Shown piece after piece: positions 1 to 64,000 of a stretch of 64,000 nucleotides of DNA. The DNA is from Eledone cirrhosa. Lineage: Eukaryota. Below the pieces are notes generated by a model. The model searched no databases. It was not told where the DNA came from and saw only the letters and a list, made by a program, of their open reading frames with translations. The first letter of the stretch is position 1. Every line of letters begins with the position of its first letter. The stretch is taken from contig CAXHJY010000715.1 of the NCBI GenBank assembly GCA_964016885.1, positions 1 to 64,000 on the forward strand, read 5' to 3'. Made by a program: the position numbers and the translations under genes.

Positions 1-331
1 TGTGACATTTTAGTCCAGCCAGCGACTTGAAAACTCTGGTACAAACACTACACCTGTGACAATTATTGACACATAGTGCTGGGCCCATGGTACCATGTGA
101 CGACAAGTGCAGAGAGATCTCCAGATATAAAGCAATGCCTGTGCCGTGAAGCTTTTATAGTGAGCAAAGGCACTGCACAAAGCCAGTCCCACTCTCTTAA
201 CCAAGATGATATTTACCAAAACGAAGAACAAGTCAACATCATTGGATACCATCAGAGTTGCAGGTGTTATATCAGAGTTTTCCTTCTCCTAGAATTCTGC
301 CTTGAGAAAGGCTAAGGGGTCATCTCTCCCC

Positions 332-362
<31 letters not shown>

Positions 363-797
363 GGTGGCTGCCAACTCGTTTTCGAGTACGGCCACTACTT
401 TATATCCATGTAGGAGAACCCCTACCGATGCACTGAACGAGTGTGACATTTTAGTCCAGCCAGCGACTTGAAAACTCTGGTACAAACACTACACCTGTGA
501 CAATTATTGACACATAGTGCTGGGCCCATGGTACCATGTGACGACAAGTGCAGAGAGATCTCCAGATATAAAGCAATGCCTGTGCCGTGAAGCTTTTATA
601 GTGAGCAAAGGCACTGCACAAAGCCAGTCCCACTCTCTTAACCAAGATGATATTTACCAAAACGAAGAACAAGTCAACATCATTGGATACCATCAGAGTT
701 GCAGGTGTTATATCAGAGTTTTCCTTCTCCTAGAATTCTGCCTTGAGAAAGGCTAAGGGGTCATCTCTCCCCTTTACATACATACATACATACATAC
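1..797 (-). repeat. Tandem partial copies (period 441/437 bp) of the adjacent non-autonomous RTE-derived element; array runs off the left edge
   Basis: tgtgacattttagtccagcc recurs at 1, 442 and 879. The period differs by one CATA unit of the tail. Confidence 0.9.
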
Positions 798-1406
798 ATG
801 GTGGCTGCCAACTCGTTTTCGAGTACGGCCACTACTTTATATCCATGTAGGAGAACCCCTACCGATGCGCTGAACGAGTGTGACATTTTAGTCCAGCCAG
901 CGACTTGAAAACTCTGGTACAAACACTACACTTGTGACAATTATCGACACATAGTGCTTTGCCTTTGGTACCATGTGACGACAAGTGCAGAGAGATCTCC
1001 AGATATAAAGCAATGCCTGTGCCGTGAAGCTTTTATAGTGAGCAAAGGCACTGCACAAAGCCAGTCCCACTCTCTTAACCAAGATGATATTTACCAAAAA
1101 GAAGAACAAGTCAACATCATTGGATACCATCAGGGTTGCAGGTGTTATATCAGAGTTTTCCTTCTCCTAGAATTCTGCCTTGACAAAGGCTAAGGGGTCA
1201 TCTCTCCCAGTGATTTTGGATGGCCATTGACTCTTAAGAGCTCATTTGCCCTTTGACCGGTTTTGTTTTTAGTCCTGCAGGATGTCCAAAGTCACCCTCC
1301 TCACCAAGAAACCTTGGTGGGGTTGCCAGTTTAGTCGCCAACGACCCGACCATGAGACAGGTTGTACTGGGATACATGTTACCAGTAGCACCAAGTGGTG
1401 ACCTGA
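798..1406 (-). mobile_element. Non-autonomous bipartite RTE-derived retroelement (~610 bp; RTE-like 5' UTR plus RTE 3' end, no ORF)
   Basis: Minus strand carries the RTE 5'-UTR-like motif CTAGGAGAAGGAAAACTCTGA. It ends TGGCCGTACTCGAAAACGAGTTGGCAGCCACCATG(TATG)n, closely matching the 3' end of the RTE at ~24808-24850. (CATA)n on both sides. Confidence 0.7.
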
Positions 1407-1407
1407 C

Positions 1408-1455
<48 letters not shown>

Positions 1456-1625
1456 GAATATACAAGAGAGGTAAACGCAAATATAAACATACATGTATTC
1501 GAATTGTAAGGGACCAAGTTCGGGCATGAAAAAAATACTAACTATAACAATATGGTTTGCCAGACTCAATTTAAAGTAATAAATCAAGAAAAAGAAAAAC
1601 AAACCTATATTGGGCAAATGCCTGA

Positions 1626-1703
1626 ACACCCAGACTGCTTAGGTAGCTGTTTCGCAATTATTTAGCGAAGGAAATTACCATTTCATTGCTCTTCAATGGG
1701 TGT
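1626..1703 (-). ncRNA. Degenerate type I hammerhead ribozyme motif in a Penelope pLTR-like remnant (~1453-1950) between (TA)n tracts
   Basis: Minus strand: acaccca-TTGAAGA-gcaat...attgc-GAAA-cagctacctaagcag-TC-tgggtgt. Stems I and II pair; core has C3U; one mismatch in stem III. Confidence 0.6.
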
Positions 1704-1944
1704 AAAAATTAGTAATCCCTCCATTTCTAAGTATATCAGCAAACTGAATAGTCTGCGAATATAAAATAACGCACATGGCATCAGAACCTAGCGTGTCTCA
1801 TAAACATACGCTGCTAAAAATAGCACCCGAGTTTACACGACATTCAAATTAGCTCGACAAGTATATTACACGGCTCAGAAAAACTTCCTTCTTTGAGCTA
1901 TTTAATTGTAAGAGACTATTTTTAGTTTCTAACTCGATATAGAC

Positions 1945-2015
<71 letters not shown>

Positions 2016-2123
2016 GTGAGGTTTTTTTTACAAAATGAAAAATAACCGAGGTGTCCTACACGAGTGAAAGTATAAAGAAAAAGAGATGAAATCGAAAATG
2101 CAACTGGAGTGTTATATTTTTTT

Positions 2124-2186
<63 letters not shown>

Positions 2187-2198
2187 ATATATATACAG

Positions 2199-2265
<67 letters not shown>

Positions 2266-2375
2266 GTAATAATAATAAATTTGAAGATTAAAATCCAAAG
2301 AGGGCTCGATAAGGATAGATATATATCAAATATATAAGAACCGTAGAGCAAATATTTATTAAAATAACACATTAA

Positions 2376-2426
2376 AGTTTAAGCAAAGAATCGCTGCTTT
2401 CACCCTTAACGGGATCTTCTGAAACT
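2376..2426 (-). ncRNA. Hammerhead-like motif with variant core CAGAAGA
   Basis: Minus strand: agttt-CAGAAGA-tccc gttaa gggt-GAAA-gca gcgattctt tgc-TT-aaact, followed by AATAAA. Identical copy at 49535-49585. Confidence 0.55.
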
Positions 2427-2633
2427 ATATATATATATGTATATATATATATATCATAAATCATGTCTATAGAATCAATCAGATATTAATATCTGATTGA
2501 TTCTATAGACATGATTTATGATATAATGCTCTGATTTTTTTATTTTAATTTATTAATTCTTCATTGAGCTTAAAAGTGAACAGTCGCAACACACATATAT
2601 ATATCTTTAATTTAATTTTATGTATGTGATAAC

Positions 2634-2673
<40 letters not shown>

Positions 2674-3421
2674 TATAAAGTGTATATATATATATATATA
2701 TAAAATTTCAGGTTATCAATAATGTAGTGATAATATATCGTTACGTTAGAGATGAACAGCGTACGTGCAGGTTTGCTCAACGAGTATAAATTATATTCCG
2801 GAGAAATGTAGAAAGGATGAATATAAAATGAAAGTGCTTTTGTTAAAAAAGGAATTTATTAGGTATTGACATATGTTTCTGTAACAGACCGAATACCTAT
2901 GTATCGCTGCTTGCGTAATCATATAATGTTAGCAAGTATTCGATAGCAAATGTATAATCAGTTGTCACTTCTTCAGAGATTTTGGATAAACTGGATAAAA
3001 TCAGAAAAATTGAAGTATTTATATTAGTAAAAGAGGAAGGAACAGAGGGGATAGAATATGACAGATGGTAAAATAATTTACTGCTAAACAAGTATATAAT
3101 GGGTTTTTAATGAGAATACCATGAGTAAATCTAAATAAGAATTTTGGGAGTGCCAATTTTAATCTCTACTTGACCAACTGGACAGTGGACAGGGCTGGTC
3201 ATTTGGTGCAGTAGTATTAATTATAAAGTGTCAATTGGGGAAGGGGGAGATTTCGATTGCTACGAAATAACATCAATGCTAGTAGCCAGCTGGTATATGC
3301 ACTAGGGAATTGAATCAAGAAATCAGAAATCTCATTTTATCTATAGCAGTTTGTATTAAAAGGTAAATAATAGAAGAGTTTATATATATATATATATATA
3401 TAAAGAGAGAGAGAGAGACCT

Positions 3422-3459
<38 letters not shown>

Positions 3460-3605
3460 CGTGTATACATTTTTGGGGGACACCCTATATATATAGAGAG
3501 AGAAAGAGAGAGAGAGGGGGGATGATATGCTTGCCAAACGCCCCGAAGTAAACACACCTTCCACGGTAGCATATTAACAAAAGTAAACTTTATTATAAAA
3601 GTAAA

Positions 3606-3680
3606 CTGCGTTTCTGATGAAAACTTATAGAATAATCGTTGTATAACGTACCTTCAGTACCTTCGAAATGTGCATAACAG
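3606..3680 (+). ncRNA. Degenerate Penelope-type hammerhead motif
   Basis: CTGATGA at 3614-3620, GAAA at 3665-3668, near-palindromic tgtgca then TA. Stems I and II pair weakly. Confidence 0.4.
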
Positions 3681-3726
3681 AATGACTGAACGGTGTTGAA
3701 TATGTGATACCATCTCTCTTCCTTTT

Positions 3727-3760
<34 letters not shown>

Positions 3761-3768
<8 letters not shown>

Positions 3769-5289
3769 AAGTGAGTCCTTCATCAGTGACCCTCCAACCG
3801 TCCTCGGCATTTCATCGCTTTAAGGGCCATATGCCTCAGGTTGGTGCGAACAACGGCTAAAAAAAGTCGTTGGGACACGTAAATAAAGGGGGACGCTAGA
3901 GTAACAACAAAAAGGTTTAAGCAACGGAAAGTGAGTAGAAATAGACAAGTCCCAGATCTCTATGAATATAAACTCTGTGAAATCGTGAACAAGAGACGAA
4001 AGACCATCAAACCTAGTTGAAATGTGAGCAAGGAAAGAATTTCGCCCAAGTTTGACGGGGGGGGGGGGGAAGAGAGAGAGAGAAAGAAAAAGGAGAGAAG
4101 AGGAAGAAGAAGAAGAAGAAGAAGAAGAAGATAAGGGGGTCTGGTCTACGAATTCGGTAAACGCAAGTTTTGTGAAGTCGCAGACGAAAGAGAGAGAGAA
4201 AAAAATTCCATACCAGCTCGGTCAAGACTGCGCGAGAAAAGAATTACACACAGGTGAAACTTGAAGGAGGAGGAGGAAAGAGGAGGAGGAGAGGTAGTGA
4301 CAGAGAATGAGTGAGTGAAAGTTGAGGAGAGGGTAACAGAGAGGGAGACTGCTAGAAGTGGTAAAGATACAAGGAACGAAACAGACGAAGGCAGCATGGA
4401 AAGATTATATGTGTAAATATGATGATAATAATGGAGCTGCGGCGTTGCAAATGGGATACATATGAAAAAGTGAGTCCTTCATCAGTGACCCTCCAACCGT
4501 CCTCGGCATTTCATCGCTTTAAGGGCCATATGCCTCAGGTTGGTGCGAACAACGGCTAAAAAAAGTCGTTGGGACACGTAAATAAAGGGGGACGCTAGAG
4601 TAACAACAAAAAGGTTTAAGCAACGGAAAGTGAGTAGAAATAGACAAGTCCCAGATCTCTATGAATATAAACTCTGTGAAATCGTGAACAAGAGACGAAA
4701 GACCATCAAACCTGGTTGAAATGTGAGCATGGAAAGAATTTCGCCCAAGTTTGACGGGGGGGGGGGAGAGAGAGAGAGAAAGAAAAAGGAGAGAAGAGGA
4801 AGAAGAAGAAGAAGAAGAAGAAGAAGAAGAAGAAGAAGAAGATAAGGGGGTCTGGTCTACGAATTCGGTAAACGCAAGTTTTGTGAAGTCGCAGACGAAA
4901 GAGAGAGAGAAAAAAATTCCATACCAGCTCGGTCAAGACTGCGCGAGAAAAGAATTACACACAGGTCAAACTTGAAGGAGGAGGAGGAAAGAGGAGGAGG
5001 AGAGGTAGTGACAGAGAATGAGTGAGTGAAAGTTGAGGAGAGGGTAACAGAGAGGGAGACTGCTAGAAGTGGTAAAGATACAAGGAACGAAACAGACGAA
5101 GGCAGCATGGAAAGATTATATGTGTAAATATGATGATAATAATGGAGCTGCGGCGTTGCAAATGGGATACATATGAAAAAGTGAGTCCTTCATCAGTGAC
5201 CCTCCAACCGTCCTCGGCATTTCATCGCTTTAAGGGCCATATGCCTCAGGTTGGTGCGAACAACGGCTAAAAAAAGTCGTTGGGACACG

Positions 5290-5294
<5 letters not shown>
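3761..5294. repeat. ~700-bp tandem (A-B-A-B-A, about 2.2 units) inserted in (TA)n; probable Penelope pLTR-type or non-autonomous retroelement array
   Basis: atatgaaaaagtgagtcc starts at 3761, 4460 and 5171 (periods 699 and 711; difference mainly from an internal (GAA)n). (TA)n on both flanks. Confidence 0.85.
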
Positions 5295-5324
<30 letters not shown>

Positions 5325-5331
<7 letters not shown>

Positions 5332-5588
5332 ATAAAAAAAGAGAATCAGGAAAATCTGCTTCGTAGAATCAAGACGTATCTGAGGACCTTGCGATTTTCA
5401 GGGTCAGGTTCGATCATCACATCCATCGTGCCTCGAGCTGGTCGCCAGAGAAACGATTATAATATGTCCAATAAATTCCATTCGTCGCAACACTGATTCT
5501 CTTTTTTTATGTGATATCATACTCTGCTCTATGAGAGCATCGAATGCTCATACGGCCTACCGCATACAGGCGTTTTAAGCATCCAACA

Positions 5589-5595
<7 letters not shown>
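5325..5595 (+). mobile_element. pLTR-like remnant with hammerhead-like motif and 25-bp inverted duplication
   Basis: gacgtat-CTGAGGA(5380)...GAAA(5450)cgatta-TA-atatgtc, then AATAAA. 5325-5349 is the reverse complement of 5493-5517. Flanked by (TA)n. Confidence 0.5.
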
Positions 5596-5659
<64 letters not shown>

Positions 5660-5800
5660 GAAGTCGTTTCCCTCGGTGTTTAACGAAAATGTACACTCTT
5701 GCCAGCTGGGTTCGAATTTTAATAATACGAACTTAGTTTTCCATAGAATGAGTAAGGAAACGACCGAAGCTATGTCCGTTCTATTCGACTTGCTTTGTCA

Positions 5801-5894
<94 letters not shown>

Positions 5895-6539
5895 GGGGGG
5901 GGGGTATGTCTGCGTCTGTGTGTGTGTGTGTGTGTGTGCATACTATAATATAGATTGTATCACACACCTTCTCTCTTTCCTCCACTCCTTGATTTCAACG
6001 TCCGTTTAATGTGAATCAAAGTTACCATACACCATCAATTACTATTTCTAATCAATTATTATCATTATTTAACTGCTTAGCGTAAATAAACATTCCTTTT
6101 CCGCCATTTTGGTAGTTGTTTCACTTACTGTTGTTGTAGTTATTTTATGAGGGTCAGATGGTGCACAGACATAATTAATCGATCGAAGATTCATGTCTTT
6201 GATCTGGCCTCTTGTTATAAAGTTGTTCTGATGTTTAATAGCATTTTTATTGGGGTGAGTTCATGACTTTAGCAGAAAATGATTTAGCAGAAAATGGCGT
6301 TTCTAATTCAGATGTTTATAGTAGTTTTTACTAGAGAGTAGAATATTGTGAAAATTTTCAGTGTTTTAATAAAGATTTCACTTTGCAACGTATATCAGTC
6401 ATTTTTATTTCATAATGTTATATATACAGGGTTGTGAATTAAATCTTATCATCCTGTAAATATTTAGTGAAAAATATATAAAAACGGCATTATTAATTCA
6501 AATGTTTATAGTGGACATATTTTCAATCAGAGTGATGTA

Positions 6540-7385
6540 AACTGAGGCGATGGGTAATGAAATGCTTGGCTCAAAGACATAACACGCTGTCGGGAACCGA
6601 ACATAAGCCTATACAATGGTGAAACGAGTGCACTAACTATGAAGCCAAACGGCAGCTCATCAATGTATGATTATGGTAATAGATTCTGAAGGACTGTTTC
6701 GATCATCAAGTAATTTGCTCAACGGAAAGACAGATCTCGCCCTGGAAAACCGAACATAAGACTGTATAATGGTGAAGCCAGTGCACTAACCACTCAGCCA
6801 AACGGCGGTAGCTCAATGTTTGATGGGTATGTAGGTTTTAATGGAAATGTTTAACATTTAAGTGATTTGCTCAACGGGAAATGTAATGTCTTGCTCAAAG
6901 ACATATCGCGCCGTCGAGAACCGAATATAAGCCCGTAGAAAGGTGAAGCGCGTACCCTAACCACTTAGCCTAACGGCGGCTAATCAATGTATGATTACGG
7001 TATGCAGGTTTTGAAGAAGTGTATCGATCATCAAGTAATTTTCTCACCGGGAAATGAAGTATATTTTGTTTAAAAACTTTCGCCGTGGAAAACCGAATAT
7101 AAGCCTGTACAGTGGTGAAGCGAGTATAGTAACCACAAAACCAGACGGTGGTCCATCAATGTATCATTGGTATGTAGGTTTTTAAGGAGGCGTTTAATAT
7201 TCAAGTGATTTGCTCACCGGGAAAGGAAATGCTTTATCCAAAGTAACAACACATCATGTAGAATCGAACATAAGCCTGTACAACGGTGAAGCGATTACAA
7301 TAACCTCTAAGCCAGGCGGCGGTAGCTCATCAATGTAAGATTATGTAGGTAGGCTTTGAAGGAGTGTTTCACTATTCAAGAGATT
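6540..7385 (-). repeat. Diverged tandem array (~5 units, 160-180 bp) built from a tRNA-derived SINE head
   Basis: Each unit contains variants of gaaccgaacataagcctgtacaatggtgaagcgagtgcactaaccactcagccaaacggc, the reverse complement of an A-box/B-box SINE head. Some units also carry the ttgctcaaagac SINE-body motif. Confidence 0.65.
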
Positions 7386-7535
7386 GGTAAGACAAGAACG
7401 TTGATGTGGGTAAGTTAGGGCGTTAAATCTGCTCAGATAGAAACAGGAAATACGCCGTATTGTATATTTAGTTACCTGAAATAAAATGAAAACCTTGATT
7501 AGATCGGTCAGGCGGGGTGAAAACCACTTCCAAAT

Positions 7536-7617
<82 letters not shown>

Positions 7618-7628
7618 TACATACACAC

Positions 7629-7664
<36 letters not shown>

Positions 7665-7752
7665 TTTGCATACAGGCATACATACATACACTCACATACG
7701 CAAGAAATGCCAACAGCTATATATATATATATATGTATATATATGTATGTAT

Positions 7753-7789
<37 letters not shown>

Positions 7790-7823
7790 TATGTGTATAT
7801 ATATATATGTATATAAATGTATG

Positions 7824-7855
<32 letters not shown>

Positions 7856-7986
7856 GATATGTATGTATATATGTATGTATATATGTATGTATGTATATAT
7901 AAGTATGTATATATATAGGTATGTATATATGTATGTATGCATATATGTATGTATATATATGTATGTATAGATATGTATGTATATAT

Positions 7987-8027
<41 letters not shown>

Positions 8028-8147
8028 TATATGTATGTATATATATGTACGTATATATATATGTATGTATATATATGTATATATATATATGTATGTATAT
8101 GTATATTATGTATATATATGTATATTATGTATATATATATATATATG

Positions 8148-8230
<83 letters not shown>

Positions 8231-8245
8231 GTATATATATATATG

Positions 8246-8283
<38 letters not shown>

Positions 8284-8348
8284 TATATATGTATATATAT
8301 ATGTATATACATATATATATATGTATATATATATGTATGTATATATAT

Positions 8349-8585
8349 CACCTTGATCACCTTGACCGACCAGTCTGTCGGGCGCCAAGCGGCGCCGCTG
8401 GTCACAGCACGTCGTGCTGTTTTAGCCATAAGATGACGCCATCCCACTGGCTGGGCGGGAAGGCCGGTACTCATTTCTACAGCTGAGTAAACTGGAGCAA
8501 CGTGAAATAAAGTGTCTTGCTCAAGGAAACAGCACATCACCCGGTCCGAGAATTGAACTCACAACCTTTCGATTGCAACCCATTG
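8349..8585 (-). mobile_element. tRNA-derived SINE, head partly truncated
   Basis: Minus strand: B box GAGTTCAATTC, central domain CCTTGAGCAAGACACTTTATTTCACGTTGCTCCAGTTTACTCAGCTGTAGAAATGAGTACC, tail (CAAGGTGAT)2. Confidence 0.85.
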
Positions 8586-8661
8586 CAACACATATATATA
8601 TATATACGTGGGAAAGTAAAAAAATCGGAGAATAGACCGTTAAAACATGTTTATTTAAAAC

Positions 8662-8705
8662 AGCAGCTACGTACGTTTCGCCCAGTTGGGCTTCTCAAGG
8701 GCATA
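8662..8705 (-). ncRNA. Degenerate minimal Penelope-type hammerhead
   Basis: Minus strand: TTGAGAA-gccc aact gggc-GAAA-cgtacg(palindrome)-TA, AATAAA downstream. Core diverges from CUGANGA. Confidence 0.5.
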
Positions 8706-8871
8706 AATAATCACAAGTTTTCCTTATATTGCTCGGAAAGAGCCCACTAAATATTAACACTTCGAATATTTAATACTGCCGGCACTAGTATCGAGCACCA
8801 CCTTTGGCATACGCTACTTGGCGTATATGTATCACCTATCCCCCCTTTTTTCCTCTTTCTCGATACGTTAA

Positions 8872-8935
<64 letters not shown>

Positions 8936-8941
8936 ATATAC

Positions 8942-9029
<88 letters not shown>

Positions 9030-9234
9030 TTTGTTTCTGAATTTGTTTAGCAATATTCTTTATCTGAAATCGTGTGCTGAAACCGATATTGTTTTACTTT
9101 GGGAGGGTCATGTTGCCAACCTGAATTTTATAAATTTATAAATTAAAAATTTATAAATTATTATAATAAATTGAAGTGAAAGCAACTGGTGCGTGTGTTT
9201 CTTATTGGCAACATGACCCTCCCAAAGTATAACA

Positions 9235-9272
<38 letters not shown>

Positions 9273-9275
<3 letters not shown>

Positions 9276-9462
9276 ATCAAAAGATGGTTAAATGAGTTCC
9301 ATATGTTGATTTAAAACTGCACTATCCACAAGTATTTTTAACCTTCATATCATGTCTTCCTATTTTATCTGATGAAAACACAAATGTTATTGCATGATGA
9401 TATTTGTTTTTGAAATGCGCATAATAAAATACATGGAACTCATTTAACCATCTTTTGATCTT
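9273..9462 (+). mobile_element. Solo Penelope terminal fragment (same family as 61410-63615) with 30-bp inverted copy of its own 3' terminus
   Basis: 9300-9462 is near-identical to the reverse complement of 61410-61572. 9273-9302 is the reverse complement of 9433-9462. TA repeats on the flanks. Confidence 0.9.
9361..9431 (+). ncRNA. Type I hammerhead ribozyme, intact core, palindromic minimal stem III
   Basis: tattttat-CTGATGA-aaacacaaatgttattgcatgatgatatttgttttt-GAAA-tgcgca-TA-ataaaata; 8-bp stem I. Confidence 0.85.
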
Positions 9463-9554
9463 ATATATTATGTATACTCCAGTCCTACAAACTGTAGAGT
9501 GCTTCTTATCCGATATCTGCATTGCTTTATTGTACTACAATAAAACTCACCTCC

Positions 9555-9623
<69 letters not shown>

Positions 9624-9642
9624 ATATATGTATATATATATG

Positions 9643-9715
<73 letters not shown>

Positions 9716-9734
9716 ATATATGTATATATATATG

Positions 9735-9812
<78 letters not shown>

Positions 9813-9920
9813 TATGTATGTATATATATATAATGGAAAAATTTGAACAGGAACAAAACAGAGAGGCAGTACAACGAATGTTTATTAATTTCACGCTCTG
9901 GAGAGTGGGGTGTTGGTGGG

Positions 9921-9953
9921 GAACGACGTTTGGGGCATAAGCCCTTCCTCAGG
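9921..9953 (-). ncRNA. Mutated minimal Penelope-type hammerhead
   Basis: Minus strand: CTGAGGA-agggc ttat gccc-CAAA-cgtcg-TT (GAAA mutated to CAAA), AATAAA downstream. Confidence 0.55.
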
Positions 9954-10126
9954 TGAGAAGTGTGTGGGAACAGAGTTCAAAGGGTGTGTAGGGGAGTGGT
10001 GGAGAGACATATAGCGAAAGGAAACGGTGCGAATGAAATTTAAAATAAAAATAAAAATAAAAATAAAGCATGATCAAAATACAAGGAATGAAATAAATTT
10101 AAATATAAAAGCATGATCAAAATATG

Positions 10127-10216
<90 letters not shown>

Positions 10217-10228
10217 CATATATATATG

Positions 10229-10314
<86 letters not shown>

Positions 10315-10380
10315 TGGCGCATGGCTTAGTGGTTAAAGCATTGGGCCTGCAATCGAAAGGTTGTGGGTTCAATTCTCGGA
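10315..10380 (+). mobile_element. Isolated tRNA-derived SINE head
   Basis: A box TGGCTTAGTGG and B box GGTTCAATTC. The 3' part matches the residual head of the SINE at 8349-8585. Confidence 0.75.
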
Positions 10381-10521
10381 TATATATATATATATAGTCT
10401 GATTATCTGCTACGTGTAAGGCAACGAACTCAATATATAAATAGGGTGTATAAATTATCATCGCGGAATGTTAAAGTAGAATTCCACACGGTAACTGAGC
10501 AGTCTTGTCTTTATACACAAC

Positions 10522-10565
<44 letters not shown>

Positions 10566-11139
10566 GTGTGTTTGTGTTTGTGTGTGTGCGTGTGTATGTG
10601 TTGGTGTGTGGGTGTGTACATACATGCATACAGTATATATATATATATATTTATATAATGGTATCTAAACTATAATAAAGGAAGGGATTGCGTACGGTTT
10701 ATTTTTTTTTTATCCTGTTTGTAAAATAATGAATGAATATTACATAATTTATCTACTAAATTTCGTGGCAGTTCATTAAATATATTTTGTTTATTTAAAG
10801 ATTCACTTCTTTAAAATTTCTGAAATGTCAACACTTCCGGTGGCGATCGCATAAATAAACATACTAATTTTCCGTTACTAATTTTCTCCTAATGCAGTTT
10901 ATATATAATATCGTCTTTTTTAATGTATCATGGATTACGTTACTGATTAAATAAGTCAGTGTAACGCAGTCTTCGTTCAATTTCTATGTATTATATATTG
11001 TCAATTACGATATCATTTGATGTATCATATCTACATGTATATATATTTGCGTATAATATCAATACACATACTACACATGCTAGCAGAAAACCACCCGAAT
11101 GGTGGTTTTTCTGCTAGTTTATATAATGGTATATATGTA

Positions 11140-11360
11140 TTATCTTTCTCTTAACTTTGAGTTTGCTTTTGACCGGCAACCTTCCCGGCGGCAAGGTTGA
11201 AAAGAAAAGCAAATTATTGTTAACTTTGGTGTAATCATTCCTTCTTAAATGTTTCATAGATATTCAAGATTTCAGACACCGCTGCCATTTGTTGCGTATG
11301 AATTAAGAGGCAGCCTTCTTTATCCAAGAATTAGAGTTCACATATGTTTTAGACAGGTTT
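11140..11360 (-). mobile_element. Old, diverged 3' fragment related to R4/Dong-like family A
   Basis: gaccggcaaccttcccggcggcaaggttgaaaagaaaag aligns with the family A 3' UTR gaccggccaccttcctggtggcaaggttgtaaaagaaaag. (TATG)n follows at its 5' break. Confidence 0.65.
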
Positions 11361-11585
11361 ATATGTATGTATGTATGTATGTAGGTATGTATGTATGTAT
11401 GTATGTATGTATGTATGTATGTATGTATGTATGTATGTATGCATGTATCTTTCTATGTATGTATGTAGGTATGTGTGTGTGTGTTTATGTATGTGTGTAT
11501 ATATGTATATGTTATATATATATAAGTATATATATATGCTTATATATATATCTATGTATTTATAAGCATATATATGCTCTCTCTT

Positions 11586-11634
<49 letters not shown>

Positions 11635-11948
11635 TTGTATGCATGTATCTATGTACGTATGTATCTATGTTTATATATATGTATTATATATTGTATATAT
11701 ATATATATATGTTTATATGTATGTATGTATTTGTAAGTATATTTATACATATATACTCTGTCTCTCACTCGCCCCCTCTCTCTACCTCTATATATACACA
11801 CACACATATATATACATATAGATATAGATATGTATGTATATACACGTATATATACATATATACATATATACATATATATATGCGTGTGTCTATATACATG
11901 TATATATAGCTACCAATAAACTTTAAGTCACACACACACACACACATG

Positions 11949-12070
<122 letters not shown>

Positions 12071-12240
12071 CATTAAAATATGTGTATGTATGTATATTAC
12101 AATAGACACCTCATCAGATTCTATCACCAAACCGATTCATGCTGGCACAAACAAAATTATTCTAATAACTTTCCTTGTTTATATTTTTCTCATGCAGACG
12201 ATATCTGCAATAAATCATCTGGAAACTTTCCACAAACACT

Positions 12241-12283
<43 letters not shown>

Positions 12284-12376
12284 GCAGAGCGAAAGATATT
12301 AGAAACAGATTAGATATAGATTTATATACATACATACATATATATACATACATACGTACATACATACGTACATACA

Positions 12377-12408
<32 letters not shown>

Positions 12409-12606
12409 CATACATACATACGTACATACATACGTACATACATACATACATACATAGATACATACATACATACATACATACATACATACATACATACCTA
12501 CATACATACATATATGTATGAATTTACACATCTACAGTTGTTACAGTACATATTAAAACTTCATTAGTGATATCAAGACACGCACACAACGCGCACACAC
12601 GCACAC

Positions 12607-12781
<175 letters not shown>

Positions 12782-13010
12782 GTCTGCAGTAATGTTTCAT
12801 TATATATAAGACAGTACTGCAATGTTTTCAGTACACCTCTATAGACTGACAAATAGAAAAATCTGTCTGATTGTGTCTGGTTTATCTTCTGCTGTAATAT
12901 AATACAATATAATACAATATAATACAATATAATATGATTTGTCGGCGAGATTCATAGTGCATACTTCGTTGTGATCTGAATGCATCGAAACCAGAATCAA
13001 AAGATGAGGT

Positions 13011-13091
<81 letters not shown>

Positions 13092-13186
13092 CAATACACA
13101 CACGCACACACATATACACACATATATATACATATATATATAGATATACATATACATACAGATATATATATATGTATATATATATG

Positions 13187-13217
<31 letters not shown>

Positions 13218-13450
13218 ATGTACATACACGCATATTTACATATATATATACGTGTGTGTATATATACATATATATATATAGATATACATACACGTACATA
13301 CGTATATATATACGTATATATATACGTATATATATATATGTGTGTATATATATATATATATACGTATATATATACGTATATATATATATGTACATATATA
13401 TATTGAGAGAGAGAGATACACGTACATACGTATATATATACGTATATATA

Positions 13451-13495
<45 letters not shown>

Positions 13496-13589
13496 GTATA
13501 TATATATATGTACATATATATATATAGAGAGAGATATATATAGATATATATATGTATATACACGCATATATACACATATATATATATAC

Positions 13590-13641
<52 letters not shown>

Positions 13642-14974
13642 CTACCAATAAACTTTAAGTCAATTAGGAAATTAAAGTAAATATGGACTGCCACTTTCGA
13701 TTAACTGTCTTGAGGTAGCATTTAGCCTGATAATGTTGGTGGTGGTGGTGGTGGTGGTGGTGGCGGTGATGGTGGTGGTGATGGTGGTGGTGGTGGCGGT
13801 GGTGGTGGTGGCGGTGGTCGTGGTGGTGGTGGTGGGGGGGGGGGGGGGGGGGGATGAAATACCATTTAGTCTGACGTCTTTGTTGTTGGTGGTGGTGTTA
13901 GTGGTGGCGGTGGTGGCGGTGGGAGAGTGAAATACCATTTAGTCTGATGTTGTTAATGTTGGTGTTGTTGTTGTTGGTGGTGGTGGTAATGGTGGGAGAT
14001 GGAAATACCATTTAGAAAGTTGGTGTTGTGCTAGTGGTGTTAATAATGGTATTAATGTTAGTAATGGTGACGGTGGTAATGGTGCTGGTGGTGGTGGTGG
14101 TGGTAATGGTGGTGGTGGTGGTGATGGTGGTGGCGGTGGTGGTGGTGATGGCGGTGGTGGTGGTGATGGCGGTGATGGTGATGGCGGTGGTGGTGGTGAT
14201 GGCGGTGATGGCGGTGCTAATGGTGATGGTAATGCTGGTGGAGGGGAGAAATACCAAAGTTATCTCGTGTCACTGGTTCCTAAAAACTTCCAGACATTGA
14301 TAGCTAGATTAGAAAGATCTGGAAATCCTTTCAATGATATATATATATATATATCATTGAAAGGATTTCCATATATATATATATATATACCATATATACA
14401 CATCTATACACAATATATACACAATAAATACTCAATATATACACATTTTACATTATGTATACACGATACATAAATAATATATAGTGTATATTCACAATAT
14501 ATACATAATATATTCACTATATTCACAATGTATACATAATATATACACTATATGACACAATATATATATACATTCTATACATAATATACATTATATATAC
14601 ACAATATATTCATTTAGCAGGTGCATTTAAACAATTCAAAGATATTTACTGTACATGTGAGAGAAAGAGAGACGGTTAGGAGGGAAAGATCGTGTATTTT
14701 GTCCGTTCTTTCTTATTAACATGGGTTGGACAGTGACCGGAGCTTATTTTAGTTTCACACGTCATTAAACGACTGAGAGTACGAGACTCCCCCCCCCCCC
14801 CCTTTACCCCCCCCACACACACATACTCTAGTCTAATCCTCACTTGCTGTTGTTGCTGATATTATATACTTTCAATTGTTAACCTGGTACATCGTGAACT
14901 GAAGTGTTTTGCTCAAGGACACAGTAACTTTTCCTTAATTTGTCCATACCGCATTGCCGCCAAAACACGGACCT

Positions 14975-16190
14975 GAGCTGACCTACATACACTGACTTAA
15001 CCTAGATATACTGACCTGACCTACATACACTGACTTAACCTAGATATATTGACCTGACTTACATATCTAACTTAACCTAGATACACCAACTTACATATAT
15101 GTACAACAGATACATTGATCTGACCTACGTACTGACCTGACCTACATACTGACCTGACCTACATACACTCTCTTCTCCTTGTGACGCTAAATTCCACCAG
15201 TTGCAGACTGCGCATCAACATGTGATATCTCTCTCCACAAAGTTCGATCACCAACAGCAGAGTTTAAAGAACAAAGATCAAGTCCAGTCCATAAGTTGAC
15301 ATTATCAAGCCATCGTTTTGGTTGCCGGCCCCTGCTTCTCTTACCAGCCGACCTTCCTTCTAGGCATAACATACTCACACCACAAGTTGATCTTTTTTAT
15401 ATGGCCGTATAGTTTGAGTACTCTTGACTTGACAATTGATGTAATTGGTCTAAGTTTGGTAATGTTGAGCAGCTCACTGATACAGATACAGATGCTGAGC
15501 CGCTTGCCAGTCATAAGTCTCATGATGTGGTTCTGGAATGTAGAGAGCCTCTCAAGTGACCTTGTCATCCAATTAAAGTCAAGACCATATAACACAACTG
15601 GTAGGATGTAAGTATCAACGATCTTAGCCTTCAAACACTACATACACTAGTCTGACCTAGATACTGACCTAACGTACATATACTGACTTAACCTACATAT
15701 ACTCATCTGACTTACATATACTAAGTTAACCTAGATACACCAACGTACAGCCGATACTGACCTACATACACTTGTCTGACCTAGATACTGACCTGACCTA
15801 CATCTAATGACCTGATCTACATACACTGATCTTACCTAGATACACTGACCTGACATACACATACTGATTTGACCTAGACACACTGACCCTCACCCTCTGA
15901 CCTAGATATAATGACCTAGATATACTGTCGTGGAAACTGTAGTACACAAGAAGGGCGAATTTAACCTATAGACTTTACTAAAAAAAACAACGTACTCTAC
16001 AATGGCAGGACGGACGTATTTGACCGAGATATAGTGACTTTCAATATTTACAGTGACCTGACCTAGATTCACAGACTTGACAGAGATATATTAGGTCTAT
16101 ATACAGTGACTTGACCTAGATTCACAGACTTGACAGAAATATAGTTGGTCTATATACAGTGACCTGACCTAGATTCACAAACTTGACTTC
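14975..16190. repeat. Degenerate ~20-bp minisatellite (ctgacctgacctacatacac), with ~50-bp higher-order units at 16030-16190, interrupted by a LINE fragment
   Basis: Repeated ctgacctgaccta[c/g]ata motif on both sides of 15168-15634. Confidence 0.8.
15168..15634 (-). mobile_element. RTE-clade LINE 3' fragment (frameshifted)
   Basis: Translations ILPVVLYGLD...LKLYGHI and CLEGRSAGKRSRGRQPKRWLDNV...DRTLWR are typical of the RTE ORF C-terminus. Confidence 0.8.
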
Positions 16191-16724
16191 TGTCGCTTAA
16201 CATCAATAATACTGGGATAAGCTGCGACATGATATGAATCTCAAGGCTTGGGAGAAACTGCTCACATTTTAAACTTTCAAACGATATATGGTTGATAAAA
16301 GTATGGTCTAAAAGAGAGCCGAGCCGACACCGCCATCAATAAAATGTTTGTTTCTAAGCAAGACTTTTCTGGCTACAGAGGTTATATGAGAGAGGGTGCG
16401 TGAGAGGAGAAACTGTTACATGATACGATAAAGTAGGTAGGTTCTCAAAGTATTATGTAGTTTTATTAACTTTGTACATCGGTTTCGCTGGAATGTTCCA
16501 AGAAACTCAATATAATTTTCAGGATTGGAAAGCTGACATTAGTGAACGACTAAAAGTTATGTTCGTCTTGACACTTCCTTGTTACATCCGCCTTGTGTTT
16601 TATAGTTGAGGTTTTATAACTTATCTTAAAAACTTTTATGACTCACCCCCGTTTTCTCCCTGAATTCCTAAAATACTGGTTGCCGCTTAATGCGATTACT
16701 TTTGTGAGATAAAGTTCTTTCAAA

Positions 16725-16960
16725 TGACAATAGCCGGCTTGGAACATTAAACGAAATGCTATAACAATGCCTTAAGCATGTTTAGGAATCCACAAATTTC
16801 GATAACAATAACCGGCTTGCAACATTAGACGAAATGTTATAACAATGTTTTGAACGTGTTTGGCAACTCACTAAATTTGATCATAATAACCAGCTGATGA
16901 CATTAAGCAAACATTTATAGCGATGCTTTAAGTGTGTAAGCCGATCCTCTAATTTTGATG
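16725..16960. repeat. ~77-bp diverged tandem repeat, 3 units
   Basis: caataaccggctt..aacatta.acgaaatg.tataacaatg recurs at ~16728, ~16805 and ~16884. Confidence 0.7.
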
Positions 16961-17102
16961 GCATCTACATTTTGATTTTATTATTTGTGATTACAATAAC
17001 CGGATTTTACTGTATTTTATTTGCTAACTTCCCACTAAACATGCTTGACTCTTTATAGCGAATATTGATTGAAATAAAAACATGCCTTTGGAATATATAT
17101 AA

Positions 17103-17245
17103 TTGGCAGAGTTAGAACGTCTGATAGAATGCCTTGCGGTATTTATTCCAGCTCTCGTTGCTTTACGTACAAATCCCGTCGTGGTCAACTTTACTTCTTA
17201 AGCCTTTGAAGTCAGTAAATAAAGTATTTGTCCAATACTGGAATC
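17103..17245 (+). mobile_element. Diverged octopus-type SINE
   Basis: ttggcagagttagaacg...caaatcccgtcgtggtcaacttt...aataaagta is homologous to the copies at 37253-37442 and 59165-59345. Confidence 0.6.
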
Positions 17246-17419
17246 AATAATTCGTCTAGATCACTTTCTAACTTTCGTAACCTCTCTCCATTTTTCTTTC
17301 TCTCACACTTACTCTCTCATTCACTCTCTTTCACCCTCTACCCCTCTCTCTCTTTCTCTCTCTTTCTCTCTCTTTCTCTCTCACACGCACACGCACTCTC
17401 TCTCTCTCAATCACACACA

Positions 17420-17497
<78 letters not shown>

Positions 17498-17875
17498 CTC
17501 TCTCTCCCCTCTCTCTGTCTCTGCAAGTTATCAGCTGTGACATCCTAATACCACCACATCTCCAACATAAAAGATGTTTTCCTCTCCTAATTTTATGTTT
17601 ATCTACTACTAGACATTTCGAAGTTCCCCAAGATCCAAACATCGAGATGTATTGTTGTTTAACATAAGTAACGATAATTACCTTTATATTCATTTTCTAT
17701 ATTTCTTTTCCTCATTGTGTAACGTCCCTTGTATATGGATGTTATTTCTATATATTCGTATCTTATTAAAATGATAAAATAATGTTTAGGCTTACCTATT
17801 GTTATTTTCTATATTTAGTGAAACGTGCGTAAAACAAATAAAATATGATGATTCTCTCTTAAACATTGCTTGCAC

Positions 17876-18010
<135 letters not shown>

Positions 18011-18140
18011 TATTAGGCATGTATTATATTATGTTTATATACATAAATTAGCAATATATATACGTATACATATCTACGTATATATATTTATATTTATGTA
18101 TGTACGTATGTATGTATATATATATATTTATGTATGTACG

Positions 18141-18175
<35 letters not shown>

Positions 18176-18288
18176 ATATATGTATGCTTTTATACACACA
18201 CATATATATATATGTATATATATATGTATATATATATATGTATATATATATATGTATATATGTATATATATATATATGTATATATATT

Positions 18289-18397
<109 letters not shown>

Positions 18398-19541
18398 TTT
18401 GCCTGGGGTTCGTTGTAATTTATTTACTAGATAATTTAATATGATATTCAGTTGGATTCTTAGCTGCAAGATTGAAGTTCCCAAGTAACAAGTAAACCTT
18501 AATTATGTTGTTGCTGGTGGTGATGAAGTCGTTGCTGGTGATGTTGATGACGGTGGTGGGGATGGTGATGATGGTGATGTTGATGATGACGATGATGATA
18601 ATGACGATGATGGTGATGATGATGATGATAATCATCATCATCATGACGACGATGATGATCATCATCATCATCATCATGACGACGATGATGATGATGATGA
18701 TGACGGCGATGATGATGATGATGAGAATAATGATGACGATGATGATGATGATGATGACGGCGATGATGATGAGAATAATGATGACGATGATGATGATGAT
18801 GATGATGATGACGGCGATGATGATGATGATGCTGATCAGGATGATGATGACGGCGATGATGATGATGATGAGAATAATGATGACGATGATGATGATGATG
18901 ATGATGATGCATTGTAGACATGTGTCATTTACCGTGGCCTCTGTTCGAACTGAGACTTGTCAGTGACATCTGGAAGATGGAAACTGTTTGGAAGTTCGTT
19001 GAATGAACTGAAGCCAGTAATTAAAATGGAACAACCTTGTTTCTCACTGAATCTCCGGAACTTTCACGAACGGCTGTTCCATTGACCAAACTCCGTAAAT
19101 TTCACAAACTGGCTGCTCTAAGGATCCATCTCTGTAAATTTTACAAACTGGCTGTTCTATTAATCAAACTCCGTAAATTTTACGAACTGGCTGTTCCGTT
19201 AATCGAACATTTGGAATAGTTATCGTTAAAACTGAGTTCAATAAACGGTGCTACGCACAAACATATAGACGCATACAGCTGGGTCTCAGAGTGTAGAGAC
19301 TTGTAATTAATAAAGCCCTAGTATTTATCTAACCAGGCTCGGTTTGCTTCCAATACACGGATCTAACGACTTCCGGTGCTGAAAACGGAGTCCAGATGGC
19401 GTCTGTAAGAAAGTTTAATTATAATCACGCAAATACAGCCGCCATTGTAAGACAGACTCTCTACTGAAATTATAAATATTGTTAGTTTCACCATGATTTT
19501 ATAGAGGCATGCGTGTGTATACATGTATGTATGTATGTATG

Positions 19542-20135
19542 TTTTCTCTTTCTCTTAATTTCGAGTATATTTTTTTGACCGGCCACCTTCCTGGTGGCAA
19601 GGTTGTAAAAGAAAAGAAATTGTCATCCCTTGAATCGCAAGAATGTTTTGCAAATTTTGAAGGTGCCAGCTATCGCAGCCATTTGTAGACTATGAATTAG
19701 GGAGCTGCGCTTTTTGTCCGCAAATCCAAGTTCAGTCATACTTTGGTCCAAGCGGGTTGGTATATAACCCGTAGCACCAATAATGATGGGTATGAAGCTA
19801 AAGGTGTATCTTGGATACTGGATTTGTAAACTCCTCATCAATGGTCCGTAGATGTCCTCCTTCTCCTGTATTTTTCTGACAACGTTTCCATCAAGTGGGC
19901 AGCTTATCTCCACAACAGAACACATTTTCAATATGTGGTCCCAAACTACAATATCAGGCCGGTTGTTCTTTAATTTGGTGGCAGTTTTTATTTTCAGGTT
20001 CCACCAGTATTCCTTAGTGCCATCTGTCTCAATATATTCTTCCTCGTTTGTTGTTAATTTTGTTTTCCGAAGTGCGTTCCAGATGGTTCTAGCTATCCCA
20101 TCGTGTCTCATGGGGAAGTAGTAGCGAGATGACAT
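19542..20135 (-). mobile_element. R4/Dong-like RLE retrotransposon family A, 5'-truncated
   Basis: Encodes RHDGIA...NRPDIVVWD...VVEISCP...EKEDIY (restriction-like endonuclease) plus 3' UTR. (TATG)n on both sides. Confidence 0.9.
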
Positions 20136-20240
20136 GTATGTATGTATGTATGTATGTATGTATGTATGTATGTATGTATGTATGTATGTATGTATGTATG
20201 TATGTATGTATGTATATATGTATGTATGTATGTATGTATG

Positions 20241-20644
20241 TTCTTCTAGTTTCATAATTTCACAAAATTTTGCCAATAGAGAGAGAGAGGGTGTTTCTAG
20301 CATAGTTACAAGACTCTCTCATTAGAATTTACACATCAACTAGGTAAATATGTAAGCATGTCTACATGCATGTGTGTGCAGATATGGATGTCATTGTATG
20401 CGTGGATGTGGATGTTTTGAGTTGTATGTGTGCATGTACAAAGCGTATCTGTACAAGTTTTTACTGGAACATTCCACCAGTGCTCTATCATATTATGTAT
20501 ATGGATGTCTTCCACATTGCTGTAGCTTTTAATGTGTTTATTATCGGGGCTATCTTTTCTGTGGATTGCATTGTACAGTGTTTTGGCCACTACATCATGC
20601 CTCATATGTAGTTAGTATCGCGATGACATCTTCGGACAGCTGCT
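20241..20644 (-). mobile_element. R4/Dong-like family B, 5'-truncated with internal deletion
   Basis: RHDVVAKTLYN...WWNVPVKT is joined at ~20457 directly to the family B 3' UTR seen at 26807-27030. (TATG)n on both sides. Confidence 0.85.
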
Positions 20645-20697
20645 TATGTATGTATGTATGTAAACTATGTATGTATGTATATATATATATATCTATG

Positions 20698-20732
<35 letters not shown>

Positions 20733-21230
20733 GTGTGTATGTGTGTGTGTGTTTGCTTGTGTGTCTAAATTATTGATATACATAGACAAAACATACATAC
20801 TCTCATACACACATAAACAGCAGATCAAAGTCTGTAGGATATACATATATGAATATATATACATATAAATATATATTAGAGTATGGGGTTAACAGACCAG
20901 AGAAGTGTGAACCATATCATGGTCTATCGGTTGTGAAGCAGATAAAAAGAAGCTCTCAGCGACCTGTATAAATGGTGCAAGTCGGAGCTTTATATATTAT
21001 TAAAATATCAGACCATATACAGTTGATTCAGGTTTATTTAAACATCCGTTATACATATTTCACTGAGGACTAACAGACGGCAAACCCTAAATTAAACATT
21101 AAATGTTCCTAAGAAACTTTTAAATTTGTAAAAATCCAATAATTTCCCCGGAAAAAATGTTTTCGTGATACATGGGGCCAGAACGCGTGGTGTCATTTCT
21201 TTGACGGCCAGCCCCTATATATATATATAT

Positions 21231-21421
21231 AACGAAGGAGGTGTGGTAAGGAACCAGATGGACCATAACGCACCAAAGTACTCAATACTTAGAGTAGTAG
21301 AGTGGGTAATAGGAAAATGTTTAACTCCGACAGCAGAGCTCAAGCCGTTTCGACGGTTATTTCTGGACTGAAATAGCCGTCAAAACGGCTTGAGCTCTGC
21401 TGTCGGGGTTAAACATTTTCC

Positions 21422-21424
<3 letters not shown>
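21231..21424 (-). mobile_element. Penelope pLTR-like fragment with ~55-bp-arm fold-back containing the 3' half of a hammerhead
   Basis: Hairpin 21309-21424. The left arm on the minus strand reads GAAA-cggc ttgagctct gctg-TC-ggagtt. Second copy at 49293-49486. (TA)n flanks. Confidence 0.7.
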
Positions 21425-21453
<29 letters not shown>

Positions 21454-21468
21454 CATATATATACATAC

Positions 21469-21505
<37 letters not shown>

Positions 21506-21746
21506 AATACATATATATACATATATATATATATATATACATATATATATACATATATATATACATATATATACACATATATATACATATATATATACAT
21601 ATATATATATACATATATATATCAGCAAAAGGGATATTTAATTTGTTGGTAATTCAACAAATATAAATGTTTATAACTGATTCAAGCACTCCACAGTTTT
21701 TTTTATATTTATAAATATAGTTTCGATTTATTTAATATCATTGTAT

Positions 21747-21779
<33 letters not shown>

Positions 21780-22246
21780 CTTCAAATTCTAGCCGTTTGT
21801 AAACAAAGCGTGCTTTTTGTCTCCCTATTTATATACATATATATATACCTCTTTAGTTATATAGCTTCTAATTGAGTGGAAGGGAGCATGGTTGGCGTGT
21901 AGGGTTCGTGCCCCATGTACGCCAATACTCGTCCTTTTTTCCATTCAGGGTTTTTTAGAATCCCAACTAACAGACTGATCCTATTTAGTCAAATACAGCG
22001 TAAGCACATGTTACTACCTAATTTACGCATACCCCCCCCCCCCCCCATATATATATATATACACACATACATATACATATATCCGTAGATTATTGAATGA
22101 ACCATTATTCTTTCTTTAACAATGGCTGCTTGTCTGGCAGGAGTTAAAATTATTTCTAACACGTTAACTATCAAGAGACAGCCTACACACAATTAGCTGA
22201 GATTTATCACAAAATAATTTATATACATACATACACACACACACAC

Positions 22247-22322
<76 letters not shown>

Positions 22323-22327
22323 GTATG

Positions 22328-22406
<79 letters not shown>

Positions 22407-22689
22407 ATATATATATGCATACTTATATTTGTATACATACGTTTGTGTTTGTGTATGCAAGTTTATACATATATATCTGTGTGCTTGAATATAATTATAC
22501 ATATACATACATATATACATGCATACAAACATACATACATACTTACATACATACACACATACATACATACATACATACATACATACATACATACATACAT
22601 ACATAGATACATATGTATACATACATACATATATACATACATATACATACATATATATACATGCATACATACATACATACATACATACA

Positions 22690-22720
<31 letters not shown>

Positions 22721-22800
22721 GTATACATACATACATATATACATACATATACATACATACATATATACATGCATACATACTTACATACATATATGCATAC

Positions 22801-22836
<36 letters not shown>

Positions 22837-22859
22837 GTATACATACATGCATGCATACA

Positions 22860-22890
<31 letters not shown>

Positions 22891-22909
22891 GTATACATAC
22901 ATGCATGCA

Positions 22910-22940
<31 letters not shown>

Positions 22941-23256
22941 GTATACATACATGCATGCATACATACATACATACATACATACATACATACATACATACAT
23001 ACATACATACATACATACATACATACATACATACATACATACATACATACATCATAGCGGTCTGTTTGAAGGAGATTGGTCTTTAATTCCATTCACTCTA
23101 TCTCAACTATAAACTCAAACAAAACAAATAATATGAATAAGAAGAACTAAAAATATATAAAATAAAATGAACTTTATTTGTTTCTTACTCTGGGCGGTTT
23201 TGATAGTAAAATAAACATATGTCTTTGTATGTATTTATGTATGTATGTAGGTATGC

Positions 23257-24564
23257 ATGTATGTATTCAGGAATTGCGAGCATGGTGTTTACATCCGATA
23301 TCGAACCTCAGGCAGCGTATTTAACATCAGGCGCTTTGCTGCAAAGACAAAAGTATTTACATCAATCATAAGAGACCTCTTGTATGCAGATGATTGCGAT
23401 CTTGTAGCGCACACAGAGAGTGATATGCAGCACATTTTGAATGCATTTTCTGACGCTTGCACTGCCCTGGGTTTGACTGTCAGTCTCAAGAAAACCGTCG
23501 TCATGTACCAACCTGCCCCTGGTAAGCAGTACACTGAACCAAACATCTATGTGTATGGCAAACGACTTGGAGTGGTTGATCAGTTTGTCTACCTGGGAAG
23601 CACTGTCAATCGATACGGCAACCTTGACATTGAAATCTCACTTAGGATTAGGAAAGCAAGTGATGCTTTCGGAAAGCTAGAAAGGCGACTCTGGGGTCGG
23701 CGAGACATATGCAGGAGGACAAAGGTAAAGGTGTACAGGGCATGTGTGCTCTCTTGTCTTCTTTATGCCTGCGAGACCTGGGTCACATATCGACACCACC
23801 TTAAGCAATTGGAGCGTTTCCATCAGATGTGTCTCAGACGGATCCATGGCGTTTACTGGAGGGACCACATCAGTGGTATCGAGATTTTGGAAAGCTCTAT
23901 GTGTGACAGTATAGAAGCTCTTGTGCTTAAGCAACGACTCCGTTGGAGTGGTCACCTTGCCAGGATGAAGGATTCTAGAATACCAAAACAACTCTTTTAT
24001 GGAGAGTTGGTTAAAGGAAAACGACCACCACATAAACCAAAAAAGAGGTATAAGGATTCCTTGAAAGCCTCTCTGAAAGACGCTAACATCTCTGCTGATA
24101 CATGGGAAAATATTGCTGCTGATCGTAATAAATGGAGAAAGACTGTATATGAGGGAAAAGTTGCCTTTGAGACATCTCGAATCGCATACGAGAAAGTAAA
24201 GCGGGATGTGAGGAAGGGCATTGCTGTTGCACTTCCAGACGGCGAGGGTCCTCCTATGGTGCTGACATGCAGCGTCTGTGCGAGACTCTGCCTAAGCAAA
24301 GCTGGACTCGAAAGTCATCTTCGCAGTCATAAAGTAAGACCAGTGGTTGACTACCAGGCTGCTGTTGGAGATGCTACTCATCATGCTTGCCAAACATGTG
24401 GTAGAGAATGTAAATCAGCAGGAGGGCTCAAGCGACATGCAAAAGTACACGAACTCCAACCACAGCCGACTATTCCCAGTAAATGTTTTGGTTGCCGACT
24501 CTGTGCAAGACATTTTAGATCATTGGCTGGGCTAAAAAGCCACATTCGATCGCAGCACTGTTAG
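23257..24564 (+). pseudogene. Truncated RTE ORF (RT C-terminal half plus 3 C2H2 fingers), 435 codons open
   Basis: From the ORF track. The start Met comes from the flanking TATG repeat. Fingers: CSVC..HLRSH, CQTC..HAKVH, CRLC..HIRSQH. Confidence 0.85.
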
Positions 24565-24862
24565 TTGCTATCGTGTGTGTGTGTATAGATATGTTTATGT
24601 GTGTGCGTCTATGTGTATATATATATGTATATGTATATTATTATTGTTGTTGTCGTTATTATTGTTGTTATTATTATTATTATTATTGTTATTAATGTAT
24701 GTGTGTGTGTATATGTGTGTGTGTATATGTGTATGTATGTGTGTATGTATATATATATATATATATATTTTTTTTTTCTATTAATTTTTTTTTTTTCTCC
24801 TCGTGCAATGGCCATACTCGATAACGAGGGGGCAGCCATCATCATGTATGTATGTATGTATG
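23265..24862 (+). mobile_element. RTE-clade LINE, 5'-truncated, with three C-terminal C2H2 zinc fingers and (TATG)n tail
   Basis: Open frame with LLYADD, FVYLGS, LLYACETW, LRWSGH and IPKQLFYGEL; 3' stem-loop ctcg ataa cgag; TATG repeats at both junctions. Confidence 0.92.
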
Positions 24863-25385
24863 TTTTATCTCTTTTTCTTAATTCCGAGTATATTTTTTGA
24901 CCGGCCACCTTCCTGGTGGCAAGGTTGTAAGAGAAAAGAAATTGTCATCCCTTGAATCGCAAGAATGTTTTGCAAATTTTGAAGGTGCCACCTATCGCAG
25001 CCATTTGTAGACTATAAATTAGTGAGCTGCGCTCTTTCTCCGCAAATCCAAGTTCAGTCATACTTTGGTCCAAGCGGGTTGGTATATAACCCGTAGCACC
25101 AATAATGATGGGTATGAAGCTAAAGGTGTATCTTGGATACTGGATTTGTAAACTCCTCATCAGTGGTCCGTAGATGTCCTCCTTCTCCTGTATTTTTCTG
25201 ACAACGTTTACATCAAGTGGGCAGCTGATCTCCACAACAGAACACGTTTTCAATGTGTTGTCCCAAACTACAATATCAGGCCGGTTGTGCTTTAATTTGG
25301 TGGCAGTTTTTATTTTCAGGTTCCACCAGTATTCCTTAGTGCCATCTGTCTCAATATATTCTTCCTCGTTTGTTGTTAATTTTGT
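24863..25385 (-). mobile_element. R4/Dong-like family A, 5'-truncated
   Basis: Near-identical to 19542-20060; RLE domain; (TATG)n on both sides. Confidence 0.9.
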
Positions 25386-25986
25386 ATGTATGTATGTATG
25401 CATGTATGTATGTATGTATGTATGTATGTATGTATGTATGTATGTATGTATGGATGTATGTATGTATGTATGTATGTATGTATGTATGTATGGATGGATG
25501 TATGTATGTATGTATGTATGTATGTATGTATGTATGTATGTATGTATGTATGGATGGATGTATGTATGTATGTATGTATGTATGTATGTATGTATGGGTG
25601 TATGTATGTATGTATGTATGTATGTATGTATGTATGTATGTATGGGTGTATGTATGTATGTATGTATGTATGTATGTATGTATGTATGTATGTATGTATG
25701 TATGTATGGATGTATGTATGTATGTATGGATAGATGGATGGATGTATGTATGTATGTATGGATGGATGGATGTATGTATGTATGTATGGATAGATGTATG
25801 TATGTATGTATGTATGTATGTATGTATGTATGTATGTATGGATGTATGTATGTATGTATGTATGTATGTATGTATGTATGTATGGATGGATGGATGGATG
25901 GATGGATGGATGGATGGGTGGATGGATGTATGTATGTATGTATGTATGTATGGATGGATGGATGCATGGATAGATGTATGTATGTA

Positions 25987-26710
25987 TTCTCTTTCTCTTA
26001 ATTTCGAGTATATTTTTTTGACCGGCCACCTTCCTGGTGGCAAGGTTGTAAAAGAAAAGAAATTGTCATCCCTTGAATCGCAAGAATGTTTTGCATATTT
26101 TGAAGGTGCCAGCTATCGCAGCCATTTGTAGACTATGAATTAGGGAGCTGCGCTTTTTGTCCGCAAATCCAAGTTCGGTCATACTTTGGTCCAAGCGGGT
26201 TGGTATATAACCCATAGCACCAATAATGATGGGTATGAAGCTAAAGGTGTATCTTGGATACTGGATTTGTAAGCTCCTCATGAATGGTCCGTAGTTGTCC
26301 TCCTTCTCCTGTATTTTTCTGACAACGTTTACATCAAGTGGGCAGCTGATCTCCACAACAGAACACGTTTTCAATGTGTGGTCCCAAACTACAATATCAG
26401 GCCGGTTGTGCTTTAATTTGGTGGCAGTTTTTATTTTCAGGTTCCACCAGTATTCCTTAGTGCCATCTGTCTCAATATATTCTTCCTCGTTTGTTGTTAA
26501 TTTTGTTTTCCGAAGTGCGTTCCAGATAGTTCTAGCTATCCCATCGTGTCTCATGGGGAGGTAGTAGCGAGATGACATTCTTTCGCAGCTGGCAACAATG
26601 TGGCTTACATCCTCGATCTTTGCTTTACATAGCCTACATTTATTGTCAGCTGCTGGCCCTCCTCTTTTGTGCAGCAGATATTTGGTAGGGAGTTCTTGTT
26701 CCTGTATTGC

Positions 26711-26712
<2 letters not shown>
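25987..26712 (-). mobile_element. R4/Dong-like family A, 5'-truncated
   Basis: CCHC knuckle region plus RLE (ORF 26066-26578); (TATG)n on both sides. Confidence 0.9.
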
Positions 26713-26741
<29 letters not shown>

Positions 26742-26806
26742 TGTATGTATGTATGTATGTATGTATGTATGTATGTATGTATGTATGTATGGATGGATGG
26801 ATGGAT

Positions 26807-27941
26807 GTTCTTCTGGTTTTATAATTTCACAATTTTTTACCAATAGAGAGAGAGAGTCGGTTTCTAACATAGACACAAGACTCTCTCATCGGAATTTACA
26901 CAACATCAACTAGGTAGATATGTATGTATATGTAGAAATGGATGTTAGTGTATGTGTGGATGTGTATGTTTTGAGTTGTATGTGTGCATGTGTATATGCT
27001 TTGTACCTGTACATGTGTATATGTAGTTATTAGATGCAACATTTTTGGAATGTCATACATATTTTTACTGTTCCATTAATGGATTGTACTTGTAGCTTCC
27101 TAACTAGTTGTGTTCTTTCTGTTCCTGTGAAGCCTAGCTTCTCAAGATTTGTATTGAGGCAGTTACTAACATACCCCAGTGCCCCAATAATCACAGGCAT
27201 AAATCTGAAGCTGTAATCAGGGTGGAGTATCTGTAGATTTCTCATCAGTTCTGCATAAATATTCTCCTTTTCACTAATCTTTGATATTATATTGGCATCC
27301 ACTGGGCAGCTAATTTCCACTACTGTGCATGCTTTCTTTTCCCTGTCCCATATCATAATATCTGGTCTGTTATGCCTGCATTTTATTGGGGTTTTTACTG
27401 GAACATTCCACCAGTACTCTTTCATATTATGTATATATGAATATCTTCCACATTGCTGTAGCTTTTAATGTGTTTATTATCGGGCTATCTTTTCTACGGA
27501 TTGCATTGTACATTGTACAGTGTTTTGGCCACTACATCATGCCTCATAGGTAGATAGTACCGCGATGACATCTTTGGACAGCTGCTGATGGCATGGGTGA
27601 CATCTTCGATGTTAATTCTGCAGAGTCTGCACTTGTTATCACATCTAGGTGTTTTGCCTGCATCCCTATCTCTTTTGTGAATCAGGTATTTCGTGTTAAT
27701 TTCCTGTTCTTGGATTGCAAAAGCGTATCCTTCAAAGTGGGAGCCAATATAACGGTTGTTGGTCCAAGATAGACTACTTTCCTTATCTATATTACTCTCA
27801 CTTTGGAGCATCCTAGCAATATATCCATGCATGATTTTTTGCTGATAAGCGTGCAGTTTTTCATCCATAGATTCACTGCGGTACTGCTGGGCAATTTCCC
27901 TGGGTGTGAGTTTTTGATTATCATATAGAGAGTATCTTTGT
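26807..27941 (-). mobile_element. R4/Dong-like family B, 5'-truncated
   Basis: AIQEQEINTK...CRLCRINIEDVTHAISSC...RHDVVA and NRPDIMIWD...VEISCP; 3' UTR distinct from family A; TATG/TGGA repeats flank. Confidence 0.9.
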
Positions 27942-27960
27942 ATGTATGTATGTATGTATG

Positions 27961-28081
27961 CAATACGCCCTTCGATATACGGAACATCAATGTCAGCTAT
28001 TTTGCATGGAAAACATAAATTCTTAGATTCACACACGTCGATACAGACTCTACTGTTGATATTTAACTCCCTCTCCAATTA
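27961..28081 (-). mobile_element. ~120-bp non-coding module in (ACAT)n; second copy at 34841-34956
   Basis: Reverse-complement match gatgtgtgtgaatctaagaatttatgttttccatgca...gctgacattgatgtt; the two copies have matching ends. Confidence 0.7.
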
Positions 28082-28159
28082 TGTATGTATGTATATATAC
28101 AAGTATGTATGTATGTATGTATGTATGCAGGTATGTATTTTTATATGTATATATGTATG

Positions 28160-31100
28160 TTATCTCTTTCTCTTAATTTCGAGTATATTTTTTGACCGGC
28201 CACCTTCCTGGTGGCAAGGTTGTAAAAGAAAAGAAATTGTCATCCCTTGAATCGCAAGAATGTTTTGCAAATTTTGAAGGTGCCACCTATCGCAGCTATT
28301 TGTAGACTATGAATTAGGGAGCTGTGCTCTTTGTCCGCAAATCCAAGTTCAGTCATACTTTGGTCCAAGCGGGTTGGTATATAAGCCGTAGCTCTAATAA
28401 TGATGTGTATAAAGCTAAAGGTGTATCTTGGATACTGGATTTGTAAACTCCTCATCAATGGTCCGTAGATGTCCTCCTTCTCCTGTATTTTTCTGACAAC
28501 GTTTCCATCAATTGGGCAGCTGATCTCCACAATAGAACACGTTTCAATGTGTGGTCCGAAACAACAATATCAGGCCGGTTGTGCTTTAATATGGTGGCAG
28601 TTTTTATTTTCAGGTTCCGCCAGTATTCCTTAGTGCCATCTGTCTCAATATATTCTTCCTCGTTTGTTGTTAATTTTGTTTCCCGAAGGGCGTTCCAGGT
28701 GGTTCTAGCTATCCCATCGTGCCTCATGGGGAGGTAGTAGCGAGATGACATTCTTTCGCAGCTGGCAACAATGTGGCTTACATCTTCGATCTTTGTTTTA
28801 CATAGCCTACATTTATTGTCAGTTGATGGCCCTCCTCTTTTGTGCAGCAGATATTTCGTAGGGAGTTCTTGTTCCTGTATTGCATAGAGATATCCCTCAA
28901 GGTGTGATGTCATAAACTTGTCGGAACTCTATGCTAGGCTTTTTGAGTGGTTTATCCACTCTATGGTCTGTGTTTTATGTCTCAAGTATCCATGCACAAC
29001 TTTTTCTGTAAATTGGTCAATTTTCTTATCTTGTTTGAACATTGAATAGGATCTTCCGATTTCTCTGGGTGAGAGATTTATATCAGGCTTTATTCCATAT
29101 CTCTCCTGCAGATCAGTCGCTATTCTAATGATATTTCTTTTTTCATGCTCATAAACCTGGGCAAGATGGTTGCCAACCTTTTTCCTCTGTTGAAGGTGTT
29201 GCTTCAGTGTTACTATCCGGGTCTCATATGTTGTTAATATTGATTTTAGACCCCGGCCACCTTCCTGCGTGAGAAGTATAGCCTATCCACATCACCATTG
29301 ATGTTAAAGTTGCCAGTAACACTGAGAAGTTTTCGAGTTCTAACATCCATGTCACTTAGTTCTTGCAATGACCAGTTCAGTAGGCCAAATGTTGGCGTTA
29401 GAATTGGCACAGCATAAGTATTGTGGGCAATGTATTTGTTGTATGCTGACAGTTCTGATGACCATATTTTCTTTACTCTTCTGAGGTATTCAGTTCTGGT
29501 TCTCTCCTTATTTATGGGTCCATCATATCTGACATTCTCATCCTGTCCAAGATATCTGTAGTTGTCACATGACTGCAGAGGTTGTATTGTCAGGCCGTTC
29601 ATCTCTAGATTTCTAGAGGAGGGCACAGCTCTTCCACGTTTTACTGCCAAATATGCACACTTGGACTCACCAAATTTCATTTTGATGTCGGTTGAAAATT
29701 GTGTAATGAGGTCCAATTGTTTCTTGATGTTATTGATATTTGGCCCATACAACTTCAGGTCATCAACAAAGAAAAGATGGGAGATACTTCTGGGCCCACT
29801 TCTTTGTCCACCTTGTTTCCTGAGTAGGTAAGATAGTGGATTCAGTGAGAGAACGAAGAGTAGCGCTGACAAGCTATCACTCTGAAAGATGCCCTTCTGG
29901 TAATGTATCTTATCAGTCTTAACCTGCTCCTTCTCACCTCTAAGGATCAAATTGGTGTATCAGTTCTTGGTCAGGCGTTCAACAGCAGCTACCAATGGTT
30001 GTGGGACTTTAGCTAACTGTAAAGCCTTAATAATCCACCCATGAGGTACACTATCAAATGCTTTTTGATAGTCCAGCCACACGACAGTCATGTTTCTGCG
30101 ATTCTTTGTTGTTTTTTCCTGAATCATTTTGTTAGTTAGTAGGTGATCTATGCAACCCCACACCTCCCTCTTTCCACCAGCTTGCTCAGGTGTTATGATG
30201 TTGTTGGTAGCACAGTGATCCTGTAAGAACAGGTTAAGGCACCCAGTATATAATTTATACATGATGTTTTGGCAGGCAATTGGGCGGTAATTTTTAGCAA
30301 GGGTGGTTTGGCTATTTTGGGGAATGAGGAGAGTAGTGGCAGTTGATAACCATCTGGGCAGTTCTTGTGTGCCCTTAATGGTTTCTATAAACAGCCGTAT
30401 GAGATCTTGCCGATAGAAAGTGAAATTCTTCAAGCAGTATCCTGTAATGAGGTCTGGGCCTGGTGATTTCCTATTCGACATTTTCTGTAGAGCTGTTTCC
30501 AGTATTGACCCATCTATGTCATATTGTTTTGTCTGGACATGTTGGCAGTAGTCCTGTTCCAGTTCTTTTAGCCAATTAGCTTGTCTGTTGAATCTGTCAT
30601 CCGTTTCCCATACAGATCTCCAGTAGCTCTCAACCTGTTCTTTTGAAGGGGTGTCGTTTACAGGGATTGAGCTTTTGCCACCGAAGCTGCGATAAACTGA
30701 TTTAGGATCTCTGGCAAACAATCTATTTAGCACTTGTCGTTTATGTGCTGTTGACTTATATTTTAGTCTTTCTGTTGTAGCTGTGAGTTGTTGTTTCAAC
30801 TGGTGTAATTTGGAGTTTAAAGTTTTAAATTTTGTATCTCCAAATCGTCTCTCTAACTTTTTCTTTAGGTCTTCCTGGTGTCGTGTGAAGTTGCTCTCTA
30901 TGTTGCATTTCATAACGACTGCGATGTGTGAGATACTTCGTCTCAGGGACAAAATTTTGGTTTTTAAATTTCGCATCCACGCTGGTTCAGGCTTTCTGTT
31001 TGTATCTTGATTGCGTGGTTTTAGATGTGTGTTATATGATAGCAATGTGACAGCTGAAACATATAACAAAACATTAAGCGTTTCAAATGTCGTTTCTACA

Positions 31101-32382
31101 CCTTTAGATCGTATAGCCTTCAGATAATTGCCAGCTATTTCGTTCACCGCTTCCAATTCCAATTTAGTGGGTTCTTTACTGACTCTAGTGTTGTATGGTC
31201 TGTCACTCACATTAAGGCTGTGTATCTCTTGAAACATATCGTTCCATATCACTTGTAGGGTGCCCACAAGTTTTTGGTGCTCTGTTTGTACAGTAGAGTC
31301 ATGAATTTCAGCCTCGTTGTTGATGTGGTGACAATTACTACTAGAGTCAGCTGACCTTTCTTGCTGTTCTTCAGTGGAAGTGGGATGGATTTCAGCAAAA
31401 TTGTTGGTGAGCTGTTCACTGTTAGATTTAGCTGGCCATTCTCTTTGTCTGTCAGTGGAGGTGGGGTGGTTGTCTACAAGGGCTGTATTTGTAGTATCAC
31501 TCAATTCCGTTAGATGTATCAATTTACATCTAATGATACGTTTTGCCTGTTCATTTAAATGCTTTGGAGAAAAGTCTAATTCTGGGTGTTTGGAGTTCCA
31601 TAAAGTTTTTAGCCTTTGCATAAAACCGAACTTTTCGGGTTCAGATTGTTTGTATGCTTCATATAATACTTTGTTAAGCTCGTAGCTCCACTGTGTACAA
31701 CGGTTGTAGTTGCGATTTGGTCGAAGGAGACTTGTACTTTTTGCCATGATGAGTTCGTCTATTCACTAATATTTCGTATTTATTTTTCAAAATAGTCGAT
31801 GATCTTCTTTAAAAGTTACGACAAAGTTCTGTCAGAATCAAATTTAAAGTTATTCACAGCTTGGGTAATATTTCTTTTCGGTTAGTTTTTAATTCTACAA
31901 CTGTGTTTTAAACGTTGTTCTTGAATCGTTTGAATAGAGAACAAAAAGAACCGTTACTTAGTATATTCCTTTATGAATGTAATATAATATAACAACGCGG
32001 TATTTATATGTTAAAGTTTATGTATCATTCATACAAATAGGTGTTCTACAACCTATTCACAACATATTCACAGTTCAAACACTTATATTTTTGTTTCTGA
32101 ATCGAAAACGTTACTTGTATATTTCTTTATAAATGTAATATAACAACGTTGCATTTATATGTTAAAGTGTATGTATTGTTCATATATCATAAGTGTATGT
32201 ATCGTTCATATAAATAGGTGTTTTACAACACACTTACAGTTCAAACACTTATGTAGAATTATTGTATGTAATCTTACCGCGTAATGTAGCTCAACATTTT
32301 CCAATATATGGTATGTTGCCTTCATGTAAGCCGTAATTACACACGTCCGATTATCGGACACTGACCACAACGGTCGCCATTT
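28160..32382 (-). mobile_element. Full-length (~4.2 kb) R4/Dong-clade non-LTR retrotransposon, family A
   Basis: ~630-bp 5' UTR; single ORF with Myb-like N-terminus (QWSYELN..LYEAY..GFMQRLKTLW), RT (WLDYQKAFDSVPH, GIFQSDSLS, FFVDDLK), CCHC and RLE; (TATG)n on both sides; no poly(A). Confidence 0.93.
28240..31747 (-). pseudogene. RT-RLE polyprotein of the R4/Dong-like element, broken by about four frameshifts
   Basis: Consecutive ORF pieces 29960-31747, 29246-29950, 28455-28913 and 28240-28530 in collinear domain order. Confidence 0.9.
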
Positions 32383-32839
32383 ATGTATGTATGTATGTAT
32401 GTATGTATGTATGTATGTATGTATGTATGTATGTATGTATGTATGTATGCATGTATGTGTGTGTGCGTATGCCGCTATGTCATAATTTAATCCAGTCACT
32501 GGCAAAGTGAGGTGACTATGTTGTTTTAGTCAAGACAGGTTGTTTTAATAGGAGAGATGAGAGCTAGAGAGTGGATATATGTAAGTGTATGCTACCACAT
32601 TTGTATTTGAATGTGTATGTGATCAATATCTTGTGTATGGGTGTGTATATCCCATATCATCGTATGTCTATTTTAATTCGGAGAAATTTAAATGAAGAAT
32701 ATTTGGATGTCCTGCAAATCTTCACTATAGAACTAGACGGTCGGATTAGAAGGTAGAGTGTCAGTGTGCTTTGCACGCTCTCGAAAAGAACATGTCTACA
32801 AATCTGTTGCAGTGTATATACAGATAGATCTATTTGTAA

Positions 32840-32895
<56 letters not shown>

Positions 32896-32960
32896 ATGTG
32901 CGTGTGTGTGTATGCATATATATGTGTGTATATGTGTGTGAGTCTGTGTGTATGCATACA

Positions 32961-33046
<86 letters not shown>

Positions 33047-33102
33047 GAGATTAACGGAGAGACATAATTACATTTATACACAAACACACCTATACATACA
33101 TA

Positions 33103-33143
<41 letters not shown>

Positions 33144-33905
33144 AGAGAGAGAGAGAGAGAGAGAGAGACACATAAATTCTACTATTTCTCTCTCTCTCCA
33201 GGGCTCCCTAAATTCTCATAATATCTCATTTGTACATAATTGAATATATCAATATTCCGTTTTTAACTTGTTTTCGTAACCTAGGGCCATAACTCGCAAA
33301 TGGCGTCGTAGCGGGACTGAAGCATGTTTAAATATGCTTATATACACCAAATTTAATTTAATATAATAATATTTACGCTGTGTGATTCATAACCACATAA
33401 TTCGCAAGTACATTTTTTTTCAAACCTTTCGGCTAGTATGTCGATTGAGCAACATGATGACTGCAGTTGAAAATAACAAAAGCGAAATTGTCTTGGGACA
33501 GGTTTAGAAACAACCCAGCCAAGGGGGAGATAACTGTCGTTGAACTAATGTTTTTCTTTTATTATTTTCCGCCTGAGAAACTGTAGGTGGTGGTGGTGGT
33601 GATGATGGTGATGGTGGTAGTGGTGATTTTGGTGGTGGTTTTGGTGGTGGTGGTGGTGGTGGTGATGGTGGTAGTGGTGTTTTTGGTGGTGGTGGTTTTA
33701 GTGGGGGTTTTGGTGGTGGTGGTGGTTATAGTGGTGATGGTGGTGGTGGTGGTGTTGATGGTGTGGTGGTGGTAGTGGTGGTGTGGTGAGGTGGGGGAAT
33801 ATATTCAAACATGCTTAAATATATCGTAATTTCATTTAAATGAATCATCCCCACAACCGCTGGGGTATCTATTAAATCTTTGTTTACATATACACACTTA
33901 TGTAA

Positions 33906-33942
<37 letters not shown>

Positions 33943-34088
33943 AATATATATATATATGTACACACACATATATATATATGCACACGCACCTACTGGCTTA
34001 CACACGGAGTTATACACACACACGTGTGCACATGCATATATTCTTACACACAGAGTACAAATACTCATTCACACAACATACATACGTA

Positions 34089-34682
34089 CATGATGGCTGC
34101 TCCCACGTTATCGATTATGGCCATTGCACTATAAAAAAAATAGCAATAATAATAAAAATAAAAAATACACACACACACACACAAACATACATATATATAT
34201 TAATAATTAACGGTGTTGCGATCGAATGTGGTTTTTAGCCCAGCCAATGATCTAAAATGTCTTGCACAGAGTCGGCAACCAAAACATTCACTGGGAATAG
34301 TCGGCTGTGGTTGGAGTTCGTGTACTTTTGCATGTCGTTTTGAGCCCTCCTGCTGATTTACATTCTCTACCACATGCTTGGCAGAAATGATGAGTAGCAT
34401 CTCCAACAGCAGCCTGGCAGTCAACCACTGGTTTCACTTTATGACTGCGAAGATGGCATTTGAGTCCAGCTTTGCTGAGGCAGAGTCTCGCACAGACGCT
34501 GCATGTCAGCGCCATAGGAGGACCTTTGCTGCCTGGAAATGCAACAGCAATGCCCTTCCTGACACCCTTTTTACTTTCTCATATGCGATTCGAGATGCTT
34601 CAAAAGCAACTTTCCCCTCATGTAAAATCTTTCTCTATTAACTACGATCAGCAACTACGCTTTCCCATTGTATCAGCAGAGA
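34089..34682 (-). mobile_element. Zinc-finger RTE LINE, short degenerate 3' copy
   Basis: Homologous to ~24090-24850; CATA repeats at both junctions. Confidence 0.9.
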
Positions 34683-34717
34683 ACATACATACATATATAC
34701 TTACATACATACATACA

Positions 34718-34825
<108 letters not shown>

Positions 34826-34840
34826 TACACCCACATACAT

Positions 34841-34956
34841 AAATGGACAGGGAGTTGAATACAGTGGAGGCTGTATCGATGTGTGTGAATCTAAGAATTT
34901 ATGTTTTCCATGCAAGAATAGCTGACATTGATGTTACGTATATCGAAAGACGTATT
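34841..34956 (+). mobile_element. Second copy of the ~120-bp (ACAT)n-associated module
   Basis: Begins catacat-AAATGG; homologous to 27961-28081. Confidence 0.7.
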
Positions 34957-35171
34957 ATATATATAGATATACATATGGGGAGGGGGTGTCTGTTCGTATT
35001 GATGTACAGTGTCGCTATACTAGACGAGGAAAATTTGGTTATATTTATGGACACATCCATATTATCGATTATATTAAAGGTGATTTCCTTCCTATTTCTA
35101 GTTCCCCCCTCTAGCGTAGAATGGGTTAGTCGGCAGTTTTCTGTTGTGATCTATTCTATTTCATATTCTCA

Positions 35172-35208
35172 CCGTCTGAAGATCGTAGTGGCGTGAAACT
35201 CGAGTGAC
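35172..35208 (+). ncRNA. Degenerate minimal Penelope-type hammerhead
   Basis: gt-CTGAAGA-tcgtagtggcgt-GAAA-ctcgag(palindrome)-TG-ac. The cleavage-site base is G, so it is probably inactive. Confidence 0.5.
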
Positions 35209-35296
35209 AAGAAAGTAAATTAAGTTTATGTGTATATATAGAGATACATATACATAATCTTATATATATATATATATATATAGATATATATGCATA

Positions 35297-35380
<84 letters not shown>

Positions 35381-35409
35381 GGTATATCTATTAACTATTA
35401 ATATATATG

Positions 35410-35440
<31 letters not shown>

Positions 35441-35498
35441 ATATGTGTATGTATATATATACGGAGAGAGGGACATATATAGATATATAGATACATGC

Positions 35499-35555
<57 letters not shown>

Positions 35556-35903
35556 GCACACACACATATACTTATCGACATACAATACACACACGTATTT
35601 CAATATTTTCCCCAAGCTGTGAAACGTTGCCACGTAATAATGGATGCATATTAAAAAAAAAACAGAAAACTGTTGGAGCTTATCTTTCTTGAGAATTCCG
35701 GTGTAAACGTTAATGAAATTTTTCAATCCATTGAAAAATTTAACTGCCTTACTTCTCTTTGTTTCACACCAAACACAAGATTCTTCTCCATAGAATTGTT
35801 ATCTGCTGCCAAAAAGCCTTTTCACCATGTTTTTTCAAAATATTTTTTTCGATTTAATTTTAATTTTTTTTTTTTTGAGGTAGATTGTTTTTGCATTTTT
35901 GTG

Positions 35904-35966
<63 letters not shown>

Positions 35967-36039
35967 TCTCGCTCGCTCTCTCTCTCTATCTCTAACTTTC
36001 TCTCTCACTTGACATCCATTTGGGTCTTCTGTTTGTAGA

Positions 36040-36571
36040 TTGTTGTTGTTATTGTTTTGGCTGTTGTTGTTGTTTTGGCTGTCGTTGTTGTTGTTGCTGT
36101 TGTTGTTGTTGTTGTTTTGGCTGTTGTTGTTTTTGTTGTTGCTGTTGTTGTTGTTGTTGTTGTTTTGGCTGTTGTTGTTTTTGTTGTTGCTGTTGTTGTT
36201 GTTGTTGCTGTTGCTGTTGTTTTTACTGTTGTTGTTGCTGTTGTTTTTGTTGTTGCTGTTGCTGTTATCATCAGTGTCATCATCATCATCATCATCACGA
36301 TTATCATCATCACGACCAGCACTATAATTATCATCATCATCCCCAGCAACACCATTGTGGCCACAGCCAACATTATCATCGTCATCAACATCAGCATCGT
36401 TGTGGCCATTGCTTTCGTCATTGTCATCCTCCTCCTCACCACCACCACCATCTTCATCACCATCTTCATCATCACCATCATCATCACCATCATCATCACC
36501 ATCATCATCATCACCACCACCACCATCATCCTCCTCACCACCACCACCATCCTCATCATCACCATCACCAT

Positions 36572-36603
<32 letters not shown>

Positions 36604-37182
36604 TCACCATCATCATCACCATCATCATCACCATCATCATCATCACCATCATTATCACCATCATCACCACCACCACCATCCTCATCATCACCATCACCAT
36701 CATCATCATCATCATCACCATCATCATCACCATCATCATCATCACCATCATTATCACCATCATCACCACCACCACCATCCTCATCATCACCATCACCATC
36801 ATCATCATCATCATCACCATCATCATCACCATCATCATCACCATCAACACCATCATCATCACCATCATCATCATCATCATCACCATCATCACCATCATTA
36901 TCACCATCATCATCATCACCATCATCACCACCATCATCATCATCATCACCATCATCACCACCATCATCATCATCATCACCATCATCACCACCATCATCAC
37001 CATCATCACCACCATCACCACCATCATCACCATCATCATCATCATCACCACCATCATCACCATCATCATCACAATCGCCCTCGTCAGCTTTATCATCCTC
37101 ACCATCACCACCGTCATCGTAGCTCCCATCATCATCATCATCATTATTGTAAATGTTATTATTATCATTATTGTTATTATTG
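36040..37182. repeat. Compound trinucleotide tract, (GTT)n then (CAT/CAC)n
   Basis: Direct reading; source of the poly-H/M/I/S/C ORFs. Confidence 0.95.
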
Positions 37183-37442
37183 TAAAGTACCAGTAATGTA
37201 CTGGGTAATTGCTGGCCTTGTGCCTAAAGTAGAAACAATTATTGCTATTATTGAACTGGCAGTATCGGTAGAGGGTCGGACGCCATGCTTTCCAGCATAG
37301 TTACGTCCCTTTACGATCTGAGTTCAAATCCCGCTGAGGATAACTTTGCCTTTCATCCTTACGGGGTCGATAAAATAAAGTACCAGTAATGCACTGGGGT
37401 AATTTGCTGGCCTTGTGCCAAAAGTAGAAACAATTACTATTA
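37183..37442 (+). mobile_element. Octopus-type tRNA-derived SINE preceded by a duplicate of its own tail
   Basis: ctgagttcaaatcccgctgaggataactttgcctttcatccttacggggtcgataaaataaagtaccag...tgctggccttgtgcc; the tail segment also occurs at 37183-37250. Confidence 0.85.
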
Positions 37443-37637
37443 AAAGAAAGCATTATTTATTATTATCTTTAAATTATTTTTCAATTAACTTTTCATTTGT
37501 TATCGTTGTTGTTGTTGTTGGTTGTGGCGCTGCTACTGTTGTTGTTGTTGTTGTTGTTGTTGGTATCTTTTTGTATTGAGGATGTGTTACCAAACTTTGA
37601 GCGAAGACTTTCAAATAAATTATAGAAATATTTAGTA

Positions 37638-37698
<61 letters not shown>

Positions 37699-37816
37699 TG
37701 TATGTATGTATGTTTACATATATACATATATATACATACATATATATATACACACATATATGTATATATATACATATATCTATATATATACATATATATA
37801 CATATATATATTCATA

Positions 37817-37847
<31 letters not shown>

Positions 37848-37983
37848 GTGTGTATGTATACATACATACGTATATATCTATACATACATATATATACACA
37901 TACACACACACTCACACATATATATATATATATACATATATATATACATTTATATATATATACATATACACATTATATATATG

Positions 37984-38100
<117 letters not shown>

Positions 38101-38329
38101 GTTTAGTAATAAACTACAGCGAAAGAAAATAATAACATCAAAATATCTAACTACATTGTTAACCCTTTATGTCGTTAGCTCTCGTTCCTTCAGTTTTTTA
38201 TCTCCCCTTTAATTCAATTTTCATTTTGTATTCTTATGTATAACAATAATGTTGATGCCGCTGTTACTGCTAATGATAATGATGATGATGATGATGATGA
38301 TGATGATGTGGTTTTCTTTCATCTATTAG

Positions 38330-38458
<129 letters not shown>

Positions 38459-38768
38459 TATATATATATATATGTCTATATATATATATATGCGTATATA
38501 TTTATGCGTATATATATATATATATATATGCGTATATATATATGTGGGTGTGTGTGTGTATATATATGTGTGTGTGTATCAAAGAAAGTCAACGAGATAT
38601 ATAGGACAAATGAACGAACCACCCATTTCCTCTTCAGCCACCCACTAGATAAGACAAGTTTGTGCATATGGTTATTATTCGATATTAATGAGCCTAGATT
38701 GCTCGCCAGCTTAGAACAAACCACCGGAAAGATGTATATAAGACAACACAATAACATAGCGAAGGAGA

Positions 38769-38840
<72 letters not shown>

Positions 38841-38906
38841 GTCCCAAGGCTCTGATACCATCATCAACACTATACACACAGAGCTGGCATATCTAAGAAC
38901 TGACTA

Positions 38907-38962
38907 ACTGCCTGATGAGGTCATGGCCATTCAATGGCTATCATCGAAATATATATAGCAGT
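38907..38962 (+). ncRNA. Type I hammerhead ribozyme, intact core, in pLTR-like remnant 38835-39008
   Basis: actgc-CTGATGA-ggtcatggccattcaatggctatcatc-GAAA-tatata-TA-gcagt, then AATAAA; (TA)n on both sides. Confidence 0.85.
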
Positions 38963-39003
38963 AAATAAAGGATTATGAGTTCATGCAATTGACTTATGTT
39001 TCG

Positions 39004-39073
<70 letters not shown>

Positions 39074-39094
39074 TATATACATATACATACATAC

Positions 39095-39171
<77 letters not shown>

Positions 39172-39276
39172 GACGCACACACACATCTACACATCTACTG
39201 ATGCTTCGGAAAACACAGAGTAATGTATATGCCAGTTTGCTGTTGGATTTATATAATCTATCTAGGGCAGGTAAAA

Positions 39277-39710
39277 TTACCGAGATCCATGGACGAGTTC
39301 TCTCCAGCGGTCTCTGTCCCTCATTATCGCTGCCATGTCCTGCGTCTCCAACAGACCAGTGTCTGTCGTTAGGGCATTAACATACGTTAACCTTGGTCTT
39401 TCTCTTCCAGTGTGTCCATGTAGGGGCTCCCATAGGAGCACTGAGTGCAATGTCAACTCTGGATGTCGGTGAGCATGTCCAGCTAACCTCAGTCTCCTCT
39501 GTCTCACTTTTGAGCTGACTTTTGGGAGCCACCCGCACAGCTCTGAGTTTTTCATCCTCAGTGTATACTGATTGATGTTCAGAGCCATCCTCACAATTCT
39601 CGTGTAGCACCCATCCACCATCTGAGTGAGTTTCTTGGTCAGTGTCCAAGTTTCAGACCCGTACAGCAGCACAGACTCCACTACACCAATGAAGAAGCGG
39701 ATTTTCAGGT
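39277..39710 (-). mobile_element. RTE-clade LINE 3' fragment (another family)
   Basis: ESVLLYGSETWTLT...RRLRLAGHAHRH...LLWEP...DRDRWR. Confidence 0.85.
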
Positions 39711-39791
39711 CTTATAGTATATTTACCTCTATGTTTACATATTGAGAGTTCGTTCCTTAGTGATTACAAACCCACATTTAAGCAACGATAA

Positions 39792-39833
<42 letters not shown>

Positions 39834-40439
39834 GTGTGTGTGTGTGCGATGTGTGTGTGTATACATATACGCACACTCACAAATATCACATATAAATGTG
39901 TATGTCAAATATATATTAACATTTGGAGTCATTTCTCATTTATACTTTGTTTCATGGATTTAAACGCATCTAAATCTTTCTGATGCGCTGGTTTCTCTGG
40001 GTTATACCGACATTAGATTAGTAGCAGGAAATAATCCTGGCATTTGCAGAACACCAATAAAAATACCCAAGTCATGCCATAATACAATAAACCAGTAACA
40101 AAATAAGAAAACAACGAATTAAACATTGAAACAGCGTTCGCGATAACAAATATCATCCACCAAACCACAAAACTGTTCATAGCTCATCCACAAAAAGACT
40201 CATGTATGTACAATTAGCTAATAACAAAAGATACAGTGTTTTACACATTAAAGCAACGTCCATTAGATATATATATAAGCTGTGAATAACATAATGTAAT
40301 AAGGCTTCGTTGCATTCCATGGTTAAATAATTTAAATAGGATTTTGTCTCATTGTTAGTCCTTATCATATTCCCCACTTCCTACACAATACAAAACGTAC
40401 GACACATCAACCAACACAGAAACTCCAAACAAATACTTG

Positions 40440-40485
<46 letters not shown>

Positions 40486-40497
40486 ATGTATGTGTGT

Positions 40498-40543
<46 letters not shown>

Positions 40544-40903
40544 CTATATGTATATATATATATACATATATGCAGATATATATCCATTGATATATGTATA
40601 TGTGGGTATATATGTATATATATATATATATATTTAATACATTAACAGATGGACCAACTCCATCTCACTCAACAAACATTAGGATATACCTAAGTATAAT
40701 CCCAATTTAGTGTTTGGGGTGCTAACTATACAGTATTCCGTGGATAGTTGGTTATTATATATATATATATATGTGTGTGTGTAAATTTCTTCATTTTGCT
40801 TTGTTTTCGTTCGTTGTCTTCTCTTTGTTAGTTTTCCTAAGTTTATTATCTATCTCTATATATATATGTATGTGTGTGTGTATGTGTATGTGTGTATGTG
40901 TAT

Positions 40904-40963
<60 letters not shown>

Positions 40964-42159
40964 CTATATATATATATATATATAATAAACTTTCAATTTA
41001 AATTGCTGTCTTGTAGTCAGCATATATCATCCCAGTTCTTTCAGCTAATCTTTTTAACTTTTTCACAACTAACTTCGTTTATTTCTCAACACATTCAACC
41101 CTGGAATACTTCTTTACATAACCAGCGATATTTAGTACATTCCTTTACTTAGTTCTTTTCCGTTCTTTTACGCGTTTTTAGGTTTTTCCTCTCTTTCTTT
41201 CTAGCTATTCCCACTCTAGGTTTGTTTTCTCGTATTGTATTACGAATTATCATCGTTTTGCTTGTTATTTTATATATATTTTATATTTTTCTGTTTGTTT
41301 TTTCTCGCTCTCTCTTCTCTCGGTGCTTACCTTAGCAAGATTCATCCAGATTCTATCTCTCATCTCTCTCTCTCTCATTCTACATCTCCTCTCTCTAACT
41401 CTAGACCTCTCTCTCTCTCTCTCTCTCTCACTCTACACCTCCTCTCTCTCACTCTAGACCTCTCTCTCTCACTCTACACCCCCTCTCTCTCACTCTAGAC
41501 CTCTCTCTCTCTCACTCTACACCCCCTCTCTCTCACCCTAGACCTCTCTCTCTCTCACTCTACACCCCTCTCTCTCACTCTAGACCTCCCTCTCTCATCT
41601 GTAACTCATTCCCCTGCAACAAGGGGAGTATTTTGTACTTTAGACTAAATATTGAAATAACCTCATTTGTTTTGTTGATTTTTCGCCGACAGGAAATAAT
41701 ATATAACAACAACAACAAACAAAACCTAAAATACCTTTACATTGTTTCTCCTTTTCTTTCTTTTATTTTTTTTTCTTCATTTTTTCTTTATTTATTTAAT
41801 TTCGCTCTCGTTTTTTTTTATTTTATAACATTTTATTTTATTTCATATTATTTCATCTATTATTATTGTTGTTGTTGTTGTCCTGTCTTTTTTTTTTTTT
41901 TTTTTTTGCGTTCCTAAAAATACAATAAGCTGAAAATATAACCTGTTGTTGACCCCCAACAATGATGAGGGCAGGAAAGGGCAGGAGGTGTCTAGACACG
42001 TAGATTGGGGACCAGTTCACATAAAAACTGTTACGTCCACCATTTTGTTCACAGTTTTATTAATGCATTTCTAGATCTTTTATTTATTGTTTTAGAAACG
42101 CTTTTAGCTGTTTCATTTTTGTGTGTGATTTGAGTGTGTGTTTATGTGATTCCTGTGAG

Positions 42160-42260
<101 letters not shown>

Positions 42261-42514
42261 TGTGCGCCCGTCTGTGTGTGTGTCTTTTGTGTTTGTGTCT
42301 CATGTGTGTGTTTGTCTGTCTGTGTGTGGTTTCTCTCTGCATATGTGTGTGTGTATATATGTGTGAGTGTGTGTGTGTGTGTGCGCGCGTCCGTCTCTGT
42401 GTGTGTCTACCTGAGGTTCTGTATATGTTGTAACAGTAATGGAGGGGAAAGTTGCCTGAAAATTATTTTTATCATTTTATATGTTATTCAATGTTTTATA
42501 TAATTCTCTGATAT

Positions 42515-44460
42515 TCACATACACAAACACACATACACACACATATACACACATACACAAACACACATACACACACATACATACACACACATACACAAAC
42601 ACACATACATACACACATACATATACACACATACCCAAACACACATACACACACATATACACACATACACAAACACACATACAGACACATACATACACAT
42701 ACATATACACACACATATACACACATACACAAATACACATATACACACATAGACACATACATACACAGATATATACACACATACACACACATATACAGAC
42801 ACAGACACCTAGACTCACGGATACACAGATACATATATACAATAACACATAGACATATTGACACACATGTATACAGATACAGACTTAGACACACACGCAT
42901 ACACCTCAACAGAGACACCTAGACACACAAACACACACACCTACACACAGACACAGAGACACAGACACACAAAGACTCACATACACAGACACACACAGAC
43001 ACACAGACACACAGACACACAGATACACAGATACAGACACACAGACTCACAGATACACAGACACACAGACTCACACAGACTCACACAGACACACAGACTC
43101 ACACAGACACACAGACACACAGACACACAGATACACAGATACAGACACACAGACTCACAGATACACAGACACACAGACTCACACAGACTCACACAGACAC
43201 ACAGACACACAGACTCACACAGACACACACAGACACACAGATACAGACACACAGACTCACACAGACACACACAGACACACAGATACACAGACACACAGAC
43301 ACACAGACACACAGACACACACAGACACACAGACACACAGACACACAGACACACAGACTCACACAGACTCACACAGACACACAGACACACACAGACACAC
43401 AGACACACAGACTCACACAGACACACACAGACACACAGATACACAGACACACAGACACACAGACACACACAGACACACAGACACACAGACACACAGACAC
43501 ACAGACACACAGACACACAGATACAGACACACAGACTCACACAGACACACACAGACACACAGATACACAGACACACAGACACACAGATACACAGACACAC
43601 AGACACACAGATACACAGACACACAGACACACAGACACACAGACTCACAGATACAAAGACTCACACACACAGACTCACAGATATACAGACACACAGACAC
43701 ACAGACACACACAGACATACAGACACATAGACACACAGACTCACAGACACAGACATATAGACTCACAGACACACACAGACACACAGACACACAGACACAC
43801 ACAGACACACAGACACAAAGTCACACAGATACACAGATACAGACACACAGACTCACACAGACACACACAGACACACAGACACACAGACATACAGACACAC
43901 AGACACAAAGTCACACAGATACACAGATACAGACACACAGACACACAGACACACAGACTCACACAGACACACACAGACACACAGACACATAGACACACAG
44001 ACATACAGACACACAGATACACAGACACACAGACATACAGACACACAGACACACAGACACACAGACACACAGACACACAGACATACAGACACACAGACAC
44101 ACAGACACACAGATACACAGACACACAGACACAAAGTCACACAGATACACAGATACAGACACACAGACTCACAGACTTACAGACACACAGACTCACACAG
44201 ACACACACAGACACACATACACACATACACACAGACACACAGACACACAGTCACACAAAGACACAGACTCACAGACACACACAGACGCACACTCACAGAT
44301 ACATAGACACACAGACACACAGACACAAAGACTCACAGACACAGACAAAGACTCACAGACACACAGGCACACAGACACACAGATACACAAACACACAGAC
44401 ACACAGACACAACGACACACAGACACACATACACACAGACACAGACACACACAGACATAC
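42515..44460. repeat. ~2-kb CA-based cryptic satellite (acacagac and variants)
   Basis: Direct reading; source of the THRHTD/CVSVCL ORFs. Confidence 0.95.
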
Positions 44461-44609
44461 GCTATATAGATGTGTGTGTATATGTGTGTGTGTATAATAT
44501 GAGTGTCTATTGGGACTTAGAATGTGTTAACATTAAATGGCTGACAACAGCCACTCTGGTGCATTGTGCAGAGTTTATACATAAATATAATATATATATA
44601 TATATATAA

Positions 44610-44715
<106 letters not shown>

Positions 44716-44931
44716 AGGGAGTGTAACTTGGAGTTACTGTAGGTTCACCGGGGTGAGCACTCGGTGTTTAGGTTCACTTCAGTGTCGAGGTGTAGAGCTA
44801 TACAGAGTGTATTATAGTGAAAAGATAACAAGGACGATTGGTTACTCCTTCATTACATACTCCTTCATATATATATATACACATATATACACATATATAT
44901 ATATATATGCACATACATACATACATGCATA

Positions 44932-46336
44932 CATGATGGCTCTCTCTCGCACGCACACACACACACACACGATAACAATTAACAGTATTGAGATCGAATG
45001 TGGCTTTTTAGCCCAGCCAATGATCTAAAATGTCTTGCACAGAGTTGGCAACCAAAACTTTCACTGGGAATAGCCGGCTGTGGTTGAAGTTCATGTACTT
45101 TTGCATGTCGTTTGAGCCCTCCTGCTGATTTACATTCTCTACCACATGTTTGGCAAGCATGATGAGTAGCATCTCCAACAGCAGCCTGGTAGTCAACCAC
45201 TGGTCTTACTTTATGACTGCGAAGATGACTTTCGAGTCCAGCTTTGCTGAGGCAGAGTCTCGCTCAGACGCTGCATGTCAGCGCTATAGGAGGACCTTCG
45301 CTGTCTGGAAATGACCTTCCTCAGATCTCTCTTTACTTTCACGTATGCGATTCGAGATGCCTCAAAGGCAACTTTCCCCTCATGTACAGTCTTTCTCCGT
45401 TTATTACGATCAGCAGCAACATTTTCCCTTGTATCAGCAGAGATGTTAGCGTCTTTCAAAGAGGCTTTCAGCTAATCCTTTTACCTCTTTTTTTGGTTTA
45501 TGTGGAGGTCGTTTTCCTTTAACTAACTCTCCATAAAAGAGTTGTTTTGGTATTCTAGAATCCTTAATCCTGGCAAGGTGACCACTCCAGTGGAGTCTTT
45601 GCTTAAGCACAAGAGCTTCTATACAGTCACACAGAGAGATTTCCAAAATCTCGACACCACTGATGTGGTCCCTCCAGTAAACGCCATGGATCCGTCTGAG
45701 ACACATCTGATGGAAACGCTCCAGTTGTTTAAGTTGGTGTCGATATGTGACCCAGGTCTCGCAGGCATAAAGTAGAGAAGAGAGCACACATGCCTTGTAC
45801 ACCTTTACCTTTGTCTTCTTGCACATGTCTCGCCGACCCCAGAGGCGCCTTTCTAGCTTTCCGAAAGCATCATTTGCTTTCCTAATCCTGAGTGGAATTT
45901 CATTATCAAGGTTGCTGTATCGATTGACAGTGCTTCCCAGGTAGAGAAACTGATTAACCACTCCAAGTCGTTTACCATACACATAGATATTTGGCTCACT
46001 GTACTGCTTACCAGGGGCAGGCTGGTACATGACGACGGTTTTCTTGAGACTGACAGTCAATCCTAGAGCAGTACAAGCATCAGAAAATGCATTCAAAATG
46101 TGCTGCATATCACTCTCTGTGTGAGCTATAAGATCGCAATCATCTGCATACAAGAGGCCTCTTATGATTGATGTAAATATTTTTATTTTTGTTGCAAAGC
46201 GCCTGATGTTAAATATGCTGCCTGAGGTTCGATATTGGTTGAAACAGAGGGATATTCCAGCACCGAACCTGTTTGTTATATACTTTGCAATGGATTTTTA
46301 TATTGCATTCAGGAATTGCGAGCATGGTGTTTACAT
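44932..46336 (-). mobile_element. Zinc-finger RTE LINE with 5' inversion
   Basis: 44932-46238 (minus) matches the 23295-24850 copy. 46239-46336 is the immediately upstream RT segment (LKQRDIPAPNLF...FRNCEHGVY) on the plus strand. Confidence 0.9.
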
Positions 46337-46353
46337 GCATACATATATACATA

Positions 46354-46660
46354 CAACACAACTAGTTATGAAATTACAAGTACAATCCATTAATGGAACA
46401 GTAAAAATATGTAAAACATTCCAAAAATTCTGCATCTAATAACTGCATATACACTTGTACAGATACAAAGCATATACACACACACATATAACTCAAAACA
46501 TACACATTCACACATACAATAACATCCATATCTGCACACACATGCATACATATCTACCTAGTTGATGTTGTTTATATTCCAATGGGAGTCTTGTATCTAT
46601 GTTAGAAAGCGACTTTCTCTCTGCTGGTAAAAATTTATAAAAATATATAACCAGAAGAAC
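46354..46660 (+). mobile_element. R4/Dong-like family B, short 3' fragment
   Basis: TQLVMKLQVQSINGTVKICKTFQKFCI* plus 3' UTR ending ccagaagaac; (ACAT)n on both sides. Confidence 0.88.
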
Positions 46661-47116
46661 GTACATACATTCATACATAGATACATAAATACATACATAC
46701 ATAAATACATTCATACATATATACATACACACATACATACATACATACATACATACATACATACATACATACATACATACATACATACATACATACATAC
46801 ATACTGACAAACATACACAGTCAGATATACACACACACCGCAGTTATAACCAAATCAGACAAGACAGAACAATATACAACGAGGGTGATCTTTAACATCT
46901 ATTAGTTGTTTACTTGAACCCTCAACTCTTCCTCTCCTTACTATTGCCTTCCTATGACTTTACTCTGCTTCAATAGTCCCACTGATCCTGTCTCATACGC
47001 AATTCATTATTTATTCTCTCCCTTTTTACCGCTCTCTAGAGAAATATATATTTCTTGTTCCCACTCTGCCAATCTTTTATGCAGCCATTCATTTATTTAT
47101 CTATTATCTATTCCAT

Positions 47117-47212
<96 letters not shown>

Positions 47213-47340
47213 TACATATATATAACCTGATTAGTTCTTTCGTTGTGTTTGGTATTGTATGGTTGGGTTTTGCCTACCGCAATTTTCAATTTGTCAAACT
47301 TTTTAAACGTAATGTTATTTACTAAGTTTCCACTTGTATA

Positions 47341-48229
47341 TCTATATATATAAAACTGTGGTTGTCTGTCTGTCTATCGATTTTTGGCACACATCTCCTC
47401 TTAGAATCTCTCACGGAATTGCACCGAAATTGCTATACTTGTACATTGAGCCCTAGCGAAGACATCGGAAAAAAAAAATTTCAAATTGACCCACCCTATG
47501 TGACGAAATCGAATATAATGTATCGATTTTTGAGCGTAAGTTATCAGTTATTTCCCTTTGTTCTGTTTACATTGAGCGTCTTACGTAAAAAATTACGCTA
47601 GCTTTCTCAGCGTTTAAAATGACATTAACACAATACACGAAGCTTCCGTTTTGCTTCATTTCCATTTAAAAGCATTTTAAAACAATATTTTTACTTGAAA
47701 ACAAGTCTATTTAAAGACTACGTAAAACAAGCAAATATTTCGTCGTTAGGCGTGCAGACAGACAGTCGTGCAGACAGATAGTCGTGCAGAGAGGTGATAT
47801 ACGCGTGCAGACAGATAGTCGTGCAGAGAGGTGATATAGGCGTGCAGACAGACAGTCGTGCAGAGAGGTGATATAGGCGTGCAGACAGTCGTGCAGAGAG
47901 GTGATATAGGCGTGCAGACAGACATAACTGATAATTTGGTTACGCTAATGTTTTTCTCTGCGTTGCAGTGTTTACATTTTCGATCTTTGTTAATAAATAA
48001 CCAGTGCAGTTTCTATCCCCAGCATCCTCTTTTGTTATAACATTCGGGTTATCGTTATGTTTTCTTAACTTCATAAGGCATATTGTTGGTTGAGGGAATA
48101 TTAATCAAAAACACCACATGCAAGTCTGCACAGTAGACACTACAGTTTTTAAGCCAAGAAAGAAACTTAACATTGTAACTTTAACACAGCTACTGAGCGA
48201 CCCCGAGCAACGCCGGGCTTTACTGCTAG
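47341..48229 (+). mobile_element. Non-autonomous Helitron, copy 1
   Basis: Starts TC after A, (GTCT)n near the 5' end, subterminal hairpin cccg..cggg, ends CTAG; internal 36-bp minisatellite. Confidence 0.85.
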
Positions 48230-49241
48230 TCTATATATATAAAACTGAGGTTGTCTGTCTGTCTATCGATTTTTGGCACACATCTCCTCTTAGAATCTCT
48301 CACGGAATTGCACCGAAATTGCTATACTTGTACATTGAGCCCTAGCGAAGACATCGGAAAAATAACATTTCAAATTGACCCGCCCTATCTGACGAAATCG
48401 AATATAATGTATCGATTTTTGAGCGTAAGTGATCAGTTATTTCCCTTTGTTCTGTTTACATTCAGCGTAGCGTCTTACGTTCTCTTTACATTCCTGCAAA
48501 ATTCATCAGTTCGAACACTAAGCTTCCGTTTTGCTTCATTTCCATTTAAAAGCCTTTTAAAACAATATTTTTACTTGAAAACAAGTCTATTTAAAGACTA
48601 CGTAAAACAAGCAAATATTTCGTAAAAAAAAGCAAAAATTATATAAGTTTATTTAAAATATATGTATCTGTAAATTTTGTTAGGCGTGCAGACAGACAGT
48701 CGTGCAGACAGACAGTCGTGCAGAGAGGTGATATAAGCGTGCAGACAGACAGTCGTGCAGAGAGGTGATATAGGCGTGCAGACAGACAGTCGTGCAGAGA
48801 GGTGATATAGGCGTGCAGACAGACAGTCGTGCAGAGAGTTGATATAGGCGTGCAGACAGATAGTCGTGCAGAGAGGTGATATAGGCGTGCAGACAGACAG
48901 TCGTGCAGAGAGGTGATATAGGCGTGCAGACAGACATAACTGATAATTTGGTTACGCTAATGTTTTTCTCTGCGTTGCAGTGTTTACATTTTCGATCTTT
49001 GTTAATAAATAACCAGTGCAGTTTTTATCCCCAGCATCCTCTTTTGTTATAACATTCGGGTTATCGTTATGTTTTCTTAACTTCATAAGGCATATTGTTG
49101 GTTGAGGGAATATTAATCAAAAACACCACATGCAAGTCTGCACAGTAGACACTACAGTTTTTAAGCCAAAAAAGAAACTTAACATTGTAACTTTAACACA
49201 GCTACTGAGCGACCCCGAGCAACGCCGGGCTTTACTGCTAG
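48230..49241 (+). mobile_element. Non-autonomous Helitron, copy 2 (head-to-tail with copy 1)
   Basis: Junction CTAG|TC at 48229/48230; ends CTAG followed by T. Confidence 0.85.
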
Positions 49242-49292
<51 letters not shown>

Positions 49293-49296
<4 letters not shown>

Positions 49297-49481
49297 AAGG
49301 GAATGTGGTAAGGAACCAGATGGACCATAACGCACCAGAGTACTCAATACTTAGGGTAGTAGAGTGGGAAATAGGAAAAAGTATAACCCCGACGGCAGAG
49401 CTCAAGCCGTTTCGGCGGCTATTTCTGGACGATTCCAGAAATAGCCGTCGAAACGACTTGAGCTCAGCCGTCGGGGTCATA

Positions 49482-49486
<5 letters not shown>
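49293..49486 (-). mobile_element. Second copy of the fold-back pLTR-like fragment
   Basis: Homologous to 21231-21424; hairpin 49377-49486; GAAA-cggc..gccg-TC on the minus strand. Confidence 0.7.
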
Positions 49487-49518
<32 letters not shown>

Positions 49519-49534
49519 TAAAATAACAGATTAA

Positions 49535-49581
49535 AGTTTAAGCAAAGAATCGCTGCTTTCACCCTTAACGGGATCTTCTGA

Positions 49582-49585
<4 letters not shown>
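49535..49585 (-). ncRNA. Hammerhead-like motif with CAGAAGA core (copy 2)
   Basis: Identical to 2376-2426. Confidence 0.55.
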
Positions 49586-49651
<66 letters not shown>

Positions 49652-49709
49652 CTATCTATCCATTTTTATCTATCCATATCTATACATTTATCTATCTCAC
49701 TTTCCATCC

Positions 49710-49781
<72 letters not shown>

Positions 49782-50010
49782 CTCTCTCTATCAGTCGTGT
49801 GTCACTTCGCGGAGAAGTTTCCGTTAATTTATGTAAGAAAAAAAACGTGAGTTTTTAGTTCAATTTTATATCATTGTGTAACTTGACCACCCGTCTGGAC
49901 CTTCAGGTGGTGGGTCAACTCATTTTCGCCCCTTCAGGGGCGGAATATCCATTTAAAAAATTTTTCTCCATCGAATCTTGGAAAAAATATTGTAAAATTT
50001 TGATTACGTT

Positions 50011-51928
50011 ATGAACGCTGCGTCCAACGATAATGGTGGTGGAGAGGCGGTAAGACTACAAAGCTCGCAGTCAACAACGTCTTCTTCACTAGATACTATA
50101 GAGATGGAAAGACAAAATGAAAATAAAAAAACGAATTCACATCCAAACAACACAAATGACACCAAACAGCTCAATGACAACAAAAATAACAGCAAAACCA
50201 ATAATGATGATAAAAGCAACAATGATAACAACAACAAAGAAAAAAATAAAGACAACGCCAATAACACCAGCATCAAAGACAACAACAACACCAAGGAAAA
50301 TACGGATGATACCAACATCGGTGACAACAAGAATAACAACAACAATAACAACAATAATGACAACACCACCAATACGGATTCCACAAAGAAACCAAAAATC
50401 TCCTTTGCGGAGAAAGTTCAAAAGAAAGAACAATTGATATATCTCGACATAACAAATGCTGAACACCTTTTAAAGGACGCTAAGAGATATGTCACCTTCG
50501 AAAAAAAATGGTGCTTTCAGCATCAATTCTCCGGTAGAAATTCGCAAGGAAACTGCTCTCAAAACGATAGTTTTTAGGACAGTTTCCAATTCTACCCGAA
50601 AACCAGTCCAATTGTCACAGAAAGATATTGAACTGGTTTTCAAAGATTCAATGAATGATATTGCATTCATTCAAAGAAGCAAACTTTTTGGGAGTATTTC
50701 GGTACTGATGAAGGATCAATTGACGGCTCAAAATTACTCTGTGTCGCCAATTGTATCCAACCTGTACACCTTTTTCCCTACATACATGGGAAAAAGGACA
50801 CAAAAGATCAGAATCACAAGTGTCACACCAAAGGTGAACATATGGTGGATACTGTGCGGCTTCATCAATTTTGATGAAGACAGAATACTGTCAGTAGGCA
50901 AGTCCCCCAGAGATGTATTCAATGGGACTAGCATTGAAGTTCTGGTGCAAATGAGCCCAGAGCGAATAGCTATGATCCCACAGCGTGTACTCCTGGACGG
51001 ACTTACCTACATAAACCTTTCGGTTGAGGGTAGGCGGCCTTCATGTTACCATTGCTTTAGCAGGGGTCACCTGAGGGCTTCCTGTCCTAAACTAATGAAC
51101 CAAAAAAAGGCTCTTCTGCCGACACCCATCAAAACAACACAACCACCAACACCACCACTACAACAACAACACCAACACACAAAAATAACCACAACAAACA
51201 CAGTCCCACCCAACCTCACTCCACCTAAAACCACTGCAAAATCACATACAGACACAACAGCTCCCCAAGACATACCCCTCCCCAATCACACAGACGATAC
51301 AACAGATGAGGCTATCTCGCCATCACCCAGTGAAGACGAGGGAGAACCCCATCGCTCGAAAAGAAAGAAAAGACATCACAAAAGCAAAAAACCAGCAAAC
51401 ACTACCACAAACATACAACCACCAACACAAACAACAAAAATATCACAAACAAAACCCCCACCTCCTGAAAACAAAATACCTACAACAAAACGAAAGCACA
51501 CACAAGAACTACAGACAAAAACAAACACAACACAAGAAAATTACACTTACACTTACATAAACACTGAAAACAAAACACTAATGGAGACCATTACGAACGA
51601 CCCTTCGGTTTTCACCGAAGGGAAAACTTTCGCCCACTCTATAAAAAATAGCAAAAAAATGAACCTAAAACTGATTAGGGTCCCTATACAAACTTATAGG
51701 TCCCTAAAAGAAACATTTGAGAAGGATGTGGGGAATTCCTGCGTGAAACCACTCAACCGCGTCCTTCTCAAATGCCTCCCCACCCCAGACACCCCCATCC
51801 CACCAGACCCCACCCCACCAAACATCTGCGTCCCCACCCCGCCGGAAACCACCACCCATCCAGACAACCCCTCCAACACCCCCATGGAAATCGTGCGGCC
51901 TGGTCCCCAGGAGGCGAAGGGTGAGTGA
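50011..51928 (+). CDS. Tx1 ORF1 (zinc knuckle CYHCFSRGHLRASC), split by one extra A in the A8 run at 50501-50508
   Basis: ORFs 50011-50577 and 50489-51928 join as ...VTFEKNGAF... if one A is removed; SFAEKV motif near the N-terminus. Confidence 0.75.
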
Positions 51929-51961
51929 TCTCTTTTCTTCTTTTAACTTTTCAGCACCAAC

Positions 51962-54900
51962 ATGGCCAATATAAGAGTTGGATGTGTGAACGTACGCGGC
52001 CTGGGGATGCCCTGGAAACAGGGCAAACTCTTAAACGACCTCAGGTCGCACAGTTTGGATGTGGTAGCCATTTGCGAGTCCAGGATCCACGGCGAGCGAC
52101 AGCTGGCCCCCATCTTCGATGACTTTGAGATCTACGCATCTCTCTGTCAACCGGGGGGTGGGGGCGGTGTTGCCGTTTTGCTGCGGAAACACCTGGGCCT
52201 CGTAACACAGACGGTTCATCTGGACCCGGAGGGTCGACTGGTGGTCCTAGACGTTGACGGTAGTGAAGGTGGAGCGTTCAGGCTGGTGGCCGCATATGCC
52301 CCATCCGGGACACCGCGGCCAGACTTCTTCAAACGTCTAGAGACTTTTCTGGGAACGTCCCGCTCCTTGCTTTTAGTGGGGGACTGGAATGGAATCCTAG
52401 ATGCACGTTGGGACTATGTGGGAGCATGTCCCGATAAAGGGGGGTGTAACAGCCTCAAACAGTTAATCGACCGATTTGACCTGGCCGATAGATATCGACT
52501 AGATTTTCCGACTGCGCCACTGTGGACGTGGAGTAATCGTAGCGGAACATCTAGATCGTACCTAGATAGGGTTCTAGTTAGAAATAAGGATAGGGACATG
52601 TTAAGCTGTCCACAAATGTTCATGGTTGCCTATTCAGATCACAAACTAGTGACCTGCATGGCCAACCTTGATAGAACCCATAGACAAGGACCCGGCTACT
52701 GGAAGCTGAACTTGTCGTTACCGACAAGCAAAGCCTACAGTAGACGGATTAGCACTTTAGTTAAACAGCACTTGACAGGGGCCATTGTCAACAACAGATG
52801 GTGGTACTCTCTCAAGAGGGCAGTTAGATTAGACTCGATAGTTTTTAGTAAAGAATTAGCGTTAGATAGAAATAGAACCGAGAAGGAACTGGTAGATAAA
52901 GTAGAAGAGGCTATTAGAAGTGGCAACGTAGCCAGCGTGCTAGCAACGAGAACGGCCTTGGACCAGTTCTTCGACGCAAAGCACGAGGGCTGCGTTGTCA
53001 GAAGCAAAATACGTGCTCTGGGAAACGAGGGAGCCAAAGCTGTTAGCTGGGCCCGAGTGACGGAGGCAAAAAGTGGCAACAAGTCCACGATTCGGTCTTT
53101 GAAGGACCAAAACGGACGCGTGATACGTGAGCCGAAGCAGATGTGTGCGGCTTTTCAGCGGCACTTTGCTCGGCTGTTCGGGGGGAGCGGCGCGCCGGGA
53201 GAGGCTATGGATTTCGGTCCATACCTCGACGGCCTACCGCGACTCTCGGACAGCGAGGCGAAGTTCTGCGAAAAGCCGATTTCAGCCACTGAGATAGGGG
53301 ACGCGCTGAGCCAATGCGGCAAACGCAAATCTCCAGGTCTCGACGGTCTACCCTACGAATTTTACGTAGCAATGCCGGACTTATTCTCCGGTCTCCTGGA
53401 AGCGGTCTACTGCAACTGGCAACAGAACGGGAGAATTCCCAGTTCTGTAACCGGGGGCGTGGTCACACTAATCAGGAAGGACGAGAATAAGGGGGATGAC
53501 ATAGGCAACTTCCGGCCCATAACTCTGCTAAACACAGAGTTACAGATTTTGGCCAAGGTGTTGGCAAAGAGGCTGGCGCTTGTCGTCGAGAACCTGGTGG
53601 GAGAAGCGCAGACATGCGCGATCCCGACCAGGTCCATACACGACAACCTCCACCTCATGCGATACATCATAGAGAGGGTAGGGTGTAAACCCGGCTTCGG
53701 TGGGGCCCTGATCAACTTGGATCAGTCTAAGGCTTTCGATAGGGTTGACCATCGTTACCTGGATGCGGTGCTCGAGGCGGCAGGCTTCGGACCCGTGTTC
53801 AGGAGCTGGATTGCTGCAATGCACAACAGCAACATCTGCTCAAGGGTCAAGGTGAACGGTTACCTCTCGGAGCCGTTCCATATTACGCGATCCATTCGAC
53901 AGGGATGCCCTCTCTCCTCCCTTCTGTACGTACTGACTCTCGAGCCACTACTGCGGAAGCTGGAGCTATTGCAGGGCATCCCTCTGGAACCGGGACTGCG
54001 GAAAGCGGCGTCGGCCTACGCCGACGACGTGACAGTAATGGTGTCGAGCGCCTCGCAAATCGAGGAAGTCGGCACCTTACTAAAGGAATACGAAAGTCTC
54101 ACAGGAGCGAAGCTGAACCGGGACAAGTCCATCGGTTTGCAACTCGGATCGTGGAGAGGCAGACCGATGCCTTCCGATGGCGTCGTCGGACGCTGGACGG
54201 AAGGACCGGTAAAGCTGCTCGGGGTCTGGTTTGGTCCGGACCTCCAGGTGGAGAAGAACTGGAACGAAGTGACGGCCAAGGTGTTTGCACTCACCCAGAA
54301 GTGGGCCGAGTGCAAACTATCCTTGAAAGGTCGAGCGGAGGTGGCGAACACTTTTATAGCGTCCGCCATCTACTACCGCTTGACCGTCGTGCCTTGTCCA
54401 GCCAAAACGCTCGCCAAAATGGAGCGCGCCCTCTTCCGATTCCTTTGGAAGAGGCGGGCTCCTTTGGTAAGAAGATCCATCTGCTGCCAACACCCTTCTA
54501 ACGGAGGGCTGGGGATGCCGTGGTTGACGATGCGCAAACACGCGCTCAGGCTGCGGCATCTCTACGTATTCCTCACCGGACAACCGGTGTGGGCCCCGTT
54601 CGTGAGGCGAGCCTTCCCACGACTCGTCTCGCTGACCGAGCTGCAGTCCTGGGTCAAGCAGAGACCGAGGAAAATGGGCGACTGGCACATCGAATGTGCT
54701 CAGGCGCTCACAGCCCTCTGGCAGGCGGACCCGGCGATCAGTGGAGACTCCACTTCGTCATTCTATAGAGGGTTGGTCCGCAGCAAGTGCGACGACGCGC
54801 TCGGTGAAACTCTAGGCGTGGAGGAAGATGAACTGGCCAGTCTGTTCGGTAGGACCTTCCGCCCGGGACCGATGGACAACTTCCAAAAGTCCCTGGCCTG

Positions 54901-55399
54901 GCAGTGCTACCGAGGAGCTCTACCAGTTCGAGACAAGCTCTACAGACATGGGCGCCCGGGCAGGGACCCTGCAAAAAAGATCTGTCCGAGGTGCGTGCGA
55001 GACGAAGAAACCGTCGCGCACGCATTCATACACTGCCCGGGCGTCACTGACCTGTGGGGCTATGTAGAACGACTATTGTCGCGGGTGGGACCAATCCGGT
55101 TGACCACCGAGTCCATTGTCATGATCAAACCGCCACCCTCCTTCAAAAACGAAGGAGAGGCGGTTTTCCTTTGTGTGATAGCTATGGCGAAAGAGGTTGT
55201 ATGGTGGACAAGGTTGAAAGGGCTGAGGTCAGACACCTTTCTCTCCGGCCAACAACTGATTCTTTTTTTCAAATACCACTTTGGAAGAAGAATCAGGATG
55301 GAGAGAGAGGTGCTGTACCCCAGCAAGTTTTATGAAAGGTGGGTGAAAGTGGCGAGAATGGCCCGAGTGAATGGGCCTTCTCTCTATATCAGCCTGTAG
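51962..55399 (+). CDS. Tx1 ORF2: APE endonuclease + reverse transcriptase + CCHC, 1145 aa, uninterrupted
   Basis: NVRGL, GDWN, SYLDRV, SDH (APE); KSPGLDG, FRPITLLN, LDQSKAFDRVDH, RQGCPLS, YADD (RT); CPRC...HAFIHC. Confidence 0.95.
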   Translation: MANIRVGCVNVRGLGMPWKQGKLLNDLRSHSLDVVAICESRIHGERQLAPIFDDFEIYASLCQPGGGGGVAVLLRKHLGLVTQTVHLDPEGRLVVLDVDGSEGGAFRLVAAYAPSGTPRPDFFKRLETFLGTSRSLLLVGDWNGILDARWDYVGACPDKGGCNSLKQLIDRFDLADRYRLDFPTAPLWTWSNRSGTSRSYLDRVLVRNKDRDMLSCPQMFMVAYSDHKLVTCMANLDRTHRQGPGYWKLNLSLPTSKAYSRRISTLVKQHLTGAIVNNRWWYSLKRAVRLDSIVFSKELALDRNRTEKELVDKVEEAIRSGNVASVLATRTALDQFFDAKHEGCVVRSKIRALGNEGAKAVSWARVTEAKSGNKSTIRSLKDQNGRVIREPKQMCAAFQRHFARLFGGSGAPGEAMDFGPYLDGLPRLSDSEAKFCEKPISATEIGDALSQCGKRKSPGLDGLPYEFYVAMPDLFSGLLEAVYCNWQQNGRIPSSVTGGVVTLIRKDENKGDDIGNFRPITLLNTELQILAKVLAKRLALVVENLVGEAQTCAIPTRSIHDNLHLMRYIIERVGCKPGFGGALINLDQSKAFDRVDHRYLDAVLEAAGFGPVFRSWIAAMHNSNICSRVKVNGYLSEPFHITRSIRQGCPLSSLLYVLTLEPLLRKLELLQGIPLEPGLRKAASAYADDVTVMVSSASQIEEVGTLLKEYESLTGAKLNRDKSIGLQLGSWRGRPMPSDGVVGRWTEGPVKLLGVWFGPDLQVEKNWNEVTAKVFALTQKWAECKLSLKGRAEVANTFIASAIYYRLTVVPCPAKTLAKMERALFRFLWKRRAPLVRRSICCQHPSNGGLGMPWLTMRKHALRLRHLYVFLTGQPVWAPFVRRAFPRLVSLTELQSWVKQRPRKMGDWHIECAQALTALWQADPAISGDSTSSFYRGLVRSKCDDALGETLGVEEDELASLFGRTFRPGPMDNFQKSLAWQCYRGALPVRDKLYRHGRPGRDPAKKICPRCVRDEETVAHAFIHCPGVTDLWGYVERLLSRVGPIRLTTESIVMIKPPPSFKNEGEAVFLCVIAMAKEVVWWTRLKGLRSDTFLSGQQLILFFKYHFGRRIRMEREVLYPSKFYERWVKVARMARVNGPSLYISL

Positions 55400-55638
55400 G
55401 TTGAGGAAAAGGAGGAGGAGAGGAAAGGAGTACAAGCTCTTCGTACTCCTGGAGATGAGGGTTGCACATTTTTTTCGGGGGTCTGTGTTACCCATATAAA
55501 CTGTCTCCCTCTATTGGGGAAAATCGACTAACTTTTAAATTCCATCTGTGATAACATTTTACACGTTTTTATTGTATGTAAACTTCCCCCTTTGTATTTG
55601 TCCCCTTCTTTTGTGCCCCTGTGGCTAATAAAGAAATA

Positions 55639-55690
<52 letters not shown>

Positions 55691-56361
55691 CATCTACGAC
55701 ACGATGTAACAGGCTATTGAACAGCGTGAGATTTAAAACCAAACATCACGTATATCACGTGTATCTATCTAATCCACCTCACTTCAATCCTGCAGTCAGT
55801 ACAACGACTGCTTCCACCTTCCACATTTCAATACCTCCAGTGAAACCAACGAACGGAAAAGGAACATCATATGACTTAGTCTCTTATAACATGATATACA
55901 CACATATGTGTGCGTGTGTATATACACGCATGTATATATATATATATATATATATATTTGCATATGTATATAAATACACACAAGGTTGAGATCAAAAAGA
56001 TCAACAAGCCCCTACTGACAAGTTTGATGTCTTGTGTTCGGGTGACATTATTGCTTACAGTATATATAATATCGTTTATTATCACTTATATTAAAAAATT
56101 CTGGACCGGTTTTCACACACATACACACATATCTATGTATGTATATTTATATATATATATGTACATATATATATGTATATATATATATATGTGTATGTAT
56201 GTATGTATTTATATATATATATATATATTATACATATAAACAAACACTCGCGCACACACACACGCGCATATGCAAACATACATATATATATATACATATA
56301 TATATATATAATATATAAGTATATATATATGTGTGTATATATATATATATATAATATATAA

Positions 56362-56442
<81 letters not shown>

Positions 56443-56522
56443 AATACAGTCTTCGGATTATTGAATCTAAATAATTCATATCTGCAATATTTCTTAAACG
56501 ATTCATTTTATGTTGTTGTTGC

Positions 56523-56561
<39 letters not shown>

Positions 56562-56636
56562 CGTTCTTCTTCTTCTTCTTCTTTTTCTTCTTCTTCTTCT
56601 TCTTCTTCTTCTTCTTCTTCTTCTTCTTCTTCTTCT

Positions 56637-56671
<35 letters not shown>

Positions 56672-56719
56672 GTCCTCCACCATTCCAAATATTCCAATAT
56701 ATTCTTGCGTACCCTTGTA

Positions 56720-56817
<98 letters not shown>

Positions 56818-57535
56818 TACCAGCAGAACAATCATACATACTACTTCCATCTCTCTTAACTAACACTACCACTACCACTGACACAACCACTAACACTAAC
56901 ACTAACACTAACACTGCCACTACTACTATTACTACTACCACTAACACTAACATTAACACTACCACTGACACAACCACTGACACTACCACTAACACTAACA
57001 CTAACACTAACACTGACACTACCACTAACACTACCACCACTACCACCACTACCACCACCTCCACCACTACCACTACTACCACTACCATTACTACCACTAC
57101 TACCACCACCACTACTACCACCACTACCACTACTACCACCACTACCACCACCACTACTACCACCACTACCACCACCACTACCACCTCCACCACCACCATC
57201 ACCATTACTACCACCACTACCACTACCACCGCTACCACTACTACCACCACCACTACTACCACTACTACCACTACCACCACCACTACTAGCACTACTACCA
57301 CCACCACTACCACCACCACTACCACCACCACCACCACCACCACCACCACCACTACCACTATGTATGTGAGACAATAACAGTTCCTTATCTATAATTCACC
57401 AATATTGAACTGTAAAATTCTTCATATTATTCCATAGACTTTCCTCTCCTTTCAGCCGTCATTTTAATAATAATATATTGATTTATCTTCTTTTTCCTTC
57501 TCTCTGCTCCTTCATTCTTTCTTTCCTCATCACTT

Positions 57536-58060
57536 TTGTTCAACATGTATTTCCATAATAATTCTTTCAACACTCCTTCAGTCTTCTTGGTTTTCATTCA
57601 ACCTTTTTTTTTTCAATTTTTATTCCTTCAAAATTCTCTCAGTCTTCTTCGTATTTATTCAACATGTATTTCATTCATTATTCTTTCAACTCTCTTTCAC
57701 TTTTCTTGGTTTTCATTCAACATGTATTTCCATCTTTATTCTTTCAAAATTCTTTCAATCTTGGTTTTCATTCAACATGTATTTCCATCTTTATTCTTTC
57801 AAAATTCTTTCAATCTTGGTTTTCATTCAACACGTATTTCCATCTTTATTCTTTCAAAATTCTTTCAATCTTGGTTTTCATTCAACATGTATTTCCATCT
57901 TTATTCTTTCAAAATTCTTTCAATCTTGGTTTTCATTCAACATGTATTTCCATCTTTATTCTTTCAAAATTCTTTCAATCTTGGTTTTTATTCAACATGT
58001 ATTTCCATCTTTATTCTTTCAAAATTCTTTCAATCTTCTTCGTCTTCATTCAACATGTAT
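57536..58060. repeat. 55-bp minisatellite, ~6 near-perfect units plus degenerate flanking units
   Basis: ttcattcaacatgtatttccatctttattctttcaaaattctttcaatcttggtt with 55-bp period (57721, 57776, ...). Confidence 0.92.
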
Positions 58061-58267
58061 TTTACTTTATATTTATATACTTTTCCATTTCTTCTTTCAT
58101 CATTTGTTCACATTTCTTTCATTCAATCCCAATTCTTTCATTCCTTTATATAATCACTTATCTGTCAAGCCTCATTCAATCGCCTTCATCTACTCATTGC
58201 TTATTCGTTTCATTTTCTTTTTGTTTGTATTCTTCCTTATTATTTTTTCGTCTTAACCTTTTAACCT

Positions 58268-58308
<41 letters not shown>

Positions 58309-58733
58309 ACACTCCCCCTCTCTCTCACACACACACTCCCCCTCTCTCACACACACCCTCTCTCTCTCACACACATACATACACACACACCCCTCTCTCT
58401 CTCTCACACACACACACACTCCCCCTCTCTTTCATACACACACACACACTCCCCCTCACTATCACACACGCACACACACACTCTCTCTCTCACTTACACA
58501 CACACACACTCCCCCTCTCTTTCACACACACTCTCACTCTCACTTACACACACACTCCTCCTCTGTATCACACACACTCTTCCCCTCTCTCTCACACAAC
58601 GACACAATCTCAATCTCTCACAAACACACTCCTTCCCTCTCACTCAAATACAAACATTCACACTCTCTCACTCTCATACTCTCCCTCTCAATCACACTCA
58701 CACACACACACACATTCTCTCTCTCTCTCTTTC

Positions 58734-58802
<69 letters not shown>

Positions 58803-58825
58803 TTATATATTTATTTATCTATCTT

Positions 58826-58916
58826 TATTAATATTATATGATTTTTATGTAAAACCCCCGCCGTCACGTCTTGTAATGTCCCATTTTTTGTACTCCCTTG
58901 TGGCAAATAAAGAAAG
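58826..58916 (+). mobile_element. Very short 3' fragment of a Tx1-related element in (TATC)n
   Basis: tatgtaaaaccccc...ttgtaatgtccc...cccttgtggcaaataaagaaa resembles the 3' end at 55575-55636; (TATC)n on both sides. Confidence 0.65.
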
Positions 58917-58917
58917 A

Positions 58918-58968
<51 letters not shown>

Positions 58969-59164
58969 ATATCTATAGATATAGATATATAGATATCTAT
59001 ATATCTATGGCTACATCCTCTGGGTCGGAACACCTCGGTATCTTAAATACAAATCTGTCATAAGCATTAAAACTGGATCTCACTTAGAGGATACCTTCCA
59101 AAATGTGTCAGTGACCCTGAAAAGTATCACGACACAGCCCTTCTCTTCCTAAGACAAAAAGAAA

Positions 59165-59345
59165 AATAATTGATTTAGGCACAAGGCCAATAACGTTGTG
59201 GTGGGTGGGGTGGGGTGGGGGGATTAAATAGACCCCAGTACGTTACTAATACTTTATTTAAATGACCACGTAAGGATGGACGACAAAGGCAAAGATAACC
59301 TCGGCAGGATTTGAGCTAAGAACGTAAAGAGCCGGAACTAAATAA
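59165..59345 (-). mobile_element. Octopus-type SINE, diverged
   Basis: aggcacaaggcc...gaccccagtac...aaaggcaaag...cctcggcaggatttgagc is the reverse complement of the 37253-37442 family. Confidence 0.75.
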
Positions 59346-59474
59346 AACTAAAGTAACACAACGAAAACAAACATTAATATTATTATTAATGTTATAGTAA
59401 TTTTATTTTACAACTTTGGTCAGTATCTGATGCAAACACTGCGGGTGAGAGGTGTTAATAGACACAAAGCTGGA

Positions 59475-59518
<44 letters not shown>

Positions 59519-59612
59519 AGTGAATAAATAAATAAATACATAAAACAAATGAAAAGGAAAGAAGAAGAAGAAGAAGACAACGACGACGACCACCACCACC
59601 ACCACCACCACC

Positions 59613-59646
<34 letters not shown>

Positions 59647-60102
59647 CAACAACAACAGAGTGTTTCCAGACTTTCCTTTTTCGTATCCGAAATCAGGCGA
59701 AAATCTTATCTCATTCGGCCACGAGTTGACTTTCAATGTGAAATAGAAGAATAAAAAGTGATTGGAAAATTGGTGAGAATGATTTGTTCTGTGAACTAAT
59801 AGAAATATTGTATAGAGGAGGGGTGAAGGGGGGAGGAAGGAGAGAGAGAGGAGAAAGGAAGGAAGTAGAGAGAGAGGAGAAAGTGAGGGCGAGAGAGAAA
59901 AACGAGAGAGGAACAAAGAAGAGAGAAAGTGTAATAAGAGTGAGAGAGTGAGAGTGGCAAAGAGAGATAAAGAGGAGAGGGAGAAAGGGGAAGAGGAGAA
60001 AAGAATAAAAGGGTGAGAGAGCAGGGAGAGGAACAAAGAAGAGAGAAAGAAACAAAAGAGAGAGAGGGGGGAAAAAGAGAGATATCAGAGAGAGAGAGAG
60101 AA

Positions 60103-60165
<63 letters not shown>

Positions 60166-60774
60166 AAGAAGGGAGAGCGAGTTAAAGAAAGGGGAGAGTA
60201 TCTAAGAAAGGGGAGAGAGTTAAATAAAGGAGGAGAGACAGAGTGTGTGAGTGTGTGTGTGTATGTATGGAAAATAATATACATATATGTGTATATGTAG
60301 TAAATAAAAGAATGGTTTTATTCGGAGAAGTAGAATGGTTAATTCCAAACATTGGCAGCAAGTGTGCCGTAGAGATATTCTATAAATTCTATATATTTCC
60401 ATAATGTTCCAAAGACCACACTTCTGTGTGGGTGGGGGTGTCTAGCTAAAATATAATATGGTACTTCGTGGAGTTTGGTATATGTAATCATGTATGTATG
60501 TATTGTATATATATATATATATATAGGTATGTATCTCTAATGTATGCATCAGTGTTTATATATATATATATGCATGTGCGTGAGTGTATGTGTGTGGATG
60601 GATGTATGTGTGAGTGGGCACCTCCGTGTCTGTATATGTGTGACTTGAGATGTATCGGTTATTTGTGAAAGAATATTATCTGAATGTTGTTTAAATTGGC
60701 TGTTTTAATATTGATTGAGAAATAAAATCGATATGTTCATATATGTGAGTATGTGTCCGTGTATGTCCTTAAAC

Positions 60775-60840
<66 letters not shown>

Positions 60841-61312
60841 ATGCAGAGATACATAGATATATATGTACATATATATATATACATATATACACACACACAT
60901 ATATATATATATATGTATATAAAACTTGCAAAAGAAATATATAAATATACATATATATAATATATATATTAATACATCATACGTACATTCATTTATACAT
61001 ACATTCATATATACATACATAAACCATACGTGTATATATAAATGCATACATATAGACATTCATATACACACATACACACCTACACAAAGACGTCTGCGTG
61101 TGTGTATCTGTGTGTGATGCCTGTGTGTGTGCCTGTGGTTGTGTGTGCATGCGTGTATGTATGTGTGTGTGTGTCTGTGTTTGTAGCTGGGTCTGTGTGC
61201 ATGCGTGTGCGTGTGAATATTGAATCAGTGATATTGAACAGTCTTATCGAACATACACATGGTTGGAACGTATTTATATAACTTATGTATATGAATGTAA
61301 GTACAGATATTA

Positions 61313-61409
<97 letters not shown>

Positions 61410-61410
<1 letters not shown>

Positions 61411-62368
61411 AGATCAAAAGATGGTTAAAAGAGTTCCATGTATTTTATTATGCGCATTTCAAAAACAAATATCATCATGCAATAACATTTGTGTTTTCAT
61501 CAGATAAAATAGGAAGACATGATATGAAGGTTAAAAACACTTGTGGATAGTGCAGTTTTAAATCAACATATGAAAAGTAGTTTTAGATTGATGTGTGATA
61601 TTGGGAAAAAAAATGTTGAGGGGGGTGGGGGTGGAAAGGATGAAAAAGAGGAGGATATGAGAGTAAAAAGTGGAGGGGGAGGAGTATAATGAGGAAGGAT
61701 GAGATAGGAGGAGAGATGAGTGATAGAGAGAGAGAGATAGCTTTTATAACTGAGAAAAATATATTGTTTTACATAGAGAGGTTGAAAAACCGTTGGAAGA
61801 TAATGTATAAATTAAAAGAATTTGAAAATTAACGAAGAGAAAAATAATGTAAAGTTAAGGTTTGTATATTGAAGGGTTTAATAATATGTGCGATGGAAAG
61901 AAAATGTTAATATGTATTAAGAATAATATTTAAGGGTTTAATAATATGTGCGATGGAAAGAAAATGTGGATATTTATTATTAAAAATAGCAAAGGTAATG
62001 TAAGTAAGGATATATTGTGAAAAAAGTAGAAGATGGGATGAAATAGTTAGATGAGCATGAAAGTGAGAAAAAAATAATGAATTGAGGATGAATAATCTAA
62101 AGTCAAAAAAATTTTTATGTTTACGAAGGATTTTTTCAAGGTGATATAAAGTAATAATATATTGTATTGTGTAATAATTGTTTCTATGTTAGGCACAGTG
62201 AGAAAAGGTACAGATTAGGGGTTAGAAATTAAAAGAAAAAGAAAGGAAAAGGAAAAGGAAGAAAGGGAAGTGATAAATAGGAGTGATATAGAATGAGTAA
62301 CAAGTATTATATAATGTATAATAAATAACTTTGAAATAAGGTAGAAAGATGGGTATATTTTTAAAGAA

Positions 62369-62409
<41 letters not shown>

Positions 62410-63615
62410 CCTTTGAGAAAAGGATTCTAAATTGATAAAGTATTGGATATTAGCTGTATACTTTATGGAATGTTCTGTGGAATTTATGCAAGCAGAGAGA
62501 AAACAAGTCAGTGCGTCTATTTATTATAGAATCTAAATTAGATATAATGGTAAATTTTTCATTTAGACAAAGATTGCAAGTCTTGGATAGAGAACTGTTC
62601 AAGTTTGAAGAAGCAGAAGAAACCTTTTTCCAAGAGATGTTATATTTAATATTTTTGTCTTTCAAGGACCATATGAGTTCTGAGAGAGCCGTGTTGGTTC
62701 TTTTAAGTTGGTATTTAAAAGACGAATGATGATTATAAATACGAGCTTTAAAAGAGGTGGAAGTGGAGCCAAAATAGGTGAAGGAATTGGTGTCAGTTAT
62801 AACTTTACATTCGTAGATTAAGTTTTTATCAAGACAATGGTTGTTGAGAGGACATTTATTTTTAACATGGCAATTGCAATTGCGATTAGAGAGATTATTA
62901 ACGAGTGACCTAGTGTTATCTATAGAAGGAATTGGATTGGAGAAGTTATTTGCGATAGGAATAATAGTTTCTTGATTTAGAATGGGATTAAGAACATTTA
63001 GCGAAGTTATGTTTGACGTGGTATTTGGGTTTGCAGAAATTAGCCTAGGGTTTACAATGACGTCGGGAGTACTATTACTATTATTATGATATTCAGTGTT
63101 GGAAGGAAGAGATTTAGTATTTAGTATTTTATTGTTGTGTTTAGAGATAATGTTGGAAATGCTGGAGGATGTCGAATAGGAAAATTTTATAGTGTGTTTG
63201 TTAAATATTTTACTATAGATATGTGAGGGAGGGAAGCATTTATTTAAGGCACTAAAGAATAATTTAGGAATATTATTATTAATAGAGATGGAGAAAGGAG
63301 CATTATACCAGATTATGTTTTTGTATCTAGGTCTTTTATTAAAGTTATTGGAATGATCATGATTAATTATTCTACTGTAAGATCTTCTAGAATTTGTTTC
63401 TTTACTATATTTGATTTTATCAGGATAGCCGGCTTTAGAAAGCGCGTTATTATAGTAATTGGCGTTAGCATCAAAGATGTTTTTATTAGAAGATAGGTTA
63501 GATATTCTTTTTCCAATATTACTAACTATAGCATTCTTAATATTAGTAGGGTGGTTAGATTTAAAATTAACATAATTTAGGTTCTCATTGTTTTTATGGT
63601 AAGGGTAATATAGGC
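61410..63615 (-). mobile_element. Penelope-like element, 5'-truncated (RT thumb, linker, GIY-YIG, ~1-kb 3' UTR, hammerhead)
   Basis: Hand translation: YPYHKNNENLNYVNFKSNHP...IIWYNAPFS...KIFNKHTIKFSYS...CNC..KCPLNNHCLDKNLIYEC..TYFGSTSTSFKARIYNH..CNLCLNEK..IINRRTDL; the 3' end abuts (TA)n. Confidence 0.9.
61441..61511 (-). ncRNA. Type I hammerhead ribozyme at the 3' end of the Penelope element
   Basis: Reverse complement of the motif at 9361-9431 (CTGATGA...GAAA tgcgca TA). Confidence 0.85.
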
Positions 63616-63622
63616 TACACAG
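62450..63622 (-). pseudogene. 390-codon stop-free Penelope frame (C-terminal part of the RT-GIY-YIG protein)
   Basis: Codon-by-codon reading shows no stop from 63622 to the TAA at 62450-62452. No ATG/GTG/TTG occurs until 62665, so the track reports only 71 aa. Confidence 0.85.
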
Positions 63623-64000
63623 CTAAGTATTCTATAAGTCTCTAGCTGTGTCATTCTCGATAAAAGCACTGGATATGTAATCCTGAAGATTTCTAATAAG
63701 AATGAAACGCGTAGGTTACTTCCCTTGCTTTTATCGAGAATCTAATTGTCATACGTGACGTATTCTATTCTATAGCGATTAGGTCTTCAAAATGTTTATT
63801 ATAAACATACAGAATATTTTCGAATATTCTATGTCTATCTTCACATATATATCGCTATTTCAAAGCATTTAATCCAATTTCTAATTTCTGCCGGACCGGC
63901 AACCGCTCTTTCAAACCAGTTCCTGTACACAGCTAAGTATTCTATAAGTCTCTAGCTGTGTCATTCTCGATAAAAGCACTGGATATGTAATCCTGAAGAT
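63616..64000 (+). mobile_element. 310-bp tandem unit with hammerhead (candidate non-LTR retrozyme or foreign pLTR); runs off the right edge
   Basis: 63616-63690 is identical to 63926-64000; non-coding; multiple hairpins. Confidence 0.7.
63677..63719 (+). ncRNA. Type I hammerhead ribozyme, intact core
   Basis: gtaatc-CTGAAGA-tttctaataagaat-GAAA-cgcg-TA-ggttac; stem I is extended by a perfect 15-bp pairing 63654-63668/63726-63740. Confidence 0.85.

Follow-up and report, generated by a model that had tools for sequence, protein, structure and literature searches.

The window, by which we mean the whole 64,000-nucleotide stretch of DNA analysed here, contains a LINE that begins and ends in TATC repeats. 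This raises the question of whether the family to which the element belongs chooses such arrays as insertion targets and, if so, which part of the insertion machinery makes the choice. The region from 49793 to 55638 is a full-length, well preserved Tx1-type non-LTR retrotransposon within a (TATC)n array. We consider it quite probable that the family inserts preferentially into (TATC)n arrays, and likely that this preference, in a full-length Tx1-type LINE lying in (TATC)n, is led by the endonuclease.

Structure and coding capacity of the element

The features of the element, and of a second, fragmentary copy downstream, are as follows.

49650 to 49792, forward strand: 5' flank and inferred target array (degenerate TATC, (TATC)17, TCTCTCTC, TATC)
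49793 to 50010, forward strand: 5' UTR (first base either 49792 or 49793; CpG observed/expected 1.37)
50011 to 51928, forward strand: ORF1, split over two frames at an A8 run
50501 to 50508, forward strand: the A8 run at which the ORF1 frame changes (other copies mostly have one base fewer)
51962 to 55399, forward strand: ORF2, 1145 aa (APE endonuclease, reverse transcriptase (RT), C-terminal zinc finger)
55400 to 55638, forward strand: 3' UTR, ending AATAAA GAAATA, without poly(A)
55639 to 55690, forward strand: 3' flank, (TATC)13, beginning six bases past AATAAA
58736 to 58825, forward strand: 5' flank of the fragment, (TATC)16 at 58736-58799 and a decayed TATC stretch
58826 to 58917, forward strand: diverged 3' fragment, truncated at its 5' end, from this family or a sister one (5' edge placed to within ~20 bp)
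58918 to 58965, forward strand: 3' flank of the fragment, (TATC)12

The initial annotation had described (TATC)n at both ends and no poly(A), and this is what we find: (TATC)17 lies on the 5' side, and (TATC)13 follows just past AATAAA GAAATA. Approaching the element from the 5' side, degenerate TATC (49712 being the last base of a stretch that starts at 49650) is followed by (TATC)17 (49713-49780), TCTCTCTC, TATC and, from 49793, AGTCGTGTG; the gap between the end of (TATC)17 (49780) and the element start is thus 12 bp. Comparison of reads and contigs indicates that the sequence held in common with other copies runs from 49793 onward. Self-blast of the window identified no LTRs or terminal repeats. 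Predicted RNA folding of the 3' UTR, the 58826 fragment and the first 148 nt was no better than that of shuffled sequences (z -0.46, -0.46 and -0.60), so we claim no conserved stem-loop.

As had been noted, ORF2 is an uninterrupted, GC- and CpG-rich frame of 1145 aa: it extends from an ATG at 51962 to a TAG at 55399 with zero internal stops, has a GC content of 0.549 compared with 0.349 in the rest of the window, and a CpG observed/expected ratio of 0.92 compared with 0.64. It encodes an APE endonuclease (aa 1-240), a reverse transcriptase domain (RVT_1, aa 511-755, with YADD) and a C-terminal CX2CX8HX4C zinc finger, with Pfam matches to PF03372 (Exo_endo_phos), PF00078 (RVT_1) and PF13966 (zf-RVT). 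The endonuclease model (pLDDT 89.5) has L1 EN as its best structural match (TM 0.84). Positions N10, E39, Y112, D141, N143, D202 and H227, which align with the catalytic residues of L1 EN, are kept. Two residues depart from the pattern in relatives: Q528 is K in 14 of 15 aligned relatives and in human L1, and H621, with one extra residue adjoining, is Y in all 15.

ORF1 starts with an ATG at 50011 in a frame that is open to 50577, and continues in a second frame that is open from 50474 to 51928. The A8 run lies inside the overlap, in agreement with the earlier statement that ORF1 is broken only there; a second A8 run (49838-49845) falls in the 5' UTR. The encoded protein has an N/D/K-rich N-terminus, a predicted tandem RRM (approximately 50537-51040), a CX2CX4HX4C knuckle and a P/T/K-rich tail. 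The model of ORF1 has a pLDDT of 79.7, and its top Foldseek matches are tandem RRMs, the best with E 1.6e-5, at low TM scores (0.3-0.4). The CCHC knuckle is invariant in the eight ORF1s aligned; Pfam zf-CCHC reaches only E 0.076 on it, below the cut-off. A Pfam search of the whole ORF1 halves found no domain, and none of 179 candidates in a homologue search for ORF1 was significant. Identity between the ORF1 core and the ORF1 of sister elements is 20-25%, and ORF1 in relatives is mostly a single continuous frame of ~640-730 codons.

Other copies were found in sequence runs. Among the 24 runs listed, 11, carrying 8 organism labels between them, contain at least 0.2 of the words sampled, and four runs (X1, X4, X5 and X23) were compared. 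Following the suggestion that raw reads be checked for A7 or A8 at 50501-50508, we found other copies to be one base short: the base is missing in 117 of 143 X23 raw reads (14 starts), in the sole X4 contig at that position, which carries all depth there, and in 1027 of 2391 of the X1 depth, X5 having no depth there. The reads compared stem from many loci. The second A8 run is likewise one base shorter in other copies (28 of 30 X23 reads). As other copies lack one A, the break is no family trait: either this copy gained one base in the homopolymer or its assembly is in error, and programmed frameshifting is not the explanation. A true frameshift signal of that kind, or an ORF1 naturally divided in two, is highly improbable: the missing base is not seen in 26 of the 143 X23 reads and in more than half of the X1 depth, but against this stand the 117 reads and the X4 contig without it, the mostly continuous ORF1 of relatives and the same one-base excess in the second run. 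The description of the element as nearly intact suits the open ORF2, but not its two unusual residues and one-residue insertion, nor an ORF1 that is broken in the assembly.

Near-identical copies exist. Records at least 99% alike number 8,216 of 45,158 in X1, 190 of 4,740 in X4, 9,171 of 123,272 in X5 and 3,198 of 213,908 in X23. Across the 5' UTR and ORF1, the differences in X4 contigs come to 8 of 559 letters (plus 13 gap letters), 10 of 418, 5 of 405 and 10 of 819. At position 53804, 188,600 of 188,892 of the X1 depth has another base. X1 depth climbs toward the 3' end, from 15,015 in the first bin to 821,738 in bin 29, a rise to which related families contribute, and the window fragment itself shows the L1-group habit of 5' truncation. 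Judged by sequence identity, the family includes young members alongside many that are older or are relatives. The proposal that it may still be active goes further than the near-identical records do; Q528, H621, the extra residue and the differing base at 53804 may weigh against activity of this copy.

Affinities and sister families

A total of 71 proteins match with E values no worse than 1e-50. Identity is 71% for the top one and 37-47% for the group that follows; the close ones are unnamed. The window element, P0001 and the 37-47% group form one branch, with SH-aLRT values of 97 and 100 in two quick trees (79 and 34 of 140 RT rows, near-duplicates removed, no row being a named Tx1L, Kibi, Koshi or L1). 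This clade of 10-11 rows (SH-aLRT 97-100) is not nested among snRNA-flanked rows. We found no relative at the protein level in viral contigs, and no match there to the pattern of 3' end plus TATC.

The best scores outside the branch (388-454 bits) are to elements that include snRNA-flanked Tx1-like ones: L004 and L008 end in U2 snRNA, and L112 and L007 sit in U1. Rfam identified the snRNA at L008 and L112, and visual inspection did so at L004 and L007. RRMs, one or more, and a CCHC knuckle are typical of ORF1 in the Tx1 clade. Targeting of U2 defines the Tx1 family Keno, according to the accessible text of PMC4494074. We therefore call the element Tx1-type. This placement is supported by scores that favour Tx1-like elements over L1, the trees containing no named Tx1 or L1 reference, and the initial identification of a Tx1-like LINE agrees with the domains, the predicted ORF1 fold and the closeness to snRNA-flanked elements.

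The Keno-like and other snRNA-targeting elements (the same four loci) share the ORF1 knuckle and ORF2 layout with the window element and score well above human L1 ORF2p (178 bits, E 1.8e-51). They differ from it in RT sequence (~37% identical), in target, and in the A-tail of Keno-like copies; in the quick trees, the window element is on a separate, long, well-supported branch. Human LINE-1 is similar in APE fold, RT, C-terminal zinc finger and an endonuclease hairpin loop of equal length. Unlike LINE-1, the window element has an ORF1 CCHC knuckle with a predicted double RRM and lacks poly(A), and the sequence score between the two is much lower.

Forty loci have an ORF2 that is 39-44% identical to that of the window element (L072-L110 and L113-L114, making 41 rows, one of them partial). 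Their contigs are filed under a bacterial MAG and are evidently host DNA. These sister families are arranged in head-to-tail arrays that repeat every ~6.4-6.8 kb, and even distant families share a spacer block of ~230 bp. The arrays contain no TATC run, and the spacer shows no tRNA (7 loci) and no Rfam match at threshold. In the 116 loci examined, TATC units never number three or more, and no locus is nearer than ~40% over ORF2. As the nearest sister arrays have no TATC run, a TATC target is not common to the whole clade; clustered insertion seems to be common in this branch, with differing targets. The endonuclease hairpin loop has 9 residues in the window element, human L1 and 5 of 6 Keno-like or related rows, and two more (11) in the array families. 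Loop length is therefore uninformative.

Probable preference for TATC arrays

The ~90 bp fragment resembles the 3' UTR (82% over 44 bp, E 0.002, blastn). It lies 3 kb from the full-length copy in the same TATC orientation, and each has (TATC)12-17 on both sides. The earlier observation that this fragment is independently flanked by (TATC)n in the same orientation is confirmed, with (TATC)16 and (TATC)12 around ~58826-58917. The window has 231 perfect simple-repeat tracts, five of which are TATC tracts of at least three units on either strand, and four of the five border these two copies. No piece of an element lies next to the fifth (13013-13088). Outside the element, TATC tracts make up 0.5% of the window, and the chance that a second insertion would match both motif and orientation is ~0.3%. 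We use this value, and not 7e-6 for two insertions, since the motif was chosen after being seen.

Two other LINE families in the window, with 5 and 3 copies or pieces, border a TATC tract in 0 of 8 cases, so the TATC link is family-specific. The first of them has (CATA)n at both ends in all four copies that keep the 3' end. LINEs that lie within microsatellites are no rarity in this genome.

Two tandem joints, each leading from a 3' end into a 5'-truncated copy, were identified in the runs. In X23, the 3' end leads into a copy starting at 54317 via 23 letters of near-perfect TATC (111-112 reads with one start, corresponding to one locus); the element itself reads CTATC at 54317, one of two such words in 5844 bp. 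In X5, the 3' end leads into a copy starting at 55356 via one more TATC. Both come from the 12 of 493 between-joint rows that were inspected. The loose ends inspected are 24 of 8,373 rows, in which letters beyond the stretch ends are not included, and none of the 24 is a TATC run. Tandem copies separated by the target are what a site-specific element leaves, and template jumping onto a tailed RNA would produce an identical pattern.

The preference thus rests on two insertions with a host-side 5' flank in view and on two ambiguous tandem joints. By the accessible text of PMC4494074, a family is target-specific if >20% of its copies are flanked by one target; here the count is both window copies and two joints. 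The proximity of the two window insertions (3 kb), and the possibility that the joints arose by template jumping, argue against a preference. The idea of a GATA-repeat-targeting lineage is thus retained as likely, for these two copies and two joints but only those.

By analogy with known LINE biology, ORF1p and ORF2p would bind the element RNA, the APE endonuclease would nick the (GATA)n strand, and reverse transcription would be primed from the nicked 3' end, as in ordinary target-primed reverse transcription. The array would be left on both sides of the insert, so that any target-site duplication would be hidden in the repeat. The endonuclease would be the main source of the preference, and base pairing between the nicked strand and a short read-through UAUC tail would probably assist it; transcripts ending in a few UAUC units are suggested by the missing poly(A). 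Retention of the catalytic positions, the match of the model to L1 EN and the U2 or U1 snRNA flanks of the closest elements outside the clade support this endonuclease-led reading. According to the accessible text of PMC1950540, the Tx1L EN makes nearly all of its nicks at its own target, and in the portions available of PMC6007223 and PMC4640811 the APE clades that include site-specific elements are Tx1 and R1.

Alternatively, the preference could be real and made mainly by the RNA, with a (UAUC)n tail that pairs with (GATA)n wherever a nick of loose specificity falls and primes there, as proposed for RTE, CR1 and L2 tails. The lack of poly(A) fits this, as does the 3' end passing straight into TATC in both window copies and both joints, and what is accessible of PMC6007223 describes pairing between tail and target for RTE, I, R1Bm and R2Ol. 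The same text, however, gives animal 3' microhomology as just one or two bases, compared with long arrays on both sides here, and the Tx1L EN is sequence-specific by itself, as far as the available part of PMC1950540 describes it. We regard a mainly RNA-made preference as unlikely, although the RNA-tail and endonuclease mechanisms are not mutually exclusive.

It is also conceivable, at a still lower probability, that the element makes its own TATC tail and has no target preference, the 5' arrays being local (a pre-existing TATC patch, or short duplications expanded by slippage). The 3 kb spacing, the small number of insertions and the abundance of simple-repeat tracts in the window are compatible with such an origin. 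Against it are the ~0.3% chance of a second match, the long 5' arrays that decay outward, and a difference in age or subfamily between the two copies, as indicated by their 82% identity. Long 5' arrays are beyond what a tail by itself can explain, and preference for existing arrays is therefore the simplest reading.

Microsatellite-targeting LINEs and significance of a probable TATC target

Tx1-clade APE elements that lie in microsatellites are described in PMC4494074, the accessible text of which gives (TC)n and (TTC)n as targets of Kibi and Koshi, and (TTCC)n or (TTTC)n as those of crocodilian Tx1 families. The window element is like these families in clade and setting; compared by description, they differ in that theirs are pyrimidine-only repeats in vertebrates and the window element lies in (TATC)n. 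At the window element and fragment, we found (TATC)n at all four junctions, one of them with 8 bp of TC adjoining, and not the (TC)n or (TTC)n of Kibi and Koshi. Given that microsatellite-targeting Tx1 families are already established in the available text of that paper, TATC is a probable new target and not a new mechanism. Our literature search, with Repbase, Dfam, the target alignments of PMC4494074 and most subscription papers beyond its reach, found no GATA- or TATC-targeting LINE.

Thirteen recently active L1-Tx1 families with 421 insertions are given for Octopus vulgaris in the accessible portion of PMC13282606, and the window element may belong among them should its host be an octopus, as the repeat landscape suggests; in the text and supplement of that paper, as far as available, we found no target preference for these families. 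L1-Tx1 is listed as expanded in coleoids in the part of PMC8967140 that is accessible, and PMC9115989, to the same extent, covers RTE and Dong only.

A broader scenario is possible, though doubtful. A separate, deep Tx1 branch may have evolved (GATA)n targeting independently, with unrelated LINE clades partitioning the microsatellites of this genome ((TATC)n here, (CATA)n for an RLE-type family). Insertions would split arrays, carry repeat units in a read-through tail and breed landing pads, and might be the source of most long GATA arrays (4 of the 5 in the window).

The known workings of LINEs are unchanged by the finding. If confirmed, the TATC preference would extend the small set of sequence-specific APE endonucleases by a new target motif, and the sister families with a different target would form a natural pair for studying specificity change. 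Many GATA microsatellites in this genome would then be insertion scars, which bears on marker design, and insertion by this family would help explain the richness of the genome in simple repeats.

Sequence signals in the Tx1-type element

The full-length Tx1-type LINE embedded in (TATC)n carries two splice-like signals at 51921-51954, a stretch comprising the end of ORF1 and the 33-bp ORF1-ORF2 spacer. One is GTGAGT, which resembles a splice donor; the other is a polypyrimidine tract that ends in TTTTCAG immediately 5' of the ORF2 ATG. Judged from its sequence, this tract may serve as the acceptor site of an ORF2 message produced by splicing. At the 5' end, the junction between target repeat and element is spanned by the hexamer TCAGTC (49791-49796), which we take to resemble an initiator-type motif of LINE internal promoters and regard as a candidate only.

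Tx1-like relatives in arrays and beside snRNA sequences

Eukaryotic Tx1-like elements of the sister families (loci L072-L110, L113 and L114) form long head-to-tail arrays that share a spacer block of ~230 bp. No tRNA was identified in this spacer (seven loci examined), nor any Rfam family at threshold. The array contigs are filed under a bacterial MAG, and evidently represent host contamination of a GTDB genome. Locus L112, too, comes from a record assigned to a bacterial MAG. In L112 and in L007, Tx1-like elements start within or beside U1 snRNA sequence:
L112, 3036-3199
L112, 9961-10137
L007, 5' end
The Keno-like elements of L004 and L008 terminate with an A-tail, after which comes the 3' part of U2 snRNA.

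Other repeats and LINE families in the window

A tandem repeat (period ~437-441 bp, 2.8 copies, 98% alike) occupies positions 1-1208. A short repeat flanked by (TA)n tracts, with an inverted repeat inside, occurs at least twice (49297-49484 and ~21220-21368) and looks like a MITE or a piece of a SINE.

A third LINE family encodes several C2H2 zinc fingers at the end of its ORF:
23267-24572, plus strand
46246-44971, minus strand
34682-34205, minus strand
Two of the three copies have (TATG)n directly 5' of their start, and two of three have (TG)n at their end.

The second LINE family, with a reverse transcriptase assigned by Pfam, is presumably of the Dong/R4-like RLE type, based on motifs. It is represented by one near-full copy and by three that are truncated at the 5' end (~95% alike):
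32412-28194, minus strand
26713-26020, minus strand
25385-24899, minus strand
20135-19577, minus strand
All four have (CATA)n at both junctions. The case for microsatellite targeting is clearer for this family than for the Tx1-type element in (TATC)n.

Follow-up and report, generated by a model that had tools for sequence, protein, structure and literature searches.

At the right-hand end of the window (the whole 64,000-nt stretch of Eledone cirrhosa DNA analysed here), a Penelope open reading frame on the minus strand breaks off and a tandem repeat carrying a hammerhead motif begins at the next base on the plus strand. The locus raises two questions: what the repeat is, and how it came to be joined to this element. 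The features concerned are:

61403..62449, minus strand: Penelope 3' non-coding region, ending in (TA)n
61449..61503, minus strand: type I hammerhead belonging to the Penelope element, with a long helix II and a palindromic helix III, unrelated to that of the repeat unit
62450..63615, minus strand: 5'-truncated Penelope ORF of 387 stop-free codons, with RT thumb, Asn-rich linker, CxCX5C and a GIY-YIG-like endonuclease
63615..63616, no strand: Penelope/repeat joint, head-to-head (5' to 5'), blunt as judged by the continuation of Penelope under two other species labels
63616..63925, plus strand: repeat unit 1, 310 nt, 34% GC, hairpin-rich and non-coding
63926..64000, plus strand: first part of repeat unit 2, 75 nt identical to unit 1; the window ends inside its hammerhead

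Metazoan non-LTR retrozymes are described in PMC7229834 as tandem units of 150-450 bp, with Penelope elements proposed as their mobilisers. In the available parts of that paper and of 10.64898/2026.07.22.740005, Penelope is proposed as the mobilising enzyme of animal retrozymes from co-occurrence and sequence kinship alone. Where a retrozyme-type repeat lies head-to-head with a Penelope family to which it is unrelated, the question of the mobiliser becomes testable within one genome, and the joint would also bear on how the inverted insertions of Penelope elements form. A search of the open literature by titles and the beginnings of abstracts found no published case of a retrozyme physically joined to a Penelope element of another family, and a search for literature on retrozymes in cephalopods found none.

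The 310-nt unit and its hammerhead motif

Three further features lie within the first unit:

63617..63651, plus strand: 9-bp hairpin, whose 5' base is one base away from the joint
63653..63741, plus strand: 16-bp helix around the hammerhead, arms 63653-63668 and 63726-63741, all pairs Watson-Crick
63677..63719, plus strand: type I hammerhead motif, helix I 63677-82/63714-19, predicted cut after 63713

The 310-bp period proposed by the first-pass annotation was borne out: 63616-63690 and 63926-64000 are 75 identical bases, and 1.24 copies of the unit lie inside the window. The hairpins that it named were all found (9, 8, 8 and 6 bp), and so was the helix closing the hammerhead, which has 16 consecutive Watson-Crick pairs, one more than the 15 bp claimed. 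The unit was also said to lack an ORF; its longest stop-free runs are indeed only 50 codons on the plus strand and 42 on the minus strand. Comparison of the unit with consensus motifs revealed no convincing boxes of a polymerase III or snRNA promoter. The linear fold of the unit gave z -3.8, with none of 100 shuffles as low. Folding the monomer as a circle, which had been recommended, gave -66.9 kcal/mol (z -4.8, 0 of 200 shuffles), and the minus strand folded as a circle was lower than the plus strand, at -78.1. As a speculative aside, a cDNA stopping at the hairpin at 63617-63651 may fold on itself (-7.6 kcal/mol) and so terminate.

An intact hammerhead with a palindromic CGCG stem III had been reported. 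This stands for the first unit, which has a full type I core (CUGAAGA at 63683-63689, GAAA at 63704-63707, CGCG and UA); the second hammerhead is cut by the window end. Helix I is of 6 bp, helix II is of 4 bp (63691-94/63699-702) on a U.U mismatch, and helix III consists of one pair and the palindromic CGCG tetraloop. When the unit was dinucleotide-shuffled 5000 times, the hammerhead descriptor matched none of the resulting sequences. The Rfam search of the unit returned no hammerhead at the gathering score, nor at E up to 10; the matches obtained in the relaxed search were solely to miRNA models and were driven by microsatellite sequence.

In the ensemble of the monomer circle helix II is paired at 5-7%, and the active-like hammerhead fold lies 3.7 kcal/mol above the lowest-energy fold of the monomer. 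The ACGCGU palindrome of the hammerhead pairs with itself at -7.5 kcal/mol, and palindrome self-pairing of this kind is expected of ribozymes that work as dimers (PMC4209133, available part). These models suggest that the unit ribozyme, being weak in helices II and III, probably needs a dimer for cleavage; whether the predicted ribozyme would cleave itself efficiently is an evenly balanced matter. For comparison, 8 of 9 predicted retrozyme dimers of Xenopus did not cleave in vitro and one did, according to the part available of 10.64898/2026.07.22.740005. In transcripts of the tandem repeat, every unit would be expected to cut itself after 63713, probably by way of ribozyme dimers paired through the ACGCGU palindrome, and the resulting 310-nt monomers would be circularised by a host ligase.

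The repeat family and its identity

Four runs (X1, X4, X5 and X22) of the 24 listed were compared with 62450-63926; X2, X3 and 15 further runs, with shares of 0.20-0.29 and other labels, stood outside this comparison. The head-to-tail joint 63925->63616 was present in all four runs. In X22 it was supported by 2150 reads with 80 starts, the back-joints totalling 2267 reads at a last-bin depth of 2347 (reduced-representation DNA, with possible bias). In X4 and X5, which carry other species labels, the unit appeared as a single 340-nt contig (310 nt plus a 30-nt overlap), here read as a closed loop of the unit. In all, the unit loops back on itself under three species labels. In X1 the back-joint was confined to a few contigs, at depths of 2340 and 644 versus about 585,000. 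The depth of the unit was 6.2-9.6 times that of the Penelope ORF across runs, a ratio that is not a copy number. No exit from the unit into an ORF was seen among the loose ends listed in the runs compared. The listed carriers of the sequence included no RNA runs, which says nothing on expression, and metagenome scans gave no matches.

Among the majority differences listed, four fall inside the hammerhead, all at tolerated sites (63680, 63687, 63697 and 63715), that is, at free positions or where helix I is kept paired; by a rough count the chance of all four doing so is about 1-2%. The minority bases at 63680 and 63687 are common to both units of the window.

Some joints of other kinds were observed in the same runs. 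Two departures from the unit, each in a single X1 contig, were seen: one coincides with the predicted cut site, 63713, and the other leads from 63781 into TA-rich sequence, so that 63781 may be a fixed 3' end. In X22 an opposite-strand joint, 63616/63839, was carried by 96 reads with one start; its break coincides with the joint of the window, and it may stem either from a second locus or from a chimera in the library. The hammerhead core, 63674-63707, was found with other flanks in nine X4 contigs and four X5 contigs, which, as far as their sequences go, are candidates for related ribozyme families and for parents of the unit.

Read from its sequence, the unit forms the left end of a non-coding repeat that is present in high copy, is arranged head-to-tail and carries a type I hammerhead motif; at the DNA level it is very probably a non-LTR retrozyme-type repeat. 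At 310 nt it lies within the range of short tandem units of such repeats (about 150-450 bp), it is non-coding with a GC content below 50%, and its core and helices are those of a type I hammerhead, without a match to an Rfam model. The 3'-end sequence that a pLTR of the adjoining Penelope would share is not found in it: comparison of the unit with Penelope's own 3' region gave a local score of 24, a value that 96 of 200 shuffles attained, in agreement with the earlier statement that the unit is unrelated to that element's hammerhead region. One of six comparisons of the unit with other regions scored 30 (2 of 200 shuffles) and was rejected as a TA-rich stretch outside the hammerhead. Because the family is head-to-tail, loops back on itself and has no ORF exit listed, the unit is assigned to the retrozyme type and not to the terminal repeat of this Penelope element.

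The unit resembles the metazoan non-LTR retrozymes of PMC7229834, in its available text, in size, tandem arrangement, low GC, type I hammerhead, lack of an ORF, self-paired fold and the presence of Penelope elements in the same genome. The class is already known, and the unit is one more family of described retrozyme repeats. Its helix III is like that of the axolotl HHR_Amex1, with one pair and a palindromic tetraloop, and the U.U base of its helix II is like that of HHR_Amex2; compared with the axolotl ribozymes described in the same source, both weak features are here united in one ribozyme.

Retrozymes have been argued to be non-autonomous Penelope derivatives originating from pLTRs (Li, Clavereau and Pollet 2026, bioRxiv 10.64898/2026.07.22.740005). 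The present case is like theirs in its tandem hammerhead units, its suggested Penelope ancestry and its co-occurrence with Penelope. Their argument, in the part available, draws on co-occurrence and on similarity to pLTRs, for the most part in vertebrates, whereas here the unit is unrelated to the terminal region of the adjoining element and is nevertheless joined to it.

It could be asked whether the unit is the pLTR of a second, coding Penelope family of the Hydra type, with the array leading into the ORF of that family. The Hydra-like architecture of its hammerhead, the related cores with other flanks (nine contigs in X4, four in X5) and the resemblance of Xenopus retrozymes to pLTRs (10.64898/2026.07.22.740005, available part) would fit. 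Nearly all X22 reads at the end of the unit go back to its start, however, and X4 and X5 each hold it as one 340-nt contig with no high-depth exit among the matches listed, which makes this explanation very unlikely. Descent from such a family is another matter. Of 25 Hydra-clade families in the available part of PMC8557442 File S2, 14 (counted by eye) share the U.U base of helix II, which is missing from the ribozyme of the neighbouring Penelope; this suggests that the unit descended from another Hydra-type family. This descent is suggested, not proven, because the U.U base also occurs in the axolotl retrozyme HHR_Amex2 (PMC7229834, available part).

The adjoining Penelope element and the joint

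From its sequence, the neighbour fits a Hydra-clade-like Penelope element cut inside the RT, under the clade definition of Craig et al. 2021 (PMC8557442, as far as available). Its C-terminal GIY-YIG-like domain has the CxCX5C linker, CxxC and CxH, and its 3' end has a hammerhead and a (TA)n target. It shares with the Hydra-clade elements of that paper the CxCX5C linker, CxxC, CxH and 3' hammerhead, and likewise the (TA)n target and the 5' truncation with an inverted neighbour; the inverted neighbour is a same-family copy in the available part of PMC8557442 and a different, non-coding repeat here. Neither the unit hammerhead nor the Penelope hammerhead and protein motif was found in the available part of the supplement of Craig et al. 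(PMC8557442).

The Penelope fragment aligns with 17 proteins of about 700 residues, from their PYxK motif on, and its homologues are 29-45% identical to it. RWK is present in 12 of the 17 full-length relatives and DKT in 15 of 17; this region is lost from the truncated copy. Pfam gave no match to the fragment. From PYxK to CxCX5C the linker measures 244 residues, compared with 157-176 in 20 of 28 relatives (those with both motifs); it is Asn-rich and about 70-85 residues longer than in those 20. Approximately at 62880-63160 (minus strand) it is 25% Asn, and Asn-rich inserts are known in Adineta Penelopes (PMC3846280, available part).

The unit had been said to start where the Penelope frame breaks off, on the opposite strand, and this was confirmed to the base: the cut is at 63615 and the start at 63616. 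In X4 and X5, one contig each, Penelope runs on behind 63615, and the hand translation of this continuation is the RT motif that precedes PYxK in the relatives. Since these contigs, from other species, continue Penelope, its cut is placed at 63615 and the unit follows from 63616 without overlap. The joint has no microhomology and only a 3-bp near-palindrome, and a TA-rich run lies 3-9 nt to its left. No reads or contigs across 63615/63616 were seen among the matches listed for the four runs compared. Near-private sites numbered 6 in 1166 in the Penelope ORF and 2 in 310 in the unit, at 63750 and 63863 (Fisher p 0.68; 40 of 252 rows); by this weak test both parts look similarly young.

Origin of the joint

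An internal control for the joint is provided by a second structure of the same Penelope family:

9273..9475, no strand: inverted pair of Penelope 3' ends, same family as the 61.4-kb copy, head-to-head, in (TA)n

At the joint inside this pair the arms overlap by 3 nt and there is a palindrome of 6 nt, which fits the in-cis self-priming model of PMC3846280, as given in the available part. Both arms carry a common variant that is missing from the 61.4-kb copy. Penelope elements usually meet their inverted neighbour 5' to 5' in this way, the neighbour being as a rule a copy of the same family (PMC8557442, available part).

The best reading, to be held tentatively, is that Penelope and the retrozyme repeat were inserted together in one event, because the same Penelope family inserts head-to-head with itself at 9273-9475 and because the two parts appear similarly young. 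Such an event would involve nicks made by the Penelope RT/endonuclease in each strand of a (TA)n target; two cDNAs would be primed, one on the Penelope RNA and one on the repeat RNA, and their incomplete ends would then be joined. This course is plausible because purified Penelope protein, modelled as a dimer, nicks and extends both target strands (PMC11167929, available part). It is conceivable, though with less than even confidence, that the joint is a frozen two-template insertion, in which a single Penelope complex used one target nick to copy its own RNA and the other nick to copy that of an unrelated retrozyme. The co-integration put forward in the first-pass annotation agrees with the geometry of the joint and with the family's own inverted insertion, but it has to contend with a documented secondary insertion in the opposite strand (PMC3846280, available part).

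Several observations speak against co-insertion: no spanning read or contig is among the matches listed, the far end of the array lies beyond 64000, the joint is blunt, unlike the inverted joint of this Penelope family, and the unit and the Penelope 3' region appear from their sequences to have nothing in common. In the available part of PMC3846280, moreover, inverted arms are explained by in-cis self-priming and no cross-mobilisation between families is seen.

The retrozyme array may instead have been inserted later, in opposite orientation, into an existing Penelope element, the rest of the ORF then lying beyond the array. This is rather unlikely, but it has a documented parallel, Pen2a in Pen3 on the opposite strand (PMC3846280, available part). 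The TA-rich run close by on the left could have been the target, and the joint is blunt, without the palindrome of the family's inverted joint. On the other hand, both parts are of similar apparent age (a rough estimate), a young Penelope ORF would be a small target, and the 5' end of the repeat meets the 5' cut of Penelope in the usual inverted geometry (PMC8557442, available part). The reverse order, Penelope landing in a pre-existing array, was rejected because the 3' flank of Penelope contains no repeat sequence.

Two independent insertions united by deletion or rearrangement, or an assembly error at the repeat, would account for the blunt joint and the repeat-dense window, and for the lack of a spanning read among the matches listed, which a joint at a single locus could also escape; with the Penelope frame unbroken up to the joint and both parts young in appearance, this is improbable.

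If the two-template insertion is true, the genome itself would directly attest the mobilisation of animal retrozymes by Penelope elements, and it would follow that inverted insertions of these elements can stem from two different RNAs and not from self-priming. In its available text, PMC7229834 proposes the Penelope mobiliser without showing a joint; here there is a physical joint, with cleavage and circles predicted. The closest parallel is trans-mobilisation by Penelope in Adineta vaga (Arkhipova et al. 2013, PMC3846280), in which unrelated sequence is likewise moved and head-to-head structures are likewise found. The cargo in Adineta vaga is flanked by the element's own pLTRs, according to the available part, whereas the partner here shares no sequence with Penelope.

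Other features observed in the window are:

38912-38957, plus strand: a further hammerhead motif of type I, the third, whose helix III is palindromic, within a short stretch flanked by TA
47748-48239 and 48751-49251: about 500 bases repeated directly at 96% identity, with internal short tandem repeats
50474-55399, plus strand: apparently intact two-ORF LINE, a 484-codon frame and then one of 1150 codons that matches endonuclease, RT and zf-RVT

The motif at 38912-38957 probably belongs to the 3' end of a further Penelope family. Loose matches to the hammerhead descriptor at 3614 (plus) and 48509 (minus) were judged to be due to chance. The direct repeat at 47748-48239/48751-49251 ends in a GC-rich hairpin and CTAG and is a candidate for a Helitron end.
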